Shown piece after piece: positions 1 to 64,000 of a stretch of 64,000 nt of DNA. The notes below the pieces were generated by a model. That model was not told where the DNA came from and did not search any database. It saw only the letters and a list, made by a program, of their open reading frames with translations. How positions within the stretch are numbered: position 1 is the stretch's first letter; each line of letters opens with the position of its first letter. A program made the translations under genes and the position numbers. The DNA is from Akkermansia muciniphila (GTDB lineage: Bacteria; Verrucomicrobiota; Verrucomicrobiia; Limisphaerales; UBA9464). The stretch lies in the NCBI GenBank assembly GCA_945883815.1, contig CAMCYJ010000010.1:1047-65046 (forward strand), written 5' to 3'.

Positions 1-827
1 GTGACCACCGTCAGCCCGCGGTCTTCCAGCTCCGGGCGGAGCAACGCCAGAGTCTCCACACCGGTGTCGTTGAGAGAACCGGCCTGAAGCTTGGGCACCG
101 ACGGTCGAAGGGCCTGGAGGAACTCGGTGATGATGTAGTCGAGCCGGTCGATCTCGCCGGTCGCCACGCCCAGGAAGCCGTCGAGCCGATCCACCGCCTC
201 CTTCAGCTCCGGCACTCCCTCGATGCGCTGCAGCTTGCGCACCTCGCGGGCCATGAGCTGGAGGTGGATGTGCAGGGCATTGAGGGGATTGCCGATTTCA
301 TGGGCCAGACTGCCGGCCAGCAAGGTCAGGGCGTGCACCCGCTCGGCCTCCACCGCCTCGGAGGTGGCCCGACGTGCCTCGGTCGCATCGTTGAGCACCA
401 ACACGACGCCGGAGCTTCCCGGAGCCGCGCCGTCCAAGGGGCGGACATGCAGGCGGATGAGCCGGGGCCTCGGGTATTCCACCTCGAATTCGGTGCGGAA
501 CATGCCGTGGCCGCCGGCCTGATCGAGGCTGGAAATGTGCGCCCAATCCAAATCAGGCAAGTAGCGCGTGACCGGCTCTTCCTCGGCGGTCTCCGGCGGG
601 ATGCCCAGCATGCGGGAGGCCATGAGGTTGAAGTACACCATGCACCCCTGTTCGTTGGTGACGATGATGCCCGAGTCGATGGTGTTGAAGAGGCTCTCGA
701 GGAACTCGCGTTCCTGGGCCAACCGCTGGACGACGCTCTGGAGACCGCTGGGATCGTAGCGTCCGAGACGCCCCAGAGCCTTGTCCAGGAAGCCGGATTT
801 GACCCGGTTGCGTCGGTTCAGAGCCAT
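1..827 (-). CDS. PAS-domain sensor histidine kinase, N-terminal part (3' end runs off the window start)
   Basis: Absent from the ORF track because it has no stop in the window. Hand translation of the minus strand from the ATG at 827-825 gives MALNRRNRVKSGFLDKALG...LFNTIDSGIIVTNEQGCMVYFN (PAS-like)...LAGSLAHEIGNPLNALHIHLQL (HisKA H-box). The + ORF 264..845 is its antisense shadow. Confidence 0.8.
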   Translation of the reverse strand, partial: MALNRRNRVKSGFLDKALGRLGRYDPSGLQSVVQRLAQEREFLESLFNTIDSGIIVTNEQGCMVYFNLMASRMLGIPPETAEEEPVTRYLPDLDWAHISSLDQAGGHGMFRTEFEVEYPRPRLIRLHVRPLDGAAPGSSGVVLVLNDATEARRATSEAVEAERVHALTLLAGSLAHEIGNPLNALHIHLQLMAREVRKLQRIEGVPELKEAVDRLDGFLGVATGEIDRLDYIITEFLQALRPSVPKLQAGSLNDTGVETLALLRPELEDRGLTVV

Positions 828-1816
828 CGCTTTTGCCGGAAGTAGATGAAGGTCAGCCCGGTGGTGATGAGCGTCAGCACGATGGCGAAGGCGTAGCCAT
901 GGGGTTGATCGATCTCGGGCATTGCCTTGAAGTTCATGCCGTACCACGAGGCGATGAGCGTCATCGGCGTCGTGATGATGGTGATCATGGTGAGCACCTT
1001 GACGATCTCGCTGGTGCGGTTGGCCGACATGTTCAGGTAGATCTGGAGAATGCCCGAGAGGGAATCCATGTACCCGTGGGCCAGTTCGCCGATGTGGAAG
1101 AGCCCGTCGTACACGTCGCGGTAGTAAGGCACCAGATGGGCGCGGATGAGCTTGAACTCGCCCCGGGCGAAGCGCTGCAGCACCTCGCGCTGTGGGCCGA
1201 TGATTTGGCGCAGGTGCAGCACCTCTTTCTTCACCTTGAGGATTTGCTGCAGCGTGGCCGGATCGGGACGTTCCAGCACCTCGGTCTCGAGGTCGGCGAT
1301 TTCCATGCTGAGCTCTTCCAAGGCCGGCTTGTAGTTGTCGACCAACGAATCCAGCAGCGCGTGAGCCACACGATCGGGCGCACGCGCCACGTGGACCGTG
1401 CTGCGCAGGCAACGTTCCTCGATCACGGAAATGCTCCTCAGCGGCACCATGTGGTAGGTCACCAGGAAGTTCTTCCCGAGGAAGAAGTTCAGCTCGCTGG
1501 TGGCGAAGGCCCCGTCCTTGCGGCTGTAGTCCACCGCGTGGATGACCATGAACAAGTAGGGATTGAAGCGGTCATCCTCCTTGGGTTCGTAGGTCTCGAC
1601 CTTAGGTGACGGACTCACATTGATGCAGTCCTCCACCGAGAGCGGATGGAAATGGAACACGCCCTCCAAGAGCTTGCGGGTGTCTTCCGGGGTGGCGTCC
1701 TCCAGATCCACCCAGAGGAAGAGATTGGTGTCCGCCAGGAGGGTCGGCATCAGGAACAAGTCAATGTCCCGGGAATGGAGCCGACCGGTGGTGGTGAAGG
1801 CGAACGAGCGGATCAT
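818..1816 (-). CDS. corA: CorA-family magnesium/cobalt transporter
   Basis: Start trimmed to the internal Met (MIRSFAFTT...) of ORF 818..2110. The C-terminal two-TM region carries the YGMNF (GMN) signature. The upstream 98 codons of the ORF lie in a lower-GC intergenic region. Confidence 0.9.
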   Translation of the reverse strand: MIRSFAFTTTGRLHSRDIDLFLMPTLLADTNLFLWVDLEDATPEDTRKLLEGVFHFHPLSVEDCINVSPSPKVETYEPKEDDRFNPYLFMVIHAVDYSRKDGAFATSELNFFLGKNFLVTYHMVPLRSISVIEERCLRSTVHVARAPDRVAHALLDSLVDNYKPALEELSMEIADLETEVLERPDPATLQQILKVKKEVLHLRQIIGPQREVLQRFARGEFKLIRAHLVPYYRDVYDGLFHIGELAHGYMDSLSGILQIYLNMSANRTSEIVKVLTMITIITTPMTLIASWYGMNFKAMPEIDQPHGYAFAIVLTLITTGLTFIYFRQKRWL

Positions 1817-2289
1817 ATCGGTCGCTGGAGAACCTACCGCGTCGGAAGCCTTCGGCAAAGCCGGGAAACAGGCTGAGCAATCAGCCCTTGGAGCACATCG
1901 GCTTTTCTTCCGGACAAGGGGACTCTGATACACATTGCAAAGGACCCACATCGCGGCCCACTCCAGACAGGGTTGCACCTCAAGGCAAATCCGGCCGATT
2001 GAGGGGCCTGAGGGTCGGATCCAGCCCTGTTTACAAATGTCAATTTTGAGAAGTTTTCTCGGATTTAACGGAAACGTGGTTTTTTGTAGAGAACCGACTT
2101 GTAACCACAAGATATGGGGGTACCTTTTCCTTTTGCCCCAACCTGTTGAGTCGAAAACAATCAGAGAAAACCCGATTTTTGATTCAAATCAGCCGTTTTC
2201 AGTGGGTCGGATCACCCTGAGTGGGAGTGACTCGAGCCAAACGAAGACACCCAACCCGAGAGTCAATCCCAGAATACCCCATATAGCCC

Positions 2290-5430
<3,141 letters not shown>

Positions 5431-5469
5431 TCGGCCCGCCACAGGCTTGAAAGCCTGACAGGCCTGACA

Positions 5470-5518
5470 GGCCGGGAAGCGTGATCCACAAAGGTCAACG
5501 CCTCCCGGCCTTTTTCTT
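5470..5518 (+). terminator. Rho-independent terminator after nrdJ
   Basis: Arms GGCCGGGAAGCG (5470-5481) and CGCCTCCCGGCC (5499-5510) with one mismatch, followed by TTTTTCTT. Confidence 0.6.
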
Positions 5519-5629
5519 GCCGTCACACCCAGGAGGCGCTGGCGCGGGGGATCAGGACACAATTCCGTCACTCAATCATCACAACAGCTTCAGATGAATT
5601 GTGAAGCCGAACAGGGGTAGTTTTCACGG

Positions 5630-6433
5630 GTGAGTCATCGCCACACCCGAAACAGGAAACCTACCATCCAGGGTTCCTGTTTGGCGTTCACATTGATCGA
5701 GTTGCTGGTGGTCATCGCCATCATCGCGATCTTGGCATCGATGCTTTTGCCAGCCTTGTCGGGCGCGAAGGCCAAGGCTCAGGGCATCGCCTGCCTGAAC
5801 CACCTGCGCCAGTTGGGTGTCGCCCTCCACCTCTACACCAACGACAACGGCGACGGGTTTCCGCCGATCCAGGCGCGCATTCCCAACGGCGAATCGAGCT
5901 GGCGGGCCTACCTCTACCCCAATGTCGGCCAGAACCCGAGGGTCTACGACTGCCCGGCCGAGAAGAACGAGGTCTACGCCAGCGCCAGAAGCCGTCCGAC
6001 CTCCAGGCCCAGCCTCTGGGTACTGGGTCAGTTGGTCCCCGGTGAGATCGAAATCCCCAGCGGCCTGGGAGCGGTCAACGTCCACTGGCTTTCAGGCGGG
6101 GCCCAGCCGCCCTTCGGCCGTCCCGCCGGCTACGAAAACAACCTCTGCCGGTGGGGGATGGTGGAGGCGGCCTCGCAATTGATCCTCTTCGGAGACGGCC
6201 ACAGCGACGTGTACGGGGTGTGGCCCTCGGACCGCTGGTGGATCTGGAAGGAACTGGGCGACGCCAACCAACCGGGCTTCAACCGACTGGCTCAAGGCGA
6301 CAAGGGAGCGGTGCGACACCAGCGCCGTTCGAACTACGTCTTCGCCGACGGAAGTGCGCGCTCGCTCGAACCGGGCCGGATCCCTTGCAACACCAACGAG
6401 TGCTGGTGGTCGGCCAAGGCCGATCCCCACTGA
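5630..6433 (+). CDS. Prepilin-type N-terminal cleavage/methylation domain protein with C-terminal H-X9-DG motif (DUF1559-like pseudopilin)
   Basis: GTG start. N-terminus has [25 protein letters not shown]-terminal [12 protein letters not shown] fits H-X9-DG exactly. Confidence 0.85.
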
Positions 6434-6440
6434 AACGCCC

Positions 6441-6929
6441 ATGACCACTCCAAAAAATCTTCGGCTCGTCGGGGCCGCTGTGGCGGCGGGTGCGGCCTTG
6501 GTGCTACTGTACCGGACCTGGTCGACCGATGGGGCGGGCCCCCGCGGATTCTTCTACGACCTGAGCGCCGGGCGGCTCTTCGAGGGCCCCATCGACGCCA
6601 TCCCACCGGTCGTCGGCGTCGACGGACCCGATGCCGACGGCTACCGCGCGGTGATCGTCTCGGTGAGCGGCAAGCCCGAGGAGCGCTCGTCGTGGCGTGT
6701 GGCCTACCTCGAGCGCTACTCGCCCGAATTGCAGCGGCAGATGGAGCAGGCCCGGCAGGGAGGCCCCGCCCCCACGATCCCACGCTCGGAAGCCCAGGCA
6801 CACCGTTGGGTGCGCCGGACCAACGACACCGAGTGGGTCCCCATCGCCTCCGAGGCCGGTGGGCGGATCGTCACAGAATGGGCCCAACCCGGACCCGACG
6901 GCATCACGCCGGTGGTCTGCACCCCTTGA
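6441..6929 (+). CDS. Hypothetical membrane-anchored protein
   Basis: ATG lies 7 nt after the pseudopilin stop. N-terminal anchor LRLVGAAVAAGAALVLLY. Third-position G/C is high by eye. No family recognised. Confidence 0.55.
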   Translation: MTTPKNLRLVGAAVAAGAALVLLYRTWSTDGAGPRGFFYDLSAGRLFEGPIDAIPPVVGVDGPDADGYRAVIVSVSGKPEERSSWRVAYLERYSPELQRQMEQARQGGPAPTIPRSEAQAHRWVRRTNDTEWVPIASEAGGRIVTEWAQPGPDGITPVVCTP

Positions 6930-7040
6930 AGTTCCGCGATCACGAACTCCCGACCTCACCCCCCATCTTCCCTGTGAACCAACCTCACCCTGAACTCCTA
7001 AACTCCTGATCTCTGAACCTAACTTGAACCTATTGAACCC

Positions 7041-10000
7041 ATGAAACCATCCCCATCCTCCCGTTGCCCGCAACCTGGGCGACTCCCGAAGGCCGCGCTC
7101 CTGGCCTGCCTGCTCGGCAGCCAAGCCCTCACCGCGCAATCCGTCGTCACCAGCCTTGAGAACTACTTCCCGGCCGAGGCCATCTCGGTCTCCTTCGCCG
7201 GAGGTCCTGGCAATTCCAAGGACTGGATCGGCGTCTATCCCGAAGGCGTGACGCCCGGATCGACCGGATCGACCATTTGGAACTACGTCAACGGCACGCG
7301 CACTGCGGGGGCCGGTCTCCGTGAGGGCTCCATGACCTTCGGCTCAGGCCTGAACCTCGCCGGCGTCTGGACCGCCTACCTCTTGGTCAATGACGGCTAC
7401 ACCGTAGTGACCAACGTCTCCTTCAATGTCCTCGCGCCGACAGCTCCGGCGGTCCGGCCCTCCGCCAACCGGTACGCCCCCGGCCAGACCATCAACGTCG
7501 GATTCACCAACGGTCCCGCCAACCCGAAGGACTGGATCGGCGTCTATCCCGAAGGAGTGACCCCGGGCTCGACCGGCTCGACCATCTGGAACTACGTGGA
7601 TGGAACTCAGGCGGGCAATGCAGGCAAGGCCAGCGGTTTGGTCACCTTCCAAAACGGCCTCACCGCCACTGGCAAGTACCGGGCCTACCTGCTGGAGAAC
7701 GACGGATACACGATCCTCGCCAGTGAGCCCATCACGGTGGCCGTCCCGACGATCAGCGGGGCGAGCGTGGTTTCCACGAGCCCGGCCCCCGACTCTACCG
7801 GAGTGGCGCCCAACGCCCCTTACCGGGCCGAACTGACCAACGGCATCGCGCTCGCGTCGATCCGCCTGTCGTTGAACGGCAAAGCCGCGGCAGCCACGGT
7901 AACTGGCACCGCCCAGCAAGCCTCGGTGACCTTCACCAACGCACTGTTGCTAGCCCCGGCCTCGTCGAACGTCTATGTGCTGTCCTTCTCGGACACCGGT
8001 GTCCCGGCCAAGACCTTCAACCTCACCAATGCGTTCCAGGTGGCCAACTACCGGAACATCGAACTACCCACACCTTTGGTGTTCGTTAACTTCGATGCAA
8101 TTGCCGAGGGACAGGTGCCTGCCGGTTGGACGCGCAAGTCCTACGTCGAGATCGTCAACCCCGAGCTCGACTTCGGCAACCTCGGCTCCGCGGCGTATGC
8201 CGATTGGACCACCGTGGAGACCTCGCGGTTCAACGGCAGCTTCGTCACCTACAACAATCCGGAAAACCCCGCTGACTGGGGGACGGACTACCAACGCGTG
8301 AACGTGCCCAATCCGGCCAACGTGGTGAACGGGCAAATCCTGAATGAACCGCTGGCCAAGGGCCGTTTCCTCTTCAGCACCTCGGGATACTCGGTCGGCC
8401 GCAGCCAGGTGATGCACATCACGACGCCCGATTACAACTTCTCGGGTCGTACCAACGTGCAAGTGGCCTTCAAGAGCCTCTGGGAGCAGAACCAGGACAG
8501 TATCGGAGCCTTGGAATACTCCATCAATGGCGGCGCCGATTGGCTGCCGTTGGTTTACCTCATCGATGAAGCGGACCTGGTCAAAGCAGAGGACGGATCC
8601 TTGGACGCCGAGGCGACCCTTAACAAGGAACACGGCGACGTGGCCAACTACACCGACGACGCTGGAACTGTCATCGGCGGCACCTACGGTGCCTTCATCG
8701 GTGCTCCGATCACCGCCAGCTTGGCCCCGTTCATCCAGGGCCGCGTCAATGACAACCGCTTCGAGTCCAAGCGCTACGAGCTCTTCCGAGTGAGCGGTGC
8801 CGACAACCAATCCAAGGTGCGCTTCCGCTTCATTCAAGCCGGCACCGACAGCTGGTACTGGGGTATCGACGACTTCGGTCTCTACGCCGGCGCTGCTTCG
8901 AGCACCAACACTCCGTCCGAACCGGCCAAGCCGTTCGCCTTGCTGGACATCAACAACAAGGTGGTCTCGACCGTGGTCACCAACGCCGACGGATCGTTCA
9001 CCCTCACGGCTGGAGGCGGTGATACTTGGGACAATGCCGACTCGTTCTCCTACCTGCACCAGCAGCGGAGCGGTGACTTCGACGTGCGCGTCCAAGTGCT
9101 TTCGGTCGAAGCCGACGATGCAGCATCGACTCAGAAGAGCGCCAAGGGCGCCTTGCATATCCGGGCCAATCTCACTCCGGGCAGCCCGAACATCCAACTG
9201 AACGCCACTCCCATCGCGGGCGCCAATTACGTGGAGACGATTTTCCGCCCGGTCCAGGACGGCGGCACTGATGATCCTCCGAGCGGCTCCATCAAGGTGG
9301 ATTCCGGTCCCGGTGAGGGCACTTACCGCCCGAATGACGGTGACTTGTTCCCGGTCTGGTTCCGGGCCCGCCGCGAACGCAACCTGTTCCAGACGTTCGT
9401 TTCCGCCAACGGCATCCAATGGAAGGTCGTCGCCGAGTACCAGATGGACACCTTCCCGACCAATGTCTATGTCGGCCTAGGCGCCGTGGCACACATCGGC
9501 TCCAACGAGGATGCGGCCAACCGCGTCAGGGCCACGTTCAAGAGCTTCGGGAATACTCCGCTGCCTCCCGCGGCGACGGTCGCCGGCGCACCAGCCGGCA
9601 CCAATTCTCCCGGTACCTACCCTGACGGCACGGTGACGGCCGTGAACTGGCACGTCAGCCTCCCGACCGACGGCATTGGCTACACCGCCGACAAGACCCA
9701 GAGCGGCCCCATCGTCTGGAACACGGGCGGTTTCGGAACCATTTCCCGCGACTTGCTCTTGAGCATCAACGGAGAGCAAGGCCCCCTGTCCTTCGGCATC
9801 GCCCGCTACGCGGCTGGCGCTCTCGACTTCGGCATCGGCGTCCGCAATGCAACTGCGGCCCAGGAGAACCTCGGGCCCTATTCGAACCCCACGCGCCAGC
9901 GTTATGCGGCACCGGAAGCCAGCGTGCCCTCGGCGCAATCCTGGTTCCCCTCGCCGAAGCACGGCGTTCTGGTGACCTCCACCCGCAAGGTGGGATCGCT

Positions 10001-11186
10001 TCAATGGAATGACGGTGCGGCTCCGTTCTACGCCCACGCCTTCATGGCGGTGGACGGCTCGAGCACCCGCCACTTCAACATGGACGACGGATCCTTCGGT
10101 GGCGGCGACTTCTATCTGCGCATGGCCAAGTTGGCTGACACCGCCGCCCACCCCAACGCCCAGGCCAACAGCGCCGGAGGGTTCCAGCGCGCGGCCTTCG
10201 ACAACTCGGTGGCCTGGTTCCCCTACTCGCAGGGATGGAAGGCGGGTTATTTCGCCGACGCCTCCGGAGGAGCCAAGGGCCGCTGGAGCCGATCCTTCTC
10301 GCACAGCGCTGCTGCGGGCGAAGGTTCGTTCGTCATCGACCGGCAAATCTCCGCGGCACTCCTCCGCTGGGAAGACTTGGGCGGCGAGACCTTCGGTGGT
10401 CTGGCCACGCTCGCCTTGCCTGCTGTGAATTCGAAGAACGACGGTTTGATCTTCCTGACCGGCAACGACGACGGCACCGCGAGGGGACCCCAGGTCAACT
10501 GCGCGCCCACCGCTGACGGCAAGGGTTGGACCGTGGCCGTCCGCTCGGTCGAAGAGAACAAACAAGATCCCGCAACCTACGCAGCCAGCGACAAGTGCGA
10601 GTTCTCCTTCCTCTACATCCCCTTGAGTGCTGGCAACCTGATTGGCGGCGAAATCGCCGGATCTAGTGGCGCAACCACTCGCAAGGCCGGGCAATTCACC
10701 TCCACCCGACTGGCAGCCGGCAAGTACCGCCTCCAGATTCCGGGTAAGAGCGGCAAGGATGGCATGCTCATCCTGCAATCCGTGGGACAGCATCCCTCCA
10801 ACGCCAGCCTCGTGGACAACACCACGTTGGCCTATGAGGCGACCGCCGATGGCTTCGTGGTCGAGGCCCGTGCCTTGAATCCCGCTGCCGATGCCACGCC
10901 CGGCAGTGTGTCACTGCGGGACGCGAACTTCTACTTCGCCTGGGTTGACTTCGTCACCCCGCTCACCCCCACGGCGGCCGTTCCCACGACCGCTCCGGTC
11001 CTCTCGGTCAAGACCGCAGGTGCCCAGTACCTCATCTCGTGGCCGAGCTCGGTCACCGGCTACGTGCTGGAATCGGCCACCTCGCTCACACAGTCGGTGT
11101 GGTCGAACGTGACTGGAGTCTCCGGCAACTCCGTCAGCATCCCTGCTGATTCGGCCAGCCGGTTCTTCCGGTTGCGCAAACCCTGA
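7041..11186 (+). CDS. Large secreted multidomain protein (tandem N-terminal beta domains, jelly-roll/ConA-like lectin-type domains, C-terminal FFRLRKP module)
   Basis: 1381 aa. Signal peptide ...ALLACLLGSQALTAQS. Contains a duplicated ~103-aa domain and a segment ending WYWGIDDFGLY. The segment SFSYLHQQRSGDFDVRVQV...NLFQTFVSANGIQWKVV resembles the DUF1349/ConA-like fold from memory. No catalytic motif recognised. Confidence 0.8.
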   Translation: MKPSPSSRCPQPGRLPKAALLACLLGSQALTAQSVVTSLENYFPAEAISVSFAGGPGNSKDWIGVYPEGVTPGSTGSTIWNYVNGTRTAGAGLREGSMTFGSGLNLAGVWTAYLLVNDGYTVVTNVSFNVLAPTAPAVRPSANRYAPGQTINVGFTNGPANPKDWIGVYPEGVTPGSTGSTIWNYVDGTQAGNAGKASGLVTFQNGLTATGKYRAYLLENDGYTILASEPITVAVPTISGASVVSTSPAPDSTGVAPNAPYRAELTNGIALASIRLSLNGKAAAATVTGTAQQASVTFTNALLLAPASSNVYVLSFSDTGVPAKTFNLTNAFQVANYRNIELPTPLVFVNFDAIAEGQVPAGWTRKSYVEIVNPELDFGNLGSAAYADWTTVETSRFNGSFVTYNNPENPADWGTDYQRVNVPNPANVVNGQILNEPLAKGRFLFSTSGYSVGRSQVMHITTPDYNFSGRTNVQVAFKSLWEQNQDSIGALEYSINGGADWLPLVYLIDEADLVKAEDGSLDAEATLNKEHGDVANYTDDAGTVIGGTYGAFIGAPITASLAPFIQGRVNDNRFESKRYELFRVSGADNQSKVRFRFIQAGTDSWYWGIDDFGLYAGAASSTNTPSEPAKPFALLDINNKVVSTVVTNADGSFTLTAGGGDTWDNADSFSYLHQQRSGDFDVRVQVLSVEADDAASTQKSAKGALHIRANLTPGSPNIQLNATPIAGANYVETIFRPVQDGGTDDPPSGSIKVDSGPGEGTYRPNDGDLFPVWFRARRERNLFQTFVSANGIQWKVVAEYQMDTFPTNVYVGLGAVAHIGSNEDAANRVRATFKSFGNTPLPPAATVAGAPAGTNSPGTYPDGTVTAVNWHVSLPTDGIGYTADKTQSGPIVWNTGGFGTISRDLLLSINGEQGPLSFGIARYAAGALDFGIGVRNATAAQENLGPYSNPTRQRYAAPEASVPSAQSWFPSPKHGVLVTSTRKVGSLQWNDGAAPFYAHAFMAVDGSSTRHFNMDDGSFGGGDFYLRMAKLADTAAHPNAQANSAGGFQRAAFDNSVAWFPYSQGWKAGYFADASGGAKGRWSRSFSHSAAAGEGSFVIDRQISAALLRWEDLGGETFGGLATLALPAVNSKNDGLIFLTGNDDGTARGPQVNCAPTADGKGWTVAVRSVEENKQDPATYAASDKCEFSFLYIPLSAGNLIGGEIAGSSGATTRKAGQFTSTRLAAGKYRLQIPGKSGKDGMLILQSVGQHPSNASLVDNTTLAYEATADGFVVEARALNPAADATPGSVSLRDANFYFAWVDFVTPLTPTAAVPTTAPVLSVKTAGAQYLISWPSSVTGYVLESATSLTQSVWSNVTGVSGNSVSIPADSASRFFRLRKP
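7140..7755. repeat. Intragenic tandem duplication, 2 x 309 nt
   Basis: AAGGACTGGATCGGCGTCTATCCCGAAGG occurs at 7218 and 7527 (offset 309 nt = 103 codons). Flanking sequence is highly similar at nucleotide level (KDWIGVYPEGVTPGSTGSTIWNYV in both copies). Confidence 0.8.
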
Positions 11187-11224
11187 TTGGTTCCTTTGAA
11201 TCAGGACGGTGTCCGTTAGTACGA

Positions 11225-11253
11225 GGGCCGGGGCATCCACCCCGGCCCTTCTT
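11225..11253 (+). terminator. Rho-independent terminator
   Basis: GGGCCGGGG (11225-11233), loop CATCCA, CCCCGGCCC (11240-11248), then TTCTT. Confidence 0.7.
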
Positions 11254-11317
11254 GCGTCGCGAGGGTTGCGCCTTCGACGCTTTCCGGATTTCGAATTCAC
11301 CATTCAACCGCATTCCC

Positions 11318-14300
11318 ATGAAGTGCCCTCGAACCATTCACCCGATGATTTGGCAAACGCTCTGGGTGTTTTGGATGCTGGGCACGTCGGGGCTCGAGGC
11401 TCGGACTTGGCAAGCAATTCCAGAAGGGCGGCAACGGCAACTGGTCGTACCTCCAGATGGGGGCACAGGGTTCAAAACGGTACCCTCGGGACGCAGCGGG
11501 ATTCTGTTCACCAACTCGCTCGACGGGATGCGGGCCATCACCAACCAGATTTTCCACAATGGCTCTGGTGTCGCGGCCGGCGACATCGACGGGGACGGAC
11601 GTTGCGATCTCTACTTCGGGAGCATCGAGGGCGGAAATCGCCTCTATCGCAACCTCGGGGATTGGCGATTCGTCGACATCGCGACCACCGCGGGCGTGAG
11701 CTGCAGTGGGCTACCAACCACCGGAGTGGCCCTAGCCGATGTCGACGGTGACAGCGATCTGGATCTGGTGGTCAATACGATCGGCTTCGGCACTCGACTC
11801 TTCGTCAATGATGGACACGGCCAATTTCGGGATACCACCGAGCAAGCCGGGCTGAACAGGGCCTCGGGTGCCATGTCGGTCTCCCTAGGCGACATCGACC
11901 GGGACGGCGACATCGACCTCTACGTGGCCAATTACCGGAGCACCACGCTGCGCGATGAACCCGATACCCGCTTCCGCCTGAAGCGCGAGGGCGCAGCTAC
12001 GATCATCACCGCCGTCAACGAACGCCCGGTGACCGAGCCCGACTTGGTGGGCCGATTCAGCTTTGATCCATCCACTGGAATCGTCGAGCACGGCCAACCC
12101 GATGTGTTGTACCGGAACAACGGTCGCGGTGTCTTCAGCCGGGTGCCCTGGGATCAAGGGGACTTCGTCGATACACAAGGCCGACCCTCGGCAGTTCCTT
12201 TTGATTGGGGACTTTGCGGTCTTTTGCGCGATCTCGACGGGGACGGCAGTCCCGATCTCTATGTTTGCAACGACTTCGCGTCACCGGATCGGGTGTGGAT
12301 GAACCGTGGCGATGGACGGTTCAGGTCCATCCCAGACGCGGCCATTCGGACCACGAGCCGATTCTCGATGGGGGTCGACGTCGCGGACATCGACCGGGAT
12401 GGCGACGACGACATTCTCGTCCTCGACATGCTCAGCCGCGATCACCGCCGGCGTCAGGTACAAACCGGCAGCGGCAAGGCTCCGATGGTCGAAGGCAATT
12501 CCGGCCGCGCCCAGGTGATGCGCAACACCCTGCTGCTGAACCGAGGTGACGGATCCTACGCCGAGATCGGCCAACTGGCCGGTGTGCAGGCCTCGGAGTG
12601 GTCGTGGACGCCCCGGTTTCTCGACGTGGATCTGGACGGATACGAAGACCTGCTGGTCTCCAACGGCAATTTGCGGGACGCCCAGAACGTGGACTTCCTG
12701 CGAGAGGTGGAGAACCTAAAAAGCGATCGGCGCCTTTCCCGCTTGGAGAGACTCCAACTGAGGGCCCGATTCCCCCGATTGGACACACCGAACTGCGCAT
12801 TCCGAAACACAGGCCGGTTGGGATTCGAAGAGGTGGGCCGAGCCTGGGGGTTTGATGTGGCAGGAATCTGCCCTGGAATGGCTGTGGCCGACCTCGATGG
12901 CGACGGCGACCTCGATGTGGTGCTCAACCAGCTCGACGGACCGGCAGTCTTGTTACGCAACGATTCAATCGCAACTCGCCTGGCAGTGCGGCTGAAAGGG
13001 CGGATGGGCAACAGCCAGGGTATTGGCGCCAAGGTCTTCTGCCTGGGAGGACCCGTCTCTCAGAGCCAGTCGATCACCTGCGGCGGCAAATACCTTTCTG
13101 CAGACGAGGCTTTACTGGTTTTCGCTGCTGGCAGCCCAACCAACCGTTTGAAGCTCGAGGTCCATTGGCCCAGCGGGCACCGAACGCGATTCGATCAGGC
13201 GCAGCCCAATTCCCTCGTTGAACTCGAAGAACCGGCCGGCCCTGCACCGGCACGCCCCATGATCAAGCCACCTCCAGAACCCCTTCTTCGGGAAGTGCAC
13301 CTGACGCAGGGTTGGACCCATCAGGCCGACTCTCCCCAACAAGAATCCGCTCAGTTGCTGATGCCCCGCCGTTCGGACAACCCGGCACCGGGGGTCGGTT
13401 GGTTTGATTGGGACCGGGATGGCTGGGAAGACCTGATCATCGGAGCAGGAAACCGGGCTGCACACGCCCTTTTTCGCAACCTCGGCAACGGTGGTTTTCA
13501 GGCAGTTTCCACGCCCAACGACGAAGGATTACGATCTAGGACGCCCGGCCTGTTGGGCTGGCCGACGCCAACGGGGCCTTCAAAATTGCCAGCCCATTCC
13601 GGCCCCATGGCCCTCGGCGATGTGGATGGGGACGGCGATCTCGATCTTTTCGTCGGCGGAACGGCGGTCCCAGGCCGTTATCCGGAGGCGACCGCATCGC
13701 TCCTTTTTATTAATGAGAACGGCCAGTGGACTCCCGCCACGGGTTACGACGGCCTGCTAAAGGGGGTGGGTTTGGTGAATGGCGCCGTGTGGTCCGACCT
13801 CGACGGGGATGGATTTCCGGAACTGGCCCTCGCCCGCGAATGGGCTCCGCCAGCGATCTTCAAAAATCGTCGCGGGCGCCTCGAAAGCAACTCGCCTGAC
13901 TGGAATCTCAACGCATTCTCCGGGTTGTGGACCGGAATTGCCGCCGGGGACTTCGATGGCGACGGCCGCATGGATCTGGCCTTGGGCAACCGGGGACGGA
14001 ACCACCGCTGGAACGCCTCGACCGAGAATCCCCTCCAACTCTTCTTTGGCGACATTCGCGGAGACGGTTCAGTGGAGTCCATCGAGGCGCATCGAGACCC
14101 GGCGTCGGGGCATCTGGTGCCATGGTTGACTTTGGATGAACTGGGAATGGCCTTTCCATCCGTGCTGCAGCGATTCCGCCGGGCCGAGGACTATGGCCGG
14201 GCCCGGCTTGAAGACATCCTGGCCGAGAGTTTCCGAAGCATGAAATCGCTCGAGATCACGACTCTTGATTCCATGGTGTTCCTCAATCGAGGTTCATCGT

Positions 14301-14911
14301 GGGAGGCCCATGCATTGCCCATCGAAGCCCAATTCGCCCCAGTTTACGGATTGGCGGCCGGCGACCTGGATGGGGATGGTCGAATCGATTTGCTACTCAA
14401 CCACGGTTCCTGGCCCACGGACTCTGACATCGGTGGTCACCATGCCGGGTTGGGGTTGCTCTGCCTGGGTGAGGGTCGCGGCACCTTCCGGGCCCTGTCA
14501 GCCGATGAGAGCGGGCTGCGGATTCCGGGTGAGGGACGAGGCCTGGCCCTCGCGGACTACGACCACGACGGTCGCTGGGACGTGGCCGCTGGACAGCGTG
14601 AAGGACCCCTGCTGCTGTTTCGAAACCACCAAGCCCGAGCGGGCCTGCGGGTCGTCCTCGAAGGAGGGACAGGGAACCCCGACGGGGTGGGCGCTCAGGT
14701 GCGACTGCGGGGGCACAGTGGCTTCGGTCCCATGTCGGAAATCCACGGCGGCAGCGGACACTACTCCCAGAACGCCGCCACCGTGGTGATGACACTCCCG
14801 GAGCTTTGTTTAGAAGTCTGGGTCCGATGGCCGGGTGGGCGGATCACCCGCAAAGAAATTACCCCCGACCTCGGGGAGATTCGGTTGAAGCACGGCGTCC
14901 CAGACCGATAA
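11318..14911 (+). CDS. CRTAC1/ASPIC-UnbV family protein with FG-GAP/VCBS repeats
   Basis: Start moved to MKCPRTIHPMIWQTLWVFWML (signal-like). Repeated DxDGDG loops (DIDGDGRCDLYF, DVDGDSDLDLVV, DIDRDGDIDLYV, DLDGDGDLDVVL). The UnbV_ASPIC-like GVGAQV...GGSG(H)YSQN pattern occurs mid-protein and at the C-terminus. Confidence 0.85.
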   Translation: MKCPRTIHPMIWQTLWVFWMLGTSGLEARTWQAIPEGRQRQLVVPPDGGTGFKTVPSGRSGILFTNSLDGMRAITNQIFHNGSGVAAGDIDGDGRCDLYFGSIEGGNRLYRNLGDWRFVDIATTAGVSCSGLPTTGVALADVDGDSDLDLVVNTIGFGTRLFVNDGHGQFRDTTEQAGLNRASGAMSVSLGDIDRDGDIDLYVANYRSTTLRDEPDTRFRLKREGAATIITAVNERPVTEPDLVGRFSFDPSTGIVEHGQPDVLYRNNGRGVFSRVPWDQGDFVDTQGRPSAVPFDWGLCGLLRDLDGDGSPDLYVCNDFASPDRVWMNRGDGRFRSIPDAAIRTTSRFSMGVDVADIDRDGDDDILVLDMLSRDHRRRQVQTGSGKAPMVEGNSGRAQVMRNTLLLNRGDGSYAEIGQLAGVQASEWSWTPRFLDVDLDGYEDLLVSNGNLRDAQNVDFLREVENLKSDRRLSRLERLQLRARFPRLDTPNCAFRNTGRLGFEEVGRAWGFDVAGICPGMAVADLDGDGDLDVVLNQLDGPAVLLRNDSIATRLAVRLKGRMGNSQGIGAKVFCLGGPVSQSQSITCGGKYLSADEALLVFAAGSPTNRLKLEVHWPSGHRTRFDQAQPNSLVELEEPAGPAPARPMIKPPPEPLLREVHLTQGWTHQADSPQQESAQLLMPRRSDNPAPGVGWFDWDRDGWEDLIIGAGNRAAHALFRNLGNGGFQAVSTPNDEGLRSRTPGLLGWPTPTGPSKLPAHSGPMALGDVDGDGDLDLFVGGTAVPGRYPEATASLLFINENGQWTPATGYDGLLKGVGLVNGAVWSDLDGDGFPELALAREWAPPAIFKNRRGRLESNSPDWNLNAFSGLWTGIAAGDFDGDGRMDLALGNRGRNHRWNASTENPLQLFFGDIRGDGSVESIEAHRDPASGHLVPWLTLDELGMAFPSVLQRFRRAEDYGRARLEDILAESFRSMKSLEITTLDSMVFLNRGSSWEAHALPIEAQFAPVYGLAAGDLDGDGRIDLLLNHGSWPTDSDIGGHHAGLGLLCLGEGRGTFRALSADESGLRIPGEGRGLALADYDHDGRWDVAAGQREGPLLLFRNHQARAGLRVVLEGGTGNPDGVGAQVRLRGHSGFGPMSEIHGGSGHYSQNAATVVMTLPELCLEVWVRWPGGRITRKEITPDLGEIRLKHGVPDR

Positions 14912-14990
14912 TCCCCCCGACTCGAACCGATTTGCGGGGCACCTTGGATCTGATCGGCAAACGCTTTCCAGACCCAGACCAACCGCCCGC

Positions 14991-17441
14991 TCAGGGACGG
15001 ACGTGGAACGCCCGGATCGGCAGCGGCATCGGAATTCCTTCACCCTTCACGCTCTTCCAGAGAATCTCATTGAGAGCCAGCATGGGCGTGAGGTCGTAGT
15101 CCGAAAAATCCATGAGCGCCGACTCGGCCGAGCCAGGGGCGCCCTTGACGTTGCGGGCGTCGACATCGACCTGCGGAGCCAACTGGGTGAAGGGCGTGAG
15201 GTCCAAACCTCCCTCGAAGGCGGCGTACATCGGAGCGGCCGCCGCATCGAATTGAGTCATGGGCGGCAGACCCAGCAACAACTCCATGCTGCGCAGCATG
15301 GAACTTGTGGTGTACAAAGTGCTGTCGACCACACGGCGCCGGCTGTACGGGCTCAAAACGAGACCAATGGTGCGACGGGCATCGACGTGGTCGGAACCAT
15401 TTTGCGCATCGTCTTCGATGATGAAGATCGCCGTCTCTTTCCAGTAGGGGCTGTGGCTGACGCGATCGACCAGTTGGCCGACCGCCCAGTCGTTGTTGGC
15501 AACAGCCGCCACCGGGGTGGGCGCACCGACCCGGGTGCCTTGCGTGTGATCTTCACCCAGGCTCATCACCACAAAGTTGGGCAAACGCCGCTTCGGATCG
15601 GTCGACGAGTAGTTCTCGACGAAGCCATCGAACTCGGCGTTGAAGACGCGCACGTTGTCCGTATCCCGCATGCCCGTTTTCCGGAAATTCGGGCTGACAT
15701 GACCCACCAATCCCTCGACCCCTGGGGCCGCGTCCATCTGGCCCCCTTCACTGGTGCGGGCAGCGTATTCGCCATAGGAGCGATAGGTAAGTCCTTTGCG
15801 CCGAGCCAGATCCCAAATGTGACCCGACGAAGGCACTTGAGCCGGAGCCGACGAGGCCTTGCTAATACCGCCATAATTGGGGGGCCACAGCTTTTCATTG
15901 AAATCGGTGGCATAGCCCGCGTTGGACCACGAGTGACCATCCACACTGACCTCGGCATCACAGTACAAATTATCGAAAAGGAGAAATTCTTCGGCCAAGC
16001 GGTGCTGGTTGGGCGTCACCGAACGTCCGAAAATGGTGAGTCGCGGATCGCCGTTGCCCTGTGGCAAGTCCCCAAAAACCTGATCGTAGGTGCGGTTCTC
16101 CTTGATGATATAAATGACATGCTTGATCGGAGAACCCACCCCCACCCGATTGGGCAGGATGGTTCCTCGGACCGCGGGCGGCTTGGCCGCACTCAGGAGC
16201 GCATCGTGGTAGGGAGTGTTGGCGATGACCTTCCGGGTGTAGCCGCGGATCTTGCTGCGGAGATTAGCCAGCGGGAGCGCGGTGATGCTGCCCTGCTGGA
16301 GCGACTTGACCGACCCCAACCCTTCGGTGTTGCCATCCTTGCTCAAGGGCGACAAGGGGCCTCGGACGTTGGAATAACCCCCGAGTCCCTTGGAAGAACC
16401 AATGTGCAGGAACTTCCCGTCTTTGGAGATAGAGAGCGACGACGGATACCAGGTCGTGGGAATGAACCCGAGAATGTGGCTCTCTTCCCGTTCGCCGACA
16501 TGGATCACCGCCACACAGTGATTATCGGCATTGGCCACAAACAACAGGCGCTGGGACGGATCCAGCGCCAAGGCATTGGGAGTTGAGCCCACAGGCGCAC
16601 GCGGATGGATGGAGGTGCGGAGTGTCTCGATCGACCGCATCTCCTGGGTGTCGATCACCACGACGGAGTTCTCGTTGCCGCAGGCCACGTAGAGGCGGCC
16701 ATCTCGGGCGAGCAGCAAATCGTTGGGATTGGTGCCGACCTGGATGGTGGCCTTGACCTTCAAGGTGGCCGTGTCGATGACACTCACCGATCGGCTGGAC
16801 CAATTGGAGACGAACACTGTGCCGCCATCCGAACTCAATTGGAGGTCGCACGGAGTAACCTCCACCTCGACCTGCCCCAGAACCTTGCCATCGCGGGAAT
16901 CAAAGGCCACTACATGGCCGGGCTCACTTCCGGTGCCCCGATTGGCAGCATACAAGACAGGCCGGGACGGATGGTGCGCCAAACCAGCCCAGTAGATGGA
17001 TGCGGCAGGCAGTCCATTGGTAAATTGGGCCACGGGCGATCCGCTCAGCCGACCATCGCGGTATTCAAAAACGTAAATCGGTGCAACCTCCGGCTTCTTG
17101 CCGCCGCCGGCATTGCCACCCGAGACAAAGAGGCGCCCACCATCTGTGCTCCACGCCAAACCCATCCACGAGGAGCGCAGGGGGATTTTTTGGAGAATGG
17201 CCGAGCCATCGGGCTGGATCACCACGAGGCCATGCGGGTTGAAACCACTGTGGAGGCCCACCAGCACGCGCCCATCGGGTGACGGGGACAGGCCCAGCAC
17301 GTAGTCCGGAGTTGTGAGGTGGCGACCGACTGGCGAGATACTCCACCCATTGGGCAACAATGTATTCCCATTGGTCGGACCGGGCAGTTGGGCAAAGGCA
17401 CAGAAGGTCGCCAGCCAGGCGAGGATCAAGCTCCGAATCAT
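14991..17441 (-). CDS. Exported beta-propeller (YncE/YVTN-like) fused to a phosphoesterase-family (PLC/AcpA-type) domain
   Basis: Start trimmed to MIRSLILAWLATFCAFAQ (signal). Propeller repeats present (LYVACGNENSVVVIDT, LLFVANADNHCVAVI). Phosphoesterase motif IKHVIYIIKENRTYDQVFGDL. The upstream part of ORF 14991..18035 overlaps the divergent gene. Confidence 0.8.
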   Translation of the reverse strand: MIRSLILAWLATFCAFAQLPGPTNGNTLLPNGWSISPVGRHLTTPDYVLGLSPSPDGRVLVGLHSGFNPHGLVVIQPDGSAILQKIPLRSSWMGLAWSTDGGRLFVSGGNAGGGKKPEVAPIYVFEYRDGRLSGSPVAQFTNGLPAASIYWAGLAHHPSRPVLYAANRGTGSEPGHVVAFDSRDGKVLGQVEVEVTPCDLQLSSDGGTVFVSNWSSRSVSVIDTATLKVKATIQVGTNPNDLLLARDGRLYVACGNENSVVVIDTQEMRSIETLRTSIHPRAPVGSTPNALALDPSQRLLFVANADNHCVAVIHVGEREESHILGFIPTTWYPSSLSISKDGKFLHIGSSKGLGGYSNVRGPLSPLSKDGNTEGLGSVKSLQQGSITALPLANLRSKIRGYTRKVIANTPYHDALLSAAKPPAVRGTILPNRVGVGSPIKHVIYIIKENRTYDQVFGDLPQGNGDPRLTIFGRSVTPNQHRLAEEFLLFDNLYCDAEVSVDGHSWSNAGYATDFNEKLWPPNYGGISKASSAPAQVPSSGHIWDLARRKGLTYRSYGEYAARTSEGGQMDAAPGVEGLVGHVSPNFRKTGMRDTDNVRVFNAEFDGFVENYSSTDPKRRLPNFVVMSLGEDHTQGTRVGAPTPVAAVANNDWAVGQLVDRVSHSPYWKETAIFIIEDDAQNGSDHVDARRTIGLVLSPYSRRRVVDSTLYTTSSMLRSMELLLGLPPMTQFDAAAAPMYAAFEGGLDLTPFTQLAPQVDVDARNVKGAPGSAESALMDFSDYDLTPMLALNEILWKSVKGEGIPMPLPIRAFHVRP

Positions 17442-17638
17442 TGATCTACCCAAGACTGTTCCAGTGACGAATTGACGGCGAAACAGGGTCGATCTGCCAA
17501 CAATTGGCCGCTTGGACAGAAGCCCTTGGCATCGGAGACGGCAGTAATCCTGTGACAGCGTTGCAACAATCCAGACGCCGCAGTCCAGCAAACCGCTTTG
17601 GGGTTGATTCCCCGGATGGCAGAGCCCACAGAAACACC

Positions 17639-19018
17639 ATGTGCGCGCACTCGGATGGATTTCAACGGCAACCACCAAAGGTGGGGCGATCCGGCTTGGG
17701 AATCCTCGGCCTTCTGATCTACCTGTCCTGCCTGTCGGCGTCCGCGCAACCCCTACGCTGGTGGAAGGGCAACTTGCACACGCACACGCTCTGGTCGGAC
17801 GGCGATGACTTCCCGGAAATGATCGCCGAGTCGTACCGCGAACGCGGATACCACTTCCTGGCCCTGTCCGATCATAATCTCCTGAGTCGGGGCGAGCGAT
17901 GGATGTCCCTGAAGTCGGTGGCAGACCGTGCCAAGGGGGAGCCTTGGCACGCGGGCATTCAGCCCAGGGACGCCTTCGCGGCCTACTTGCGCCGGTACGG
18001 GCCCGATTGGGTTCAAACCCGGACGAACCCAACAAACGGGATTCGTGAGGTGCGTCTCAAGCCCTACGACGAATTCCGCGCGCTGGTGGAGGAGCGCGGG
18101 CGATTCCTGCTCATCGAGTCCGAAGAGATCACCCAAGCCGCCGAAAACCAACGCCAGATCCACATCGGCGCCATCAACCTGCATGAGGCCTTGCCGTCGC
18201 TGAAAGGCGCCACCGTGCCGGAGATCATCCAAAAGGCGCTGGACCGGGTCGCTGAAGCCCGTCAGCGCTCCGGCCGACCGACCCTCGTTCACGTGAACCA
18301 TCCCAACTACAAATGGGGAGTCACCGCCGAGGACCTCGCCGCCGTGGTGGGCGAGCGCTTCTTCGAGGTCTGGAACGGCGTGGACGGCGACAACGACCCG
18401 GGCGACGCGCAGCACCCCTCGACCGACCAGATCTGGGACATCGCCAACACCTTGCGCATCGCCGGTCTCGGAGCGCCGCCGCTTTACGGGATCGCCACGG
18501 ATGACTCCCACGATTACCAGGGAAATGAACGGCGATCGCCGCCATTCCGCGCCTGGATCCAAGTCCGGGCGCGTCGTCTGACCCCGGAGTCACTGATCCA
18601 CGCGGTGGAGCAGGGTGACTTTTACGCGTCCACGGGCGTGGTGCTCGACGACGTGGCCTTCGACGCGGACTCCCGCCGCCTGTCGCTGCAAATCCACGCC
18701 CGCCCTGGCGAGCGCTTCACCACCCGGTTCGTCGGTACCCGACGGGGCGTCTCGCTGGAAGGGAAGCCACGGGTGGACGCGGCCGGAAAGGTGGTGGAGA
18801 CCACCCTCGACTACCGTGCTGAAACCGGGCCGCAAATCGGGGAGATTCTTGCCGAGGTGAAGGGCCCCCGACCCTCTTATCACCTGCGCGGCGACGAACT
18901 GTACGTCCGGGCGGTCGTCGTCTCCTCCCGGAAGCCGGAGGTGCCGAGCACCGAGACCGAGCACCAACAGGCCTGGACCCAACCCGTGGGGTGGGTGCTC
19001 GGGGAACCCCGGAAATGA
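17639..19018 (+). CDS. PHP-domain (CehA/McbA-like) metal-dependent phosphoesterase, exported
   Basis: WWKGNLHTHTLWSDGDDFPEMIAESYRERGYHFLALSDHN is typical of the PHP fold. Signal-like LGILGLLIYLSCLSASAQP. Start chosen at the first ATG before the signal. Confidence 0.65.
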   Translation: MCAHSDGFQRQPPKVGRSGLGILGLLIYLSCLSASAQPLRWWKGNLHTHTLWSDGDDFPEMIAESYRERGYHFLALSDHNLLSRGERWMSLKSVADRAKGEPWHAGIQPRDAFAAYLRRYGPDWVQTRTNPTNGIREVRLKPYDEFRALVEERGRFLLIESEEITQAAENQRQIHIGAINLHEALPSLKGATVPEIIQKALDRVAEARQRSGRPTLVHVNHPNYKWGVTAEDLAAVVGERFFEVWNGVDGDNDPGDAQHPSTDQIWDIANTLRIAGLGAPPLYGIATDDSHDYQGNERRSPPFRAWIQVRARRLTPESLIHAVEQGDFYASTGVVLDDVAFDADSRRLSLQIHARPGERFTTRFVGTRRGVSLEGKPRVDAAGKVVETTLDYRAETGPQIGEILAEVKGPRPSYHLRGDELYVRAVVVSSRKPEVPSTETEHQQAWTQPVGWVLGEPRK

Positions 19019-19170
19019 CCGCTGGAGCCCCCGATGCCGGCGCCGCCCTGGATCCCGAGTGGGAACCTTTGGCGTTTACAAGCCGCCGACATTCGGGAGA
19101 TTCGGGCCTTCGCATGAGGCAGGGAACCCCATCGCCAGCTCCAACCCTCCGCCGGGACGGCGCATGGACG

Positions 19171-21198
19171 ATGGCCCCGACCCATTGGATGCTCTCCCTC
19201 TGGATGGCGCTGGGCTGCCTGGGTCGCCTGTGGGCCCAGGAGCTGACGGTGCGGGAGATCCCGGAACTGACCCTCTCCTCGGCCCCCGGATGGACCGAAC
19301 GCCTGGAGTGGATGGCTTCCGACGTCTCCGCGCCCTCCTGGTCGGTGCCGCAGGATCCTCCCGACCGCGTCACCAACAGCCTCCGATGGGTCGACCGCTC
19401 CCGCCAGCGGTCCATCGGCTTCTACCGCACCGTGGTCACCGGCTGGGATGCGACGACGCTGATCCAGTCGATCCCCACCCATGAACCGTCCGGAAGCCGG
19501 CGGCCCGCCGGATTCGTCTGGATCGCGCCGGGGCTCTTCACCATGGGAAGTCCGGCCGGAGAACCGGGCCGGGGGACCAACGAGGTGCGGCGATCGGTGC
19601 TCCTGACCCGGGGCTTCTGGATGAGCGACCACGAGGTGACCCAGTCGGAATACCGGGGCCTCATGGGTCGGAACCCGTCGGGATTCCCCGGCGACGACCG
19701 GCCCGTGGAGAACGTTTCCTGGACCGATGCCGTCGCCTATTGCGAGGCGTTGAACCGGAAGGCCTCCGGGCTCGGGGAACTCCCCCCGGGCCATGCCTAC
19801 CGGCTCCCCACCGAGGCCGAGTGGGAATACGCGGCCAGGGCGGGGTCCGGGACCTCCTACCCATGGGGCGAGTCCGAGGCGGAGATCGGACGCCATGCCT
19901 GGCACGCGGGCACCGCCGAGTTCTCCACCCGGGAGGTCCGTCGCCTGTCGCCCAACCGCTGGGGCCTCCACGACCTGCTCGGCAACGTCTGGGAATGGTG
20001 CCTGGACTGGGGGGCCGTGCCGTCCGACACGGCCTCCCTGGAGCCGGTCGGCCCGAGGATCGGATCGCTGCGGGTGATCCGGGGTGGATCCTACCTGGAT
20101 GACCCGAGGTGGCTGCGGACGGCCGCGCGGATGGCGTTCCGGCCGGACTGGTCGGGCGATTGCCTGGGGTTCCGACCCGTGTTGGCCGCGACCGATCCCC
20201 CGGGCTCGGGCCGATTGGGGCTGCGGATGGTGCCGGAGCTCACGCTGCGAGGGAGACCCGGCACCAGATACCGCATCGAGAGAACCCGCTCGCCCCAGGT
20301 GACGAACTCGTGGGAATCAGCCGCCCAACTCGACCTCGGCACCAACTCGTTGATCGTGTGGACCGATCTCTCGGAGAGACCGCCGGGATGGTCCTACCGT
20401 GCGGTGCAGATCGTGGAAAACGGCGGAGAAGGGGGAGGAGGCTCTGGCGGACCCGGCGGCGTGGGCGATGGCGGAGGGCCACTCCGACCGGGAGAACCCA
20501 CCAACGGACGACCCGCTGGATTCGTCTGGGTCTCCGGCGGGACCTTCCGCATGGGCAGCCCGGACACCGAGCTCGGCCGTCGCTTCAACGAGGTGACCCG
20601 CACGGTCACCCTGACCCGGGGCTACTGGATGAGCGACCACGAGGTGACTGAAGCCGAATTCGAGTCGCAGCTGGGCCGCGCAAGCACACCGGCCCATGGC
20701 CCAAGGTTTCCGGTCCAAGCCACCTGGGTGGACGCCGTGCGGTACTGCCAGGCCCTGACGGACAAGGCCCGGGCGGGCGGCACCTTGCCGGAGGGATTCG
20801 TCTATCGCCTGCCCACGGAGGCCGAATGGGAGAACGCCTGCCGGGCCGGGACCACCACCCGGTACTCCTGGGGCGACGACCCTGACGACCTAGACATCGG
20901 GAAGCACGCGTGGTCCTGGGTCGCGTCCCACCACGAAGTCCGCCAGTTGCTTCCCAACCCGCTGGGTCTCTACGACATGTCCGGAAACCTCTGGGAATGG
21001 TGCGCCGACAGCTATCGGGACACCTTCCCGGACACGGCCGTCGACCCGTTGGCGACAGGCAACATCACGCGCCGGTCCATCCGGGGCGGCGGATACTACG
21101 AATTTTTCTCCCGCAGCCGCTCAGCGGCCCGGGGCGGAGCGCAAACCCCCGATTGGCGGGACCTTGGCTTCCGGCCCGTCCTGGCACGCCCCCTCTGA
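19171..21198 (+). CDS. Formylglycine-generating-enzyme (SUMF1/FGE-sulfatase) family protein with two complete FGE-type domains
   Basis: Two copies of ...F(T/R)MGSP...LTRG(F/Y)WMSDHEVT...YRLPTEAEWE(Y/N)A(A/C)RAG...GNVWEWC/GNLWEWC...IRGG...LGFRPVLA. Signal-like MAPTHWMLSLWMALGCLGRLWAQ. Alternative start at 19114. Confidence 0.85.
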   Translation: MAPTHWMLSLWMALGCLGRLWAQELTVREIPELTLSSAPGWTERLEWMASDVSAPSWSVPQDPPDRVTNSLRWVDRSRQRSIGFYRTVVTGWDATTLIQSIPTHEPSGSRRPAGFVWIAPGLFTMGSPAGEPGRGTNEVRRSVLLTRGFWMSDHEVTQSEYRGLMGRNPSGFPGDDRPVENVSWTDAVAYCEALNRKASGLGELPPGHAYRLPTEAEWEYAARAGSGTSYPWGESEAEIGRHAWHAGTAEFSTREVRRLSPNRWGLHDLLGNVWEWCLDWGAVPSDTASLEPVGPRIGSLRVIRGGSYLDDPRWLRTAARMAFRPDWSGDCLGFRPVLAATDPPGSGRLGLRMVPELTLRGRPGTRYRIERTRSPQVTNSWESAAQLDLGTNSLIVWTDLSERPPGWSYRAVQIVENGGEGGGGSGGPGGVGDGGGPLRPGEPTNGRPAGFVWVSGGTFRMGSPDTELGRRFNEVTRTVTLTRGYWMSDHEVTEAEFESQLGRASTPAHGPRFPVQATWVDAVRYCQALTDKARAGGTLPEGFVYRLPTEAEWENACRAGTTTRYSWGDDPDDLDIGKHAWSWVASHHEVRQLLPNPLGLYDMSGNLWEWCADSYRDTFPDTAVDPLATGNITRRSIRGGGYYEFFSRSRSAARGGAQTPDWRDLGFRPVLARPL

Positions 21199-21202
21199 GC
21201 CG

Positions 21203-22816
21203 ATGGACTCCTCCACTCCCATGCCGTCCGCCCGCCAGCCGAATCCTCACCGGCGTCGCCGAGACGATCGGCTTCCATGGTTCGGCGGGTTGCTGGCCCT
21301 GTTCTGGATGTTGGCCAGCCCATGGCTGCGGGCCGACGTGTGCGAGGTGCGGGTGGGCATCGACGCCACCGGCCGGGCCGACGCGGTGGCCTGGACCGAC
21401 CGGATCGTCGCCGGCCTGTCGGCGCCCTCTTTCCGGTTCGTCAACCGGACCGAGGGCGCCCCCGCCCAGGAAATCGGCTCCGACTACCTCGTGCTGGTGT
21501 CCCACCGTCCGGACTTCGGCTCCGTGTCGGCGCGCCTGGTCGAGGTGACGACCGGACGCATCCTCGCGGCCTCGGAACCCGCCTCTGACCAGGCGCTCCT
21601 CGAGTGGATCCGGGGCGCGGTCCAGACCCACGCGCAACCATTCGAGCTGCCCGACCGCGGGGCCGGGCCCGACGTGGAGATCGAGGCCGGCGGCTGCACC
21701 TGCCTGTACTACGCAGTGGATTCAGCGAAAACTCAACTGGCCGTGCGTTCCGGATACGGTTGGCTGCTCAGCGCCCCGTCGCCAAAGTATCCGTGGCCGT
21801 GGCGGCGCTACGACGATGCCCCGACGTTCGAATGGTCGGCCGCTTCGGCCGGAAAGCCCGTCCGCCCCAACGGCGAACCCAATGCCGTGGCCTACTATGC
21901 CAGCCCTTTCATGGCGGGGCTCCGCGACACGGTCCAATTCTTGGCCTACTGCCCCAAGAACCCCGGCGAGAAGGTCCGTTTGCCTCCGGTGCGGGTCGCC
22001 ATCGTGCCGCCAAAAACCACTCGATGGATCACCGACAAGACAGGGGTCTTCGGTGTAGGTTCTTTCATCACGGAGGTGGGACCCGCGGGGGATGCCAAAG
22101 TCTTGAAAACCTGGACACGGAACCCCAACGAATTCGAGAAGGATCGCCACATTTTCCAATGCCCTCCGAGCGGCAAAAAGCGCGTGGTCTGGGCCAGTCT
22201 TGAGGTCCAAGACTCTTGTGGCGGCTGCACCCTCGTGACGATGGTCGGGAAGACCCGCTCGTGGCAGGCCAAGACCAACGTCTGGGAGATTCCGAGCGTC
22301 TATGGAGCCTGGGAGAACGACCAGTGGGTCCACATCGAGGCGATATCAGCCGATTTGTACCAGATCGACTCAATTGAAATTACTTCCTACGAAGGGTTCT
22401 ACCGCAACATCACGCTCGGCTGGGCCACCTGGGATTGCCCGGACAGCGCCTTGCGCTTTCTGCCGGCCGACTCAGTGCCCCTCCAAGAATCGGCACGCTC
22501 TTCGTCAGCCGATTCGGCTAACCTGACAGTTCAAACCCCGAGCCGGAGGTTGGAGACCGCCACCTCTGGTCCCCAAGCCGATCCATTGGCCGGTCTTGCC
22601 CCCGGGCCGGGGTTTTCCCACACTGAACCCTCTTTATGGGACTTCTCGAAGGCAAACTCGGCATCGTGTTCGGCGTCGCCAACAAGCGCTCCATCGCCTG
22701 GGCCATCGCTCAGGCCTGGCACCGCGAGGGCGCAACGCTGGCGTTCACCTACCAGGGCGAGCGACTCAAAGACAACGTGGAGGAGCTGGCCGGCACCTTC
22801 GGAGCCGACACGCTGA
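21203..22816 (+). CDS. Hypothetical exported/anchored Cys-containing protein
   Basis: ATG lies 4 nt after the FGE gene stop. Anchor LPWFGGLLALFWMLASPWL. No family recognised. The ORF has no in-frame stop until 22816, so it overlaps fabI by 181 nt. Confidence 0.55.
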   Translation: MDSSTPMPSARQPNPHRRRRDDRLPWFGGLLALFWMLASPWLRADVCEVRVGIDATGRADAVAWTDRIVAGLSAPSFRFVNRTEGAPAQEIGSDYLVLVSHRPDFGSVSARLVEVTTGRILAASEPASDQALLEWIRGAVQTHAQPFELPDRGAGPDVEIEAGGCTCLYYAVDSAKTQLAVRSGYGWLLSAPSPKYPWPWRRYDDAPTFEWSAASAGKPVRPNGEPNAVAYYASPFMAGLRDTVQFLAYCPKNPGEKVRLPPVRVAIVPPKTTRWITDKTGVFGVGSFITEVGPAGDAKVLKTWTRNPNEFEKDRHIFQCPPSGKKRVVWASLEVQDSCGGCTLVTMVGKTRSWQAKTNVWEIPSVYGAWENDQWVHIEAISADLYQIDSIEITSYEGFYRNITLGWATWDCPDSALRFLPADSVPLQESARSSSADSANLTVQTPSRRLETATSGPQADPLAGLAPGPGFSHTEPSLWDFSKANSASCSASPTSAPSPGPSLRPGTARAQRWRSPTRASDSKTTWRSWPAPSEPTR

Positions 22817-23406
22817 TCCTCCCCTGCGATGTCAGCAGCGATGACCAGATCCGCTCGGTGTTCACCGCGGTGAAGGAGAAGTTCGGGCGTCTGGATTTGC
22901 TGCTGCACGCCGTGGCCTTCGCGCCCAAAGAGGCCCTCGAAGGCGACTTCCTGAACACCAGCCGCGAAGCCTTCCGCGTGTCCCACGACGTCAGCGCCTA
23001 CTCGCTCATCGCCTTGGCCCGCGAGGCGGCCCCGCTGATGGACCAAGGCGGATCCATCGTAGCCATGAGCTATTACGGCGCCGAGAAGGTCATCCCCCAC
23101 TACAACGTGATGGGCGTGGCCAAGGCCTCGCTGGAGTCCTCCACCCGGTACCTAGCCTACAGCCTCGGACCCAAGAAGGTCCGCGTGAACTGCATTAGCG
23201 CTGGACCGATGAACACCCTCGCCGCCCGAGGCATCGCTGGCTTCACCGACATGCTCAAGCACTACGAGGCCCACTCGCCGCTGAAGCGCAACGTGGAGCC
23301 GTCTGAACTGGGCCACACCGGTGTGTTCCTGGCGTCCGATGGGGCCGCGGCCATCACCGGCCAGGTCCTGTACGTGGACAGCGGCTACCAGATCATGGGC
23401 ATGTAA
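22636..23406 (+). CDS. fabI: Enoyl-[acyl-carrier-protein] reductase (NADH)
   Basis: MGLLEGKLGIVFGVANKRSIAWAIAQ N-terminus, YNVMGVAKASLE catalytic Tyr/Lys segment, full length of 256 aa. Confidence 0.95.
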   Translation: MGLLEGKLGIVFGVANKRSIAWAIAQAWHREGATLAFTYQGERLKDNVEELAGTFGADTLILPCDVSSDDQIRSVFTAVKEKFGRLDLLLHAVAFAPKEALEGDFLNTSREAFRVSHDVSAYSLIALAREAAPLMDQGGSIVAMSYYGAEKVIPHYNVMGVAKASLESSTRYLAYSLGPKKVRVNCISAGPMNTLAARGIAGFTDMLKHYEAHSPLKRNVEPSELGHTGVFLASDGAAAITGQVLYVDSGYQIMGM

Positions 23407-23455
23407 GGGCCGACGACCCCACGGCCACGACCTCCGACTTCAGGCTTTGAGCACC

Positions 23456-23938
23456 ATGTTTCTCGTCGTCATGGGAGTGGCCGGCTCCGGCAAGACCACG
23501 CTGGGTCAGGCCCTGAGCCGTCGTCTGGGCTGGGAGTTCCGAGATGCCGATGGGTTCCATCCGGCCGCCAACATCGCCAAGATGAAGGCCGGGACGCCAC
23601 TGCAGGACGAAGACCGCTGGCCTTGGTTGCGAGCCATCCGCAGCCACATGGAATTGGAACAGGCGGCCGGCCGCAGCGGGATCATCGCCTGCTCGGCCCT
23701 GAAGGAAATCTACCGCGACACCTTGGGCCGGGGTGAGCCCTGGGTGCGCTTCGTCCACCTGAACGGTTCCCGGGACCTCATCGAGGGCCGGATGCGGGCC
23801 CGCGAAGGGCACTTCATGCCGGTGAGCCTGCTCGACAGCCAGTTCGCCACCCTCGAATCGCCGGCCGACGCCATCACCCTCGACATCTCCCAGTCTCCCG
23901 AAGCGCTGGTGGAAGAGGTCCTGCGCCGGATTGCCTGA
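23456..23938 (+). CDS. gntK: Gluconokinase (P-loop kinase)
   Basis: Start trimmed to MFLVVMGVAGSGKTTLG (P-loop). FHPAANIAKMKAGTPLQDEDRWPWL matches the gluconate kinase signature. Confidence 0.8.
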   Translation: MFLVVMGVAGSGKTTLGQALSRRLGWEFRDADGFHPAANIAKMKAGTPLQDEDRWPWLRAIRSHMELEQAAGRSGIIACSALKEIYRDTLGRGEPWVRFVHLNGSRDLIEGRMRAREGHFMPVSLLDSQFATLESPADAITLDISQSPEALVEEVLRRIA

Positions 23939-23981
23939 TTGTTTTACCTGAGCCTTTTGCCTGAGCCGATTACCCGCTGGC

Positions 23982-24440
23982 TCAGCGCGAAACGTCGCCC
24001 TGGTAAAGCACGGTGAAGTAATGGCGGCGCAGGCTGTCGATGGCCACCTCGGGGTGTTCGACATTGAGCACCAATGCCGACTTGCCGGCGGGCCGGTTCA
24101 GAAAAGGGTAGGTGTAGTGGATGTTTAATTCAGCCTCCACCAACGCGGCCAAGACATCTTGCAACTGACGCTCGCCAGCAATTTCCACCACGACGACGGC
24201 GGTTTCCGTGAAGGCGAAGCCATGTTCCTGGAGAAGGCTCCGCGCCAGGTCGGGGTCATCGACGATGATGCGCAAGATGGTGCTGTCGGTGGTATCGAGC
24301 ACGGTCAGCGCCAGGATGTGTACCGAGCGTTCGAAGAGCCGGCGGGTGACCTCGTGCAGGCGCCCCAAGCGGTTCGGGATGAACACCGTGAACTGGAGCA
24401 CCGGATCGGACCGGGGTTGGCGAGCGATGGCGACAGCCAT
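23982..24440 (-). CDS. ACT-domain-containing protein (two ACT-like repeats)
   Basis: 152 aa. FTVFIPNRLGRLHEVTRRLFERSVHILALTV and VVVEIAGERQLQDVLAALVEAELNIHYTY fit ACT-like patterns. Confidence 0.6.
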   Translation of the reverse strand: MAVAIARQPRSDPVLQFTVFIPNRLGRLHEVTRRLFERSVHILALTVLDTTDSTILRIIVDDPDLARSLLQEHGFAFTETAVVVVEIAGERQLQDVLAALVEAELNIHYTYPFLNRPAGKSALVLNVEHPEVAIDSLRRHYFTVLYQGDVSR

Positions 24441-24529
24441 GATGAAGGCGAGTGTCCGTCAGGGACAGGCCGAGGGCAAGGCAGGCAAGAGCCTTTGCCG
24501 TGGATCCGAAGATGTGATTCATTGACCCC

Positions 24530-24913
24530 GTGGCCAGTCCCTCCGATGAGTTGTGCACGATCACCGAGAACCTCGGCATCGCCACGCTCCAGCGGCATAT
24601 CTTCCTCTGCGCGGATGCCTCCAAGCCCAAGTGCTGCGATCCCCAGGTGAGCCTCGCGTCGTGGGAATTCCTGAAACGCCGTCTCAAGGAGCTGGGGCTG
24701 GTCGGACCGCAGGCCAGGGTGTTCCGCACCAAGGCCAATTGTCTGCAGTGCTGCGCCCAAGGTCCCGTCGCAGTGGTGTATCCGGAGGGAACCTGGTATC
24801 ACCACTGCACCCCCGATGTCCTTGAAACCATCATCCAGGAACACCTGATCCATGGCCGGCCCGTGTTGGAAAACACCTTTGCGATTCATCCGCTCGGTAC
24901 TGGCTCCCGCTGA
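24530..24913 (+). CDS. Thioredoxin-like [2Fe-2S] ferredoxin family protein
   Basis: [14 protein letters not shown]...[36 protein letters not shown], showing the characteristic Cys pattern and the VVYPEG-WY segment. Confidence 0.7.
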
Positions 24914-25679
24914 AGTGCAGCTGGACCTCTTCCAACGGCTGAAGTCCCCGCCACCGTCGGCACCCGTGCCCGGCGGCGGCAAGTGGGTGGCTTCCGAGAC
25001 GGTTGTCGTCGGCAACACGTCCATCGAGGTGCACTTCATCCGTCACCCGCGGGCCCGGGTGTTCCGCCTGACCTTGTGTCGCGACGGTTCCGGCAGGGTC
25101 ACCCTGCCCCGCTTCGGATCCCTGCCCGGTGCCCGCAATTTCCTGCTCCAGCACGCGCAGTGGCTGGCTGATCGGGCCCAGATTCAGCAGGCCAACACGG
25201 GGCCCACGGACCCATCCAAGGGAGAAATCCAAATCCGGTTCCGGGGTGAGTTCGAGGGGGTCACGGTCTCGGAGGATGGCAAGTTACTGCACATCGGCCC
25301 CGTCATGCTACCCATGCCCCGGCTGCGCGACCGAGACCTTCCGGCCAAGGCCCAAGCGGCCTTGCAACGGCTGGCTCAGCGTGAACTGCCAGAGCGGGTA
25401 CAACACCTTTCGGCCACCCACGGCATCGCCGTCAGCGCGATTTCGGTCCGCGCCCAACGCACACGCTGGGGTTCCTGTTCGCCGCGCGGTGAGATCTCGC
25501 TGAACTGGCGATTGGTGCAAGTGCCCGAGTGGGTCCGCGACTACGTGATCTTGCATGAGTTGGCGCATCGTCGGCATTTGAACCACTCCGCCCGTTTCTG
25601 GCAGCAAGTCGAACGGCTGTGCCCGGACTACGAGGCCGCGGAAACCTGGCTGCGCGAAACCGGACGGCACGTGCTCTGA
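24852..25679 (+). CDS. YgjP-like (DUF45/M48-related) metal-dependent hydrolase
   Basis: [46 protein letters not shown] contains HExxH. The ATG at 24852 overlaps the ferredoxin gene by 62 nt. An in-frame GTG at 24915, 1 nt after that stop, is an alternative start. Confidence 0.75.
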
Positions 25680-25743
25680 GCCGGCCGGACCCAACGGCTG
25701 GGTTGCGCCTGAGCGCGGGCCCAGACACTCCGCCAGGGGCCGA

Positions 25744-26292
25744 TCAGCGGCGGAGGATCTCGAACTCGATGTCGAACCAAAGCCCGTTAAACTCGAAGCG
25801 GGCCTGACCCGAATCAATCCCTCCGTCAAACCAGTGGAACTCGTTCCGTTCGCGAATGAGGCCGCAGAACTCCTGGAAGAAATCGGGATCGAGAGCGACG
25901 ACCCCATAGCGCCCGCGCCGTAGCTCGTCTTTTTCCATGGCGGCCAAAAGGTGATCCGCCTCGGCACGGCTGCGCTTGATCACCCACAGGGCGGCTTCAG
26001 GGCACTTCACGGCCAATTTGTGCAATTTGGAGACGGTGCATTCGCCGCATTCGACCCACAAGGTAGGCCGCATGTCGTAGCCGATGACTGCAAGATCCGG
26101 GACGAACGGGATCGAATCGTCCTGAACCTCCGTCTCGATTTGAATGCGTTCGTGGAAGAAGAGCACATAGGCCAAGAGCTTCAGTCCCACATGACGCACC
26201 GACTCATTGACTCCCTGGCCGATGATGACCTTGTGGGGAAACAGCCGGTGCCGATCTTCGCTGCAGAGCTGGAAGTTGAATTTATTGGCCAA
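25744..26292 (-). CDS. YaeQ-family (PD-(D/E)XK-like) protein
   Basis: 182 aa, the same length as E. coli YaeQ. Shares its pattern (...LKLLAY...ERIQ...PDL...LWVECGE...LHKLAVKCPEAALWV) as recalled from memory. Confidence 0.6.
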   Translation of the reverse strand: MANKFNFQLCSEDRHRLFPHKVIIGQGVNESVRHVGLKLLAYVLFFHERIQIETEVQDDSIPFVPDLAVIGYDMRPTLWVECGECTVSKLHKLAVKCPEAALWVIKRSRAEADHLLAAMEKDELRRGRYGVVALDPDFFQEFCGLIRERNEFHWFDGGIDSGQARFEFNGLWFDIEFEILRR

Positions 26293-26405
26293 GAGAAGGC
26301 TTCAAACAACGGAGTTCGGAGCCCGTTGTCCATGAGAAACCGCCACCGTAACCGGCCGTACAATCCTCCGGTCTCCACCGGCAGTCCCTATCCATCGATC
26401 CGCAC

Positions 26406-27149
26406 ATGAAACCTTTCCAGACACTGCACATCCTCACCGCCACCTTGCTGTTGGGCTCTGCCAGTGCCCTCGCCGACGTCGCTGACGACGTGAAGAGCGC
26501 CGCCCGCAAACTGGCCGACGCGGCCAGCTACTCGTGGACGGCCACCACTGAAATCGAAGGCGGCCAATGGACCCCGGCTCCGGTCCAAGGCAAGGCCATC
26601 AAGGGCGGGGCGGCCGTGATCACCAGCGAGCGAGAGGGAACCACGACGACCGCAGTGCTGCAGGGAACCCAAGGGGTGGCCAGCACCGATGAAGGCTGGA
26701 AGACCGCCGAAGAACTCCGCTCGGCCGCTGGTGGTGGTGGCGGAGGCGGAGGCAATCGTGGCGGCATGCGCGCGGCCGCTCTCTTGCGCAACCCCTTGCC
26801 GGCGGCGTCGGTGACCCAGTTGGTCGAAAAATCAAAAGACCTGAAGGCTGGTGAAGCCGGGGTCATTGCCGGAGAACTTTCGGACGCAGGGGCCAAGGAA
26901 TTCGCCCTAATGGGACGCGGCGGCCGGGCGGGCGGTCCGACTCCGCCTGAACCCAAGAACGCCAAGGGCTCGGTGCAGTTCTGGCTGAAGGAAGGCCAGG
27001 TCCAGAAGATCCGCCTCAAGGTCTCCGCGACCATGACGGTCAACGGCGAGGACCGCGACATGGTCCGCACCACGACTTGGGAAATCCGCGACGTGGGCAC
27101 CACCACCGTCGAAATCCCGGCCGAAGCCAAGAAGCGTCTGGGTTCCTAA
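26406..27149 (+). CDS. Hypothetical secreted protein with internal poly-Gly tract
   Basis: Signal MKPFQTLHILTATLLLGSASALA, GGGGGGGGNRGG tract, third-position G/C high by eye. No family recognised. Confidence 0.6.
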   Translation: MKPFQTLHILTATLLLGSASALADVADDVKSAARKLADAASYSWTATTEIEGGQWTPAPVQGKAIKGGAAVITSEREGTTTTAVLQGTQGVASTDEGWKTAEELRSAAGGGGGGGGNRGGMRAAALLRNPLPAASVTQLVEKSKDLKAGEAGVIAGELSDAGAKEFALMGRGGRAGGPTPPEPKNAKGSVQFWLKEGQVQKIRLKVSATMTVNGEDRDMVRTTTWEIRDVGTTTVEIPAEAKKRLGS

Positions 27150-27174
27150 GGCCGAATGTTTCGTTGGACCCGCG

Positions 27175-27205
27175 GTCTGGAGGCTCGCAATCGGAGCCTC
27201 CAGAC
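27175..27205 (+). terminator. Strong stem-loop between genes (possible terminator without U-tract)
   Basis: Perfect 12-bp arms GTCTGGAGGCTC / GAGCCTCCAGAC with a 7-nt loop. No T-run follows. Confidence 0.4.
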
Positions 27206-27244
27206 TCATTGACCCTTCCGTACGGCGTTCCTAGGCTGGGTACC

Positions 27245-28234
27245 ATGATTGGCAAGCGTCTGTACCGGTGGGCTTGGCTGGCCGTGGCTGTATTGGGATT
27301 ATTCCCCGCATCGGACTTGTTCCCGATATCGGCCCAGACACCGGTGCCCTTCAACGGCATCCAGGCCATAGTCAACGACACGGTCATCAGCCGTGATCAA
27401 GTGCTGGGAGCTGCGCAGCGCGAGTTGGCCGCCGCCGGCCGCACCGCCACCTCCGAACAGCAGTACCTCACCCGGCGCGGGAAGATCTTGGAGGATCAGC
27501 TCGAACAGCTCATCGACCGGCAGCTCGTCCTCGATGAGTTCAAGGAGAAGGGGTATTCCTTCCCGGAATCTTACGTCGACGACCAGGTCCGGGAACGCAT
27601 CCGTCGGCAGTTCGGCGGTGATCGCGTCGCCCTCACCAAAACCCTGCGAGCCGAGAACCGCACCTTCGAACAATTCAAGAAGGAGGAGCGCGAAGACATG
27701 ATCGTCTATCAAATGAGCTCCCGGAACATCCGCGACGAGATCATCATCTCACCGAAGAAGATCCAGAACTACTACCAGACCAATCAGGCCCGCTTCCGAA
27801 TGGGCAACCGGGTCAAGCTGCGGATGATCGTCGTCGACCGATCCAAGCACTCCGCCGAAGAAGGAGAACGCATCGCCACACGAGCGCTGAATCAGCTCAA
27901 GGAAGGTGCCGATTTTGCCAAGGTGGCCACGGAGTCTTCCGACGATGCCCGCCGCTACAAGGGCGGCGACCGGGGATGGACCGAGGAAAGCTCCCTGAAC
28001 GAGGCTCTGCGCCAAGTGGCCTTCACCCTGCCCACGGGACAAATTAGCGACATCATCGAAGTCCAGGGTTCGCGCTTCATCCTGAAGGTGGAAGAGAAGC
28101 AACAGTCCGGAATCCGTTCGCTGGCCGAGGCCCGGCAAGAAATCGTCACCATCCTCAAGGACTCCGAACGTCAGCGACTGCAAAAGCAATGGCTGGCCAA
28201 GCTCCGCCGAAAGGGCTTCGTCCGCTACTTCTGA
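27245..28234 (+). CDS. SurA-like periplasmic chaperone / PpiC-type peptidyl-prolyl isomerase
   Basis: Start trimmed to MIGKRLYRWAWLAVAVLGLF (signal). SurA-N-like AIVNDTVISRDQV. Parvulin domain RMIVV...GGDRGW...FILKVEEK. Sits immediately upstream of pdxA, as in the classical surA-pdxA arrangement. Confidence 0.8.
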   Translation: MIGKRLYRWAWLAVAVLGLFPASDLFPISAQTPVPFNGIQAIVNDTVISRDQVLGAAQRELAAAGRTATSEQQYLTRRGKILEDQLEQLIDRQLVLDEFKEKGYSFPESYVDDQVRERIRRQFGGDRVALTKTLRAENRTFEQFKKEEREDMIVYQMSSRNIRDEIIISPKKIQNYYQTNQARFRMGNRVKLRMIVVDRSKHSAEEGERIATRALNQLKEGADFAKVATESSDDARRYKGGDRGWTEESSLNEALRQVAFTLPTGQISDIIEVQGSRFILKVEEKQQSGIRSLAEARQEIVTILKDSERQRLQKQWLAKLRRKGFVRYF

Positions 28235-28252
28235 AGCCCGCCGCCTGCGCAC

Positions 28253-29275
28253 ATGATCCTCGGTATCACCCTGGGTGACGTCACCGGCATTGGCCCGGAG
28301 GTCGCCTTGCGGGCCGTCGCACGCCTCACCGCCGAAGACACCGATGTGCATTACGTCCTCATCGGCGACACAGGTGTGGTGCGCCGCCTGTGCGGCCTGA
28401 TGGGTGTGGAGGCCGACCTACCCTTCTGGCGTGGGGTCGATTCAGAACCCTCCCGGGTGTACGTGTTGCCGGTCTCCGAAGGTGAACTACCCGAAAACCT
28501 GCCGCCGGGAGATCCCCGGGCCGCACTGGAGGCCGTCGCCGCGCTGCGCGAAGGCGCTCGGCGTTGCCTGAGCGGCGAATTCGCAGGCCTGGTCACGGCC
28601 CCGGTCAACAAGGCCTCCATTCTCGAGGCGGGTATCCCCTTCATCGGCCAGACCGAGTTCCTCGCCGAATTGGCCGGGGTCTCTCGCTTCGCCATGATGC
28701 TGCTGGGTCACGATCCCGCCGGGCGCTGGCTGCGGGTGGCTCTAGCCACGACCCACCTGCCCCTGGCGCAGGTTCCAGCGGCCCTCACCCCAGCCGGCAT
28801 CGCCGAAGTCATCGCCCTGACCGCGGAAGCCTGCGGACTCTTGGGCCTGCCCCGCCAGCGCGTGGGAGTCTGCGGCCTCAATCCCCATGCGGGCGAAAGC
28901 GGTCATCTCGGCCGCGAAGAAATCACCGTGGTGGCCCCGGCGGTCGCCCAAGCCCGCGCCCGCGGGCTCGACGTCCGGGGACCATCGGCGGCGGACACGC
29001 TCTTCCATCAGGTATTCCGAGGCGACTACGACGCCGTGGTCGCCATGTACCACGACCAGGGTTTGGTGCCCCTGAAGATGATCGCCTTCGACACCGGTGT
29101 GAACTGGACCCTCGGACTGCCCTTCGTCCGGATGTCTCCCGACCACGGCACCGCCTACGACATTGCCGGACAGGGGCTGGCCGACCCGGCCAGCATGGAA
29201 TCAGCCCTCCGTCTGGCCGCCACCGTGGCCGCCACCGGAATCCCCTGCTGGCGTCCCGCACCACGGAGTCAGTGA
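28253..29275 (+). CDS. pdxA: 4-hydroxythreonine-4-phosphate dehydrogenase
   Basis: ITLGDVTGIGPEV, GLNPHAGE and MYHDQGL motifs, 340 aa. Confidence 0.9.
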   Translation: MILGITLGDVTGIGPEVALRAVARLTAEDTDVHYVLIGDTGVVRRLCGLMGVEADLPFWRGVDSEPSRVYVLPVSEGELPENLPPGDPRAALEAVAALREGARRCLSGEFAGLVTAPVNKASILEAGIPFIGQTEFLAELAGVSRFAMMLLGHDPAGRWLRVALATTHLPLAQVPAALTPAGIAEVIALTAEACGLLGLPRQRVGVCGLNPHAGESGHLGREEITVVAPAVAQARARGLDVRGPSAADTLFHQVFRGDYDAVVAMYHDQGLVPLKMIAFDTGVNWTLGLPFVRMSPDHGTAYDIAGQGLADPASMESALRLAATVAATGIPCWRPAPRSQ

Positions 29276-29462
29276 ATCAAAAAAGAATCCCCGCCCCTCG
29301 GCCGGCAAGCCCCACTGAATGGGCGTTCTAAAAATCCCTGAAGCCCTCGGCCCGCAGGCGTGTCCAACAATCCATCCGAGGCGGATCCAGAAGCAGCTGA
29401 TTGAATCGAACTCCATCGAGCCATCGCCGAAGCCGCCCTCGAAAGCCTCCGATCGCCGCCAA

Positions 29463-29909
29463 TTACCCCGACGCCGACGGGAACAAAATGCGCGTCAATG
29501 CCAGGCGCTCAGAACCCAGAGCGATGTCGGCCAGCGTGTACCGATCGAGGCTCGTGTAGAAAGCGCTCATCGCCTCGGCCAGCGCACCCTTGACCAGACA
29601 GCAGCCATTGAGATTGCAGGTGTTGGTCAATGGATCAAAGCATTCCATGACTTTGAGTTGATCTTCGGTCTGCCGAAACAAGTGACCCAAACGGACCTCA
29701 TTGGGCTGCAGCGCCAATCGACACCCACCGCCCCGTCCCCGTCGGTTTTCCAAATATCCCAACTGGCCGAGCCGATGCACCACCTGCGCCAGATGGTTGC
29801 GGGAGATACCGTAGGCCTCGGACACATCCTGCAACTGGAACAACTCCTTCCGCAGCGAAGCGTAAATGAGAACCCGCAGAGCGTAATCGCTGAAGAGACT
29901 GAGTTTCAT
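29463..29909 (-). CDS. Rrf2-family transcriptional regulator (NsrR/IscR-like, three clustered Cys)
   Basis: MKLSLFSDYALRVLIYA...ISRNHLAQVVHRLGQLGYLENRRGRGGG wHTH, plus C-x-C cluster ECFDPLTNTCNLNGCC. Confidence 0.85.
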   Translation of the reverse strand: MKLSLFSDYALRVLIYASLRKELFQLQDVSEAYGISRNHLAQVVHRLGQLGYLENRRGRGGGCRLALQPNEVRLGHLFRQTEDQLKVMECFDPLTNTCNLNGCCLVKGALAEAMSAFYTSLDRYTLADIALGSERLALTRILFPSASG

Positions 29910-30062
29910 GGGCCGGATTCGAGAACCCGATGGAACGACCGACGAGGCTCACTTCGGTTACACCAACACTCGAAGCCCGCGAAACCCAGAGACCCACCCT
30001 ATGAAGGGTTCGAGTCTGTTCGGGACAGGACCCACGTGGGATGGTTCCCTTCGAGCAGGGAC

Positions 30063-30728
30063 ATGAAGCACGAATTCTGGAACGAACGGTGGCAGCAGAG
30101 GCAGATTGGATTCCACTTAGGCCATCCCCATGACTGGCTGGTGACGGCCCACGAGCGGTTTCCCGCCTCCTCTCGCATCTATGTTCCCTTGTGCGGAAAG
30201 ACCGTCGACCTTGTGTGGTTGCGGGACCAGGGACACGAAGTGGTCGGCTGCGAATTCGTGGCCAGCGCCGTACAGGACTTTCTCCGGGAACACGGGCTCG
30301 CGGCCCAGACCGAACGTCACGAATGCGGCAGCGACTCTTACGAATGCCACCGGACACCGGGCCTGATCGTGCTGCAAGGCGACGCCCTGAATCTCAACCC
30401 GGCGCTCGTCGGCGGTCCCATCGATGTGATCTTCGATCGCGCCGCCCTGGTGGCCCTCGATCCGGCCTCTCGCAAACGCTATGTCGATGGCCTGCACCGA
30501 TTGCTCCGGCCTGGCGGCCACATCCTGCTCATCGCCTTTGCCTACGACCAATCCCGCGTCGCCGGACCGCCCTGGTCGGTCGACGCCGCCACCATCGAGA
30601 GTCTCTTCGGCGAACGCTTCCTCATTGAAACCCTCGCCGTACGGGCCGAAGAAGGAAGCCCCCGCTTCCAGGCTGCAGGAGTCCCGGAGATGGAAGAACG
30701 CTGCTGCTGGTTGACCCGGAAGGACTGA
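30063..30728 (+). CDS. tpm: Thiopurine S-methyltransferase family protein
   Basis: Start trimmed to MKHEFWNERWQQRQIGFH (TPMT N-terminal signature). SAM-binding YVPLCGKTVDLVWL. The upstream 248 codons of ORF 29319..30728 are antisense to the Rrf2 gene. Confidence 0.8.
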   Translation: MKHEFWNERWQQRQIGFHLGHPHDWLVTAHERFPASSRIYVPLCGKTVDLVWLRDQGHEVVGCEFVASAVQDFLREHGLAAQTERHECGSDSYECHRTPGLIVLQGDALNLNPALVGGPIDVIFDRAALVALDPASRKRYVDGLHRLLRPGGHILLIAFAYDQSRVAGPPWSVDAATIESLFGERFLIETLAVRAEEGSPRFQAAGVPEMEERCCWLTRKD

Positions 30729-30943
30729 TTCTCCGCAACGTCAAAACCCTGCGGATAGGCCGCTCTGAACCTCAGCAGGACGGCGGAGCGCAGAGGAACC
30801 GTCACAACCACGCCTCAGGACGGTCTGGAGGTATACGGCGTTCCTTCAGAACGCACCGTTCGTGCGCCATACCCGGGGTTTCACCCCGGGCTGGTATGCG
30901 GTGCCCCGTTGGGGCGCTCCGAACGCCGCTCTTTCCCCGAGCC

Positions 30944-31050
30944 TTCCTGCGAGGGTGCGAGCGCAGGCCTGATCCCGCGGAGCGCCCCAAATACGCGAAG
31001 CGGAGCGGGATCGGGCCGCAGTGAGCCTTGGAGGCGATCAACTCAACGAA
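30944..31050. repeat. Single (partial) copy of the ~137-bp hairpin element family
   Basis: CCCCGAGCCTTCC...GCGCAGGCCTGATCCCGCGGAGCGCC...GCGGAGCGGGATCGGGCCGCAGTGAGCCTTGGAGGCGATCAAC aligns by eye with the units at 32925-33292 and 43657-43900. Confidence 0.65.
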
Positions 31051-31358
31051 TCGGAGGCATCCTTGTTCCTCCCGCGTGCCTGTTAACCTGAACCGAAAAA
31101 GCATAGCCTCAATGTCACGGCGTTATCGGCGTACTGGTCAAAGAGTTGACCTGAACAAGAACGGTCTCATGCGCCTTACCCAACCCCTCTACCACGGCCT
31201 CTGCGCAGCCCCATCTTGGCGAAAAAAAAACTACGGCTCAACTGCGGCGCCGGGGATCAACAACGTGAGCGCAATCCATGAAGACTAAATGGCTTTTGGT
31301 TTTAGCGATGGAACCCTGATTTCAGGTGTTCGATGGACAGATGGCAGACACTCCACAT

Positions 31359-32867
31359 TTACGGCGATCTCACGCGGTAAAATCGTTTCGTATCGTTCGT
31401 CAGCGGTTCCGTCGTGAATAGGAAAAGGCCAGAACCGTTATTGGTGGGCGAGCCGACCACGGTCCAATGGGTTGGGGACAAAGATAGGTCGGTGCTGGAC
31501 AGCACGGTGAAGGTCGCGCCGGTGTTGTTAGTGAACGCCAATTGGTAGGCTCCATTCGGCAGCATCTTCGAACCCGTCAAAACCGGCGGCAGCGCGCCTC
31601 CGAGCGGCGAGACGCTGGCCGGCAAATTGGCATGGGTCAGAGTTTCGTGAACCAAGTTCCAGACGGCCCGTTGAGCATTGGGCCGGATTTGATTCACGAT
31701 GAGCTTCCCAGTATTCGTCATGGGGAGCCCCGCCCGGTTATGGTAGTGATTGTAACCCACCTCCCAGGATTCGAAACGACTGGCGGAGGGGGTGTTGTTG
31801 GCGGACGTGCCTTGCATCGAACCGGTAAGAAACTGGGACGCCATCAACTCCAGCGCCTCCGTGAAGCGCTGCGTATTCGCCGTGTACACATCCACGCCTT
31901 GGTGCCAGGCGGTTTCTGCCGCGTGAAGCGCCGATCCCAGTGCGAACTGCGTGTGGTGACCGTTGTCCCGGCACGTTTCCTGGGTCAGGCCATTGGTCCA
32001 CCGGGTGGGATTGAACCAAAAATTCTGCACGTTGCCGCCATCACCCGCGATTGGCGGCGGTGTTCCCGCAGAGGTGAGATAAATAAAACTAGGGAGACGC
32101 TTTGCCAGGCGAGTGAGACCCGCATTGAACTCCGCAGTGTCTTCGTTAAAGACGGCAATCGCCATCATGGCGTCGATTTGCGTCAAATCCACGTTGCCAT
32201 TCCAGGTGCTCATCCTGTTCAACTGCGGATAAAAGGCCCGTTTGAACATGGCTTGTAGATGGCCGATGTCGTTGGTGGTCCAGCCCGGATAACCCCGCAT
32301 AATTTCGGCTGCCGGGGCAAACACCGCGCCAATCCAGCCCGCCTGCAACTTGTCCTGATCGGAGCCGGCGGTGAAGGATTGCAAATTCGTCCACGAATTT
32401 AAGATGGCGATCGAGCGGTTCGCATAGATCGCGTTGCCCGAGTAATACCAGAGGAGCGCCTGGGTGTACGAAGCGATGGCGTCATCTCGCGAAAGTTCAG
32501 CGTCACCGCTGCTGGATTTGATGGTCGTCTTCCCATGTGGCGTACGTGTGGCGTAACTGGAAGCCACGAGTCGGTCGAACTCGGCTCTCCACGGCTGGGC
32601 CTTCGCCTGGATTTTAGCCTTAACGAAGTCCAGTTCGCCTCTGGAATCCAGCGCACCCGGATGCACAAAAGAGGCGGCGGCATAGGTGATGGATTGAGAG
32701 CCGGAGTGCTTGGTGGTGCTGTGATTTAAATCAACCGTCGCCCCGCTTTGACTTTGCCAACCATTTTGGAGTGCGTCGTCGTAAATCAGTTGGTCGGCAT
32801 GGGTGGCAGCCGTGATCGCCAAGGCGGCAATCGCCAAGGCCCAGTGTTTAAGACAATTCATGACCAT
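31359..32867 (-). CDS. Exported polysaccharide (alginate-type) lyase family protein with C-terminal FYRVRSP module
   Basis: Start trimmed to MVMNCLKHWALAIAALAITAATHA (signal). RDDAIASYTQALLWYYSGNAIYANRSIAILNSWT and CRDNGHHTQFALG resemble the alginate-lyase (PF05426-type) alpha/alpha toroid pattern, recalled from memory. Confidence 0.65.
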   Translation of the reverse strand: MVMNCLKHWALAIAALAITAATHADQLIYDDALQNGWQSQSGATVDLNHSTTKHSGSQSITYAAASFVHPGALDSRGELDFVKAKIQAKAQPWRAEFDRLVASSYATRTPHGKTTIKSSSGDAELSRDDAIASYTQALLWYYSGNAIYANRSIAILNSWTNLQSFTAGSDQDKLQAGWIGAVFAPAAEIMRGYPGWTTNDIGHLQAMFKRAFYPQLNRMSTWNGNVDLTQIDAMMAIAVFNEDTAEFNAGLTRLAKRLPSFIYLTSAGTPPPIAGDGGNVQNFWFNPTRWTNGLTQETCRDNGHHTQFALGSALHAAETAWHQGVDVYTANTQRFTEALELMASQFLTGSMQGTSANNTPSASRFESWEVGYNHYHNRAGLPMTNTGKLIVNQIRPNAQRAVWNLVHETLTHANLPASVSPLGGALPPVLTGSKMLPNGAYQLAFTNNTGATFTVLSSTDLSLSPTHWTVVGSPTNNGSGLFLFTTEPLTNDTKRFYRVRSP

Positions 32868-32924
32868 CGTTCTCTCAATTCTTGCGTCCAATACCCTCGT
32901 AGTCCCTCGGCCCAATAATATTAT

Positions 32925-33292
32925 CCCAACCCCTCGCGCGCACAGCGCGAAAGCCCCATCCTCCCCAGAACCTCCTCAGCGAGCGCAGGCCCGATCCCGC
33001 GGAGCGCCCCATACGCCAAGCGGAGCGGGATCAGGCCGCAGCAAGCCTTGGAGGCAAACAACAAAATCCCCTCGCGCAAAGCGCGAAAGCCCTCCCCTCC
33101 CCAGAGCCTCCTCAGCGAGCGCAGGCCCGATCCCGCGGAGCGCCAAAACACGCCCAAGCGAAGCGGGATCGGTCCGCAGCGAGCCTTGGAGGCGAACAAC
33201 AAAATCCCTCGCGCAAAGCGCGAAAGCCCCATCCTCCCCAGAGCCTCCTCAGCGAGCGCAGGACCGATCCCGCGGAGCGCCCCAACTCTTCA
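32925..33292. repeat. Tandem array (~2.6 copies) of a 137-138 bp hairpin-rich non-coding element
   Basis: CTCGCGC anchors at 32933, 33071 and 33208. Each unit has the mini-hairpin TCGCGC-loop-GCGCGA and the inverted repeat CCGATCCCGC...GCGGGATC(G/A)G nested in GCCTCC...GGAGGC. Confidence 0.85.
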
Positions 33293-33429
33293 GAGATAGG
33301 ACTCTTACAGACTCTTAACAAATCTCCTGAATCCACCCATCAACCCTTAACACCGCGGGTGTTTATTGATCTCGAAACAAAGGCGGACCCACCGCCCAAA
33401 AAAACAAAACAACAAACAGACACACACCC

Positions 33430-33840
33430 ATGAAACTCATCCACAAGACCCTCCTGATGGCCACCGCCGCTGCCGCCCTGAGCCTGGCCGCCGCTGAAAC
33501 CGACTCCAACCACCCGACCCGCCATGAAGGCCGCGGACGCCCAGTGCCCCCGGTCATCGCAGCCCTCGACGCCAACGGAGATGGCGTCATCGACACGGTG
33601 GAGATCTCCAACGCGGTCGCCGTCTTGGCCAAGCTCGATGCCAACGGCGACGGAAACCTCAGCGGCGACGAATTGCACCCGGCTCGGCCCGAAGGCGGCC
33701 CCGGTGATCGCGGTCACCGCGGCGGACCTGGCGGCAAAGACGCCGGAAAGCGCCGTGGACCAGGTGGACCCGGCGGCCCGGGTGGTGGCCCTGAAGGCCA
33801 TGGCCGTGGACCTCGCCCAGAAGCCAACGCGGCCGAGTAA
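33430..33840 (+). CDS. Secreted EF-hand calcium-binding protein with Gly/Pro/Arg-rich tail
   Basis: Signal [22 protein letters not shown]. Two canonical 12-residue loops, [12 protein letters not shown] and [12 protein letters not shown]. Confidence 0.8.
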
Positions 33841-33903
33841 GCACCACCGCAGACCCGCAGAGGGCAGCCCCCTCAACAACACACAAACTCTGATCGCAAC
33901 GAG

Positions 33904-33936
33904 CGTGGCCACCAAAATCCGGTGGCCACGTTTTTT
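33904..33936 (+). terminator. Rho-independent terminator
   Basis: Perfect 10-bp stem CGTGGCCACC / GGTGGCCACG, loop AAAATCC, then TTTTTT. Confidence 0.85.
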
Positions 33937-34526
33937 GCGCGCCACGGATTGCTGATCTGGGTCGACATCATCGACACGATCGTTCTGCGAAATACCTCCC
34001 CTCGAAACAGCCCGCGATCAGTCGGCGCACAAGCCGTAACCCCACCACTGCTGCCACCCGACCCGGCCCGGCGGCGGACATCTACCGGACAATCTTTGTA
34101 GGCAAACCGGGCCGATGGATTGCACCGCAGTCACGGCGTATTCTGATCACACCTCGGGCAACCACCTCATCCCCAGGTGGGACAAGAACCCGCATGGAAC
34201 CCCTCCATCCGGTCGCTAAATTCACAGGTGGTTCAAGTCTCTGTCCTAAGGCTTGGCACCCTCATCCATCGTCTCAACTCATCATGCAACCCATTCACAT
34301 CCGCTGCGGACAACTCTCCGTGAAACACCGCTGCGAGCACCATGTCCATGGTCCCCATTCCACGCTGGCTGCCAGCGGTTCCGCGGGTGCCAAATCACAA
34401 CTGCACCGAGTGGACCACCATCGGGGGAGGATCCGGTGACAGGGCCGTCAACCCGGTGCTGCGACCCATCGCGGGGGATTCAACGGCGCGACCAAGCCCC
34501 GGACAATGGGCACAAACGGGACGGCT

Positions 34527-37307
34527 TCAACCCGTCGTCCGAAGCCCACTGGCAATGGCATTGATGGTCAGGAGGAGTTCCGGGAGTCGAGCTTGAGCTC
34601 CTTCGGTATCGCCGGTCTTGAGCAATGAGCGCCATTGTTGCAACAGCGTGATTTGCTGACGGTGGAGCGTGCGCAACGGGCCCACACGCAACGCCAACGT
34701 GCGTCCCAACCGGGGTCGATGCCGCACAAACTCCGTGCCCAGCAGGAGAGCCAGGCTGCTGTGAGTCCGGTGCCACTCCGACTCGATTCGCTGCCAAATC
34801 CGCTCACGAAGCTCGGGCTCCTCCACCAGGGCCGCGTAGTCGCGCATCACTTCCAGGTCACTGCTGGCCAGCGACGTCTCGATGTTGGTGATCAAGTAAC
34901 GGAGGAAGGGCACCGTTCGCACCTGCTCCCGCAGCGCGGCCAACTCGGTTGGCGACAGCGCGGCCAAAGCGCTCCCGGCCCCATACCATCCCGTGAGGTA
35001 AAATCGGGCTTGGGTCCAAGAGAACACCCAGGGGATGGCGCGCAAGTCCGTCAGGCTCGCCTGTCCGGTGCGGCGGGAAGGCCGTGAGCCGATGCGCGTG
35101 TTCTCCAGCGCATCGAGCGGGGTGGCCTGCCGGTGGAAGGTCAGGAATCCATCGGTCTCCAGCAGCGAGCGGTACTCGCGGCTCGACTCCGCCGCCAACC
35201 GATCCATCAAGGGTACCAGCGCCTCGGGGAAGTCTCCTCCCCGCCGGTGATACCAAGTGGTTGCCGTCACCCCGGCCAACAAAAGCTCCAGGTTGTAGCG
35301 CGCCGTGCCCGGATTGCCGTACTTCTGGGCAATGGTCTCACCCTGCTCGGTCAATCGGATCGCCCCACCCAATGATCCCGGAGGCAAGGCTTCCAGAAAA
35401 CGGTGCGTGGGCCCCGCGCCGCGACTAATGGTGCCGCCGCGGCCGTGGAAGAACTGCACCTGAACCCCGGCCTGTCTTCCAATCTGCGCCAGACGAGCCT
35501 GTCCCCGTTGGAGAGCCCACTGGCTGGCCACGATGCCCGCATCCTTGTTGGAATCCGAGTAGCCCACCATCACCTGCTGCAACAACCGGCCCGGACGTCC
35601 GGCCCGGTTTGCATGATGGGCCAGGCTGGCGCGAGTCACCGGGAATTCCAGGAAGGCACGCAGCATCTCCGGACCCCGCTCAAGGTCTTCGACCGTTTCC
35701 AGCAACGGCACCACCGGCAACAAACACACCATGCCCTCGGGATACAAACGCAAGAGCCCCGCCTCGCGGGCCAGGACATACACACCCAAGAGGTCCGACA
35801 GACGCCGGGTCATGCTGACGATCAATGCCCCAAGTCCATCGACTCCGTGAATTTTCAGGTGCTCGGCCAACACCCGATAAGTGCCCAGGACCGCGTCGGC
35901 CTCAGGCCCTGCCGAGGCCGAGGGATGCAAGAACGGGCGGGGCGAACGGATCTCGCGCTCCAACAACCGCAATCGCTCGGTCTCCGTCCATTCTTCCCAC
36001 TGAGAGGCATCAATGCCGGCCGCACACAGCAACTGGCGGAGGGCCCGATCGTGGAAGGCGGAGTTCTGGCGGATGTCGAGGTTGGCGAGATGGAACCCCA
36101 CGGAAGCCAGAACGCGTCGGACCGGGGCGACATCATGGTCGGCCAAGCGACCCGCCCCCGCCTGGGTCAACGAGGTCTGCAAGGTCTGAAGATCGGCATC
36201 CAACTCGGAGGGCTGGCGGTATCGGCCGGGTTCATCGCGGACCTGGGCCAACTGCCCCGGGTGGACTTCCACGGGTAGCCGGGCCGCCATGAGTTCCACC
36301 GTCTGCCGCCAGGGCTCGCCGGGATGCATCTTCAGAACCGGTCGGGCCGCGTCGCCCAAGAGGGCCACGCTCTGATCGCGGAGCGCAGAGAGACTGCTCG
36401 GTGCCGGTTGTATCCATTCGGAGAGCGGCAACCGTTCGGCCAGGGCATTCAACTGCCGGTGCAGGACCACCAAGGCATTGGCCCGCAGACGTTCCAGCGT
36501 CTCGGCCGTCACCTCCGCCGTGACTCCGGGATGACCGTCGCGGTCGCCACCCACCCAGGTCCCAAAACGCAGGGAAGGCACACCCGGACCGGTTGCCAAA
36601 GCGGCCATCGGCAGGCCCGCCCGTTCCCAGGCATTCTTGAGGCGGCGGTCCAACTCGGGCACCACATCGGGCAGCACGTCGCGCAAGTAGTTGAGGACGT
36701 TGCGGCGCTCATCGGCCACGGTGGGCTTTTCGATGAGGATCTCGCCCGTGCGCCAGAGGCGTTCCAACAGCACGGTCAGCTCGATCCGGTGGGCACGGCG
36801 GGTCCCGGACTGACTGGCGCTCTGGAGCAACTGCATGAGCATGCGGTGCTGCTCCAACACGGACGCACGCTTGGCCTCCGTGGGATGCGCCGTGAAGACC
36901 GGCTCCACCTCCACGCTGCGGAGGGCCTCCAGGATCGATTCAGGAGTGCCTCCCGCCCGGACCAACTCCACCAACTGATCAGCCCAAAGGCCCCGCTCGG
37001 CCTCGGGCGATCCCGACTCCTCGCGCCGGTCGCGCAAGGTCTCCGAGACGCGCTCTTCGACCGTGTTGAGAAGCTGAAATGCCATGGCCAGGGCCAGGCC
37101 CAACCGGGCGGGCGGCTGCCCCTCAGTGGAAAGCGCCGGGTCGGTCTGGGAGGCCCACGGAACCCATCGGGCCAGTTCGCCCTCACCCAGAGTCGAGAGC
37201 ACTTCGACCAGCGAATCGGACAACCAACGGATATCCTGATCGATCTGGCGGAATCCCCACTCGACGGAGTCAAGGGTCACGGAATTCTCTGGAGGGGTTG
37301 TGGGCAT
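34527..37307 (-). CDS. ppc: Phosphoenolpyruvate carboxylase
   Basis: 926 aa. TAHPTE, VMVGYSDSNKDAG, FHGRGGTISRGAGP and C-terminal GLRTTG. Confidence 0.95.
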   Translation of the reverse strand: MPTTPPENSVTLDSVEWGFRQIDQDIRWLSDSLVEVLSTLGEGELARWVPWASQTDPALSTEGQPPARLGLALAMAFQLLNTVEERVSETLRDRREESGSPEAERGLWADQLVELVRAGGTPESILEALRSVEVEPVFTAHPTEAKRASVLEQHRMLMQLLQSASQSGTRRAHRIELTVLLERLWRTGEILIEKPTVADERRNVLNYLRDVLPDVVPELDRRLKNAWERAGLPMAALATGPGVPSLRFGTWVGGDRDGHPGVTAEVTAETLERLRANALVVLHRQLNALAERLPLSEWIQPAPSSLSALRDQSVALLGDAARPVLKMHPGEPWRQTVELMAARLPVEVHPGQLAQVRDEPGRYRQPSELDADLQTLQTSLTQAGAGRLADHDVAPVRRVLASVGFHLANLDIRQNSAFHDRALRQLLCAAGIDASQWEEWTETERLRLLEREIRSPRPFLHPSASAGPEADAVLGTYRVLAEHLKIHGVDGLGALIVSMTRRLSDLLGVYVLAREAGLLRLYPEGMVCLLPVVPLLETVEDLERGPEMLRAFLEFPVTRASLAHHANRAGRPGRLLQQVMVGYSDSNKDAGIVASQWALQRGQARLAQIGRQAGVQVQFFHGRGGTISRGAGPTHRFLEALPPGSLGGAIRLTEQGETIAQKYGNPGTARYNLELLLAGVTATTWYHRRGGDFPEALVPLMDRLAAESSREYRSLLETDGFLTFHRQATPLDALENTRIGSRPSRRTGQASLTDLRAIPWVFSWTQARFYLTGWYGAGSALAALSPTELAALREQVRTVPFLRYLITNIETSLASSDLEVMRDYAALVEEPELRERIWQRIESEWHRTHSSLALLLGTEFVRHRPRLGRTLALRVGPLRTLHRQQITLLQQWRSLLKTGDTEGAQARLPELLLTINAIASGLRTTG

Positions 37308-37590
37308 GGGATTGGTTGACGGTCCGGTCGTTTGGGTAACCTGAACCCCTGCCTAGTGCCACGGGTCGGGCAATACGTCAAACCGGTGCTCCGACAGGTC
37401 CATCGCGAGTGCCCCCCTTTTGAAGGAAATCCCGGTTGCCTCCCCGAGCATCGAAGGGTATCGCCAAACGATACGACTGACTCTCCGTTTTCACTCTGCA
37501 GGGACAGCGGCGATGGAATGGATTCTCTCAATGCTCGCATCGAGTTTATCAATTCGGTCCACGGGGCCTGGTCGGCCAAGCTTCAACATC

Positions 37591-40500
37591 ATGAACTCCG
37601 CAACTAGTTTCCTGCTATTCCTTCTGGCCCTCCTGCCGCTCGGGGCCTCCGCGATCGCTCAGGAGTCCCGCTCCATCCCTCCGGCCTTGCGAGAGTGGGA
37701 ATCCTGGGCCACCTGGAACGACCCGCACCGCTTCTGCCCGACACCCTATTCCGATCCGAAAACTCACCGATGCTTCTGGCCCTCCCGATTGGAGCTTCAG
37801 GTGACCAACTCCGGCGGGAGTTTTGCCCTGTCGGTGACGGCCTTCCATGAAACTTGGATCCCGCTGCCGGGAGGTTCCGAGGTCTGGCCGCAGGAAGTTC
37901 AGGCCGGTGGAAAACCAATGGTCGTGGTAGAACGGGATGGAGTTCCTTCGGTGCGGGTGGTCGCCGGCGATACCCGACTGGAGGGGCGCTACCGTTGGAC
38001 CGAACTGCCCCAGAACCTCCGGATTCCCGCCTCGCTGGGAATTCTCGCACTCAGTCGGGATGGCAAGGTGGTGGAGAACCCCGCCTGGGATGCACAAGGA
38101 CTGCTCTGGCTCCGGCGTGATGGCACGACAGAAACCACCGAGCGCAATTTCCTGGGCGTGAAACTCTTCTCGGTTCTCGAAGACGGAATTCCCCTGTGGT
38201 GGCGCCAGGAAGTGGAATTGACCGTCGCGGGCAAGAGCCGCGAAGAAGACTTGGGGACCCTGCTGCCCGAAGGATGGAAACTGGCCGCAATCCAGTCACC
38301 CATTCCCGTGAGCGTGGACGATTCAGGACACGCCAAAGCCCAGGTGCGGGCCGGCACGTGGACCCTCCGCCTCGATGCCTTCCGTTTGGACAATCCCCGG
38401 GAAATCCAATTTGCCCGCGGGACCCGGAAGCCCGTGGCCGACGAGTTGGTCGCATTCCGAGCCCGGCCTGAATTCCGAGTCGTGGAGATCATCGGACCCC
38501 CGGCCATTGATCCGTCGCAAAGCTATTTTCCCAAAGCCTGGCAGGGGCTCCCGGTGTACCGCTGGGATGTTGCCACGACCGTCAAACTGGTGGAACGCAT
38601 GCGCGGCATGGGAACCCAGAAGCCCGCAGGCTTGAGCATCGTTCGGGAGATGTGGCTGGACGAAGGCGGGCAGGGCCTGACCTTTCAGGACCGTATTTCC
38701 GGTCAAATGCAACAGGTCTGGCGTCTCGATGCGGCCGAAGGCCAGGAGTTGGGATCCGTACGCAGCGGTGGCGAAGGTCAGCTCATCACCCGCAATCCCG
38801 AGAACGGGGCCATCGGTGTGGAACTCCGCTCCCGGACTGTCGAAGTGGAGGCCATCGGTCGGTTGTCCAACCCGTCTTCCTTGCCGGCGACCGGCTGGCG
38901 CTCCGATGCAGAATCGGTCCAAGTGCAGTTGCACCTGCCGCCCGGCTGGAGGCTCTTCGCCCTCTTCGGAGCCGATTGGGTCCAAGGTGACTGGCTCACC
39001 GCGTGGACTCTGCTGGATTTGTTCCTGCTGCTGATCTTCACCCTGGCGGTCTTCCGGATCCGGGGCTGGGCCACAGCGCTTTTGGCCTTTGTCGCCTTCG
39101 GTCTCTCCTACCACGAGCACGGCGCTCCCAAGTTCTTGTGGCTCATCCTGCTGGTGCCCATCGCCCTCGAACCCCATATCCCCCAAGGTCTGGGACGGCG
39201 TTTGCTGCGAATCGGACAAGCGCTGTCCATCGGCACGTTGCTCTTCTTCCTCGTTCCCTTCCTGACGCGGCAAATCCAGCAGGCCTTGTACCCGCAACTC
39301 GAAAGGACCGAAGTCACCCCCACACCCATTCCGGGCGAGGGGGTGGACGGCTTCAATGCGCCGGTGGCGGCCAACAACGCAGCCTCGCCCCGGCGTGCGG
39401 GGGCTCCATCGAAAGAGCTGATGCAACGCTATGGATTGTCCTCGGCGGCTTCCAACTTGTCCGATTCCCAAGCCGCCCCTGCCCAATCACAGGCGTCGTT
39501 CGAGAACCTTCGACAAGACGTCAAGGCACGGATCCAAACGGGGCCCGGGTTGCCGGAATGGACTTGGCGCTCGGTGAGCTTCGGATGGAAAGGCCCGGTT
39601 CAGGGTTCGCAGCGGTTGCACCCGGTGCTCATCCCGCAACCGGTCGAGCGGCTACTCACCCTCCTTCGAACCGTCCTGCTGCTGGCCCTCGGTACCACGC
39701 TGTTGAGGCAGGGGCGATCCCAGGCCGGCAACACGAATCCCCCGGTTTCCATGGGTACTCCAGCGGCCACAACTGCAGCCGCCACCGTGGTCTTGTGGTT
39801 GGCCTCGACTCTGTTCACCGGCACGTCCTTGCAGGCCGCCGAGGCACCGGCGCGGGTGAACCCACCGAGCCAGGCACCGGTCCAACAAATTGTCAGTGCT
39901 CCGGTAGCCGCACCGACGACCTCAGCCGGGATTCCGGATGCGACCACCGTGGAAACCCTCCGAAAGCGGTTGTTGGAAAAATCCGACGCCTTCCCGAATG
40001 CGGCCAGCATTTCGGCCGTCGCCATGAAACTCAGCGGCCAACAGCTGCAAATGGACGTCGAAATACACTGCGCCGCCGAGGCCGCCGTCCCGCTGCCTGG
40101 ACGCCTTCCGGCCTATTCTCCTCTCTCGGTGGTCGTCAACGGGCGGTGGGCCGCCGCACTGCGCCGCGACGATGGCTACCTGTGGGTCGTGCTGCCACCC
40201 GGTGTCCATCGCGTCCGCGTGGAGGCCTTGTTGACCAACACCGGCGACTGGGAATGGAGCTACCTGCTCAAACCGCGTCAGGTGACCATCGAAGCCCCGG
40301 ACTGGACCGTGGTCGGGGTCCGCGCCGATGGCGTCCCGGAGCAACAAGTCTTCTTCTCGCCGAAACAAAAAGTGGCCGCCGCCGCTGCCACCTATGATCG
40401 ACAAGATCTCCAGCCGATCGTGGCCGTGGAGCGCCGTCTGGAGTTGGGCCTGCAGTGGCAAATCCGAACCGTCATCCAACGCCTTTCACCTGTGGGCAAG

Positions 40501-41862
40501 GCGGTGTCGCTGCGCATCCCCTTGCTGCCCGACGAAAATGTCCTGTCCCAAGGACGGGTCGTGCAAGACGGAGGCATGGAGGTCCGCCTCGGTGCGCAAG
40601 ACACTTCGTTTTCGTGGGAGAGCAGCTTGGCCCCGGTTGAGACGCTCGCTTTGGCCACCCGCACCACCGACACCTGGATCGAACGCTGGCACCTGGTGGC
40701 CTCACCGGTGTGGAACGTATCGCTGTCGGGATTGGCTCCAGTCTTTGAATCCGGCAACGCCCAACTGGAGCCCGTCTGGCAACCGTGGCCCGGGGAGGCA
40801 GTAAGCCTGAAGGTCCACCGTCCGGAGGCCATCGCTGGGGCCACCGTCACCCTCAATCGTGCGATCCACGAAGTGACTCTCGGGCAACGACAACGCCTTT
40901 CCACCCTGCATCTGTCCATCCGCTGCAGCCTCGGGGAGGATTTCCTCATCGAGCTGCCCGCCGAGGCCGATATCACACGGCTCACCCATTTCGGACGGGA
41001 AATCCCCGTGCGTCGGGAAGGCTCGAAGTTGGTGATTCCACTTCAGCCCGGCGAGCAGCTGCTTTCGGTAGGCTGGAAGGAAAACCTGCCACTGGCTCTC
41101 CGTGCCGACAATGGTGCCGTGCGCTTGCCGGTCGAGAGCGCCAACATCCAGAGTTCATTGGGTGTCGGTGAAGATCGCTGGGTGTTGTGGGCCTCGGGTC
41201 CCCGACGCGGACCGGCCGTGCGCTTCTGGGTGATCTTGCTGACCTCGCTCCTCATGGCCGTGGCACTCGGTCGCGTCCCCAAGTCTCCGCTGCGCTCGCT
41301 GCAGTGGATGCTCCTGATGATTGGCCTGACCCAGGTGCCGCTCTGGGCTGCCTTCACGGTGATCGGCTGGTTCTTCCTGCTGCAATGGCGTGGCCATGAG
41401 CGGTTCCAGACCTTGCACTGGCTGGGGTACAATGCCTCTCAAGTAGGACTCGTGGCGCTGACAGCCACGGCTCTGGGCATCCTCCTCTTTGCGGTGAGTG
41501 CCGGGCTCTTGGGCAACCCGAAGATGTTCATTCTGGGCAACGGTTCCACCAGCACCCTGCTCCGCTGGTTCCAGGCCCGCAGCGAAGGCACCTCCCTGCC
41601 CATGTGCAGCTGCATCTCGGTGTCCATCTGGTGGTACCGGTTCGCGATGCTGCTCTGGGCACTGTGGTTGGCGATCTCGGTGCTGGGTTGGTTGGGTTCA
41701 GCCTGGAAGAGCTTCGCCTCCGGAGGGTTTTTCCGACAACGCCCCCAACGAGTCCCCAAGGCGACGATCCTTGCGCCGCCCACCATACCGCCGCTCGAGA
41801 CGTCGCCGCTCGATAAGGCCTCGCCGGCTTCCCCACCTCCATCGAAAGGGGCCGGAAATTGA
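37591..41862 (+). CDS. Very large polytopic membrane protein, function unknown
   Basis: Start trimmed to MNSATSFLLFLLALLPLGASAIA (signal). By eye there are about 12 hydrophobic helices in three clusters (mid-protein, after an Ala/Ser/Pro-rich linker, and C-terminal), separated by two soluble regions of roughly 450-480 aa. No family recognised. Confidence 0.7.
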   Translation: MNSATSFLLFLLALLPLGASAIAQESRSIPPALREWESWATWNDPHRFCPTPYSDPKTHRCFWPSRLELQVTNSGGSFALSVTAFHETWIPLPGGSEVWPQEVQAGGKPMVVVERDGVPSVRVVAGDTRLEGRYRWTELPQNLRIPASLGILALSRDGKVVENPAWDAQGLLWLRRDGTTETTERNFLGVKLFSVLEDGIPLWWRQEVELTVAGKSREEDLGTLLPEGWKLAAIQSPIPVSVDDSGHAKAQVRAGTWTLRLDAFRLDNPREIQFARGTRKPVADELVAFRARPEFRVVEIIGPPAIDPSQSYFPKAWQGLPVYRWDVATTVKLVERMRGMGTQKPAGLSIVREMWLDEGGQGLTFQDRISGQMQQVWRLDAAEGQELGSVRSGGEGQLITRNPENGAIGVELRSRTVEVEAIGRLSNPSSLPATGWRSDAESVQVQLHLPPGWRLFALFGADWVQGDWLTAWTLLDLFLLLIFTLAVFRIRGWATALLAFVAFGLSYHEHGAPKFLWLILLVPIALEPHIPQGLGRRLLRIGQALSIGTLLFFLVPFLTRQIQQALYPQLERTEVTPTPIPGEGVDGFNAPVAANNAASPRRAGAPSKELMQRYGLSSAASNLSDSQAAPAQSQASFENLRQDVKARIQTGPGLPEWTWRSVSFGWKGPVQGSQRLHPVLIPQPVERLLTLLRTVLLLALGTTLLRQGRSQAGNTNPPVSMGTPAATTAAATVVLWLASTLFTGTSLQAAEAPARVNPPSQAPVQQIVSAPVAAPTTSAGIPDATTVETLRKRLLEKSDAFPNAASISAVAMKLSGQQLQMDVEIHCAAEAAVPLPGRLPAYSPLSVVVNGRWAAALRRDDGYLWVVLPPGVHRVRVEALLTNTGDWEWSYLLKPRQVTIEAPDWTVVGVRADGVPEQQVFFSPKQKVAAAAATYDRQDLQPIVAVERRLELGLQWQIRTVIQRLSPVGKAVSLRIPLLPDENVLSQGRVVQDGGMEVRLGAQDTSFSWESSLAPVETLALATRTTDTWIERWHLVASPVWNVSLSGLAPVFESGNAQLEPVWQPWPGEAVSLKVHRPEAIAGATVTLNRAIHEVTLGQRQRLSTLHLSIRCSLGEDFLIELPAEADITRLTHFGREIPVRREGSKLVIPLQPGEQLLSVGWKENLPLALRADNGAVRLPVESANIQSSLGVGEDRWVLWASGPRRGPAVRFWVILLTSLLMAVALGRVPKSPLRSLQWMLLMIGLTQVPLWAAFTVIGWFFLLQWRGHERFQTLHWLGYNASQVGLVALTATALGILLFAVSAGLLGNPKMFILGNGSTSTLLRWFQARSEGTSLPMCSCISVSIWWYRFAMLLWALWLAISVLGWLGSAWKSFASGGFFRQRPQRVPKATILAPPTIPPLETSPLDKASPASPPPSKGAGN

Positions 41863-41930
41863 GGCGGCCACTCTCTCGAGATGGCAATGCCGGGATGCGA
41901 GCCATCGGATCGACCGACCGCTTCAACCCG

Positions 41931-43601
41931 TCACTTCCGCGGAGCCATCGAGGCTTCCCGGGCCGCCTTGAATTCGCTGCCCGGATTCCACTGCGGAGTG
42001 CGACGGTCTTCAGCCAGGCGCCAGAGGATGTCGTAGTACAAGCGCAAGTCCTCGGCGGCGCCGCTGAGGTCCCAATCGGGTTTCACCTGATCGCTGACCT
42101 TGTGATAATCGCGCTCGATGTACTCATTGACCTTGGCCTCGCCATATCCAGCCGGCTTGCCGAGGTAGTCATCGCCCGCCTTGATGTACAACGCTGGCAC
42201 ACCGCCCTTCATGAGCTCGAAATGATCGCTGCGGTAGAAACCGCCGCGTTCGGGATGCGCATCCGGCAAGACCACCCGACCCCGGGACTTGGCCACAGAA
42301 TCCAGAACGGCATCGATCGTTGAAGCACCCCGGCCAATTTGGCGGAGGTCACGGGTCCGGCCCCATTGGTTGACGCCATCCATGTTGAGGTTGGCCACCG
42401 TCTTGGCCAACGGATACACCGGCTGCGCCACATAATGCGCCGCACCTAGGAGCCCCTGCTCCTCGGCCGTCACCGAAAGAAACAACATGGAACGTTTCGG
42501 TGCCTTGGGGGCGGTGCCAAAGGCCTCGGCCAATTCCAAAAGCCCGGCCGTGCCGATGGCATTGTCTGCGGCTCCATTGAAGATTTGATCCCCTTCAAGG
42601 CTGGTGTTGCGACCGAGATGATCCCAATGGGCCGTGACCACGACCCACTCATCTCGAAGCTTGGAATCCCGACCACGGACCACTCCCAGGACATTCTTCG
42701 ACTTCACCCGACGGGACTCATTGTGGGCCGTGAACGAGGCCTTTTGCTTCAAGGTCACCGGCCGAAAACCCGGCTTCCGGGCAGCCTCCTTCATGGCCTC
42801 ATAAGTGGTGCCATTGGCCGCGAAGAGCTTCTGCGCCCGCTCCAGGCTCATCCAGCCCGCGATATCGCTCTGGGGAGACTGGTTGGACTCCAAATCGAAG
42901 CGCTCGCGACCCCAGGAGTTGATCACCACGAACCAGGGATACGCCGCCGGGGCCGTCTCATGGATGATCAACGCCGCGGCCGCCCCGCGACGACCTGCCT
43001 CCTCGAACTTGTAAGTCCAACGACCGTAATAGGTCATGGCCTTGCCACCGAACCACTTGGGATCGAGTTGGTCTGGCTTGGCCGGATCGGGAATCGGCGG
43101 ATCATTGATGAGGACGACGATCGTCTTGCCCCGCACATCCACATCACGGAAATCATTCCATCCGTACTCGGGGGCGTTGATCCCGTAACCCACGAAAACC
43201 ACATCGCTTTCGGGCACCGCGACATCGCCACCGAGACGAGGGCTCCAGGCCACATACTCCTGAGGCCCCACCAGAGCCTCACCCCCGAGCGTGAAGCCCA
43301 CCGAAGACTTCACTCCCACGATGGGGACATCCTGCGTCCAGGATCCGTCGGGCATTCCTGGCTGAAGACCCGCGCGTCGGAATTGCTGCACCAGATAATC
43401 CACGGTCTTGGCCTCGCCCGGAGTACCCGGACCGCGCCCCTCGAACTCATCGCTGGCCAGCACCCGGGTGTGCTCCAGGATTTGCGCTGGTTGAATGGAA
43501 GCGGCTCCTCGCGGTTGAGCCGCCCAGCCCGGCTCAACCAAAGACACCCAGAGCGGCATTGTCATCACGGCGACCCCGGTCATCCATCGATTCACAATCA
43601 T
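41931..43601 (-). CDS. M28-family aminopeptidase with PA domain, exported
   Basis: Start trimmed to MIVNRWMTGVAVMTMPLWVSL. Motifs: SDEFEGRGPGTPG, VVVTAHWDHLG, GAADNAIGTAGLLELA, TAEEQGLLG, YHKVSD. The upstream 99 codons of ORF 41931..43898 translate the repeat element. Confidence 0.85.
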   Translation of the reverse strand: MIVNRWMTGVAVMTMPLWVSLVEPGWAAQPRGAASIQPAQILEHTRVLASDEFEGRGPGTPGEAKTVDYLVQQFRRAGLQPGMPDGSWTQDVPIVGVKSSVGFTLGGEALVGPQEYVAWSPRLGGDVAVPESDVVFVGYGINAPEYGWNDFRDVDVRGKTIVVLINDPPIPDPAKPDQLDPKWFGGKAMTYYGRWTYKFEEAGRRGAAAALIIHETAPAAYPWFVVINSWGRERFDLESNQSPQSDIAGWMSLERAQKLFAANGTTYEAMKEAARKPGFRPVTLKQKASFTAHNESRRVKSKNVLGVVRGRDSKLRDEWVVVTAHWDHLGRNTSLEGDQIFNGAADNAIGTAGLLELAEAFGTAPKAPKRSMLFLSVTAEEQGLLGAAHYVAQPVYPLAKTVANLNMDGVNQWGRTRDLRQIGRGASTIDAVLDSVAKSRGRVVLPDAHPERGGFYRSDHFELMKGGVPALYIKAGDDYLGKPAGYGEAKVNEYIERDYHKVSDQVKPDWDLSGAAEDLRLYYDILWRLAEDRRTPQWNPGSEFKAAREASMAPRK

Positions 43602-43656
43602 GGCCCCGCCATGGGAATCCGAATCCATCCCGCAATCAACCCCCCTCCGTAAGAGC

Positions 43657-43900
43657 CCAGATCCGAACAAACCCATCCCCTCGCGCATAGCGCGAAAACC
43701 CCAACCTCCCCCGAGCTTCCCCAGCGAACGGAGGCTCGGTCCCGCGGAGCACACCCCTACCCAGCCGGAGCGGGATCGAGCCGCAGTGAGCCTAGGAAGC
43801 GAACAAACCCATCCCATCGCGCATAGCGCGAAAACCCCAACCTCCCCCGAGCTTCCCCAGCGAACGGAGGCTCGGTCCCGCGGAGCACACCCACCCAAGA
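43657..43900. repeat. Tandem array (~1.8 copies, period 136 bp) of a diverged member of the hairpin element family
   Basis: GAACAAACCCATCCC anchors at 43665 and 43801. Contains TCGCGC-ATA-GCGCGA and GGTCCCGC...GCGGGATC nested in GCTTCC...GGAAGC. Confidence 0.8.
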
Positions 43901-43999
43901 TCCGAGATTTGACAATCTCCGCCCAGTGCCGGTCCTATTGCCATCAGTCGCAGGATCGGGCGCTCCCGATTCGAACAACACAAAACCCTCCCAGGCAGA

Positions 44000-44860
44000 A
44001 TGAACCCGCACGAAGATCCCCTTTGGGCCCGGTTATCGGCCTTCAACTTCGACGACACCGGCGACGCGCTGACCTTCACCCAGCGGTTGGCCCGGGAAAA
44101 CGGCTGGAACCCCGGATTCGCCCGACGCGTCGTCGAAGAATACCGCCGCTTCCTCTACCTCGCCCTGCGGGCCGGACACTCGGTCACCCCATCCGATGAG
44201 GTCGACCAAGCCTGGCACCTGCATCTGGTTTACAGCCGCTCTTACTGGGACGAACTGTGCGCCCAAGTGCTGCAACATCGGTTGCACCACGGACCCACCC
44301 GCGGCGGCCAAGCCGAAGACGACCGATTCCTGGATGCCTACGAGGCCACCCGCGCCAGCTACCGGCGGTGCTTCGGATCGGAACCCCCGGCCGACATCTG
44401 GCCTGAACCTTCCGTGCGCTTCGCCCCTGAGGCCCGCTGGCAGCGGTTGGATCTGGCCTCCCACTGGTGCCTGCCCAAACTTGCCCTGCGACGGACGGGC
44501 ATCGGCCTTTTGGGGATCCTCGGGCTGTCCGGTGCGGCGATCGGTTGCTCCAGTGTCAACGGCGAGGAACTGATCGGCAACGGCCTGTTCATCATGGCCG
44601 CCTTCGTCGTGGCGGCCGCCGGGTTAGGTTGGCTCATCGTGCGCACCGCACGCAGCGGTGGCTTCGGCAGCGGTCCGGCCTCGAAGCGCGGTTCAGACGG
44701 CTGTGGAAGCGGAGGCATCGGAGGCGGCTGCGCAGCCGACTCGGGCGGCGGCCACCACGGCCATTCGGACGGATCCTCGGGCAGCGGTTCTTCCGGTTGC
44801 GGATCCTCAGGGTGTGGGTCTGCAGGCTGCGGTGGTGGCGGAGGGTGCGGCAGCCATTAA
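44000..44860 (+). CDS. Glycine-rich-domain (DUF1399-like) membrane protein with Gly/Cys/Ser-rich C-terminal tail
   Basis: The N-terminus FTQRLARENGWNPGFARRVVEEYRRFLYLA...DEVDQAWHLHLVYSRSYWDELC resembles the GRDP/DUF1399 family from memory. Two TM segments. Tail GCGSGGIGGGCAADSGGGHHGHSDGSSGSGSSGCGSSGCGSAGCGGGGGCGSH. Confidence 0.65.
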   Translation: MNPHEDPLWARLSAFNFDDTGDALTFTQRLARENGWNPGFARRVVEEYRRFLYLALRAGHSVTPSDEVDQAWHLHLVYSRSYWDELCAQVLQHRLHHGPTRGGQAEDDRFLDAYEATRASYRRCFGSEPPADIWPEPSVRFAPEARWQRLDLASHWCLPKLALRRTGIGLLGILGLSGAAIGCSSVNGEELIGNGLFIMAAFVVAAAGLGWLIVRTARSGGFGSGPASKRGSDGCGSGGIGGGCAADSGGGHHGHSDGSSGSGSSGCGSSGCGSAGCGGGGGCGSH

Positions 44861-44892
44861 AACCGGCTTCTTCCAGGACACGTTTCTCCCCG

Positions 44893-46344
44893 ATGCCCTC
44901 CGAATCTCCAGACGAGCAACGCCTGCGCGAACTCGGCTACCGCCAAGAACTGGCCCGCCGGATGAGCGGCTTCTCCAACTTCGCCCTGTCGCTGGCCATC
45001 ATTTGCATCCTCTCCGGCGGCATTACCTCATTCCATGTCGGCTTCAACAGTGCCGGAGGCGCCAGCCTCGGAATCGGATGGCCGCTGGTCAGCGTCTTCT
45101 CCCTGTGCGTGGCGGCCACCATGGCCCAGGTGGCCAGTGCCTTCCCGACGGCCGGCGGCTTGTACCACTGGGGCAGCCTCTTGGGCGGACGCGCCTGCGG
45201 CTGGGTCACCGCCTGGTTCAACCTCGCAGGCCTCATCACCGTGCTGGCGGCGATCAACACTGGCACCTACGACTTCGCCACCGCAGCCTTCGGATGGACT
45301 CCGGCCGCAGAATCCGCCGGAACCGTCCGCGTCATCGCCGTGTCGGTGATGACCTTGTCCCAAGCCCTGCTCAACCATTACGGCAATCGCTGGACCACCC
45401 GGCTCACCGACTTCAGTGGCTGGCTCATCCTCGGGATCGCTTCGGTCATGACGGTCGCCCTGCTGGTGAGCACACCGCACTGGGATTGGTCGCGCTTGTG
45501 GACCTTCACCAATTTCAGCGGCTTGCCGGAAAGTTCGCCGGTTTTCCCTAAACAAGATTCCCTCCCCTGGCTCTTCTGCCTCGGATTCTTGTTACCCGCC
45601 TACACTCTCACGGGCTTCGATGCCTCGGCCCACACCTCGGAGGAAACGCTGGAGGCCACGCGCAATGTGCCCAAGGGCATCGTGCGTTCAGTGGCCGTGT
45701 CGGCCGGTTTCGGCTGGGTGATGATCGTGGCCCTGCTGCTGGCCATGCCCGACCTCAAGGCCGGAGCCGCCAAGGGATTCGAGATCGTCCCCTGGATCCT
45801 GCGCTCGGCTCTGGGAGAACGGTTTGCCATCGCGCTGCTGGCCGGCGTGGTGACCGCCCAGTACCTTTGCGGATTGGCCGCGCTGACTTCGGCCTCGCGC
45901 ATGACCTACGCCTTCGCCCGGGACGACGGCCTCCCGGGCTCCCGTTGGCTCAAGCAAGTCGACCCCACCACGCAATCGCCCTCAGCGGCCGTGTGGAGCA
46001 GCGCCCTGGCCTCGGTGGCTCTGGTGATTTTGCTGCGCTACGAAACCATCGCGGCGGTGTGCGCGGTGTTCCTCTACCTCAGCTACGTAATACCGGTGGC
46101 CGTGGGAGCCTGGGCCCACGGACGCACCTGGACCCGCTTCGGCCCTTTCCAGCTCGGAGTTGCCTTCAAACCACTCGCCGTCTTGGCCAGCCTGGGCTGC
46201 CTCTTCCTGCTGGTGATCGGCGTGCAACCGCCCAACCAACAGGCTCTGCCTATCCTGCTGGGCAGCACAGCGGTCATGGCCCTCATCTGGTTCGGCTCCG
46301 AGCGCCGACGTTTCAAGGGCCCACCGGGCGGGCGGCTATCCTGA
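44893..46344 (+). CDS. APC-superfamily amino acid/polyamine permease
   Basis: Start trimmed to MPSESPDEQRLRELGYRQELARRMSGFSNFALS. Contains AFPTAGGLYHW and about 12 TM segments. The upstream ORF portion overlaps the preceding gene in another frame. Confidence 0.85.
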   Translation: MPSESPDEQRLRELGYRQELARRMSGFSNFALSLAIICILSGGITSFHVGFNSAGGASLGIGWPLVSVFSLCVAATMAQVASAFPTAGGLYHWGSLLGGRACGWVTAWFNLAGLITVLAAINTGTYDFATAAFGWTPAAESAGTVRVIAVSVMTLSQALLNHYGNRWTTRLTDFSGWLILGIASVMTVALLVSTPHWDWSRLWTFTNFSGLPESSPVFPKQDSLPWLFCLGFLLPAYTLTGFDASAHTSEETLEATRNVPKGIVRSVAVSAGFGWVMIVALLLAMPDLKAGAAKGFEIVPWILRSALGERFAIALLAGVVTAQYLCGLAALTSASRMTYAFARDDGLPGSRWLKQVDPTTQSPSAAVWSSALASVALVILLRYETIAAVCAVFLYLSYVIPVAVGAWAHGRTWTRFGPFQLGVAFKPLAVLASLGCLFLLVIGVQPPNQQALPILLGSTAVMALIWFGSERRRFKGPPGGRLS

Positions 46345-46363
46345 ATTGTTCCGGCGGAACGAC

Positions 46364-48682
46364 TCAATTTCCCTCAGGCTGGCGGGCCTGATCAAAGGCG
46401 TCGGCCAAGGCGTTCCAACCACCCGCATTGGGTTCAATGGAAGGCCGCGATGCCGGCCGATGCGGTGGGCGTCCGCCACCGGATTGGGGAGTCCGCGGGG
46501 CATTGGGTGCGGTGCGCTGCTCCCGTTGAACGCCGATTTGCGGATTGGCCTTCATGGACAAGGCGATGCGCTTCCGGGCCAGATCCACCTCGGTCACCGT
46601 CACGCGGACCTTTTGTCCCACCTTCACCACCTCGGCCGGATCCTTCACAAAGCGATCAGCCAGCTGACTGACATGGACCAAGCCATCTTGGTGCACACCG
46701 ATATCCACAAAGGCTCCGAAGGCGGTGACGTTGGTCACGATGCCCGGAAGTTTCATGCCGGGCTGGAGGTGTTCGAGTTTCTCGACACCCTCCTGAAAGG
46801 CGAACGCCTCGAAGCGTTGGCGCGGATCGCGTCCGGGCCTGGCCAACTCCTCCAAGATATCCTTGAGCGTCGGCAAGCCCACTTCGGTGGTGACGTACGC
46901 CTCCGGGCGGATCCGGGCCCGCAGCCCACCATCACGCACCAGATCGCTGACGGCGCATCCGAGGTCCTTGGCCATGGCATCCACCAAGTCGTAACGCTCG
47001 GGATGGACGGCGCTGGAGTCCAAGGGGTTCTCGGACTCACGGATGCGAAGGAATCCGGCGCATTGTTCGAAGGCCTTCGGCCCCAAGCGGGGCACCAGCA
47101 ACAGGTCCTTGCGGGACCGAAACGGCCCATGCTCGTTGCGATGGGTGACGATATTGGCGGCCAGCGACGGGCCCAGGCCCGACACATAGCTGAGCAGTTG
47201 CTTGCTGGCGGTGTTGAGCTCCACGCCCACGCGGTTCACGCAGGAGACGACGACGTCATCCAGACCGCGCTGCAGGGCATTGGGATCCACATCGTGTTGG
47301 TATTGCCCGACACCAATGGACTTTGGATCGAGCTTCACCAATTCGGCCAGCGGGTCCATCAGGCGGCGTCCGATGCTCACCGAGCCTCGGACCGTCAGGT
47401 CCTGGTCGGGAAATTCCTCGCGGGCGACCTCGCTCGCCGAATAAATCGAAGCACCGCTCTCATTCACGAGCACCACGGGGATGTTCGCCGACAGGTGCAG
47501 GGATCGGACAAACTGCTCAGTCTCGCGGCTGGCGGTGCCATTGCCAATGGCGATGGCCTCGATCTCGAAGCGCGTGACGAAATCGCGAACCTTCTCACCC
47601 GCCTGAGCCACCTGCTGCGCTCCACCGGCGGTGGCGTAAATGACATCCTGATGCAGGAGCTTGCCCTGGCGATCGAGCACCACGGTCTTGCAGCCCGTCC
47701 GGAATCCGGGGTCGAGTGCGAGCACGTTCTTCTGGCCCAGAGCCGGCGCCAACAGCAATTCCCGGAGGTTCTCGGAAAAGACACGAATCGCCTCGAGGTC
47801 GGCCCGTTTCTTGGACTCGATGCGCACCTCGGCCTCGATGGCGAAGCCCACCAGGCGTTTGAAACTGTCCACGGCCGCCAGGCGCACCTGCTCGGCTCCC
47901 GGAGTGCCGCGGGCCTGGACGAAGAGTCCCTCGAGGATGGCGATGGCTGATTCTTCCAAGGGCGTGATGCGAACCAGCAGCACCCCTTCCTCCTCGCCCC
48001 GGCGCATGGCCAGCATCCGGTGACTCGGGATCTTGGAGACGGGTTCGGTCCAGTCGAAGTAGTCCTTGAATTTGGCCCCTTCGGTCTCCTTGCCGGTCAT
48101 CACCTTGGATCGGACCTGAGCCGATTCCCAATACAGTTCCCGGAGGCGTGACCGCGTGGCGGCATCTTCACTGAAACGTTCGGCGAGAATATCCCGGGCG
48201 CCGGCCAGCGCCGCGGCCACATCAGGTACTGATTTCTCAAGACTCACAAACGCAGCAGCAGCGGCCTGCGGGTCGACGGTGCTCTGATCGTTGAGGAGCA
48301 AATCGGCCAACGGCTCCAGGCCAGCCTCCTTGGCGATGGTCGCCCGGGTTCGCCGCTTGGGACGAAACGGGGCGTACAAGTCTTCCAAGGCGGAAAGGGT
48401 GTCGGCCCCTTCCACCGAGGCCTTCAACGCCTCGGTGAGCAGTTGGCGCTCGGCCAAGGATTTCAGGATGGCCTCGCGGCGTTGCTCCAATTCGGTCAAC
48501 TGGGCCAACCGGTCTCGGATGGCCGTGATCGCCACCTCGTCCAAACTGCCGGTCACCTCCTTTCGATACCGGGCGATGAAGGGCACAGTGGCACTCTCAC
48601 CCAGCAGGCGGGCAGTGGCCGAGACCTTGGTGGCCGGAAGGTTCAACTCGGCAGCGATGCGGGCGATGAATCGGTCGTGCAT
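46364..48682 (-). CDS. tex: Tex-like transcription accessory protein (YqgF/HhH/S1 domains)
   Basis: VPFIARYRKEVTGSLDEV N-terminus. S1 domain GMKLPGIVTNVTAFGAFVDIGVHQDGLVHVSQL. 772 aa with a Pro/Arg-rich C-terminal tail. Confidence 0.9.
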   Translation of the reverse strand: MHDRFIARIAAELNLPATKVSATARLLGESATVPFIARYRKEVTGSLDEVAITAIRDRLAQLTELEQRREAILKSLAERQLLTEALKASVEGADTLSALEDLYAPFRPKRRTRATIAKEAGLEPLADLLLNDQSTVDPQAAAAAFVSLEKSVPDVAAALAGARDILAERFSEDAATRSRLRELYWESAQVRSKVMTGKETEGAKFKDYFDWTEPVSKIPSHRMLAMRRGEEEGVLLVRITPLEESAIAILEGLFVQARGTPGAEQVRLAAVDSFKRLVGFAIEAEVRIESKKRADLEAIRVFSENLRELLLAPALGQKNVLALDPGFRTGCKTVVLDRQGKLLHQDVIYATAGGAQQVAQAGEKVRDFVTRFEIEAIAIGNGTASRETEQFVRSLHLSANIPVVLVNESGASIYSASEVAREEFPDQDLTVRGSVSIGRRLMDPLAELVKLDPKSIGVGQYQHDVDPNALQRGLDDVVVSCVNRVGVELNTASKQLLSYVSGLGPSLAANIVTHRNEHGPFRSRKDLLLVPRLGPKAFEQCAGFLRIRESENPLDSSAVHPERYDLVDAMAKDLGCAVSDLVRDGGLRARIRPEAYVTTEVGLPTLKDILEELARPGRDPRQRFEAFAFQEGVEKLEHLQPGMKLPGIVTNVTAFGAFVDIGVHQDGLVHVSQLADRFVKDPAEVVKVGQKVRVTVTEVDLARKRIALSMKANPQIGVQREQRTAPNAPRTPQSGGGRPPHRPASRPSIEPNAGGWNALADAFDQARQPEGN

Positions 48683-48789
48683 GACGTCAACTGGGGGGCG
48701 CTGTTTAGAGCCTCGCTGGATTTCGGGAAAGCTTCGTGTTCCCCCATTTTCTGGATTCCCTCGAATCCGGTTGCTGCTCTGCTCAAGGC

Positions 48790-49902
48790 ATGGATCGCCT
48801 GCTGCAACCGATGAGTCGATGGGGGACGTTCTGGATCGTGATCGCAGGGTCGCTTCTGGGCGTCCTGGGTGGAGGCTCCTTGTCCGCCCTCGAACGGGAA
48901 CGCCTCTTCGGGCCCGAGATCAAGACCGGCGACTACAAGCATCCGGCCAGCTTCACCGAACTGAGCAACGGCGACCTGTACACGGTCTTCTTCAGCGGCC
49001 GGGGCGAATACAAAGACAACCAGGCGGCTGTCTTCGGTTCGCGATTGAAGGCAGGCACACGCCGATGGTCGAAACCCGTTTCCATCGCGAACAACCCCTT
49101 CCACGCACTGGGTAATGCGGTGGTCTGGGAGGCTCCGGACCGCGTGGTCTGGCTCTTCTATGTCACCCGCTACGGCGAGCTTTGGAGCGACTCGCGCATC
49201 ACAGCCAAGGTCTCGCGCGATGAGGCCAAGACCTGGTCCGAGCCCTTTCAGGTGACCTTCGAAGCCGGCACCATGGTTCGCAACCGGCCCGTCGTCTTGG
49301 ACGGCGGCCAATGGTTGCTGCCGGTGTACCACGAGATCGGCACCGATCCGGAACTGGATGATCCCCGCAACCGCTCCTTCTTCCTGTGCTATGATCCGGC
49401 CCGACGCACCTGGACTGAAAGCAATCGCATCGGTTCCCGTCTGGGCAATATCCAGCCCGCACCGGCGGTCATCGACGGTGATCATTTGGTGGCATTTTGT
49501 CGCCGCGGTGGGAATTACGACGGACGACCCGATGGTTGGATGGTGCGCACGGAGTCACGGGACGGCGGACGCACCTGGAGCGAGGGCACCGACAGCTCGC
49601 TGCCCAATCCCAATGCCGCCGTGGATTTCTTGAGACTGAAGTCCGGACATCACCTGCTGGTCTACAACCACAGCTTCACGAACCGGACCCCACTGACGGC
49701 CGCCTTGTCAGTGGATGGCGCGAAGACTTTTTCGCGACGCCTCGACTTGGAAACCAATCCGAAGGGCGACTTCGGCTATCCCACTGCCCTTCAGGCGCGG
49801 GATGGAAAAATCCATGTGCTCTACACCAGCGACGAGCGAACGGTGGTGCGCCGCATCGTGTTGACGGAAGCTGAATTGAATTCGGGCGAATCCACTCACT
49901 AA
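48790..49902 (+). CDS. BNR-repeat exo-alpha-sialidase-family (neuraminidase-like) protein
   Basis: BNR/Asp-box motifs SRDEAKTWS, SRDGGRTWS, SVDGAKTFS. Anchor WGTFWIVIAGSLLGVLG. Start uncertain: ATG at 48736 or 48790. Confidence 0.75.
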   Translation: MDRLLQPMSRWGTFWIVIAGSLLGVLGGGSLSALERERLFGPEIKTGDYKHPASFTELSNGDLYTVFFSGRGEYKDNQAAVFGSRLKAGTRRWSKPVSIANNPFHALGNAVVWEAPDRVVWLFYVTRYGELWSDSRITAKVSRDEAKTWSEPFQVTFEAGTMVRNRPVVLDGGQWLLPVYHEIGTDPELDDPRNRSFFLCYDPARRTWTESNRIGSRLGNIQPAPAVIDGDHLVAFCRRGGNYDGRPDGWMVRTESRDGGRTWSEGTDSSLPNPNAAVDFLRLKSGHHLLVYNHSFTNRTPLTAALSVDGAKTFSRRLDLETNPKGDFGYPTALQARDGKIHVLYTSDERTVVRRIVLTEAELNSGESTH

Positions 49903-49924
49903 AGGGGGCAGGCTCTTAAATCCT

Positions 49925-50803
49925 TCACGGCCATGGGACAGCCTCCCCAGGCGACTGCGATGGGAGCGGCGATAGCGACGATAGCGCAATGATTCCGGCA
50001 TGAGCCAACTCTGGCCTTTCCGCAGTGCGCACTAACCGAGCCAGGGCTTCCGAGGCCTCCGGATTTCGGATGCGCTCGATGGCCCAACCCAGCACGGCCC
50101 GGGTCGACGGCGGTGTGGATGCCTCGTCGTGAAGCTGGACCAATTGCTCGACCGTGGATGAGCGAGCCCCGCGGGCCAGAGTTTCCACCACAGCCTCGAT
50201 GAGGTCGAGGTCTTGGGTTTGCCCAAGGCTCATCGCCAGAGCCGCCATGTCGTCTTCGGTGGAGAACACTTTGAAAGCCTCTCGGAGGGCGTCCGATTCT
50301 TCAGGAGATCTCTGGTTGAGACTGGCTCGAGTGACGGCTTGGATCAGTGCGTCAACGGCGGCCTGTCCGCCCGAGGCGGCGATACGGTCGGCCCACTGGC
50401 CTTGTTCCTCGGGCGTGGATGCCGCTTCGAGGCCCTGAACCAGAGATGGGAGATCCTGCAGTGCAAAATCCTCCAATGGTAGATTCTGCAATGGTAGATC
50501 CTGGAATTCCGGATCCATCACTGATCCGGCGGGCGGAGGCCCAGAAATCGGAACGGGGCTCTGGCGGATGATGTGGCTCCGGCCATGCGCATCGGACCCC
50601 TGAGTTGCAAGATCCGAGGCAGAGGCCGAATCGAAGGGATCGCTCGCGATCGCACCCTCCGAACTCACCTCATCGACCCATTCAGACCCCTCCTTCGGAT
50701 CCGACCGATCGGACCCAGCCAGAGGACCCCAACCATAGCGCAACCCGAGGTTCAGTCCCACGATGAGACCTAGCAAAATAAGAATAGTTTTGGTGGAGCT
50801 CAT
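49925..50803 (-). CDS. Membrane-anchored hypothetical protein with acidic linker and HEAT/ARM-like C-terminal repeats
   Basis: Anchor TKTILILLGLIVGLNLGL. Helical repeats ...AAVDALIQAV...LIEAVVETLARG...AVLGWAIERIRNPEASEALARLV... look HEAT-like. Lies 31 bp downstream of the protease gene. Confidence 0.55.
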   Translation of the reverse strand: MSSTKTILILLGLIVGLNLGLRYGWGPLAGSDRSDPKEGSEWVDEVSSEGAIASDPFDSASASDLATQGSDAHGRSHIIRQSPVPISGPPPAGSVMDPEFQDLPLQNLPLEDFALQDLPSLVQGLEAASTPEEQGQWADRIAASGGQAAVDALIQAVTRASLNQRSPEESDALREAFKVFSTEDDMAALAMSLGQTQDLDLIEAVVETLARGARSSTVEQLVQLHDEASTPPSTRAVLGWAIERIRNPEASEALARLVRTAERPELAHAGIIALSSLSPLPSQSPGEAVPWP

Positions 50804-50834
50804 GGTGTTCGCGGCTCAGCGGTCGGCGTGACAC

Positions 50835-52775
50835 TCAGAATGACTGGGTGATCTGGAGTCCGTAGGCGCCCGTCTCGGTGCCGGAGGAGCCTCGAACACC
50901 GAGGTAGTAGGTCCCCGCCGACAATTTGCGGCGGATGCGGAAGTTGGAGCCGACACCCAGGTCGTCGTCCTCGGCCACCGTCTGGCCAACGGCATCCCAC
51001 AAAGTTCCCCGGGTATCCAGCGATCCCGTGCTGGTCATCGATACGGTGGCGGCCTGGGATAAAACGAATCGGAAGACGTCTTGATCCTGAGCGACGTCGA
51101 GTCGGGCCGGGGTGGTCGAAGGCACCGCCACGCGCGTGGCCGTCGCCAGGGTGTTCCCCACGTCATCGGTGGGAGAGATGCCGAAGCCGACAATAACGAA
51201 GTCATATGGAGACTCGTCGGCATCATTGTTGGAGAGGCTGACCGAGGCCTGGTGTCGCCCTACCGTCGTCGGATCGTAAGTGATCTGAAATGCAGCCGAG
51301 CGACCTGGGGCCACCGTGGAGGGCACCTGGGTGGTGACCCGGAATTGAGCCGCGCCCGAACCACTCAGGCGCACGGTCCCCAGGGTGAGCGTCGCCTTGC
51401 CGGTGTTGCGAACGGAAAAGGAGGTTGAGCGGGAGCCGTTACTCAGATCGACCTCCCCGAAGTCCGTGCCATCCGCGGTTTTGGCGATCAATGCCCCATC
51501 GGTGATAGGTGTTGAATCCAAACCCAGCAACCCGATCTCCGGAGCGCCCGTCACCATCGGTGCGGCTGTCCATTTGGCCAAGACCGTGTAGGAGCCCTTC
51601 GATGAACCCGTGCCCGTCACCTTCAGGTAGTAGGTGCCCGAAGCGACATTCGTCATGATGAGGAAATTCGAAGCTCCGGCGCCGTTGTTGTCTTGGGCGA
51701 GAATTTTTCCGGAGGTGCTGACCAAGGTGCCTTGGACATCGTTGGTGCCCGAACTGCTCAGATTCACCGTGCCAGAACCGCTCGCTTCGAGTCGGAACCA
51801 ATCCTGATCGGTGGTGGTTTCCAAAATGCCGCGCGTGGGTGCATTCCATGCGACCGCAGTCGCCTTGGCAGCGGTGTTGCCATGATCATCGGTGGCCACC
51901 GAGACCGACGTCCCGATTTGCTGCAGGATCCAGGACCGGTAGTTGATCGTGTTGCCGTAAATGCCCGGGGTGCCATCGCGACCGCAACCGTCCCCAAAAC
52001 TTACCGTACCGGCGTGTCGCCAACCGCCCCGACCATCGGAGACCACCAGCGGCCCACCACTGTCACCCTGGCACGTGTCGCGGCCGCCACCCGGAACACC
52101 CGCCGCGAGGTGAACTTCCGACAAACCGGGGTAAACCTCGGAAGCCTCGGTCAGGCTGACGAGGTTCATATCCACCTCCAGCAAGATCGGCGACTGCCGG
52201 CCGCCCTCCGAAGTGGTGCCCCAGCCCATGCCCTTCACCGGGGTTCCGGGTGCGACTTGGCTGACGGCGTCCACCAGCGACAGTACCGGCACTCCGGTGA
52301 GCGGCTGGGAGAGCTTGAGCAAGGCAACGTCGTTGACCAAGGCACCCTTCACCGTGCTGAAGCGGGGGTGGATGACAATCTGGGAAACCGAGACCCGGGT
52401 GCCATCGGTGGACGACCGCAAGTCATAGCCGCCCACCATCACATCGAGCGCGGAGGCCGACATATCTTCGACGCAATGTGCCGCCGACAACACCCATTGG
52501 GGATGAATGAGCGCACCGCCGCAAAATTGTCCTTTCACCGGGGTCTGCCCTCGCAGGATCAGGGCGGTCATCCAGGGATACGCGTCTTTGGGTGCCGGGC
52601 GGCCACCGACAATTTTTGGTAGCGGCGAGGTCGTTGAAGAGGCAGCCATGAGGCGGCCACCCACCGGAGTTGCGTTACCCGCCATGAAGGCCAAGCCGAG
52701 GATAGTCAGGCTAAGGCTAAAGCGGAGGCGGGGTGTGGAAGTGAGGAGTCTTTGAACGAGACCTTGGAGTTTCAT
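50835..52775 (-). CDS. Secreted trypsin-like (S1) serine protease with PPC - Ig-like (choice-of-anchor-D-like) - PPC C-terminal domains
   Basis: IVGGRPAPKDAYPW, SAAHC, NDVALLKL and GDSGGPLVV give the catalytic triad context. Two DWFR/DVFRF...GTYYL(K/G)V pre-peptidase C-terminal-type domains flank ...FGEVDL...FSVRNTGKATLTL...PGRSAAFQITYDP...LSNNDADESPYDFVIVG. Confidence 0.85.
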   Translation of the reverse strand: MKLQGLVQRLLTSTPRLRFSLSLTILGLAFMAGNATPVGGRLMAASSTTSPLPKIVGGRPAPKDAYPWMTALILRGQTPVKGQFCGGALIHPQWVLSAAHCVEDMSASALDVMVGGYDLRSSTDGTRVSVSQIVIHPRFSTVKGALVNDVALLKLSQPLTGVPVLSLVDAVSQVAPGTPVKGMGWGTTSEGGRQSPILLEVDMNLVSLTEASEVYPGLSEVHLAAGVPGGGRDTCQGDSGGPLVVSDGRGGWRHAGTVSFGDGCGRDGTPGIYGNTINYRSWILQQIGTSVSVATDDHGNTAAKATAVAWNAPTRGILETTTDQDWFRLEASGSGTVNLSSSGTNDVQGTLVSTSGKILAQDNNGAGASNFLIMTNVASGTYYLKVTGTGSSKGSYTVLAKWTAAPMVTGAPEIGLLGLDSTPITDGALIAKTADGTDFGEVDLSNGSRSTSFSVRNTGKATLTLGTVRLSGSGAAQFRVTTQVPSTVAPGRSAAFQITYDPTTVGRHQASVSLSNNDADESPYDFVIVGFGISPTDDVGNTLATATRVAVPSTTPARLDVAQDQDVFRFVLSQAATVSMTSTGSLDTRGTLWDAVGQTVAEDDDLGVGSNFRIRRKLSAGTYYLGVRGSSGTETGAYGLQITQSF

Positions 52776-52888
52776 AACGCTCCCAGCATCGGATCCCGCT
52801 GTTACCGCCTGATGACGCTCGAACTGTTTTATCGGACCGGGTTTTTCCTTTCGATGCGTTGGCCTTCAAACCGTTGAATTTCGAAACG

Positions 52889-53569
52889 TCAGCCCTCAAA
52901 ACGATATCCCACCTGAGGCACGGTCTGGATGAGGGTCGGGCGGTTGGAATTTTCTTCGATCTTGGAACGCAACGTAGTGACGGCGCGATCGACGCTGCGG
53001 TCGGTGACGGCCGCCGAGTCTCCCCAAACGGCATCGAGAATCTGCTCGCGCGTGAGCGCCCGGCCGGACTTGCGGGTGAAAAATTCGAGCAATCCGTATT
53101 CCTTGGGGGTCAATTCGATCTCCACACCCTTTCGGCTCACCCGCCGAGCACCGCGATCCACCTCCAGCGAACCGATGCAAACCACATCAGGGGTTACCCG
53201 ACGATGGCGGCGCAACAAGGCGGCGATCCGCGCCATCAATTCACCGATTCCAAAGGGCTTGGTGACGTAGTCGTCGGCCCCGAGATTCAGGCCCCGGACC
53301 ACTTGGGCTTCTTCACCCAAAGCCGTCAGCATGACCACGGGTATCTCAAGACCGTCGGCACGGATCCGGCGACAAACCTCATGACCTGACAAACCCGGCA
53401 GCATGAGATCCAGCAGCACCAAATCGGGCCGCAAGGTCCGCGCCAATTCCAACCCTTGGTGACCATTGCCCGCCGAGCGCACCTCATAGCCCGCGCGTTG
53501 AAGATTGTCGCGCAGGCCGAAGAGGATCGCGGCGTCATCCTCGATCACCAGAATGAGTTCAGGTTTCAT
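52889..53569 (-). CDS. OmpR/PhoB-family response regulator
   Basis: Start trimmed to MKPELILVIEDD (11-nt overlap with the HK stop). Receiver LVLLDLMLPGLSG. Winged helix LTPKEYGLLEFF...VPQVGYRF. Confidence 0.9.
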   Translation of the reverse strand: MKPELILVIEDDAAILFGLRDNLQRAGYEVRSAGNGHQGLELARTLRPDLVLLDLMLPGLSGHEVCRRIRADGLEIPVVMLTALGEEAQVVRGLNLGADDYVTKPFGIGELMARIAALLRRHRRVTPDVVCIGSLEVDRGARRVSRKGVEIELTPKEYGLLEFFTRKSGRALTREQILDAVWGDSAAVTDRSVDRAVTTLRSKIEENSNRPTLIQTVPQVGYRFEG

Positions 53570-55502
53570 GGGAATGTTCGGAGTCATCGGAGTCATCGGA
53601 TTCATCGGAGGTAGCCGGAACATGGATGGCGAAGCGACTGCCCTCGCCCGGCGTCGTCTCCACCTCCACCCGGCCGCCGTGCGCCTCGACGATGGACTTC
53701 ACGATATGAAGACCCAGACCAGCACCGGTAACAGGACTCCCAGGCCCTTCAGCGCGGTAGAATTTCTCAAAGATGCGGGACCGCTGCCGGGGGTCGAAGC
53801 CCCGGCCATTGTCAGTGACCGCAAAGCAGACCGTGGAGCCGCATTGGGAAACGGTGAGCAAGATGCGCTTGTCGGCACCGGTGTATTTGTGGGCGTTTTC
53901 CAGCAGGTTCAACAGAGCGGTGGTGAGCGACGGAGCATCGGCCCGGATCAGGGGTAGCTGACGAGCGATCTCGGTGCGGAAGTCGCAGCCCGGAGCCGCG
54001 AATCGGGACTCGACACTGCGCACCGCAGCCTCGACCACGGTTTCCGGAGCCGTGGGCTGGAAATCATAGTTCATGCCGCCGCGTTCCAGTCGGGCGAAAG
54101 TGAGGTAGTCATCAACCAAGCGGCCCAGCCGAAGCGTCTCCCGGGAGACGACTTCCAAATAGGCCCGGGTTCGATCGGGTTGCGGATCCGGGTCGGCCAC
54201 CAGCGTATCGATGAGCATCCGGATGGATGTCATGGGGGTGCGCAGTTCGTGGGAGACGGTGGTCAGGAAGTCATGGCGAACCTCCGTCAGGCGGACCCGT
54301 TGGAGGAAACGGCGCACCGCCAGGAAACTCAGGACCGCCCCAAGGAACACCGCGCTGGCCACCGAGGCCATTTGGAGTGCGGCTTGCCTGCGCGCCGATC
54401 CAGCCAGTTCGGCCGTCGCCACCGAGGTGTCGAGCCGCAACGCCCAACCGGGTAACGCCACGCCCATGGACGCCTGAAGACTCCCCGCTCCGGAAACCGA
54501 ATCGCCCTGAGGCACCAATTGCGCCCGGTATCCTTGCGGCCCGAGGGAACGATTCACCTGAGCCTCCAATTCTCGATGGAGGCGCTCCAATTGGTACAAC
54601 CAGATCACACCGCCACCGGGTGCGGGCAAGAGCCAAACCTCTTGGCCGGGACCGTCGCCAGAAAGATGCACCGTCTTTGCAGTGGGCTGGTCTCGGACGG
54701 GCCTGCCTACCAATTCCTGGACAACCGCCAATCCGAGCACCTCGGCCAATTCGGTAGGCAAGGTGGCGCGGGCCCCGAGTCGTTGGATTTCGCGCCACAG
54801 GAACAATCGCTGACTGGCGGGCATGAGAGGGGCCGTGTGTCGGGTGACTCGACCAACCAGCGACTCGAGCGTGGGCTCAAAGCGCGCATCCTCCCGCGAG
54901 AGTTGCTGAAGTGCCGCCAACTCCAGGGATGGAAGGTACAAGCGACCGGAAGGAGATCGGCTTCCTTCGAGTTTCTGTTCGACCAGTTGGGCCACCAACC
55001 CCAGGTAAGCATCGCCCATCGACTGTGTGAGGAGGCGTTGGTGGAATGCCCCCACCAAGGCCTCTCCCTGGACGTCGGCCTCCGGCGGATCCATCACTCC
55101 GACGGCGGGCGCGGGATACAATGGGGTCCCGTCAGCGGCCAAGACCAACAAACCGTCTGGAACCCCCTCTCGGGGTGGCCCGTCCCCGACATCACCGAGG
55201 AGATCCCGAAACAACACTCCCGCCTCTGAAACCCGGGACGGAGTCGGGTTGCCGGCACGGGCCGCGCGCGCCTTCAAGTCGGCATTCAGCGTCCGGATGG
55301 CTTCCTCGAGCCGGAACTGGTGCAAGGCCTGCAATTCTTGAGTCCAATCCCGACGGTCTCGATCGAGGGTACGGACCGTGGTCCAGATCCAGGCCACCGC
55401 CGGAAGAGCGACAGCCAACCCGATGGCCATCAACGAAACGAACAATTCGCCACGGGGCTTGAGGCGGAGACCGAAGGCGGATGGAAACAATCGGCGCAAC
55501 AC
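53559..55502 (-). CDS. Membrane sensor histidine kinase with large periplasmic domain
   Basis: Two TM segments flank ~330 aa. HisKA FLTTVSHELRTPMTSI. HATPase_c N/G boxes NLLENAHKY and GAGLGLHIVKSIVEAHGG. Acidic tail SDESDDSDDSEHSHET. Confidence 0.9.
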   Translation of the reverse strand: MLRRLFPSAFGLRLKPRGELFVSLMAIGLAVALPAVAWIWTTVRTLDRDRRDWTQELQALHQFRLEEAIRTLNADLKARAARAGNPTPSRVSEAGVLFRDLLGDVGDGPPREGVPDGLLVLAADGTPLYPAPAVGVMDPPEADVQGEALVGAFHQRLLTQSMGDAYLGLVAQLVEQKLEGSRSPSGRLYLPSLELAALQQLSREDARFEPTLESLVGRVTRHTAPLMPASQRLFLWREIQRLGARATLPTELAEVLGLAVVQELVGRPVRDQPTAKTVHLSGDGPGQEVWLLPAPGGGVIWLYQLERLHRELEAQVNRSLGPQGYRAQLVPQGDSVSGAGSLQASMGVALPGWALRLDTSVATAELAGSARRQAALQMASVASAVFLGAVLSFLAVRRFLQRVRLTEVRHDFLTTVSHELRTPMTSIRMLIDTLVADPDPQPDRTRAYLEVVSRETLRLGRLVDDYLTFARLERGGMNYDFQPTAPETVVEAAVRSVESRFAAPGCDFRTEIARQLPLIRADAPSLTTALLNLLENAHKYTGADKRILLTVSQCGSTVCFAVTDNGRGFDPRQRSRIFEKFYRAEGPGSPVTGAGLGLHIVKSIVEAHGGRVEVETTPGEGSRFAIHVPATSDESDDSDDSEHSHET

Positions 55503-55529
55503 GAGGTCAGGATTCCAGCGGACGGGTGT

Positions 55530-56831
55530 TCACAATTCGTAGGGCTTGAGCAACTGGCGCGCCCTCAGGAGATCTCCCGCACCCAGAGTGGTTTGGACGG
55601 CCGCCCAGTCTTCCGCCCAGCGTAGGAGTCGCTGGGTACCCAGGGCGTTTTGGCCCGATGTCTTGGAGCTCGAAGATTTTGGATCCACGGGTTTGCGCAA
55701 CCGACCTTCGATCTCGCGAATGCGTTCGATGGCCGTCGAAACCAAGGCCTGCGGATCGCCCGAGACATCCGTGGACTCGATGGCTTGAAGGGCGTCATTG
55801 ACCCCGGTGAGAACCGCCACCAGTTCGGGCTGAATTTCTTCCGGAAAATCGGCCAGCCCAGGCACATGCAAGGTGAAGGCACCAAAGGCGCGATTGAGCG
55901 TTCGGGACGATTGCAGCCAAATCGAACGGGCCTCTCGAAAACGCCCATCCGACGCCCTCAATGCCACGGCTGCCGTCGATTCCTGGACTAGTTTCAAGTA
56001 GCCTGCAGTGAGTGAGTCTCGACCTGTTCGAACGACCGGATCGGCCCACCGAGCGGCTCGACCAGCCTGCCTGCGGATTTCCGCCGCATCTTGCGCAACC
56101 AAGGCTTTGGCGAGCCGATCACGGCACTCGGCCACGGCGGCATTGGCGTCGTCCGGGGCGAAGAGCGAAGCCCGGTCGAGCATCCAAGACCGGCCGGGGC
56201 TTTGCATCCATCCGTTGCGGATTCCCGAGGTTCTGGAACTCACCAAGGACGCCTCGAGCGACTCCATCGCCTGAAGCGTGCGATCGACCGATTGCAAGTC
56301 TTGGCCCGAGAGCTGTCGGCGCATCATGCGCAAGGCTCCCAGCATTTCACGGACGACCTCAGTTGCGCTGGATATCTCCGAATGCGCCAGAGCCCCATCG
56401 AGCACCAGCGCCAGGTCACCCAAGAACAGGCGCTCATCCTGAAACCAGCTTCGGTCGGACGGATTCGACTCCGGCGATAAGAGCAGGAGGTTGTGGGAGG
56501 CTTTCTGGGAAAAGGGTTCGGTATCCGGAAACTCCCGCAGCAGCTTGAGAAAGAGATTCACCGCCGGAATCAGGTTGCCCTTCATCGTGTAGCAAATGCC
56601 CAGACGGTGCATCGCCTCCACCCGGATCCGGTCTGGAACATTGGGTTGTTCGAGCAATTGCTCGTGAATGCGGATGGCGCCGTTGTGATGGCCCAGCACC
56701 TCTTCCCGCCACGCACCCTCTTCCAGAGACAGTTGCATCGGCAGCGGCGGCCCACCCTGGAGCGAGCAAACAACTGCCCACCCAAGCAGGATCCATCCGA
56801 AAATCAGACGATGGCCACACCCGTTCTTCAT
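55530..56831 (-). CDS. Hypothetical exported alpha-helical protein with TPR-like N-terminal segment
   Basis: Signal/anchor LIFGWILLGWAVVCSLQG. EAMHRLGICYTMKGNLIPAVNLFLKLLREFPD is TPR-like. Lies 27 bp upstream of the HK gene on the same strand. Confidence 0.55.
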   Translation of the reverse strand: MKNGCGHRLIFGWILLGWAVVCSLQGGPPLPMQLSLEEGAWREEVLGHHNGAIRIHEQLLEQPNVPDRIRVEAMHRLGICYTMKGNLIPAVNLFLKLLREFPDTEPFSQKASHNLLLLSPESNPSDRSWFQDERLFLGDLALVLDGALAHSEISSATEVVREMLGALRMMRRQLSGQDLQSVDRTLQAMESLEASLVSSRTSGIRNGWMQSPGRSWMLDRASLFAPDDANAAVAECRDRLAKALVAQDAAEIRRQAGRAARWADPVVRTGRDSLTAGYLKLVQESTAAVALRASDGRFREARSIWLQSSRTLNRAFGAFTLHVPGLADFPEEIQPELVAVLTGVNDALQAIESTDVSGDPQALVSTAIERIREIEGRLRKPVDPKSSSSKTSGQNALGTQRLLRWAEDWAAVQTTLGAGDLLRARQLLKPYEL

Positions 56832-56958
56832 TCGACTGAGGAATCACTGCCACGGTCCTGTTACCGGGCTATGATGGACACGCTATTTCTCTCCTGACGA
56901 TGGATTCAAGCGTTCCCACTGGCCAGCTAGTGGCCGGTGCTTCCATCATGCTTCGACG

Positions 56959-58110
56959 ATGTCCCCTTGGAAAAGCCTGACTGCCTGCGCGTGGAGCCTG
57001 TCGTTGGGACTGGCGGCGGCCGAACTGCAATTGTCGTCACCCCTCGATTATCAAGTCGTTCAACGACGGACCCTGAACCGCGGCACGGTCCCATTGATCG
57101 GGTCCGATGGCTCGCACGTGGACGGGGCGATTTGCCTGGAGACCCGGTTCGTGGCCGAAGGCCGTCCCAGCCCTTGGATCCGCCTGGATGCCCCCACCTC
57201 GAAGGGGCAGTTCCGATGCTCAATGGAAATGCCCGCGGGCGGATGGTTCCGACTCGAGGTGCGCCAGCGGAAGGGCGACTCCGTGGTGGCTCAGACGCAC
57301 ATTGACCACCTGGGCATCGGCGAGGTGTTCGTGGTGACCGGGCAATCCAATTCGGCCAACCATGGTGAGGAACCGCAAAAACCCCAGTCCGGCCTGGTCA
57401 CCACCTTCGACGGCACCGGCTGGCGTCCGGCCCTGGACCCCCAACCCGGTGCCAGCGGCGGCGGCGGCAGCTTCCTGCCCCCCTTCGGCGACGCGCTGTC
57501 CAAGCGGTTGGGCGTTCCGGTCGGCCTCGTCGCCTGCGGCATCGGGGCCACCAGCGTCCGCGAGTGGCTGCCCAAGGGTTCCCGCTTCCCCAATCCGCCG
57601 ACCCTGACCCACCGGGTCCGCCGGCTCGACTCCGGTGAGTGGGAGAGCGATGGCGCAGTCTTCGAAGGTCTGGTGGCTCGCATGGCTCCCTGGGGTCCCG
57701 GTGGATTCCGTGCAGTCTTGTGGCATCAGGGGGAGAGCGACGCCAATCAGGCGGATGCTTCACGAACCCTCGCAGGCGCCCGCTACCGGGAATACCTGAC
57801 GACCGTGATCCAAGAGTCCCGACGCCGCATTGGCTGGGAGCCGCCGTGGTTCGTGGCGCAAGTCAGCTACCATGTGCCCGGCGACGAGGCCTCGGCGGAC
57901 ATCCGGGCCGCCCAGGCTTCGCTGTGGCAGGAGGGCATCGCCCTCGAAGGGCCCGACTCCGATGCCCTCAAGGGAGCCTTCCGGGACTCCGGCGGCAAGG
58001 GTGTGCACTTCAGCGGACCCGGCCTTCGCGAGCACGGCAAGCGGTGGGCTGACAAGGTGGGTGGCTGGATCGCCTCACCGGCCGCGCACCGGAAACCGGC
58101 CGCTCAATAG
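56959..58110 (+). CDS. Sialate O-acetylesterase-family (SGNH-like, DUF303) carbohydrate esterase
   Basis: Signal MSPWKSLTACAWSLSLGLAAA. VVTGQSNSANHG and AVLWHQGESDAN motifs. Confidence 0.75.
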   Translation: MSPWKSLTACAWSLSLGLAAAELQLSSPLDYQVVQRRTLNRGTVPLIGSDGSHVDGAICLETRFVAEGRPSPWIRLDAPTSKGQFRCSMEMPAGGWFRLEVRQRKGDSVVAQTHIDHLGIGEVFVVTGQSNSANHGEEPQKPQSGLVTTFDGTGWRPALDPQPGASGGGGSFLPPFGDALSKRLGVPVGLVACGIGATSVREWLPKGSRFPNPPTLTHRVRRLDSGEWESDGAVFEGLVARMAPWGPGGFRAVLWHQGESDANQADASRTLAGARYREYLTTVIQESRRRIGWEPPWFVAQVSYHVPGDEASADIRAAQASLWQEGIALEGPDSDALKGAFRDSGGKGVHFSGPGLREHGKRWADKVGGWIASPAAHRKPAAQ

Positions 58111-59552
58111 GCGATTCCCCAGCGCCGACGGGCGAACCCATAGGCGACCGGCTTCACGGCCTGAAGCTTCGAAGGCACCTCGTCGCCGCCAAAACGCTGT
58201 TCGAAGGCGCGGATGTCCCGGTCGTATTCGGCCAGAAGACGGGCCTTGGCCGGCTCCTCCAAGAAGGACCATTGCAGCGAGTTGCGTCCGCAGCGGACCA
58301 ATTCGTCCCACGTCAGGTTGAACTCGCTGACGGCCGTCAGGTACTCGTCGGTCATCCCGGAATCCCACATGCCGGAATCGTCGGTCGACAGCCCACAGGG
58401 CACGCCCAAGCGAAGCATCTCCGCGAAGTGATGCTGGGAATAGTCGCCCACGTATTCCAGGAGCAGGTTGCTCACGAGGTTGATCTCCACAAAGGCCACC
58501 CCGTGCCGCAGGTGCAAAACGAGATCGTCGTCGGTGAGCACGTTGTTGCCGTGGCCCAGTCGGGTGGCGCCGAGCATGAGTGTGTCGCGCATGTGGGCAT
58601 TGGGCTCGTCCACCTCGCCGGCATGAATCGAAAGGCCGATGCCCGAGTGCTGACGGCGCATCTTGCGATAAACCTCCAGGAAGCGGCGTGGGTGGCCTTT
58701 GTCGTTGTCCTCGCGGCCCGCCATGTTGATGCCCACCCAGGTGTCTCGGTGGCGCGAGACCCAGTCGTAGGCTTGCTCCACCCGCTGCACGGCGTTGGGG
58801 GTGAATCGGAGCACCACGAATTGCAGGCGCAGCGTGACCCCGGAAGCTCGGGCATCGGGTTGAGACAACCGGCGCTGGAGGATGCGTTGACCCTCCTCCG
58901 GATCGAGCATGGAACCATCGGCGGCCACATACAGGTCGGGAATCGTCTGGGCCTCGATGTAGCGAACGCCCTCGGCCCCGTAGCGTTGCAGCGTCCGCAC
59001 CATCATCTCGGCGGCGATGTTCGCGTCACGCCCCACGGCCCCGAGTCGCGGCCAAATCCGCTCGAAGAACTCGTCACGTCCTTCGCCCGGTGCATCCAAG
59101 CGCAGCGAGTTCATCCACTCGCGGGCCTGTGCTGGCGACAGAGAATCCAGAGCCGCATACTCCGAGCGGCGGCACTCGTCCATCGCGCTCCACTGGAAAG
59201 CCGAGATCGTGGCGAAGCGGGTCCATTCATTGGTGTCGGTGTTGCAGCTCCCCGCGCGGATTCGGGTGTAGAAACGATTGGTGCCCACGATGGATCGGTT
59301 CGTGGCCACCGAGTACAAGTCTTCCATGCGCCAGCAACCCCCGGCGTGATGGTGCAAGTCGCCGCCTTTGGGCATGGCGTAGAGCAGGCGGTAGAGCTCG
59401 CTCTTGGGGAGCGACCGCTTGAGTTCTTCGAAGCGGGTGGCGAACCCTTCGGCTCGGACCGAAAGAAAACCGGCCAAGACTAGGCCCAGAAAAATAGCCC
59501 ACCGGCGGGCGTATGAGACCCACAACATCGGCGATTTCAGGAAGGACTTCAT
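58104..59552 (-). CDS. Exported adenosine/AMP deaminase-family protein (ADGF/CECR1-like)
   Basis: N-terminal anchor/signal WAIFLGLVLAGFLSVRA. Metal and catalytic motifs GGDLHHHAGG, SIHAGE, LSTDDSG. The start overlaps the upstream gene's stop (ATGA). Confidence 0.8.
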   Translation of the reverse strand: MKSFLKSPMLWVSYARRWAIFLGLVLAGFLSVRAEGFATRFEELKRSLPKSELYRLLYAMPKGGDLHHHAGGCWRMEDLYSVATNRSIVGTNRFYTRIRAGSCNTDTNEWTRFATISAFQWSAMDECRRSEYAALDSLSPAQAREWMNSLRLDAPGEGRDEFFERIWPRLGAVGRDANIAAEMMVRTLQRYGAEGVRYIEAQTIPDLYVAADGSMLDPEEGQRILQRRLSQPDARASGVTLRLQFVVLRFTPNAVQRVEQAYDWVSRHRDTWVGINMAGREDNDKGHPRRFLEVYRKMRRQHSGIGLSIHAGEVDEPNAHMRDTLMLGATRLGHGNNVLTDDDLVLHLRHGVAFVEINLVSNLLLEYVGDYSQHHFAEMLRLGVPCGLSTDDSGMWDSGMTDEYLTAVSEFNLTWDELVRCGRNSLQWSFLEEPAKARLLAEYDRDIRAFEQRFGGDEVPSKLQAVKPVAYGFARRRWGIAY

Positions 59553-60658
59553 GGCGCAGCAGATTGGGGGACTTTGTCGGCATAACGCGGCCAGTGGCTC
59601 ACGAGTTCGTGCACCACCCGGCTACCGACACCGTAAGCGGCCTCCAAGCTGGGAATGTAGGCCGAGAACTTGCCGCTATTTTCTTCGACGAGGTTTTCGG
59701 CGGCGGTCTTTCCGGGCGGCTGCATGTCGAAATTGCTGGCCGTGCGCAGCACCAGGACCCGATTGGTGTCCACGCAACCGGCCTGACCCAGAAAGGTCAG
59801 GGCCTGCAAGGTGCCGCTGTCTTCCATGGCGGTGGTGACGTAGTTGCCCTGGCCGTCGGTCCAATAGCGGGTCCAGTCATTGGCCCACTGATTCATCAAC
59901 CGGCCATGCCAAAAGGTGGAGGCGGCCAGATTGTCACCCTTCATGACGGAGGGCGACTGACGCGCCTTGGGATGCTGCGTGTAGCGGTTGCGGTTCTGAA
60001 TCATGATCTCCGTCTCCATGAGCGGCGTGTCCCGGGTCAGGCGATAGGCCCAATCGACCAGGCCGGGATTGAGTCGGAACACCACATCGCCCAGGCGGTT
60101 TTTCTTGGGCTGTTCGTACGGCTTGGACTGGCTGAGCGGCACATACCCGGTGGACCAGTCGGCCGGCATTTCGCGCGGGTCAATTTCATGGGCCAAATCG
60201 CCATCAATGATGTACTCCGCCCAGGCGGCGCTGCCCAAGGTCCCGTCGGCTGGATCGATGCCGGCGATGCCCGCGGTAATCCAGTAGGCCTTGCGAAAAT
60301 CGAACCGCGGATCTCGTGCCAAGGCCGCGATGACGGCCGCCGTTCGGGCGATGCCACCCCCGGTGCACACGGCCAGCACCCCATCGTCGCGGTAACGCAG
60401 GGGCCGGTAAGTTCCCGGGACCTCCAGCTTGCGGTTCAAGTGCTCACGCTCGACCCAGAACTGGTATTCCCCGGGCCGATCACCGGTGTCTTCACCCGGC
60501 TCGAACAAGGTCACGATCACCACCTTGACGGGCATGGGTGAGGATTCAGACGGAGCACCGGATGGCGAAGAAGACACCGCCACACGAGCGGCACATCCGG
60601 AGCCTAGGCAGGCCAGGAGCAAGGAGAGCAGGAGTGCAGGGGGGAAAGTCAGTTTCAT
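59549..60658 (-). CDS. Purine nucleoside permease (NUP, PF06516-type) family lipoprotein
   Basis: Lipoprotein-like signal MKLTFPPALLLSLLLACLGSGC. VKVVIVTLFEPGED...WITAGIAGIDP...TAMEDSGT is typical of the NUP family, recalled from memory. Confidence 0.75.
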   Translation of the reverse strand: MKLTFPPALLLSLLLACLGSGCAARVAVSSSPSGAPSESSPMPVKVVIVTLFEPGEDTGDRPGEYQFWVEREHLNRKLEVPGTYRPLRYRDDGVLAVCTGGGIARTAAVIAALARDPRFDFRKAYWITAGIAGIDPADGTLGSAAWAEYIIDGDLAHEIDPREMPADWSTGYVPLSQSKPYEQPKKNRLGDVVFRLNPGLVDWAYRLTRDTPLMETEIMIQNRNRYTQHPKARQSPSVMKGDNLAASTFWHGRLMNQWANDWTRYWTDGQGNYVTTAMEDSGTLQALTFLGQAGCVDTNRVLVLRTASNFDMQPPGKTAAENLVEENSGKFSAYIPSLEAAYGVGSRVVHELVSHWPRYADKVPQSAAP

Positions 60659-60729
60659 GACGGTCGAACTCGGTCGGGCAGGAGGGCGGAGACGGGACTA
60701 GGAGCGGGGGCGAGATGAGTAGCGTTGTG

Positions 60730-60762
60730 AAAAAGGGCGGCGACCCGAAGGTGCGCCGCCCC
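60730..60762 (-). terminator. Terminator/attenuator-like hairpin between the TBDR gene and downstream genes
   Basis: The minus strand reads GGGCGGCG-CACCTTCGGGT-CGCCGCCC followed by TTTTTCAC (plus-strand coordinates given). Confidence 0.55.
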
Positions 60763-60790
60763 TGTGGAACCAAAGACTTCAGACCGAGGA

Positions 60791-63085
60791 TTAGAACCGG
60801 TAAGCAACCCGGCCCTCGAGGCGGAAGGGCAGTTCGGCAATGATGGACTCGTTGCCGTAGACGCCATTCGGAGCTCCCCAGTTCTTCTCGTCGGTGACGT
60901 TGAGCAGCATGATGCGAGCGTCCCAGTTCTGGCGGGCGTAGAACACCGTGAGATCCAAGGTGTACTGCGGCGGGATGACGATGGAACCCACCGTGTTGTT
61001 CCAGATGTCGCCGGTGGCAACGAGGTTGGCGGTTATGCCGGCGCCGCAGTCGAGCTTGTAGGTCGTGAGCAAGTTGAACAGATGCTCAGGCATGCCCTGG
61101 CGCCGGATCGCGCCCGGAGGCGCCGTGAAGAACCGGCTGCTGGCCGGCACCAGCGTGGTATTGCCCACGTCGAAGCCAGCCGGGTTGGTGTCGGCCTGAA
61201 TGTAGGAGTAGCCCAGCGTCGTGTAGAAGTTGCGGTTGGGCTGCAGGTTGACTTCGAACTCCACGCCGCGGGTGTCAACCTCGGACACCACGCGGGAGAC
61301 AGTGTTGAGGTCGGAGCGGGTCTGCTGGAAGACCGCGAAGTTGACGTAGCCGTGGCCGTCGAGGAACCCGCGCTTGGTGCCGACCTCGAAGAGTTCCGCC
61401 ACGGCATGGAAGCGGCCGGAGGAGAACTTGGCATCACCCTGGGTGGTGACGCCGCCGCCGTTGCCCACCGTGCCGGCTGGGTTCTGGCTCCAGTTGTAAG
61501 TGGCATAGCCCGACCAGGTCGGCTGGAACTTGTACACCGCGCTGGCGTTCGCGTTGAACATACCCATGGTCGTGGTGTCGCCCGGGATCCAGCCGGCCGG
61601 ATCCATGTAGTCGGCGAACATCACGTCTTCGCGGACACCGGCCAACAAGGAGAACTTGTCGGAGACCTTCAAGTCATGCTGCCAGTACGGGCCGACCTGC
61701 CAGGTCTTGCTAATGCCCGAGTCGCCATTGACCGGCATGTAGTAGCGATTCGGCCATCCGGGCACGGGGGCAAAGCGGCCGCCGGAGTTGAAGTAGTCGG
61801 CGTTGTAAATGTTGATGTAGTTCCGGTCTTTGGTGATGTCCCAAACTCCGGCCGGCTCGTTGAAGAAGTCGTTGTACGCCTCCACCTGCTGGTAGCGCAC
61901 CGAGATGCCGGTGTTGATGCTGTGCCTCTCTCCCGAGAAACGCGCCTCGGTGCGGTTCTCCAGCGAAAGGCTGGGGTCGACGATCTCGGAGTAGTAGTAC
62001 GAGGACAACGTCTCGCGCCGGATGTAGCGGAAGAAGGTGTTGTTCACGAACTCCCAGTCGCCCCCCGGCTTGATCGTCTGGACAACCTGAGCATTGTAGC
62101 CGATGCCCTCGGAGTCATCCCCGGGACGGAGCAGGCGGGAGCGGCGATCAATCGGCACCTCGGGTCCGAGCTGGATCTTGTTGACGGTTGGGAATCCGGA
62201 GACGACGTACTTCGAGTTCTGGGGGTCGGAAGGCAGACCGGGGAAGTTGTTGGTGTTGATGCCGGTCTGGTAGAGCCCCTTGTTGATCAGGTTCATCGTG
62301 GGCCGGTTGATGCCGAAATTCTCGGTGTAGTTGGCCCACTGGAACTCATTGTTGAAATCCAGGGTGTAGTTTTCATTGGCGATCCAGGTGATCGCCCCGT
62401 AGCCGGCCTGGGTGCGGCGGAATCCGTCGTAGTAGTAACTGCCGGACTGCTCGCCGGAGTAGCTCAAACGGTAGGCCAGGTTGTCCTTGATGGGCGCACC
62501 GATGTCAGCGGTCCAGCGGCGCTGATCGTACATGCCGTAGGTGCCGATGACCTCGCCGTGGAAGCCATCGAAGTAGGGCTTCTTGGACTGCAAGTCGATG
62601 TATCCGCCGACGTACTGGGAGGGACCATACACCACCGAGGCGGGGCCCTTGATGATGTTCACTGACTCCACCGCGTTGAAATTGACCGGCAGGCCGTTGC
62701 CGTTGCTGGTCAAACCGGTGCGCATGCCGTTGACGAAGGTGTCGGCGATCTGGCCGCGGATGTCCGGCGTGGTCGGTGCACCGAAATTGGACCGGGTGTA
62801 CGAGCTGGAGGTCAGCTTAGAGAAATCCCGGACATCAAAGATGTTGATCGCGTTCAACTGCTCCCGCGAGATGATGGTCACATTCCGGGGGGTATCGATC
62901 ACACTGCGATCGGTACCATACACAGAATTGACGGGGCGAACGGTCGGCATGACCGATTCCTCCAGCGGCACGGCCTCGATCAGGGTCTTGTCGAGAACGT
63001 TGGTCGAGCTTTGGGCCTGGGCGGTGTCACGAGCACTGAGCGCAAGTGCAGCAGCCGCGGCGATCGTGAGTCGATGGGTGTTCAT
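60791..63085 (-). CDS. TonB-dependent outer-membrane receptor
   Basis: Signal MNTHRLTIAAAAALALSARDTAQA. Plug NVTIISREQL...DIRG. ~700-aa barrel ending in the aromatic terminus RVAYRF. Confidence 0.9.
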   Translation of the reverse strand: MNTHRLTIAAAAALALSARDTAQAQSSTNVLDKTLIEAVPLEESVMPTVRPVNSVYGTDRSVIDTPRNVTIISREQLNAINIFDVRDFSKLTSSSYTRSNFGAPTTPDIRGQIADTFVNGMRTGLTSNGNGLPVNFNAVESVNIIKGPASVVYGPSQYVGGYIDLQSKKPYFDGFHGEVIGTYGMYDQRRWTADIGAPIKDNLAYRLSYSGEQSGSYYYDGFRRTQAGYGAITWIANENYTLDFNNEFQWANYTENFGINRPTMNLINKGLYQTGINTNNFPGLPSDPQNSKYVVSGFPTVNKIQLGPEVPIDRRSRLLRPGDDSEGIGYNAQVVQTIKPGGDWEFVNNTFFRYIRRETLSSYYYSEIVDPSLSLENRTEARFSGERHSINTGISVRYQQVEAYNDFFNEPAGVWDITKDRNYINIYNADYFNSGGRFAPVPGWPNRYYMPVNGDSGISKTWQVGPYWQHDLKVSDKFSLLAGVREDVMFADYMDPAGWIPGDTTTMGMFNANASAVYKFQPTWSGYATYNWSQNPAGTVGNGGGVTTQGDAKFSSGRFHAVAELFEVGTKRGFLDGHGYVNFAVFQQTRSDLNTVSRVVSEVDTRGVEFEVNLQPNRNFYTTLGYSYIQADTNPAGFDVGNTTLVPASSRFFTAPPGAIRRQGMPEHLFNLLTTYKLDCGAGITANLVATGDIWNNTVGSIVIPPQYTLDLTVFYARQNWDARIMLLNVTDEKNWGAPNGVYGNESIIAELPFRLEGRVAYRF

Positions 63086-63247
63086 TTTGTTCAGGTTGGT
63101 GATTTTCGGCCACAGTCACCCCTTATAGGGGATGACCCACGACCATATATGGCGTTTTCAGACCGACAATTTGCAGAAGCAGCGCCGATGCCATGACTGG
63201 CAAACAAGCTGCAACCGGTTAGGATCGGGTGAAAACCTGCCCAAATC

Positions 63248-64000
63248 ATGCCCACCGACAAGCCAAAATCCCGAAGAACCGCAATCAAAGAGGATGTGAA
63301 CAAATGGCTCTCGCAGCTGGGGGTTCCCCGGGTGGATACCGTCAGCAAGCAAGCCCGCATGGACCGTCCCATCCATGGCACGACACTGTATGTAGCCTCC
63401 TGCACCCTCGACACCCGCTATGGCCCCTTCCAGGCGCATGTGTTCCAAGACCTCATCCACAAGGGATATGTCATCGCTCTGACCCATGGCAACCTGAGCT
63501 CCGGAAAGGCTCTGTACACCCGAATCCACTCATCCTGCGTCACCAGCGAAACCCTCCGGGGCTGCGATTGCGACTGCGTGCAGCAACTTGAGGGGGCCCT
63601 GGAAATCATCGCCCAGCGCGAACACGGCATTTTGTTCTACCTAATGCAGGAAGGCCGGGGCGTCGGCTACATTGCCAAGGCGCGGGACCGCATGCTGGTG
63701 CAGGCCAGCCAAGACCGGATTTCCACCTTCCAAGCCTATGCGGCCATGGGCCTGAAAAAGGACTACCGCGATTACGAAGATGTGATGCATGCGGCCACGC
63801 TGCTCGGCCTCAAGAAGGCTCGCTTCATCTTGCTGACCAACAACCCGGACAAGATCGAGGCCATGCGGGCTCAAGGGCTCAAGGTGGTCCGGGCCGAGCC
63901 CATCGAATTCGAGCCCTCCCCGTTCAACTTGGCCTACCTGGCCTCCAAAGCCACCTCCGGGCACCGGCTGGATCGGCCCAGCCTAACCGCCGTCAAATCG
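63248..64000 (+). CDS. GTP cyclohydrolase II (RibA)-like protein, 3' end beyond window
   Basis: Absent from the ORF track (no stop in window). Hand translation from the ATG at 63248: MPTDKPKSRR...RIHSSCVTSETLRGCDCDCVQQLEGAL...LMQEGRGVGYIAKA...LLTNNPDKIEAMRAQGLKV. This shows the Zn-Cys cluster and EGRG motif of GCH II. Confidence 0.75.
   Translation, partial: MPTDKPKSRRTAIKEDVNKWLSQLGVPRVDTVSKQARMDRPIHGTTLYVASCTLDTRYGPFQAHVFQDLIHKGYVIALTHGNLSSGKALYTRIHSSCVTSETLRGCDCDCVQQLEGALEIIAQREHGILFYLMQEGRGVGYIAKARDRMLVQASQDRISTFQAYAAMGLKKDYRDYEDVMHAATLLGLKKARFILLTNNPDKIEAMRAQGLKVVRAEPIEFEPSPFNLAYLASKATSGHRLDRPSLTAVKS

Follow-up and report, generated by a model that had tools for sequence, protein, structure and literature searches.

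A REPIN/BIME-like hairpin repeat family of freshwater Verrucomicrobiota, probably mobile as single-stranded DNA and found beside the left end of a RayT-like Y1 transposase

The closest described systems are the REPs and BIMEs. BIMEs are used by gyrase, IHF and Pol I, and to our knowledge strong replication polarity has not been reported for REPs. A REP is defined as an imperfect palindrome of 20-40 nt with a GTAG (or CGTC) tag at one end, and terminal inverted repeats (TIRs) joined to unrelated stem-loops occur in hundreds of copies in Pseudomonas (Di Nocera 2013, PMC3733652). For Y1 transposases of subclass 2.1, the TIRYT type, no REP-like partner was found, and these enzymes, unlike the classical RAYTs, have no known high-copy partner sequence (Quentin 2018, PMC6006769). 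A TIRYT left end coupled to a covarying hairpin of 125 nt is described in neither study (PMC3733652, PMC6006769).

The locus analyzed here lies in a 64,000-nt stretch of DNA, designated the window, with a G+C content of 63%. The original prediction described a structured tandem repeat near 33 kb (array 1) with a diverged second locus near 43.7 kb (array 2), and most of its sequence observations were borne out. Array 1 was detected by Tandem Repeats Finder at 32937-33281 (period 137, 2.5 copies, 90% matches, score 567). The anchor CTCGCGC recurs at 32933, 33071 and 33208 as described, and the mini-hairpin TCGCGC-loop-GCGCGA is present with the loops GCACA and AAA, and with ATA at 43.7 kb. The reported 10-nt arms CCGATCCCGC/GCGGGATCGG and the outer pair GCCTCC/GGAGGC were found in array 1, and the compensatory variants GCTTCC/GGAAGC and GGTCCCGC/GCGGGATC at 43.7 kb. 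A coding repeat was rejected: a period of 137-138 nt is not divisible by 3, and the ORFs that span the array are artefacts that cluster only through the repeat.

The phase originally assigned to the unit was wrong. Across the family, the unit consists of an R arm, the mini-hairpin followed by a C-rich tract (A), and an L arm, so that the mini-hairpin lies within the apical loop, and the 24-26 nt previously read as a loop are the spacer between neighbouring units. This R-A-L unit is 122-135 nt long (121 nt in one window copy). In most copies R precedes L by about 105 nt, and sequence conservation ends directly after ...TCCCGCGGAGC, at GGAGC. The 5' part of the consensus reads GCGG(C)A-GCGGGAYCGGNCC-GGAGCGAGC-...GGAAGC-linker-TCGCGC(N3-5)GCGCGA-AAG-C-rich tract, and the 3' part, after the C-rich tract, reads GCTTCC-CT-GCGAGCGCAGG-NCCGRTCCCGC-GGAGC-3'. 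In each window array the incomplete unit is the first, which lacks R, and not the last. The absence of terminal inverted repeats and target-site duplications had also been noted; after re-phasing, the arms do form terminal inverted repeats, and the junctions carry a short direct (G)CGG.

Searches with one unit (blastn and nhmmer) identified seven element pieces at three loci in the window, all on the + strand. The first unit of array 1 (32926-33005) comprises A (TCGCGC-GCACA-GCGCGA and the C-rich tract) and an L arm without an upstream R. It is followed by a spacer, GCCCCATACGCCAA (33006-33019), which is part of the former loop and resembles spacers in the arrays of other genomes, and by a complete R-A-L of 122 nt (33020-33141; nhmmer E = 2.6e-26 against a 112-copy profile), in which R pairs with L in both RNA and DNA folds. 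After a second spacer, GCCAAAACACGCCCAA (33142-33157), the array ends in a complete R-A-L of 121 nt (33158-33278; E = 1.6e-29). Array 2 opens with a linker, A and an L arm (43664-43750), and its upstream R is a decayed trace only. This first unit is the sole part of the array present in the strain contig L001 and in the ortholog L089; the complete R-A-L that follows in the window (43764-43886; E = 2.6e-26; arms GGGATCGAGCC/GGCTCGGTCCC and GGAAGC/GCTTCC) is missing at the same site in both.

The third locus, at 30900-31042, had been overlooked and was found by blastn and nhmmer. It begins with a diverged half element, A'-L (30900-30983; nhmmer match 30920-30985), in which a mini-hairpin GCCCC-GTT-GGGGC (30903-30915) replaces TCGCGC-N3-GCGCGA and the L arm ends in ...GATCCCGCGGAGC at 30983. 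After a 16-nt spacer comes a solo R arm with linker (GCGGAGCGGGATCGGGCCGCAGTGAGCCTTGGAGGCGATCAAC; 31000-31042; nhmmer match 31000-31046, model positions 3-49; repeat family D4), with no A-L after it. The half element is abutted and partly overlapped by a copy, also on the + strand, of a separate interspersed family, the 'Y' repeat (30816-30925), of which the fetched loci contain 36 more copies by blastn, frequently interspersed among those of R-A-L. In L050, the flanks of which are 94% identical to those of the window, an R-A-L array occupies the place of the 'Y' repeat.

A degenerate 27-nt L-arm pattern was searched against contigs of species-representative genomes. The matches listed comprised more than 102 stretches in about 20 metagenome-assembled genomes (MAGs), almost all of freshwater Verrucomicrobiota; they occurred on either strand and frequently at the end of a contig. 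A hidden Markov model built from the window units gave 251 nhmmer matches in the 685 kb fetched. The copy-number check that had been proposed thus yielded a high-copy family, with over 250 copies from about 20 MAGs of freshwater Verrucomicrobiota. Grouping of the L arms gave 234 groups, of which 212 were solo copies, 16 doublets and 6 triplets, with a spacing of 129-146 nt, and tight tandem arrays such as those of the window are therefore the minority form. R arms were counted from the alignment because exact matching undercounts these imperfect arms. Viral contigs in IMG/VR held no R-A-L copies, and a phage origin was rejected on that basis. The proposed Rfam check returned no known family: no match reached the gathering score across the whole window, none was found at E <= 10 over array 1, and matches near the related loci were at chance level only. 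These null results in the window, the array and the related loci rule out a known RNA family. A keyword search of the literature found no description of the repeat. R-A-L is a hairpin repeat family that has not been described before and is absent from Rfam.

The stem was assessed in an alignment of 112 distinct copies, with our own 29-pair structure and 500 shuffles. Paired cells made up 92.6%, compared with 88.8 ± 0.2% in the shuffles, and both sides of a pair had changed in 162 cells, compared with 58 ± 12, a value that 0 of the 500 shuffles reached. Slid controls were only 23-45% paired, and RNAalifold recovered the R/L stem from the same 112 copies. The stem covariation originally noted between the loci was upheld by both analyses. 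The distal helix occurs as GGAAGC/GCTTCC, GGAGGC/GCCTCC, GAAGGC/GCCTTC, GGAACGT/ACGTTCC and GGAGAC/GTCTCC. At four R/L positions, which lie between invariant G-C pairs, 89-109 of the 112 copies retain G·A or A·G; the T/A column of GATC pairs no better than chance, and the mini-hairpin is conserved in sequence with hardly any covariation. Most L-arm positions were fixed by the search pattern, which forced much of the L-arm invariance, so that only R-side statements are free of ascertainment. The arms share a near-perfect inverted core of 11-13 bp. The 112-copy alignment shows no self-folding of either arm and no tag of the GTAG or CGTC kind; the 5' leader reads GCGG(C)A.

On the element strand, G·T pairs outnumber A·C pairs by 71 to 36 when the unconstrained column is left out, which is a weak hint, from copies that are not independent, that the plus strand is the folding strand. 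The earlier argument from G-U wobbles for a plus-strand RNA stood to this weak extent, while one of the columns concerned proved to be free of pairing constraint. The plus-strand RNA fold had a z-score of -4.3; DNA folding of both strands gave similar energies and did not separate them. The significant covariation, the conserved non-Watson-Crick G·A pairs flanked by invariant G-C, the G·T excess and the fold would all suit a structured RNA, either a plus-strand sRNA or cis element or a G-rich antisense hairpin RNA transcribed from the promoter of a transposase left end (described below). We regard such an RNA as unlikely. Covariation of the arms is equally expected of hairpin DNA elements, the family lacks a conserved plus-strand promoter or terminator, and the Rfam search at E <= 10 gave no match. 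A hammerhead-like reading of CUGAU...GAAA in one subfamily was rejected, as its core is incomplete by inspection, and Rfam agrees.

Position relative to genes was assessed with our own gene caller, a crude one based on codon usage, which agreed with the public gene calls in the window. None of 118 arrays lies inside a gene, and the intergenic regions are of all four types, among them 26 divergent, 34 tandem and 11 convergent ones. The downstream gene is co-directional with the element in 64 cases and opposite in 32, and the upstream gene in 44 and 45 cases, respectively. The genes flanking the window arrays are as originally described, namely an alginate-lyase family gene, an EF-hand gene, an M28 peptidase gene and one of an unassigned family. 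The link to exported hydrolases drawn from them is a coincidence: 62 co-directional downstream genes were spread over 51 Pfam families, with orthologs accounting for the multiples, and a regulon of exported hydrolases was rejected. The positional check that had been called for thus placed the family strictly in intergenic DNA, in either orientation to neighbours that are functionally unrelated. The surplus of co-directional downstream genes (64 versus 32) would be in keeping with a structured RNA, but copies in convergent regions, their occurrence in either orientation and the unrelated functions of the flanking genes argue against one. Truncated units, tandem arrays and a unit number that varies between strains are likewise unlike RNA genes.

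Two further classes of intergenic array were rejected. The earlier statement that the array is not a CRISPR was confirmed, as the 14-16 nt spacers are not unique and resemble each other and the spacers of other genomes, and no cas gene was present among the neighbouring genes scanned against Pfam. Integron attC sites were excluded because the same scan found no integrase and the ends do not read as the GTTRRRY core site.

Many R-A-L copies are followed, at a distance of 36-80 nt and in the same orientation, by a second repeat, designated motif ii (...TAGTAAAGAGTGTCCCCTTTTGTGTAAATAGGTGGGACCGACCCC). At three loci we also found a Y1_Tnp gene of 311-314 aa (41 bits against a cutoff of 23), which scored 46.5 bits against the NCBIfam RayT model, below its cutoff of 80. 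Homologs of this transposase are named RayT by JGI and form a family of at least 7985 relatives at E <= 1e-20; the protein carries a C-terminal HTH and is of the TIRYT type, Y1 subclass 2.1. Homologs in L109-L113 are flanked by inverted copies of GGGGTCAGTCCCAC..., the same sequence as the dispersed motif ii, and the inverted flanks of homologs in other lineages, GGGGTCAGTCCCACAT(A/T)TTGACAC, are motif ii as well. Motif ii also fits the published TIRYT consensus GGGGWSAS (PMC3733652). Judging from these flanks, motif ii is the terminal inverted repeat and left end of the RayT-like Y1 transposase gene. On the transposase strand it contains TTTACA-N17-TACTAT, which makes it the promoter-bearing left end of the transposase unit.

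To quantify the association, metagenome loci were chosen by motif ii alone. An R-A-L end lay at most 260 nt upstream on the same strand in 59 of the 116 decidable motif ii copies, and an R-A-L lay downstream in only 8 of 97. Among 99 R-A-L copies chosen by their own sequence, 25 had motif ii downstream. One to three R-A-L copies are located directly upstream of the Y1_Tnp gene in L076, L085, L087, L172, L182, L207 and L213, which represent one orthologous locus, and in L207 three units of left end, spacer and R-A-L directly precede the gene. The 3' side of the gene abuts a recD-like gene. In the sister transposase clade (L106-L108) no R-A-L was present beside the gene. Gene adjacency thus amounts to one orthologous locus plus dispersed composites. 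The window itself holds neither the transposase gene nor a copy of motif ii. The earlier statement that no transposase is present therefore holds within the window, while for the family as a whole there is a physical link to the terminal repeat of such an enzyme, the RayT-like Y1 transposase. The R and L arms (GCGGGAYCGG / CCGRTCCCGC) do not follow the TIRYT consensus and share with the TIR only the core GGGAYCG.

Other Y1 families near R-A-L copies were sought by a profile search of 12,516 ORFs, which gave one TIRYT family only, and a regular expression for RayT motifs gave the same genes. In L026 and L067 the DNA between inverted copies was also considered as the site of a transposase, an option that was rejected, as it holds only NHL, HigB/HTH and HipA genes and a Mutator fragment.

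About 25% of copies have the near-consensus sigma-70 site of motif ii pointing towards them, and in the subfamily of the window the mini-hairpin and a T-run read as a minus-strand terminator. Both features would favour an antisense RNA. However, three quarters or so of the copies have no such facing promoter, and the T-run is absent in the main subfamilies, so an intrinsic terminator was rejected as a general feature. A more specific form of the RNA reading is that the hairpin serves TIRYT-type Y1 transposases as an RNA or single-stranded DNA partner, by way of an antisense transcript from the gene-less left end. The G-rich antisense transcript of R-A-L would form a stem bearing the conserved tandem G·A motifs, and this RNA would cooperate with the transposase or act upon it; possible roles include those of regulator, decoy and targeting RNA. 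We consider this a long shot, although, if true, it would give the subclass 2.1 Y1 transposases a nucleic-acid cofactor.

The orientation of the elements is strongly polar. Neighbouring clusters 0.9-10 kb apart lie on the same strand in 27 cases and on different strands in 3. With the elements masked, the flanking GC skew on the element strand was negative at 116 of 128 loci (mean -0.065), so the element strand is the C-rich strand at about 90% of loci, and the window elements fit this polarity. The skew was negative inside genes co-oriented with the element in 76 of 82 cases and inside genes opposed to it in 60 of 76; as its sign is the same inside genes of both orientations, the polarity is not a gene-strand effect. 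Many loci are orthologs and the raw counts overstate independence, which is corrected approximately by clustering on the flanks: the polarity was retained in 32 of 36 locus clusters grouped by at least 500 nt of similar flank (p = 2e-6). Leading strands are generally G-rich, and the complement of R-A-L therefore lies on the lagging-strand template. A structured RNA leaves this polarity, which is independent of gene orientation, unexplained. Orientation polarity of this kind is a signature of single-strand transposition of the IS200/IS605 type (PMC6006769). Given the polarity, the IS608 model would predict a G·T/A·C bias opposite to the one observed, and on this point the two lines of evidence disagree.

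Unit number varies between closely related genomes. For array 1, the 2.5 units of the window compare with 3.5 in L001 and at least 3.5 in L002, both near-identical metagenome contigs; for array 2, the 1.5 units of the window compare with 0.5 in L001 and L089. The flanks of L089 are 91-94% identical to those of the window, and this ortholog holds just the A-L piece at array 2. Near-identical strain contigs tend to end within the arrays. The search for empty sites produced many false pairs, as the flanks hold other repeats, and left two clean cases: L058 reads ...CGGCGGCCGCGGGATCGG...GTTCCCGCGGAGCCCC where L148 reads ...CGGCGGAGCCCT, and L065 reads ...GCAGCGGGACCGG...GATCCCACGGAGCCCC where L188 reads ...GCAGCGGAGCCCC. 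In both pairs the indel is a precise R-A-L unit bounded by direct (G)CGG; the empty sites read GCGG|AGC, and the elements end in GCGG. These junctions fit a possible insertion after a fixed tetranucleotide without duplication, and they would fit equally well a deletion between GCGG microhomologies across the hairpin. With only two site pairs, deletion is therefore indistinguishable from excision or insertion. The empty form was seen in only 3 of 116 motif ii copies, and no insertion event was seen.

These junctions bear on whether R-A-L is a classical MITE, that is, a deletion derivative of an IS with a DDE transposase that moves by cut-and-paste with target-site duplication. The arms with their 11-13 bp core would be its terminal inverted repeats, a size of 122-135 nt is suitable, and (G)CGG is direct at both junctions and single in the empty sites. 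Yet this 'duplication' has one sequence in all copies and coincides in part with the conserved ends, unlike a random target duplication, and the left junction shifts by 6 nt between the two cases. No IS with these ends was found by ORF clustering and Pfam in about 1.6 Mb around 250 copies; these checks brought up only a Mutator fragment, an IS110 element directed at another repeat and genes unrelated to the family. Strong replication polarity is moreover atypical of DDE MITEs, and we judge a MITE origin very improbable.

A different reading of the same comparisons is that the repeat is structural DNA maintained by the host, a polar hairpin or cruciform site for a putative host protein or a stabiliser or terminator of neighbouring transcripts, inherited mostly vertically and altered by recombination alone. 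R-A-L is kept in the same intergenic region in L052 and L073, the flanks of which are 82-83% identical, and overall the element persists at the same intergenic site with flanks of just 82-94% identity. The conserved and specific mismatch pattern, the strict polarity and the absence of the family from viral contigs are also in line with host maintenance. However, at an orthologous site the elements are about 94% identical and the flanks 91-94%, so the element evolves no slower than its surroundings, and hundreds of dispersed copies still require a mechanism of spreading. As a full account, host maintenance is doubtful, and it is compatible with the explanation that we favour rather than opposed to it.

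Taken together, these results suggest that the window array is probably a local cluster of a non-coding, hairpin-forming, non-autonomous repeat of the REPIN/BIME-like kind that moves as single-stranded DNA. Of the options in the original prediction (a REP/BIME-like element, a MITE-like element or a family of RNAs), the repeat-element side stood, given a high-copy, intergenic family with variable unit number and precise presence or absence. Folding and covariation show that the two arms pair into one long imperfect hairpin in single-stranded DNA. The two site pairs show precise gain or loss of a unit bounded by direct (G)CGG at GCGG|AGC sites, and the fixed polarity relative to replication-associated GC skew implies that movement or survival may be coupled to the replication fork. 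This pattern would be that of the single-strand 'peel-and-paste' elements moved by HUH/Y1 transposases. The best candidate enzyme is the RayT-like Y1 transposase of TIRYT subclass 2.1, the left end of which lies near about one quarter of the copies. From these sequence comparisons we infer that mobility as single-stranded DNA by way of a Y1 transposase is the best-supported mechanism. Strain and ortholog comparisons show tandem arrays gaining and losing units, most likely through unequal recombination or slippage between copies in direct orientation.

TIRYT subclass 2.1 transposases are very common (at least 7985 relatives), and R-A-L is a candidate partner sequence for them. A replication-polar hairpin coupled to a TIRYT left end provides a testable system in abundant uncultured lake bacteria. 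R-A-L repeats also break metagenome assemblies of freshwater Verrucomicrobiota, with many copies at contig ends, and the arrays create strain-level length polymorphisms. If the family is merely a selfish repeat, the value of these findings lies chiefly in annotation, and such stretches should not be called genes or regulatory RNAs.

Among known systems, IS200/IS605 elements (IS608, ISDra2) and PATEs resemble R-A-L in their hairpin DNA and in a constant short sequence at the left flank and right end, which is GCGG in R-A-L and TTAC and TCAA in IS608, and R-A-L may also share with them precise gain and loss without random target duplication and an orientation tied to the replication fork. They differ in having two separate subterminal hairpins, whereas the ends of R-A-L pair into a single one; no R-A-L copy contains tnpA or tnpB, and its cleavage sites are putative. 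ERIC/IRU (127 bp) and Correia (about 155 bp) elements are similar in length, in forming a long imperfect hairpin, in lying between genes in either orientation and in sometimes carrying or adjoining promoters. R-A-L has no sequence similarity to either. Correia elements, unlike R-A-L, have a TA duplication and an IHF site, and for ERIC we know of no transposase and no reported replication polarity. Compared with DDE MITEs, R-A-L has TIRs, but its direct repeat is invariably (G)CGG, and the roughly 1.6 Mb searched yielded no parent IS. The TIRtron/TIRYT repeats are matched by motif ii, which fits GGGGWSAS, flanks its gene in inverted orientation and is dispersed singly and in clusters, whereas the TIRYT consensus is absent from R-A-L itself.

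The closest comparison is with the REPIN/BIME systems of Enterobacteria and Pseudomonas. Unlike REPs, the R-A-L arms are not palindromes of 20-40 nt and bear no GTAG/CGTC tag. Compared with a REPIN, the R-A-L hairpin is much longer: each arm spans about 31 positions, and the apical region of 55 nt has its own mini-hairpin. Its G·A mismatches are conserved. In place of the RAYT of REPIN-RAYT systems, the associated transposase is of the TIRYT type, with 311 aa, a C-terminal HTH and a score below the NCBIfam RayT cutoff. The family thus fails the defining sequence features of both REPs and DDE MITEs, and the sequence motifs of E. coli BIMEs are absent from it. Like REPINs and BIMEs, however, R-A-L is high-copy and extragenic, with two inverted arms that make one hairpin; it occurs as singlets, doublets and tandem clusters with alternating linkers, varies in unit number between strains, persists at orthologous sites and is physically linked, possibly as a cognate repeat, to a Y1 (HUH) transposase gene that is preceded by copies at one orthologous locus. 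Its L and R arms alternate with a 14-16 nt spacer and a long linker (A), as in the BIME mosaic, and the motif ii, Y and spacer families interleave as further modules, which shows that R-A-L works like a BIME.

The intergenic regions that carry the hairpin-forming repeat R-A-L (R arm, mini-hairpin with C-rich tract, L arm) also contain other repeats. An interspersed repeat designated Y (GGTATACGGCGTTCCTTCAGAACGC...GGTATGCGGTGCCCCGTTGGGGCGC) occupies positions 30816-30925 of the window, and 36 further copies were identified in the fetched loci, often in alternation with R-A-L. The Y repeat contains several internal hairpins and had no match in Rfam. Between the end of R-A-L and a second dispersed repeat, motif ii, the segment belongs to one of a small number of spacer families that recur, CCCGTCGAGGCACCGATCCCCAGCGCCAGCCCTGGCACTCCGCCA being an example; these were found downstream of the L arm in L012, L018, L034, L044, L048, L054, L058, L059 and L085. 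The intergenic regions of R-A-L-bearing genomes thus have a mosaic make-up, with four or more repeat modules.

Short-read assemblies of R-A-L-bearing organisms are broken by the repeats. Metagenome contigs L001 and L002 of near-identical strains (ENA ERZ27280282 and ERZ27280270) start or end within or directly beside the arrays at 32.9 kb and 43.7 kb of the window. In the window's R-A-L subfamily, the mini-hairpin read on the minus strand and the GATTTTGTTG that follows it together match a terminator-like pattern, at 33069-33089 and 33206-33226; the T-run is missing in the main R-A-L subfamilies outside the window. Elsewhere in the window (11570-14400), the many in-frame copies of GACxxCGAyGGxGACGG (direct-repeat families D2, D5, D6, D9, D10 and D12) were read as Asp/Gly-rich repeats in a single coding region, with no relation to R-A-L.

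Motif ii, approximately 45-65 nt in length, is carried by L005, L010, L025 (example copy at 3060-3135), L036, L065, L075, L207 and others, with no copy in the window. In a RayT-like (TIRYT) Y1 transposase unit, it serves as terminal inverted repeat and as the left end, which bears the promoter. The TIRYT-type gene was located in L085 (2244-3179, minus strand), L087 (5469-6404, minus), L076 (5885-6829, plus) and L207 (~6839-7770, plus). Its product comprises a Y1_Tnp domain and a C-terminal extension, a recD-like helicase gene adjoins it, and one to three R-A-L copies lie upstream, alternating with the transposase unit's own left-end repeat. Gene order is identical in the sister clade, L106-L108, but R-A-L is absent there. 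Many motif ii copies are dispersed without a transposase gene, and half sit directly downstream of R-A-L. Motif ii was in no case situated between convergent genes (0 of 35).

An IS110-family insertion sequence (PF01548, PF02371) interrupts motif ii at one exact point, GTGGGACTGA|TAGGCATTAAG, in at least four different contexts (L022 at ~304, L058 at ~3287, L085 at ~3495 and L204 at ~8005). Motif ii appears to be a site-specific target of this element, and REP sequences are likewise targeted by some IS110-family elements.
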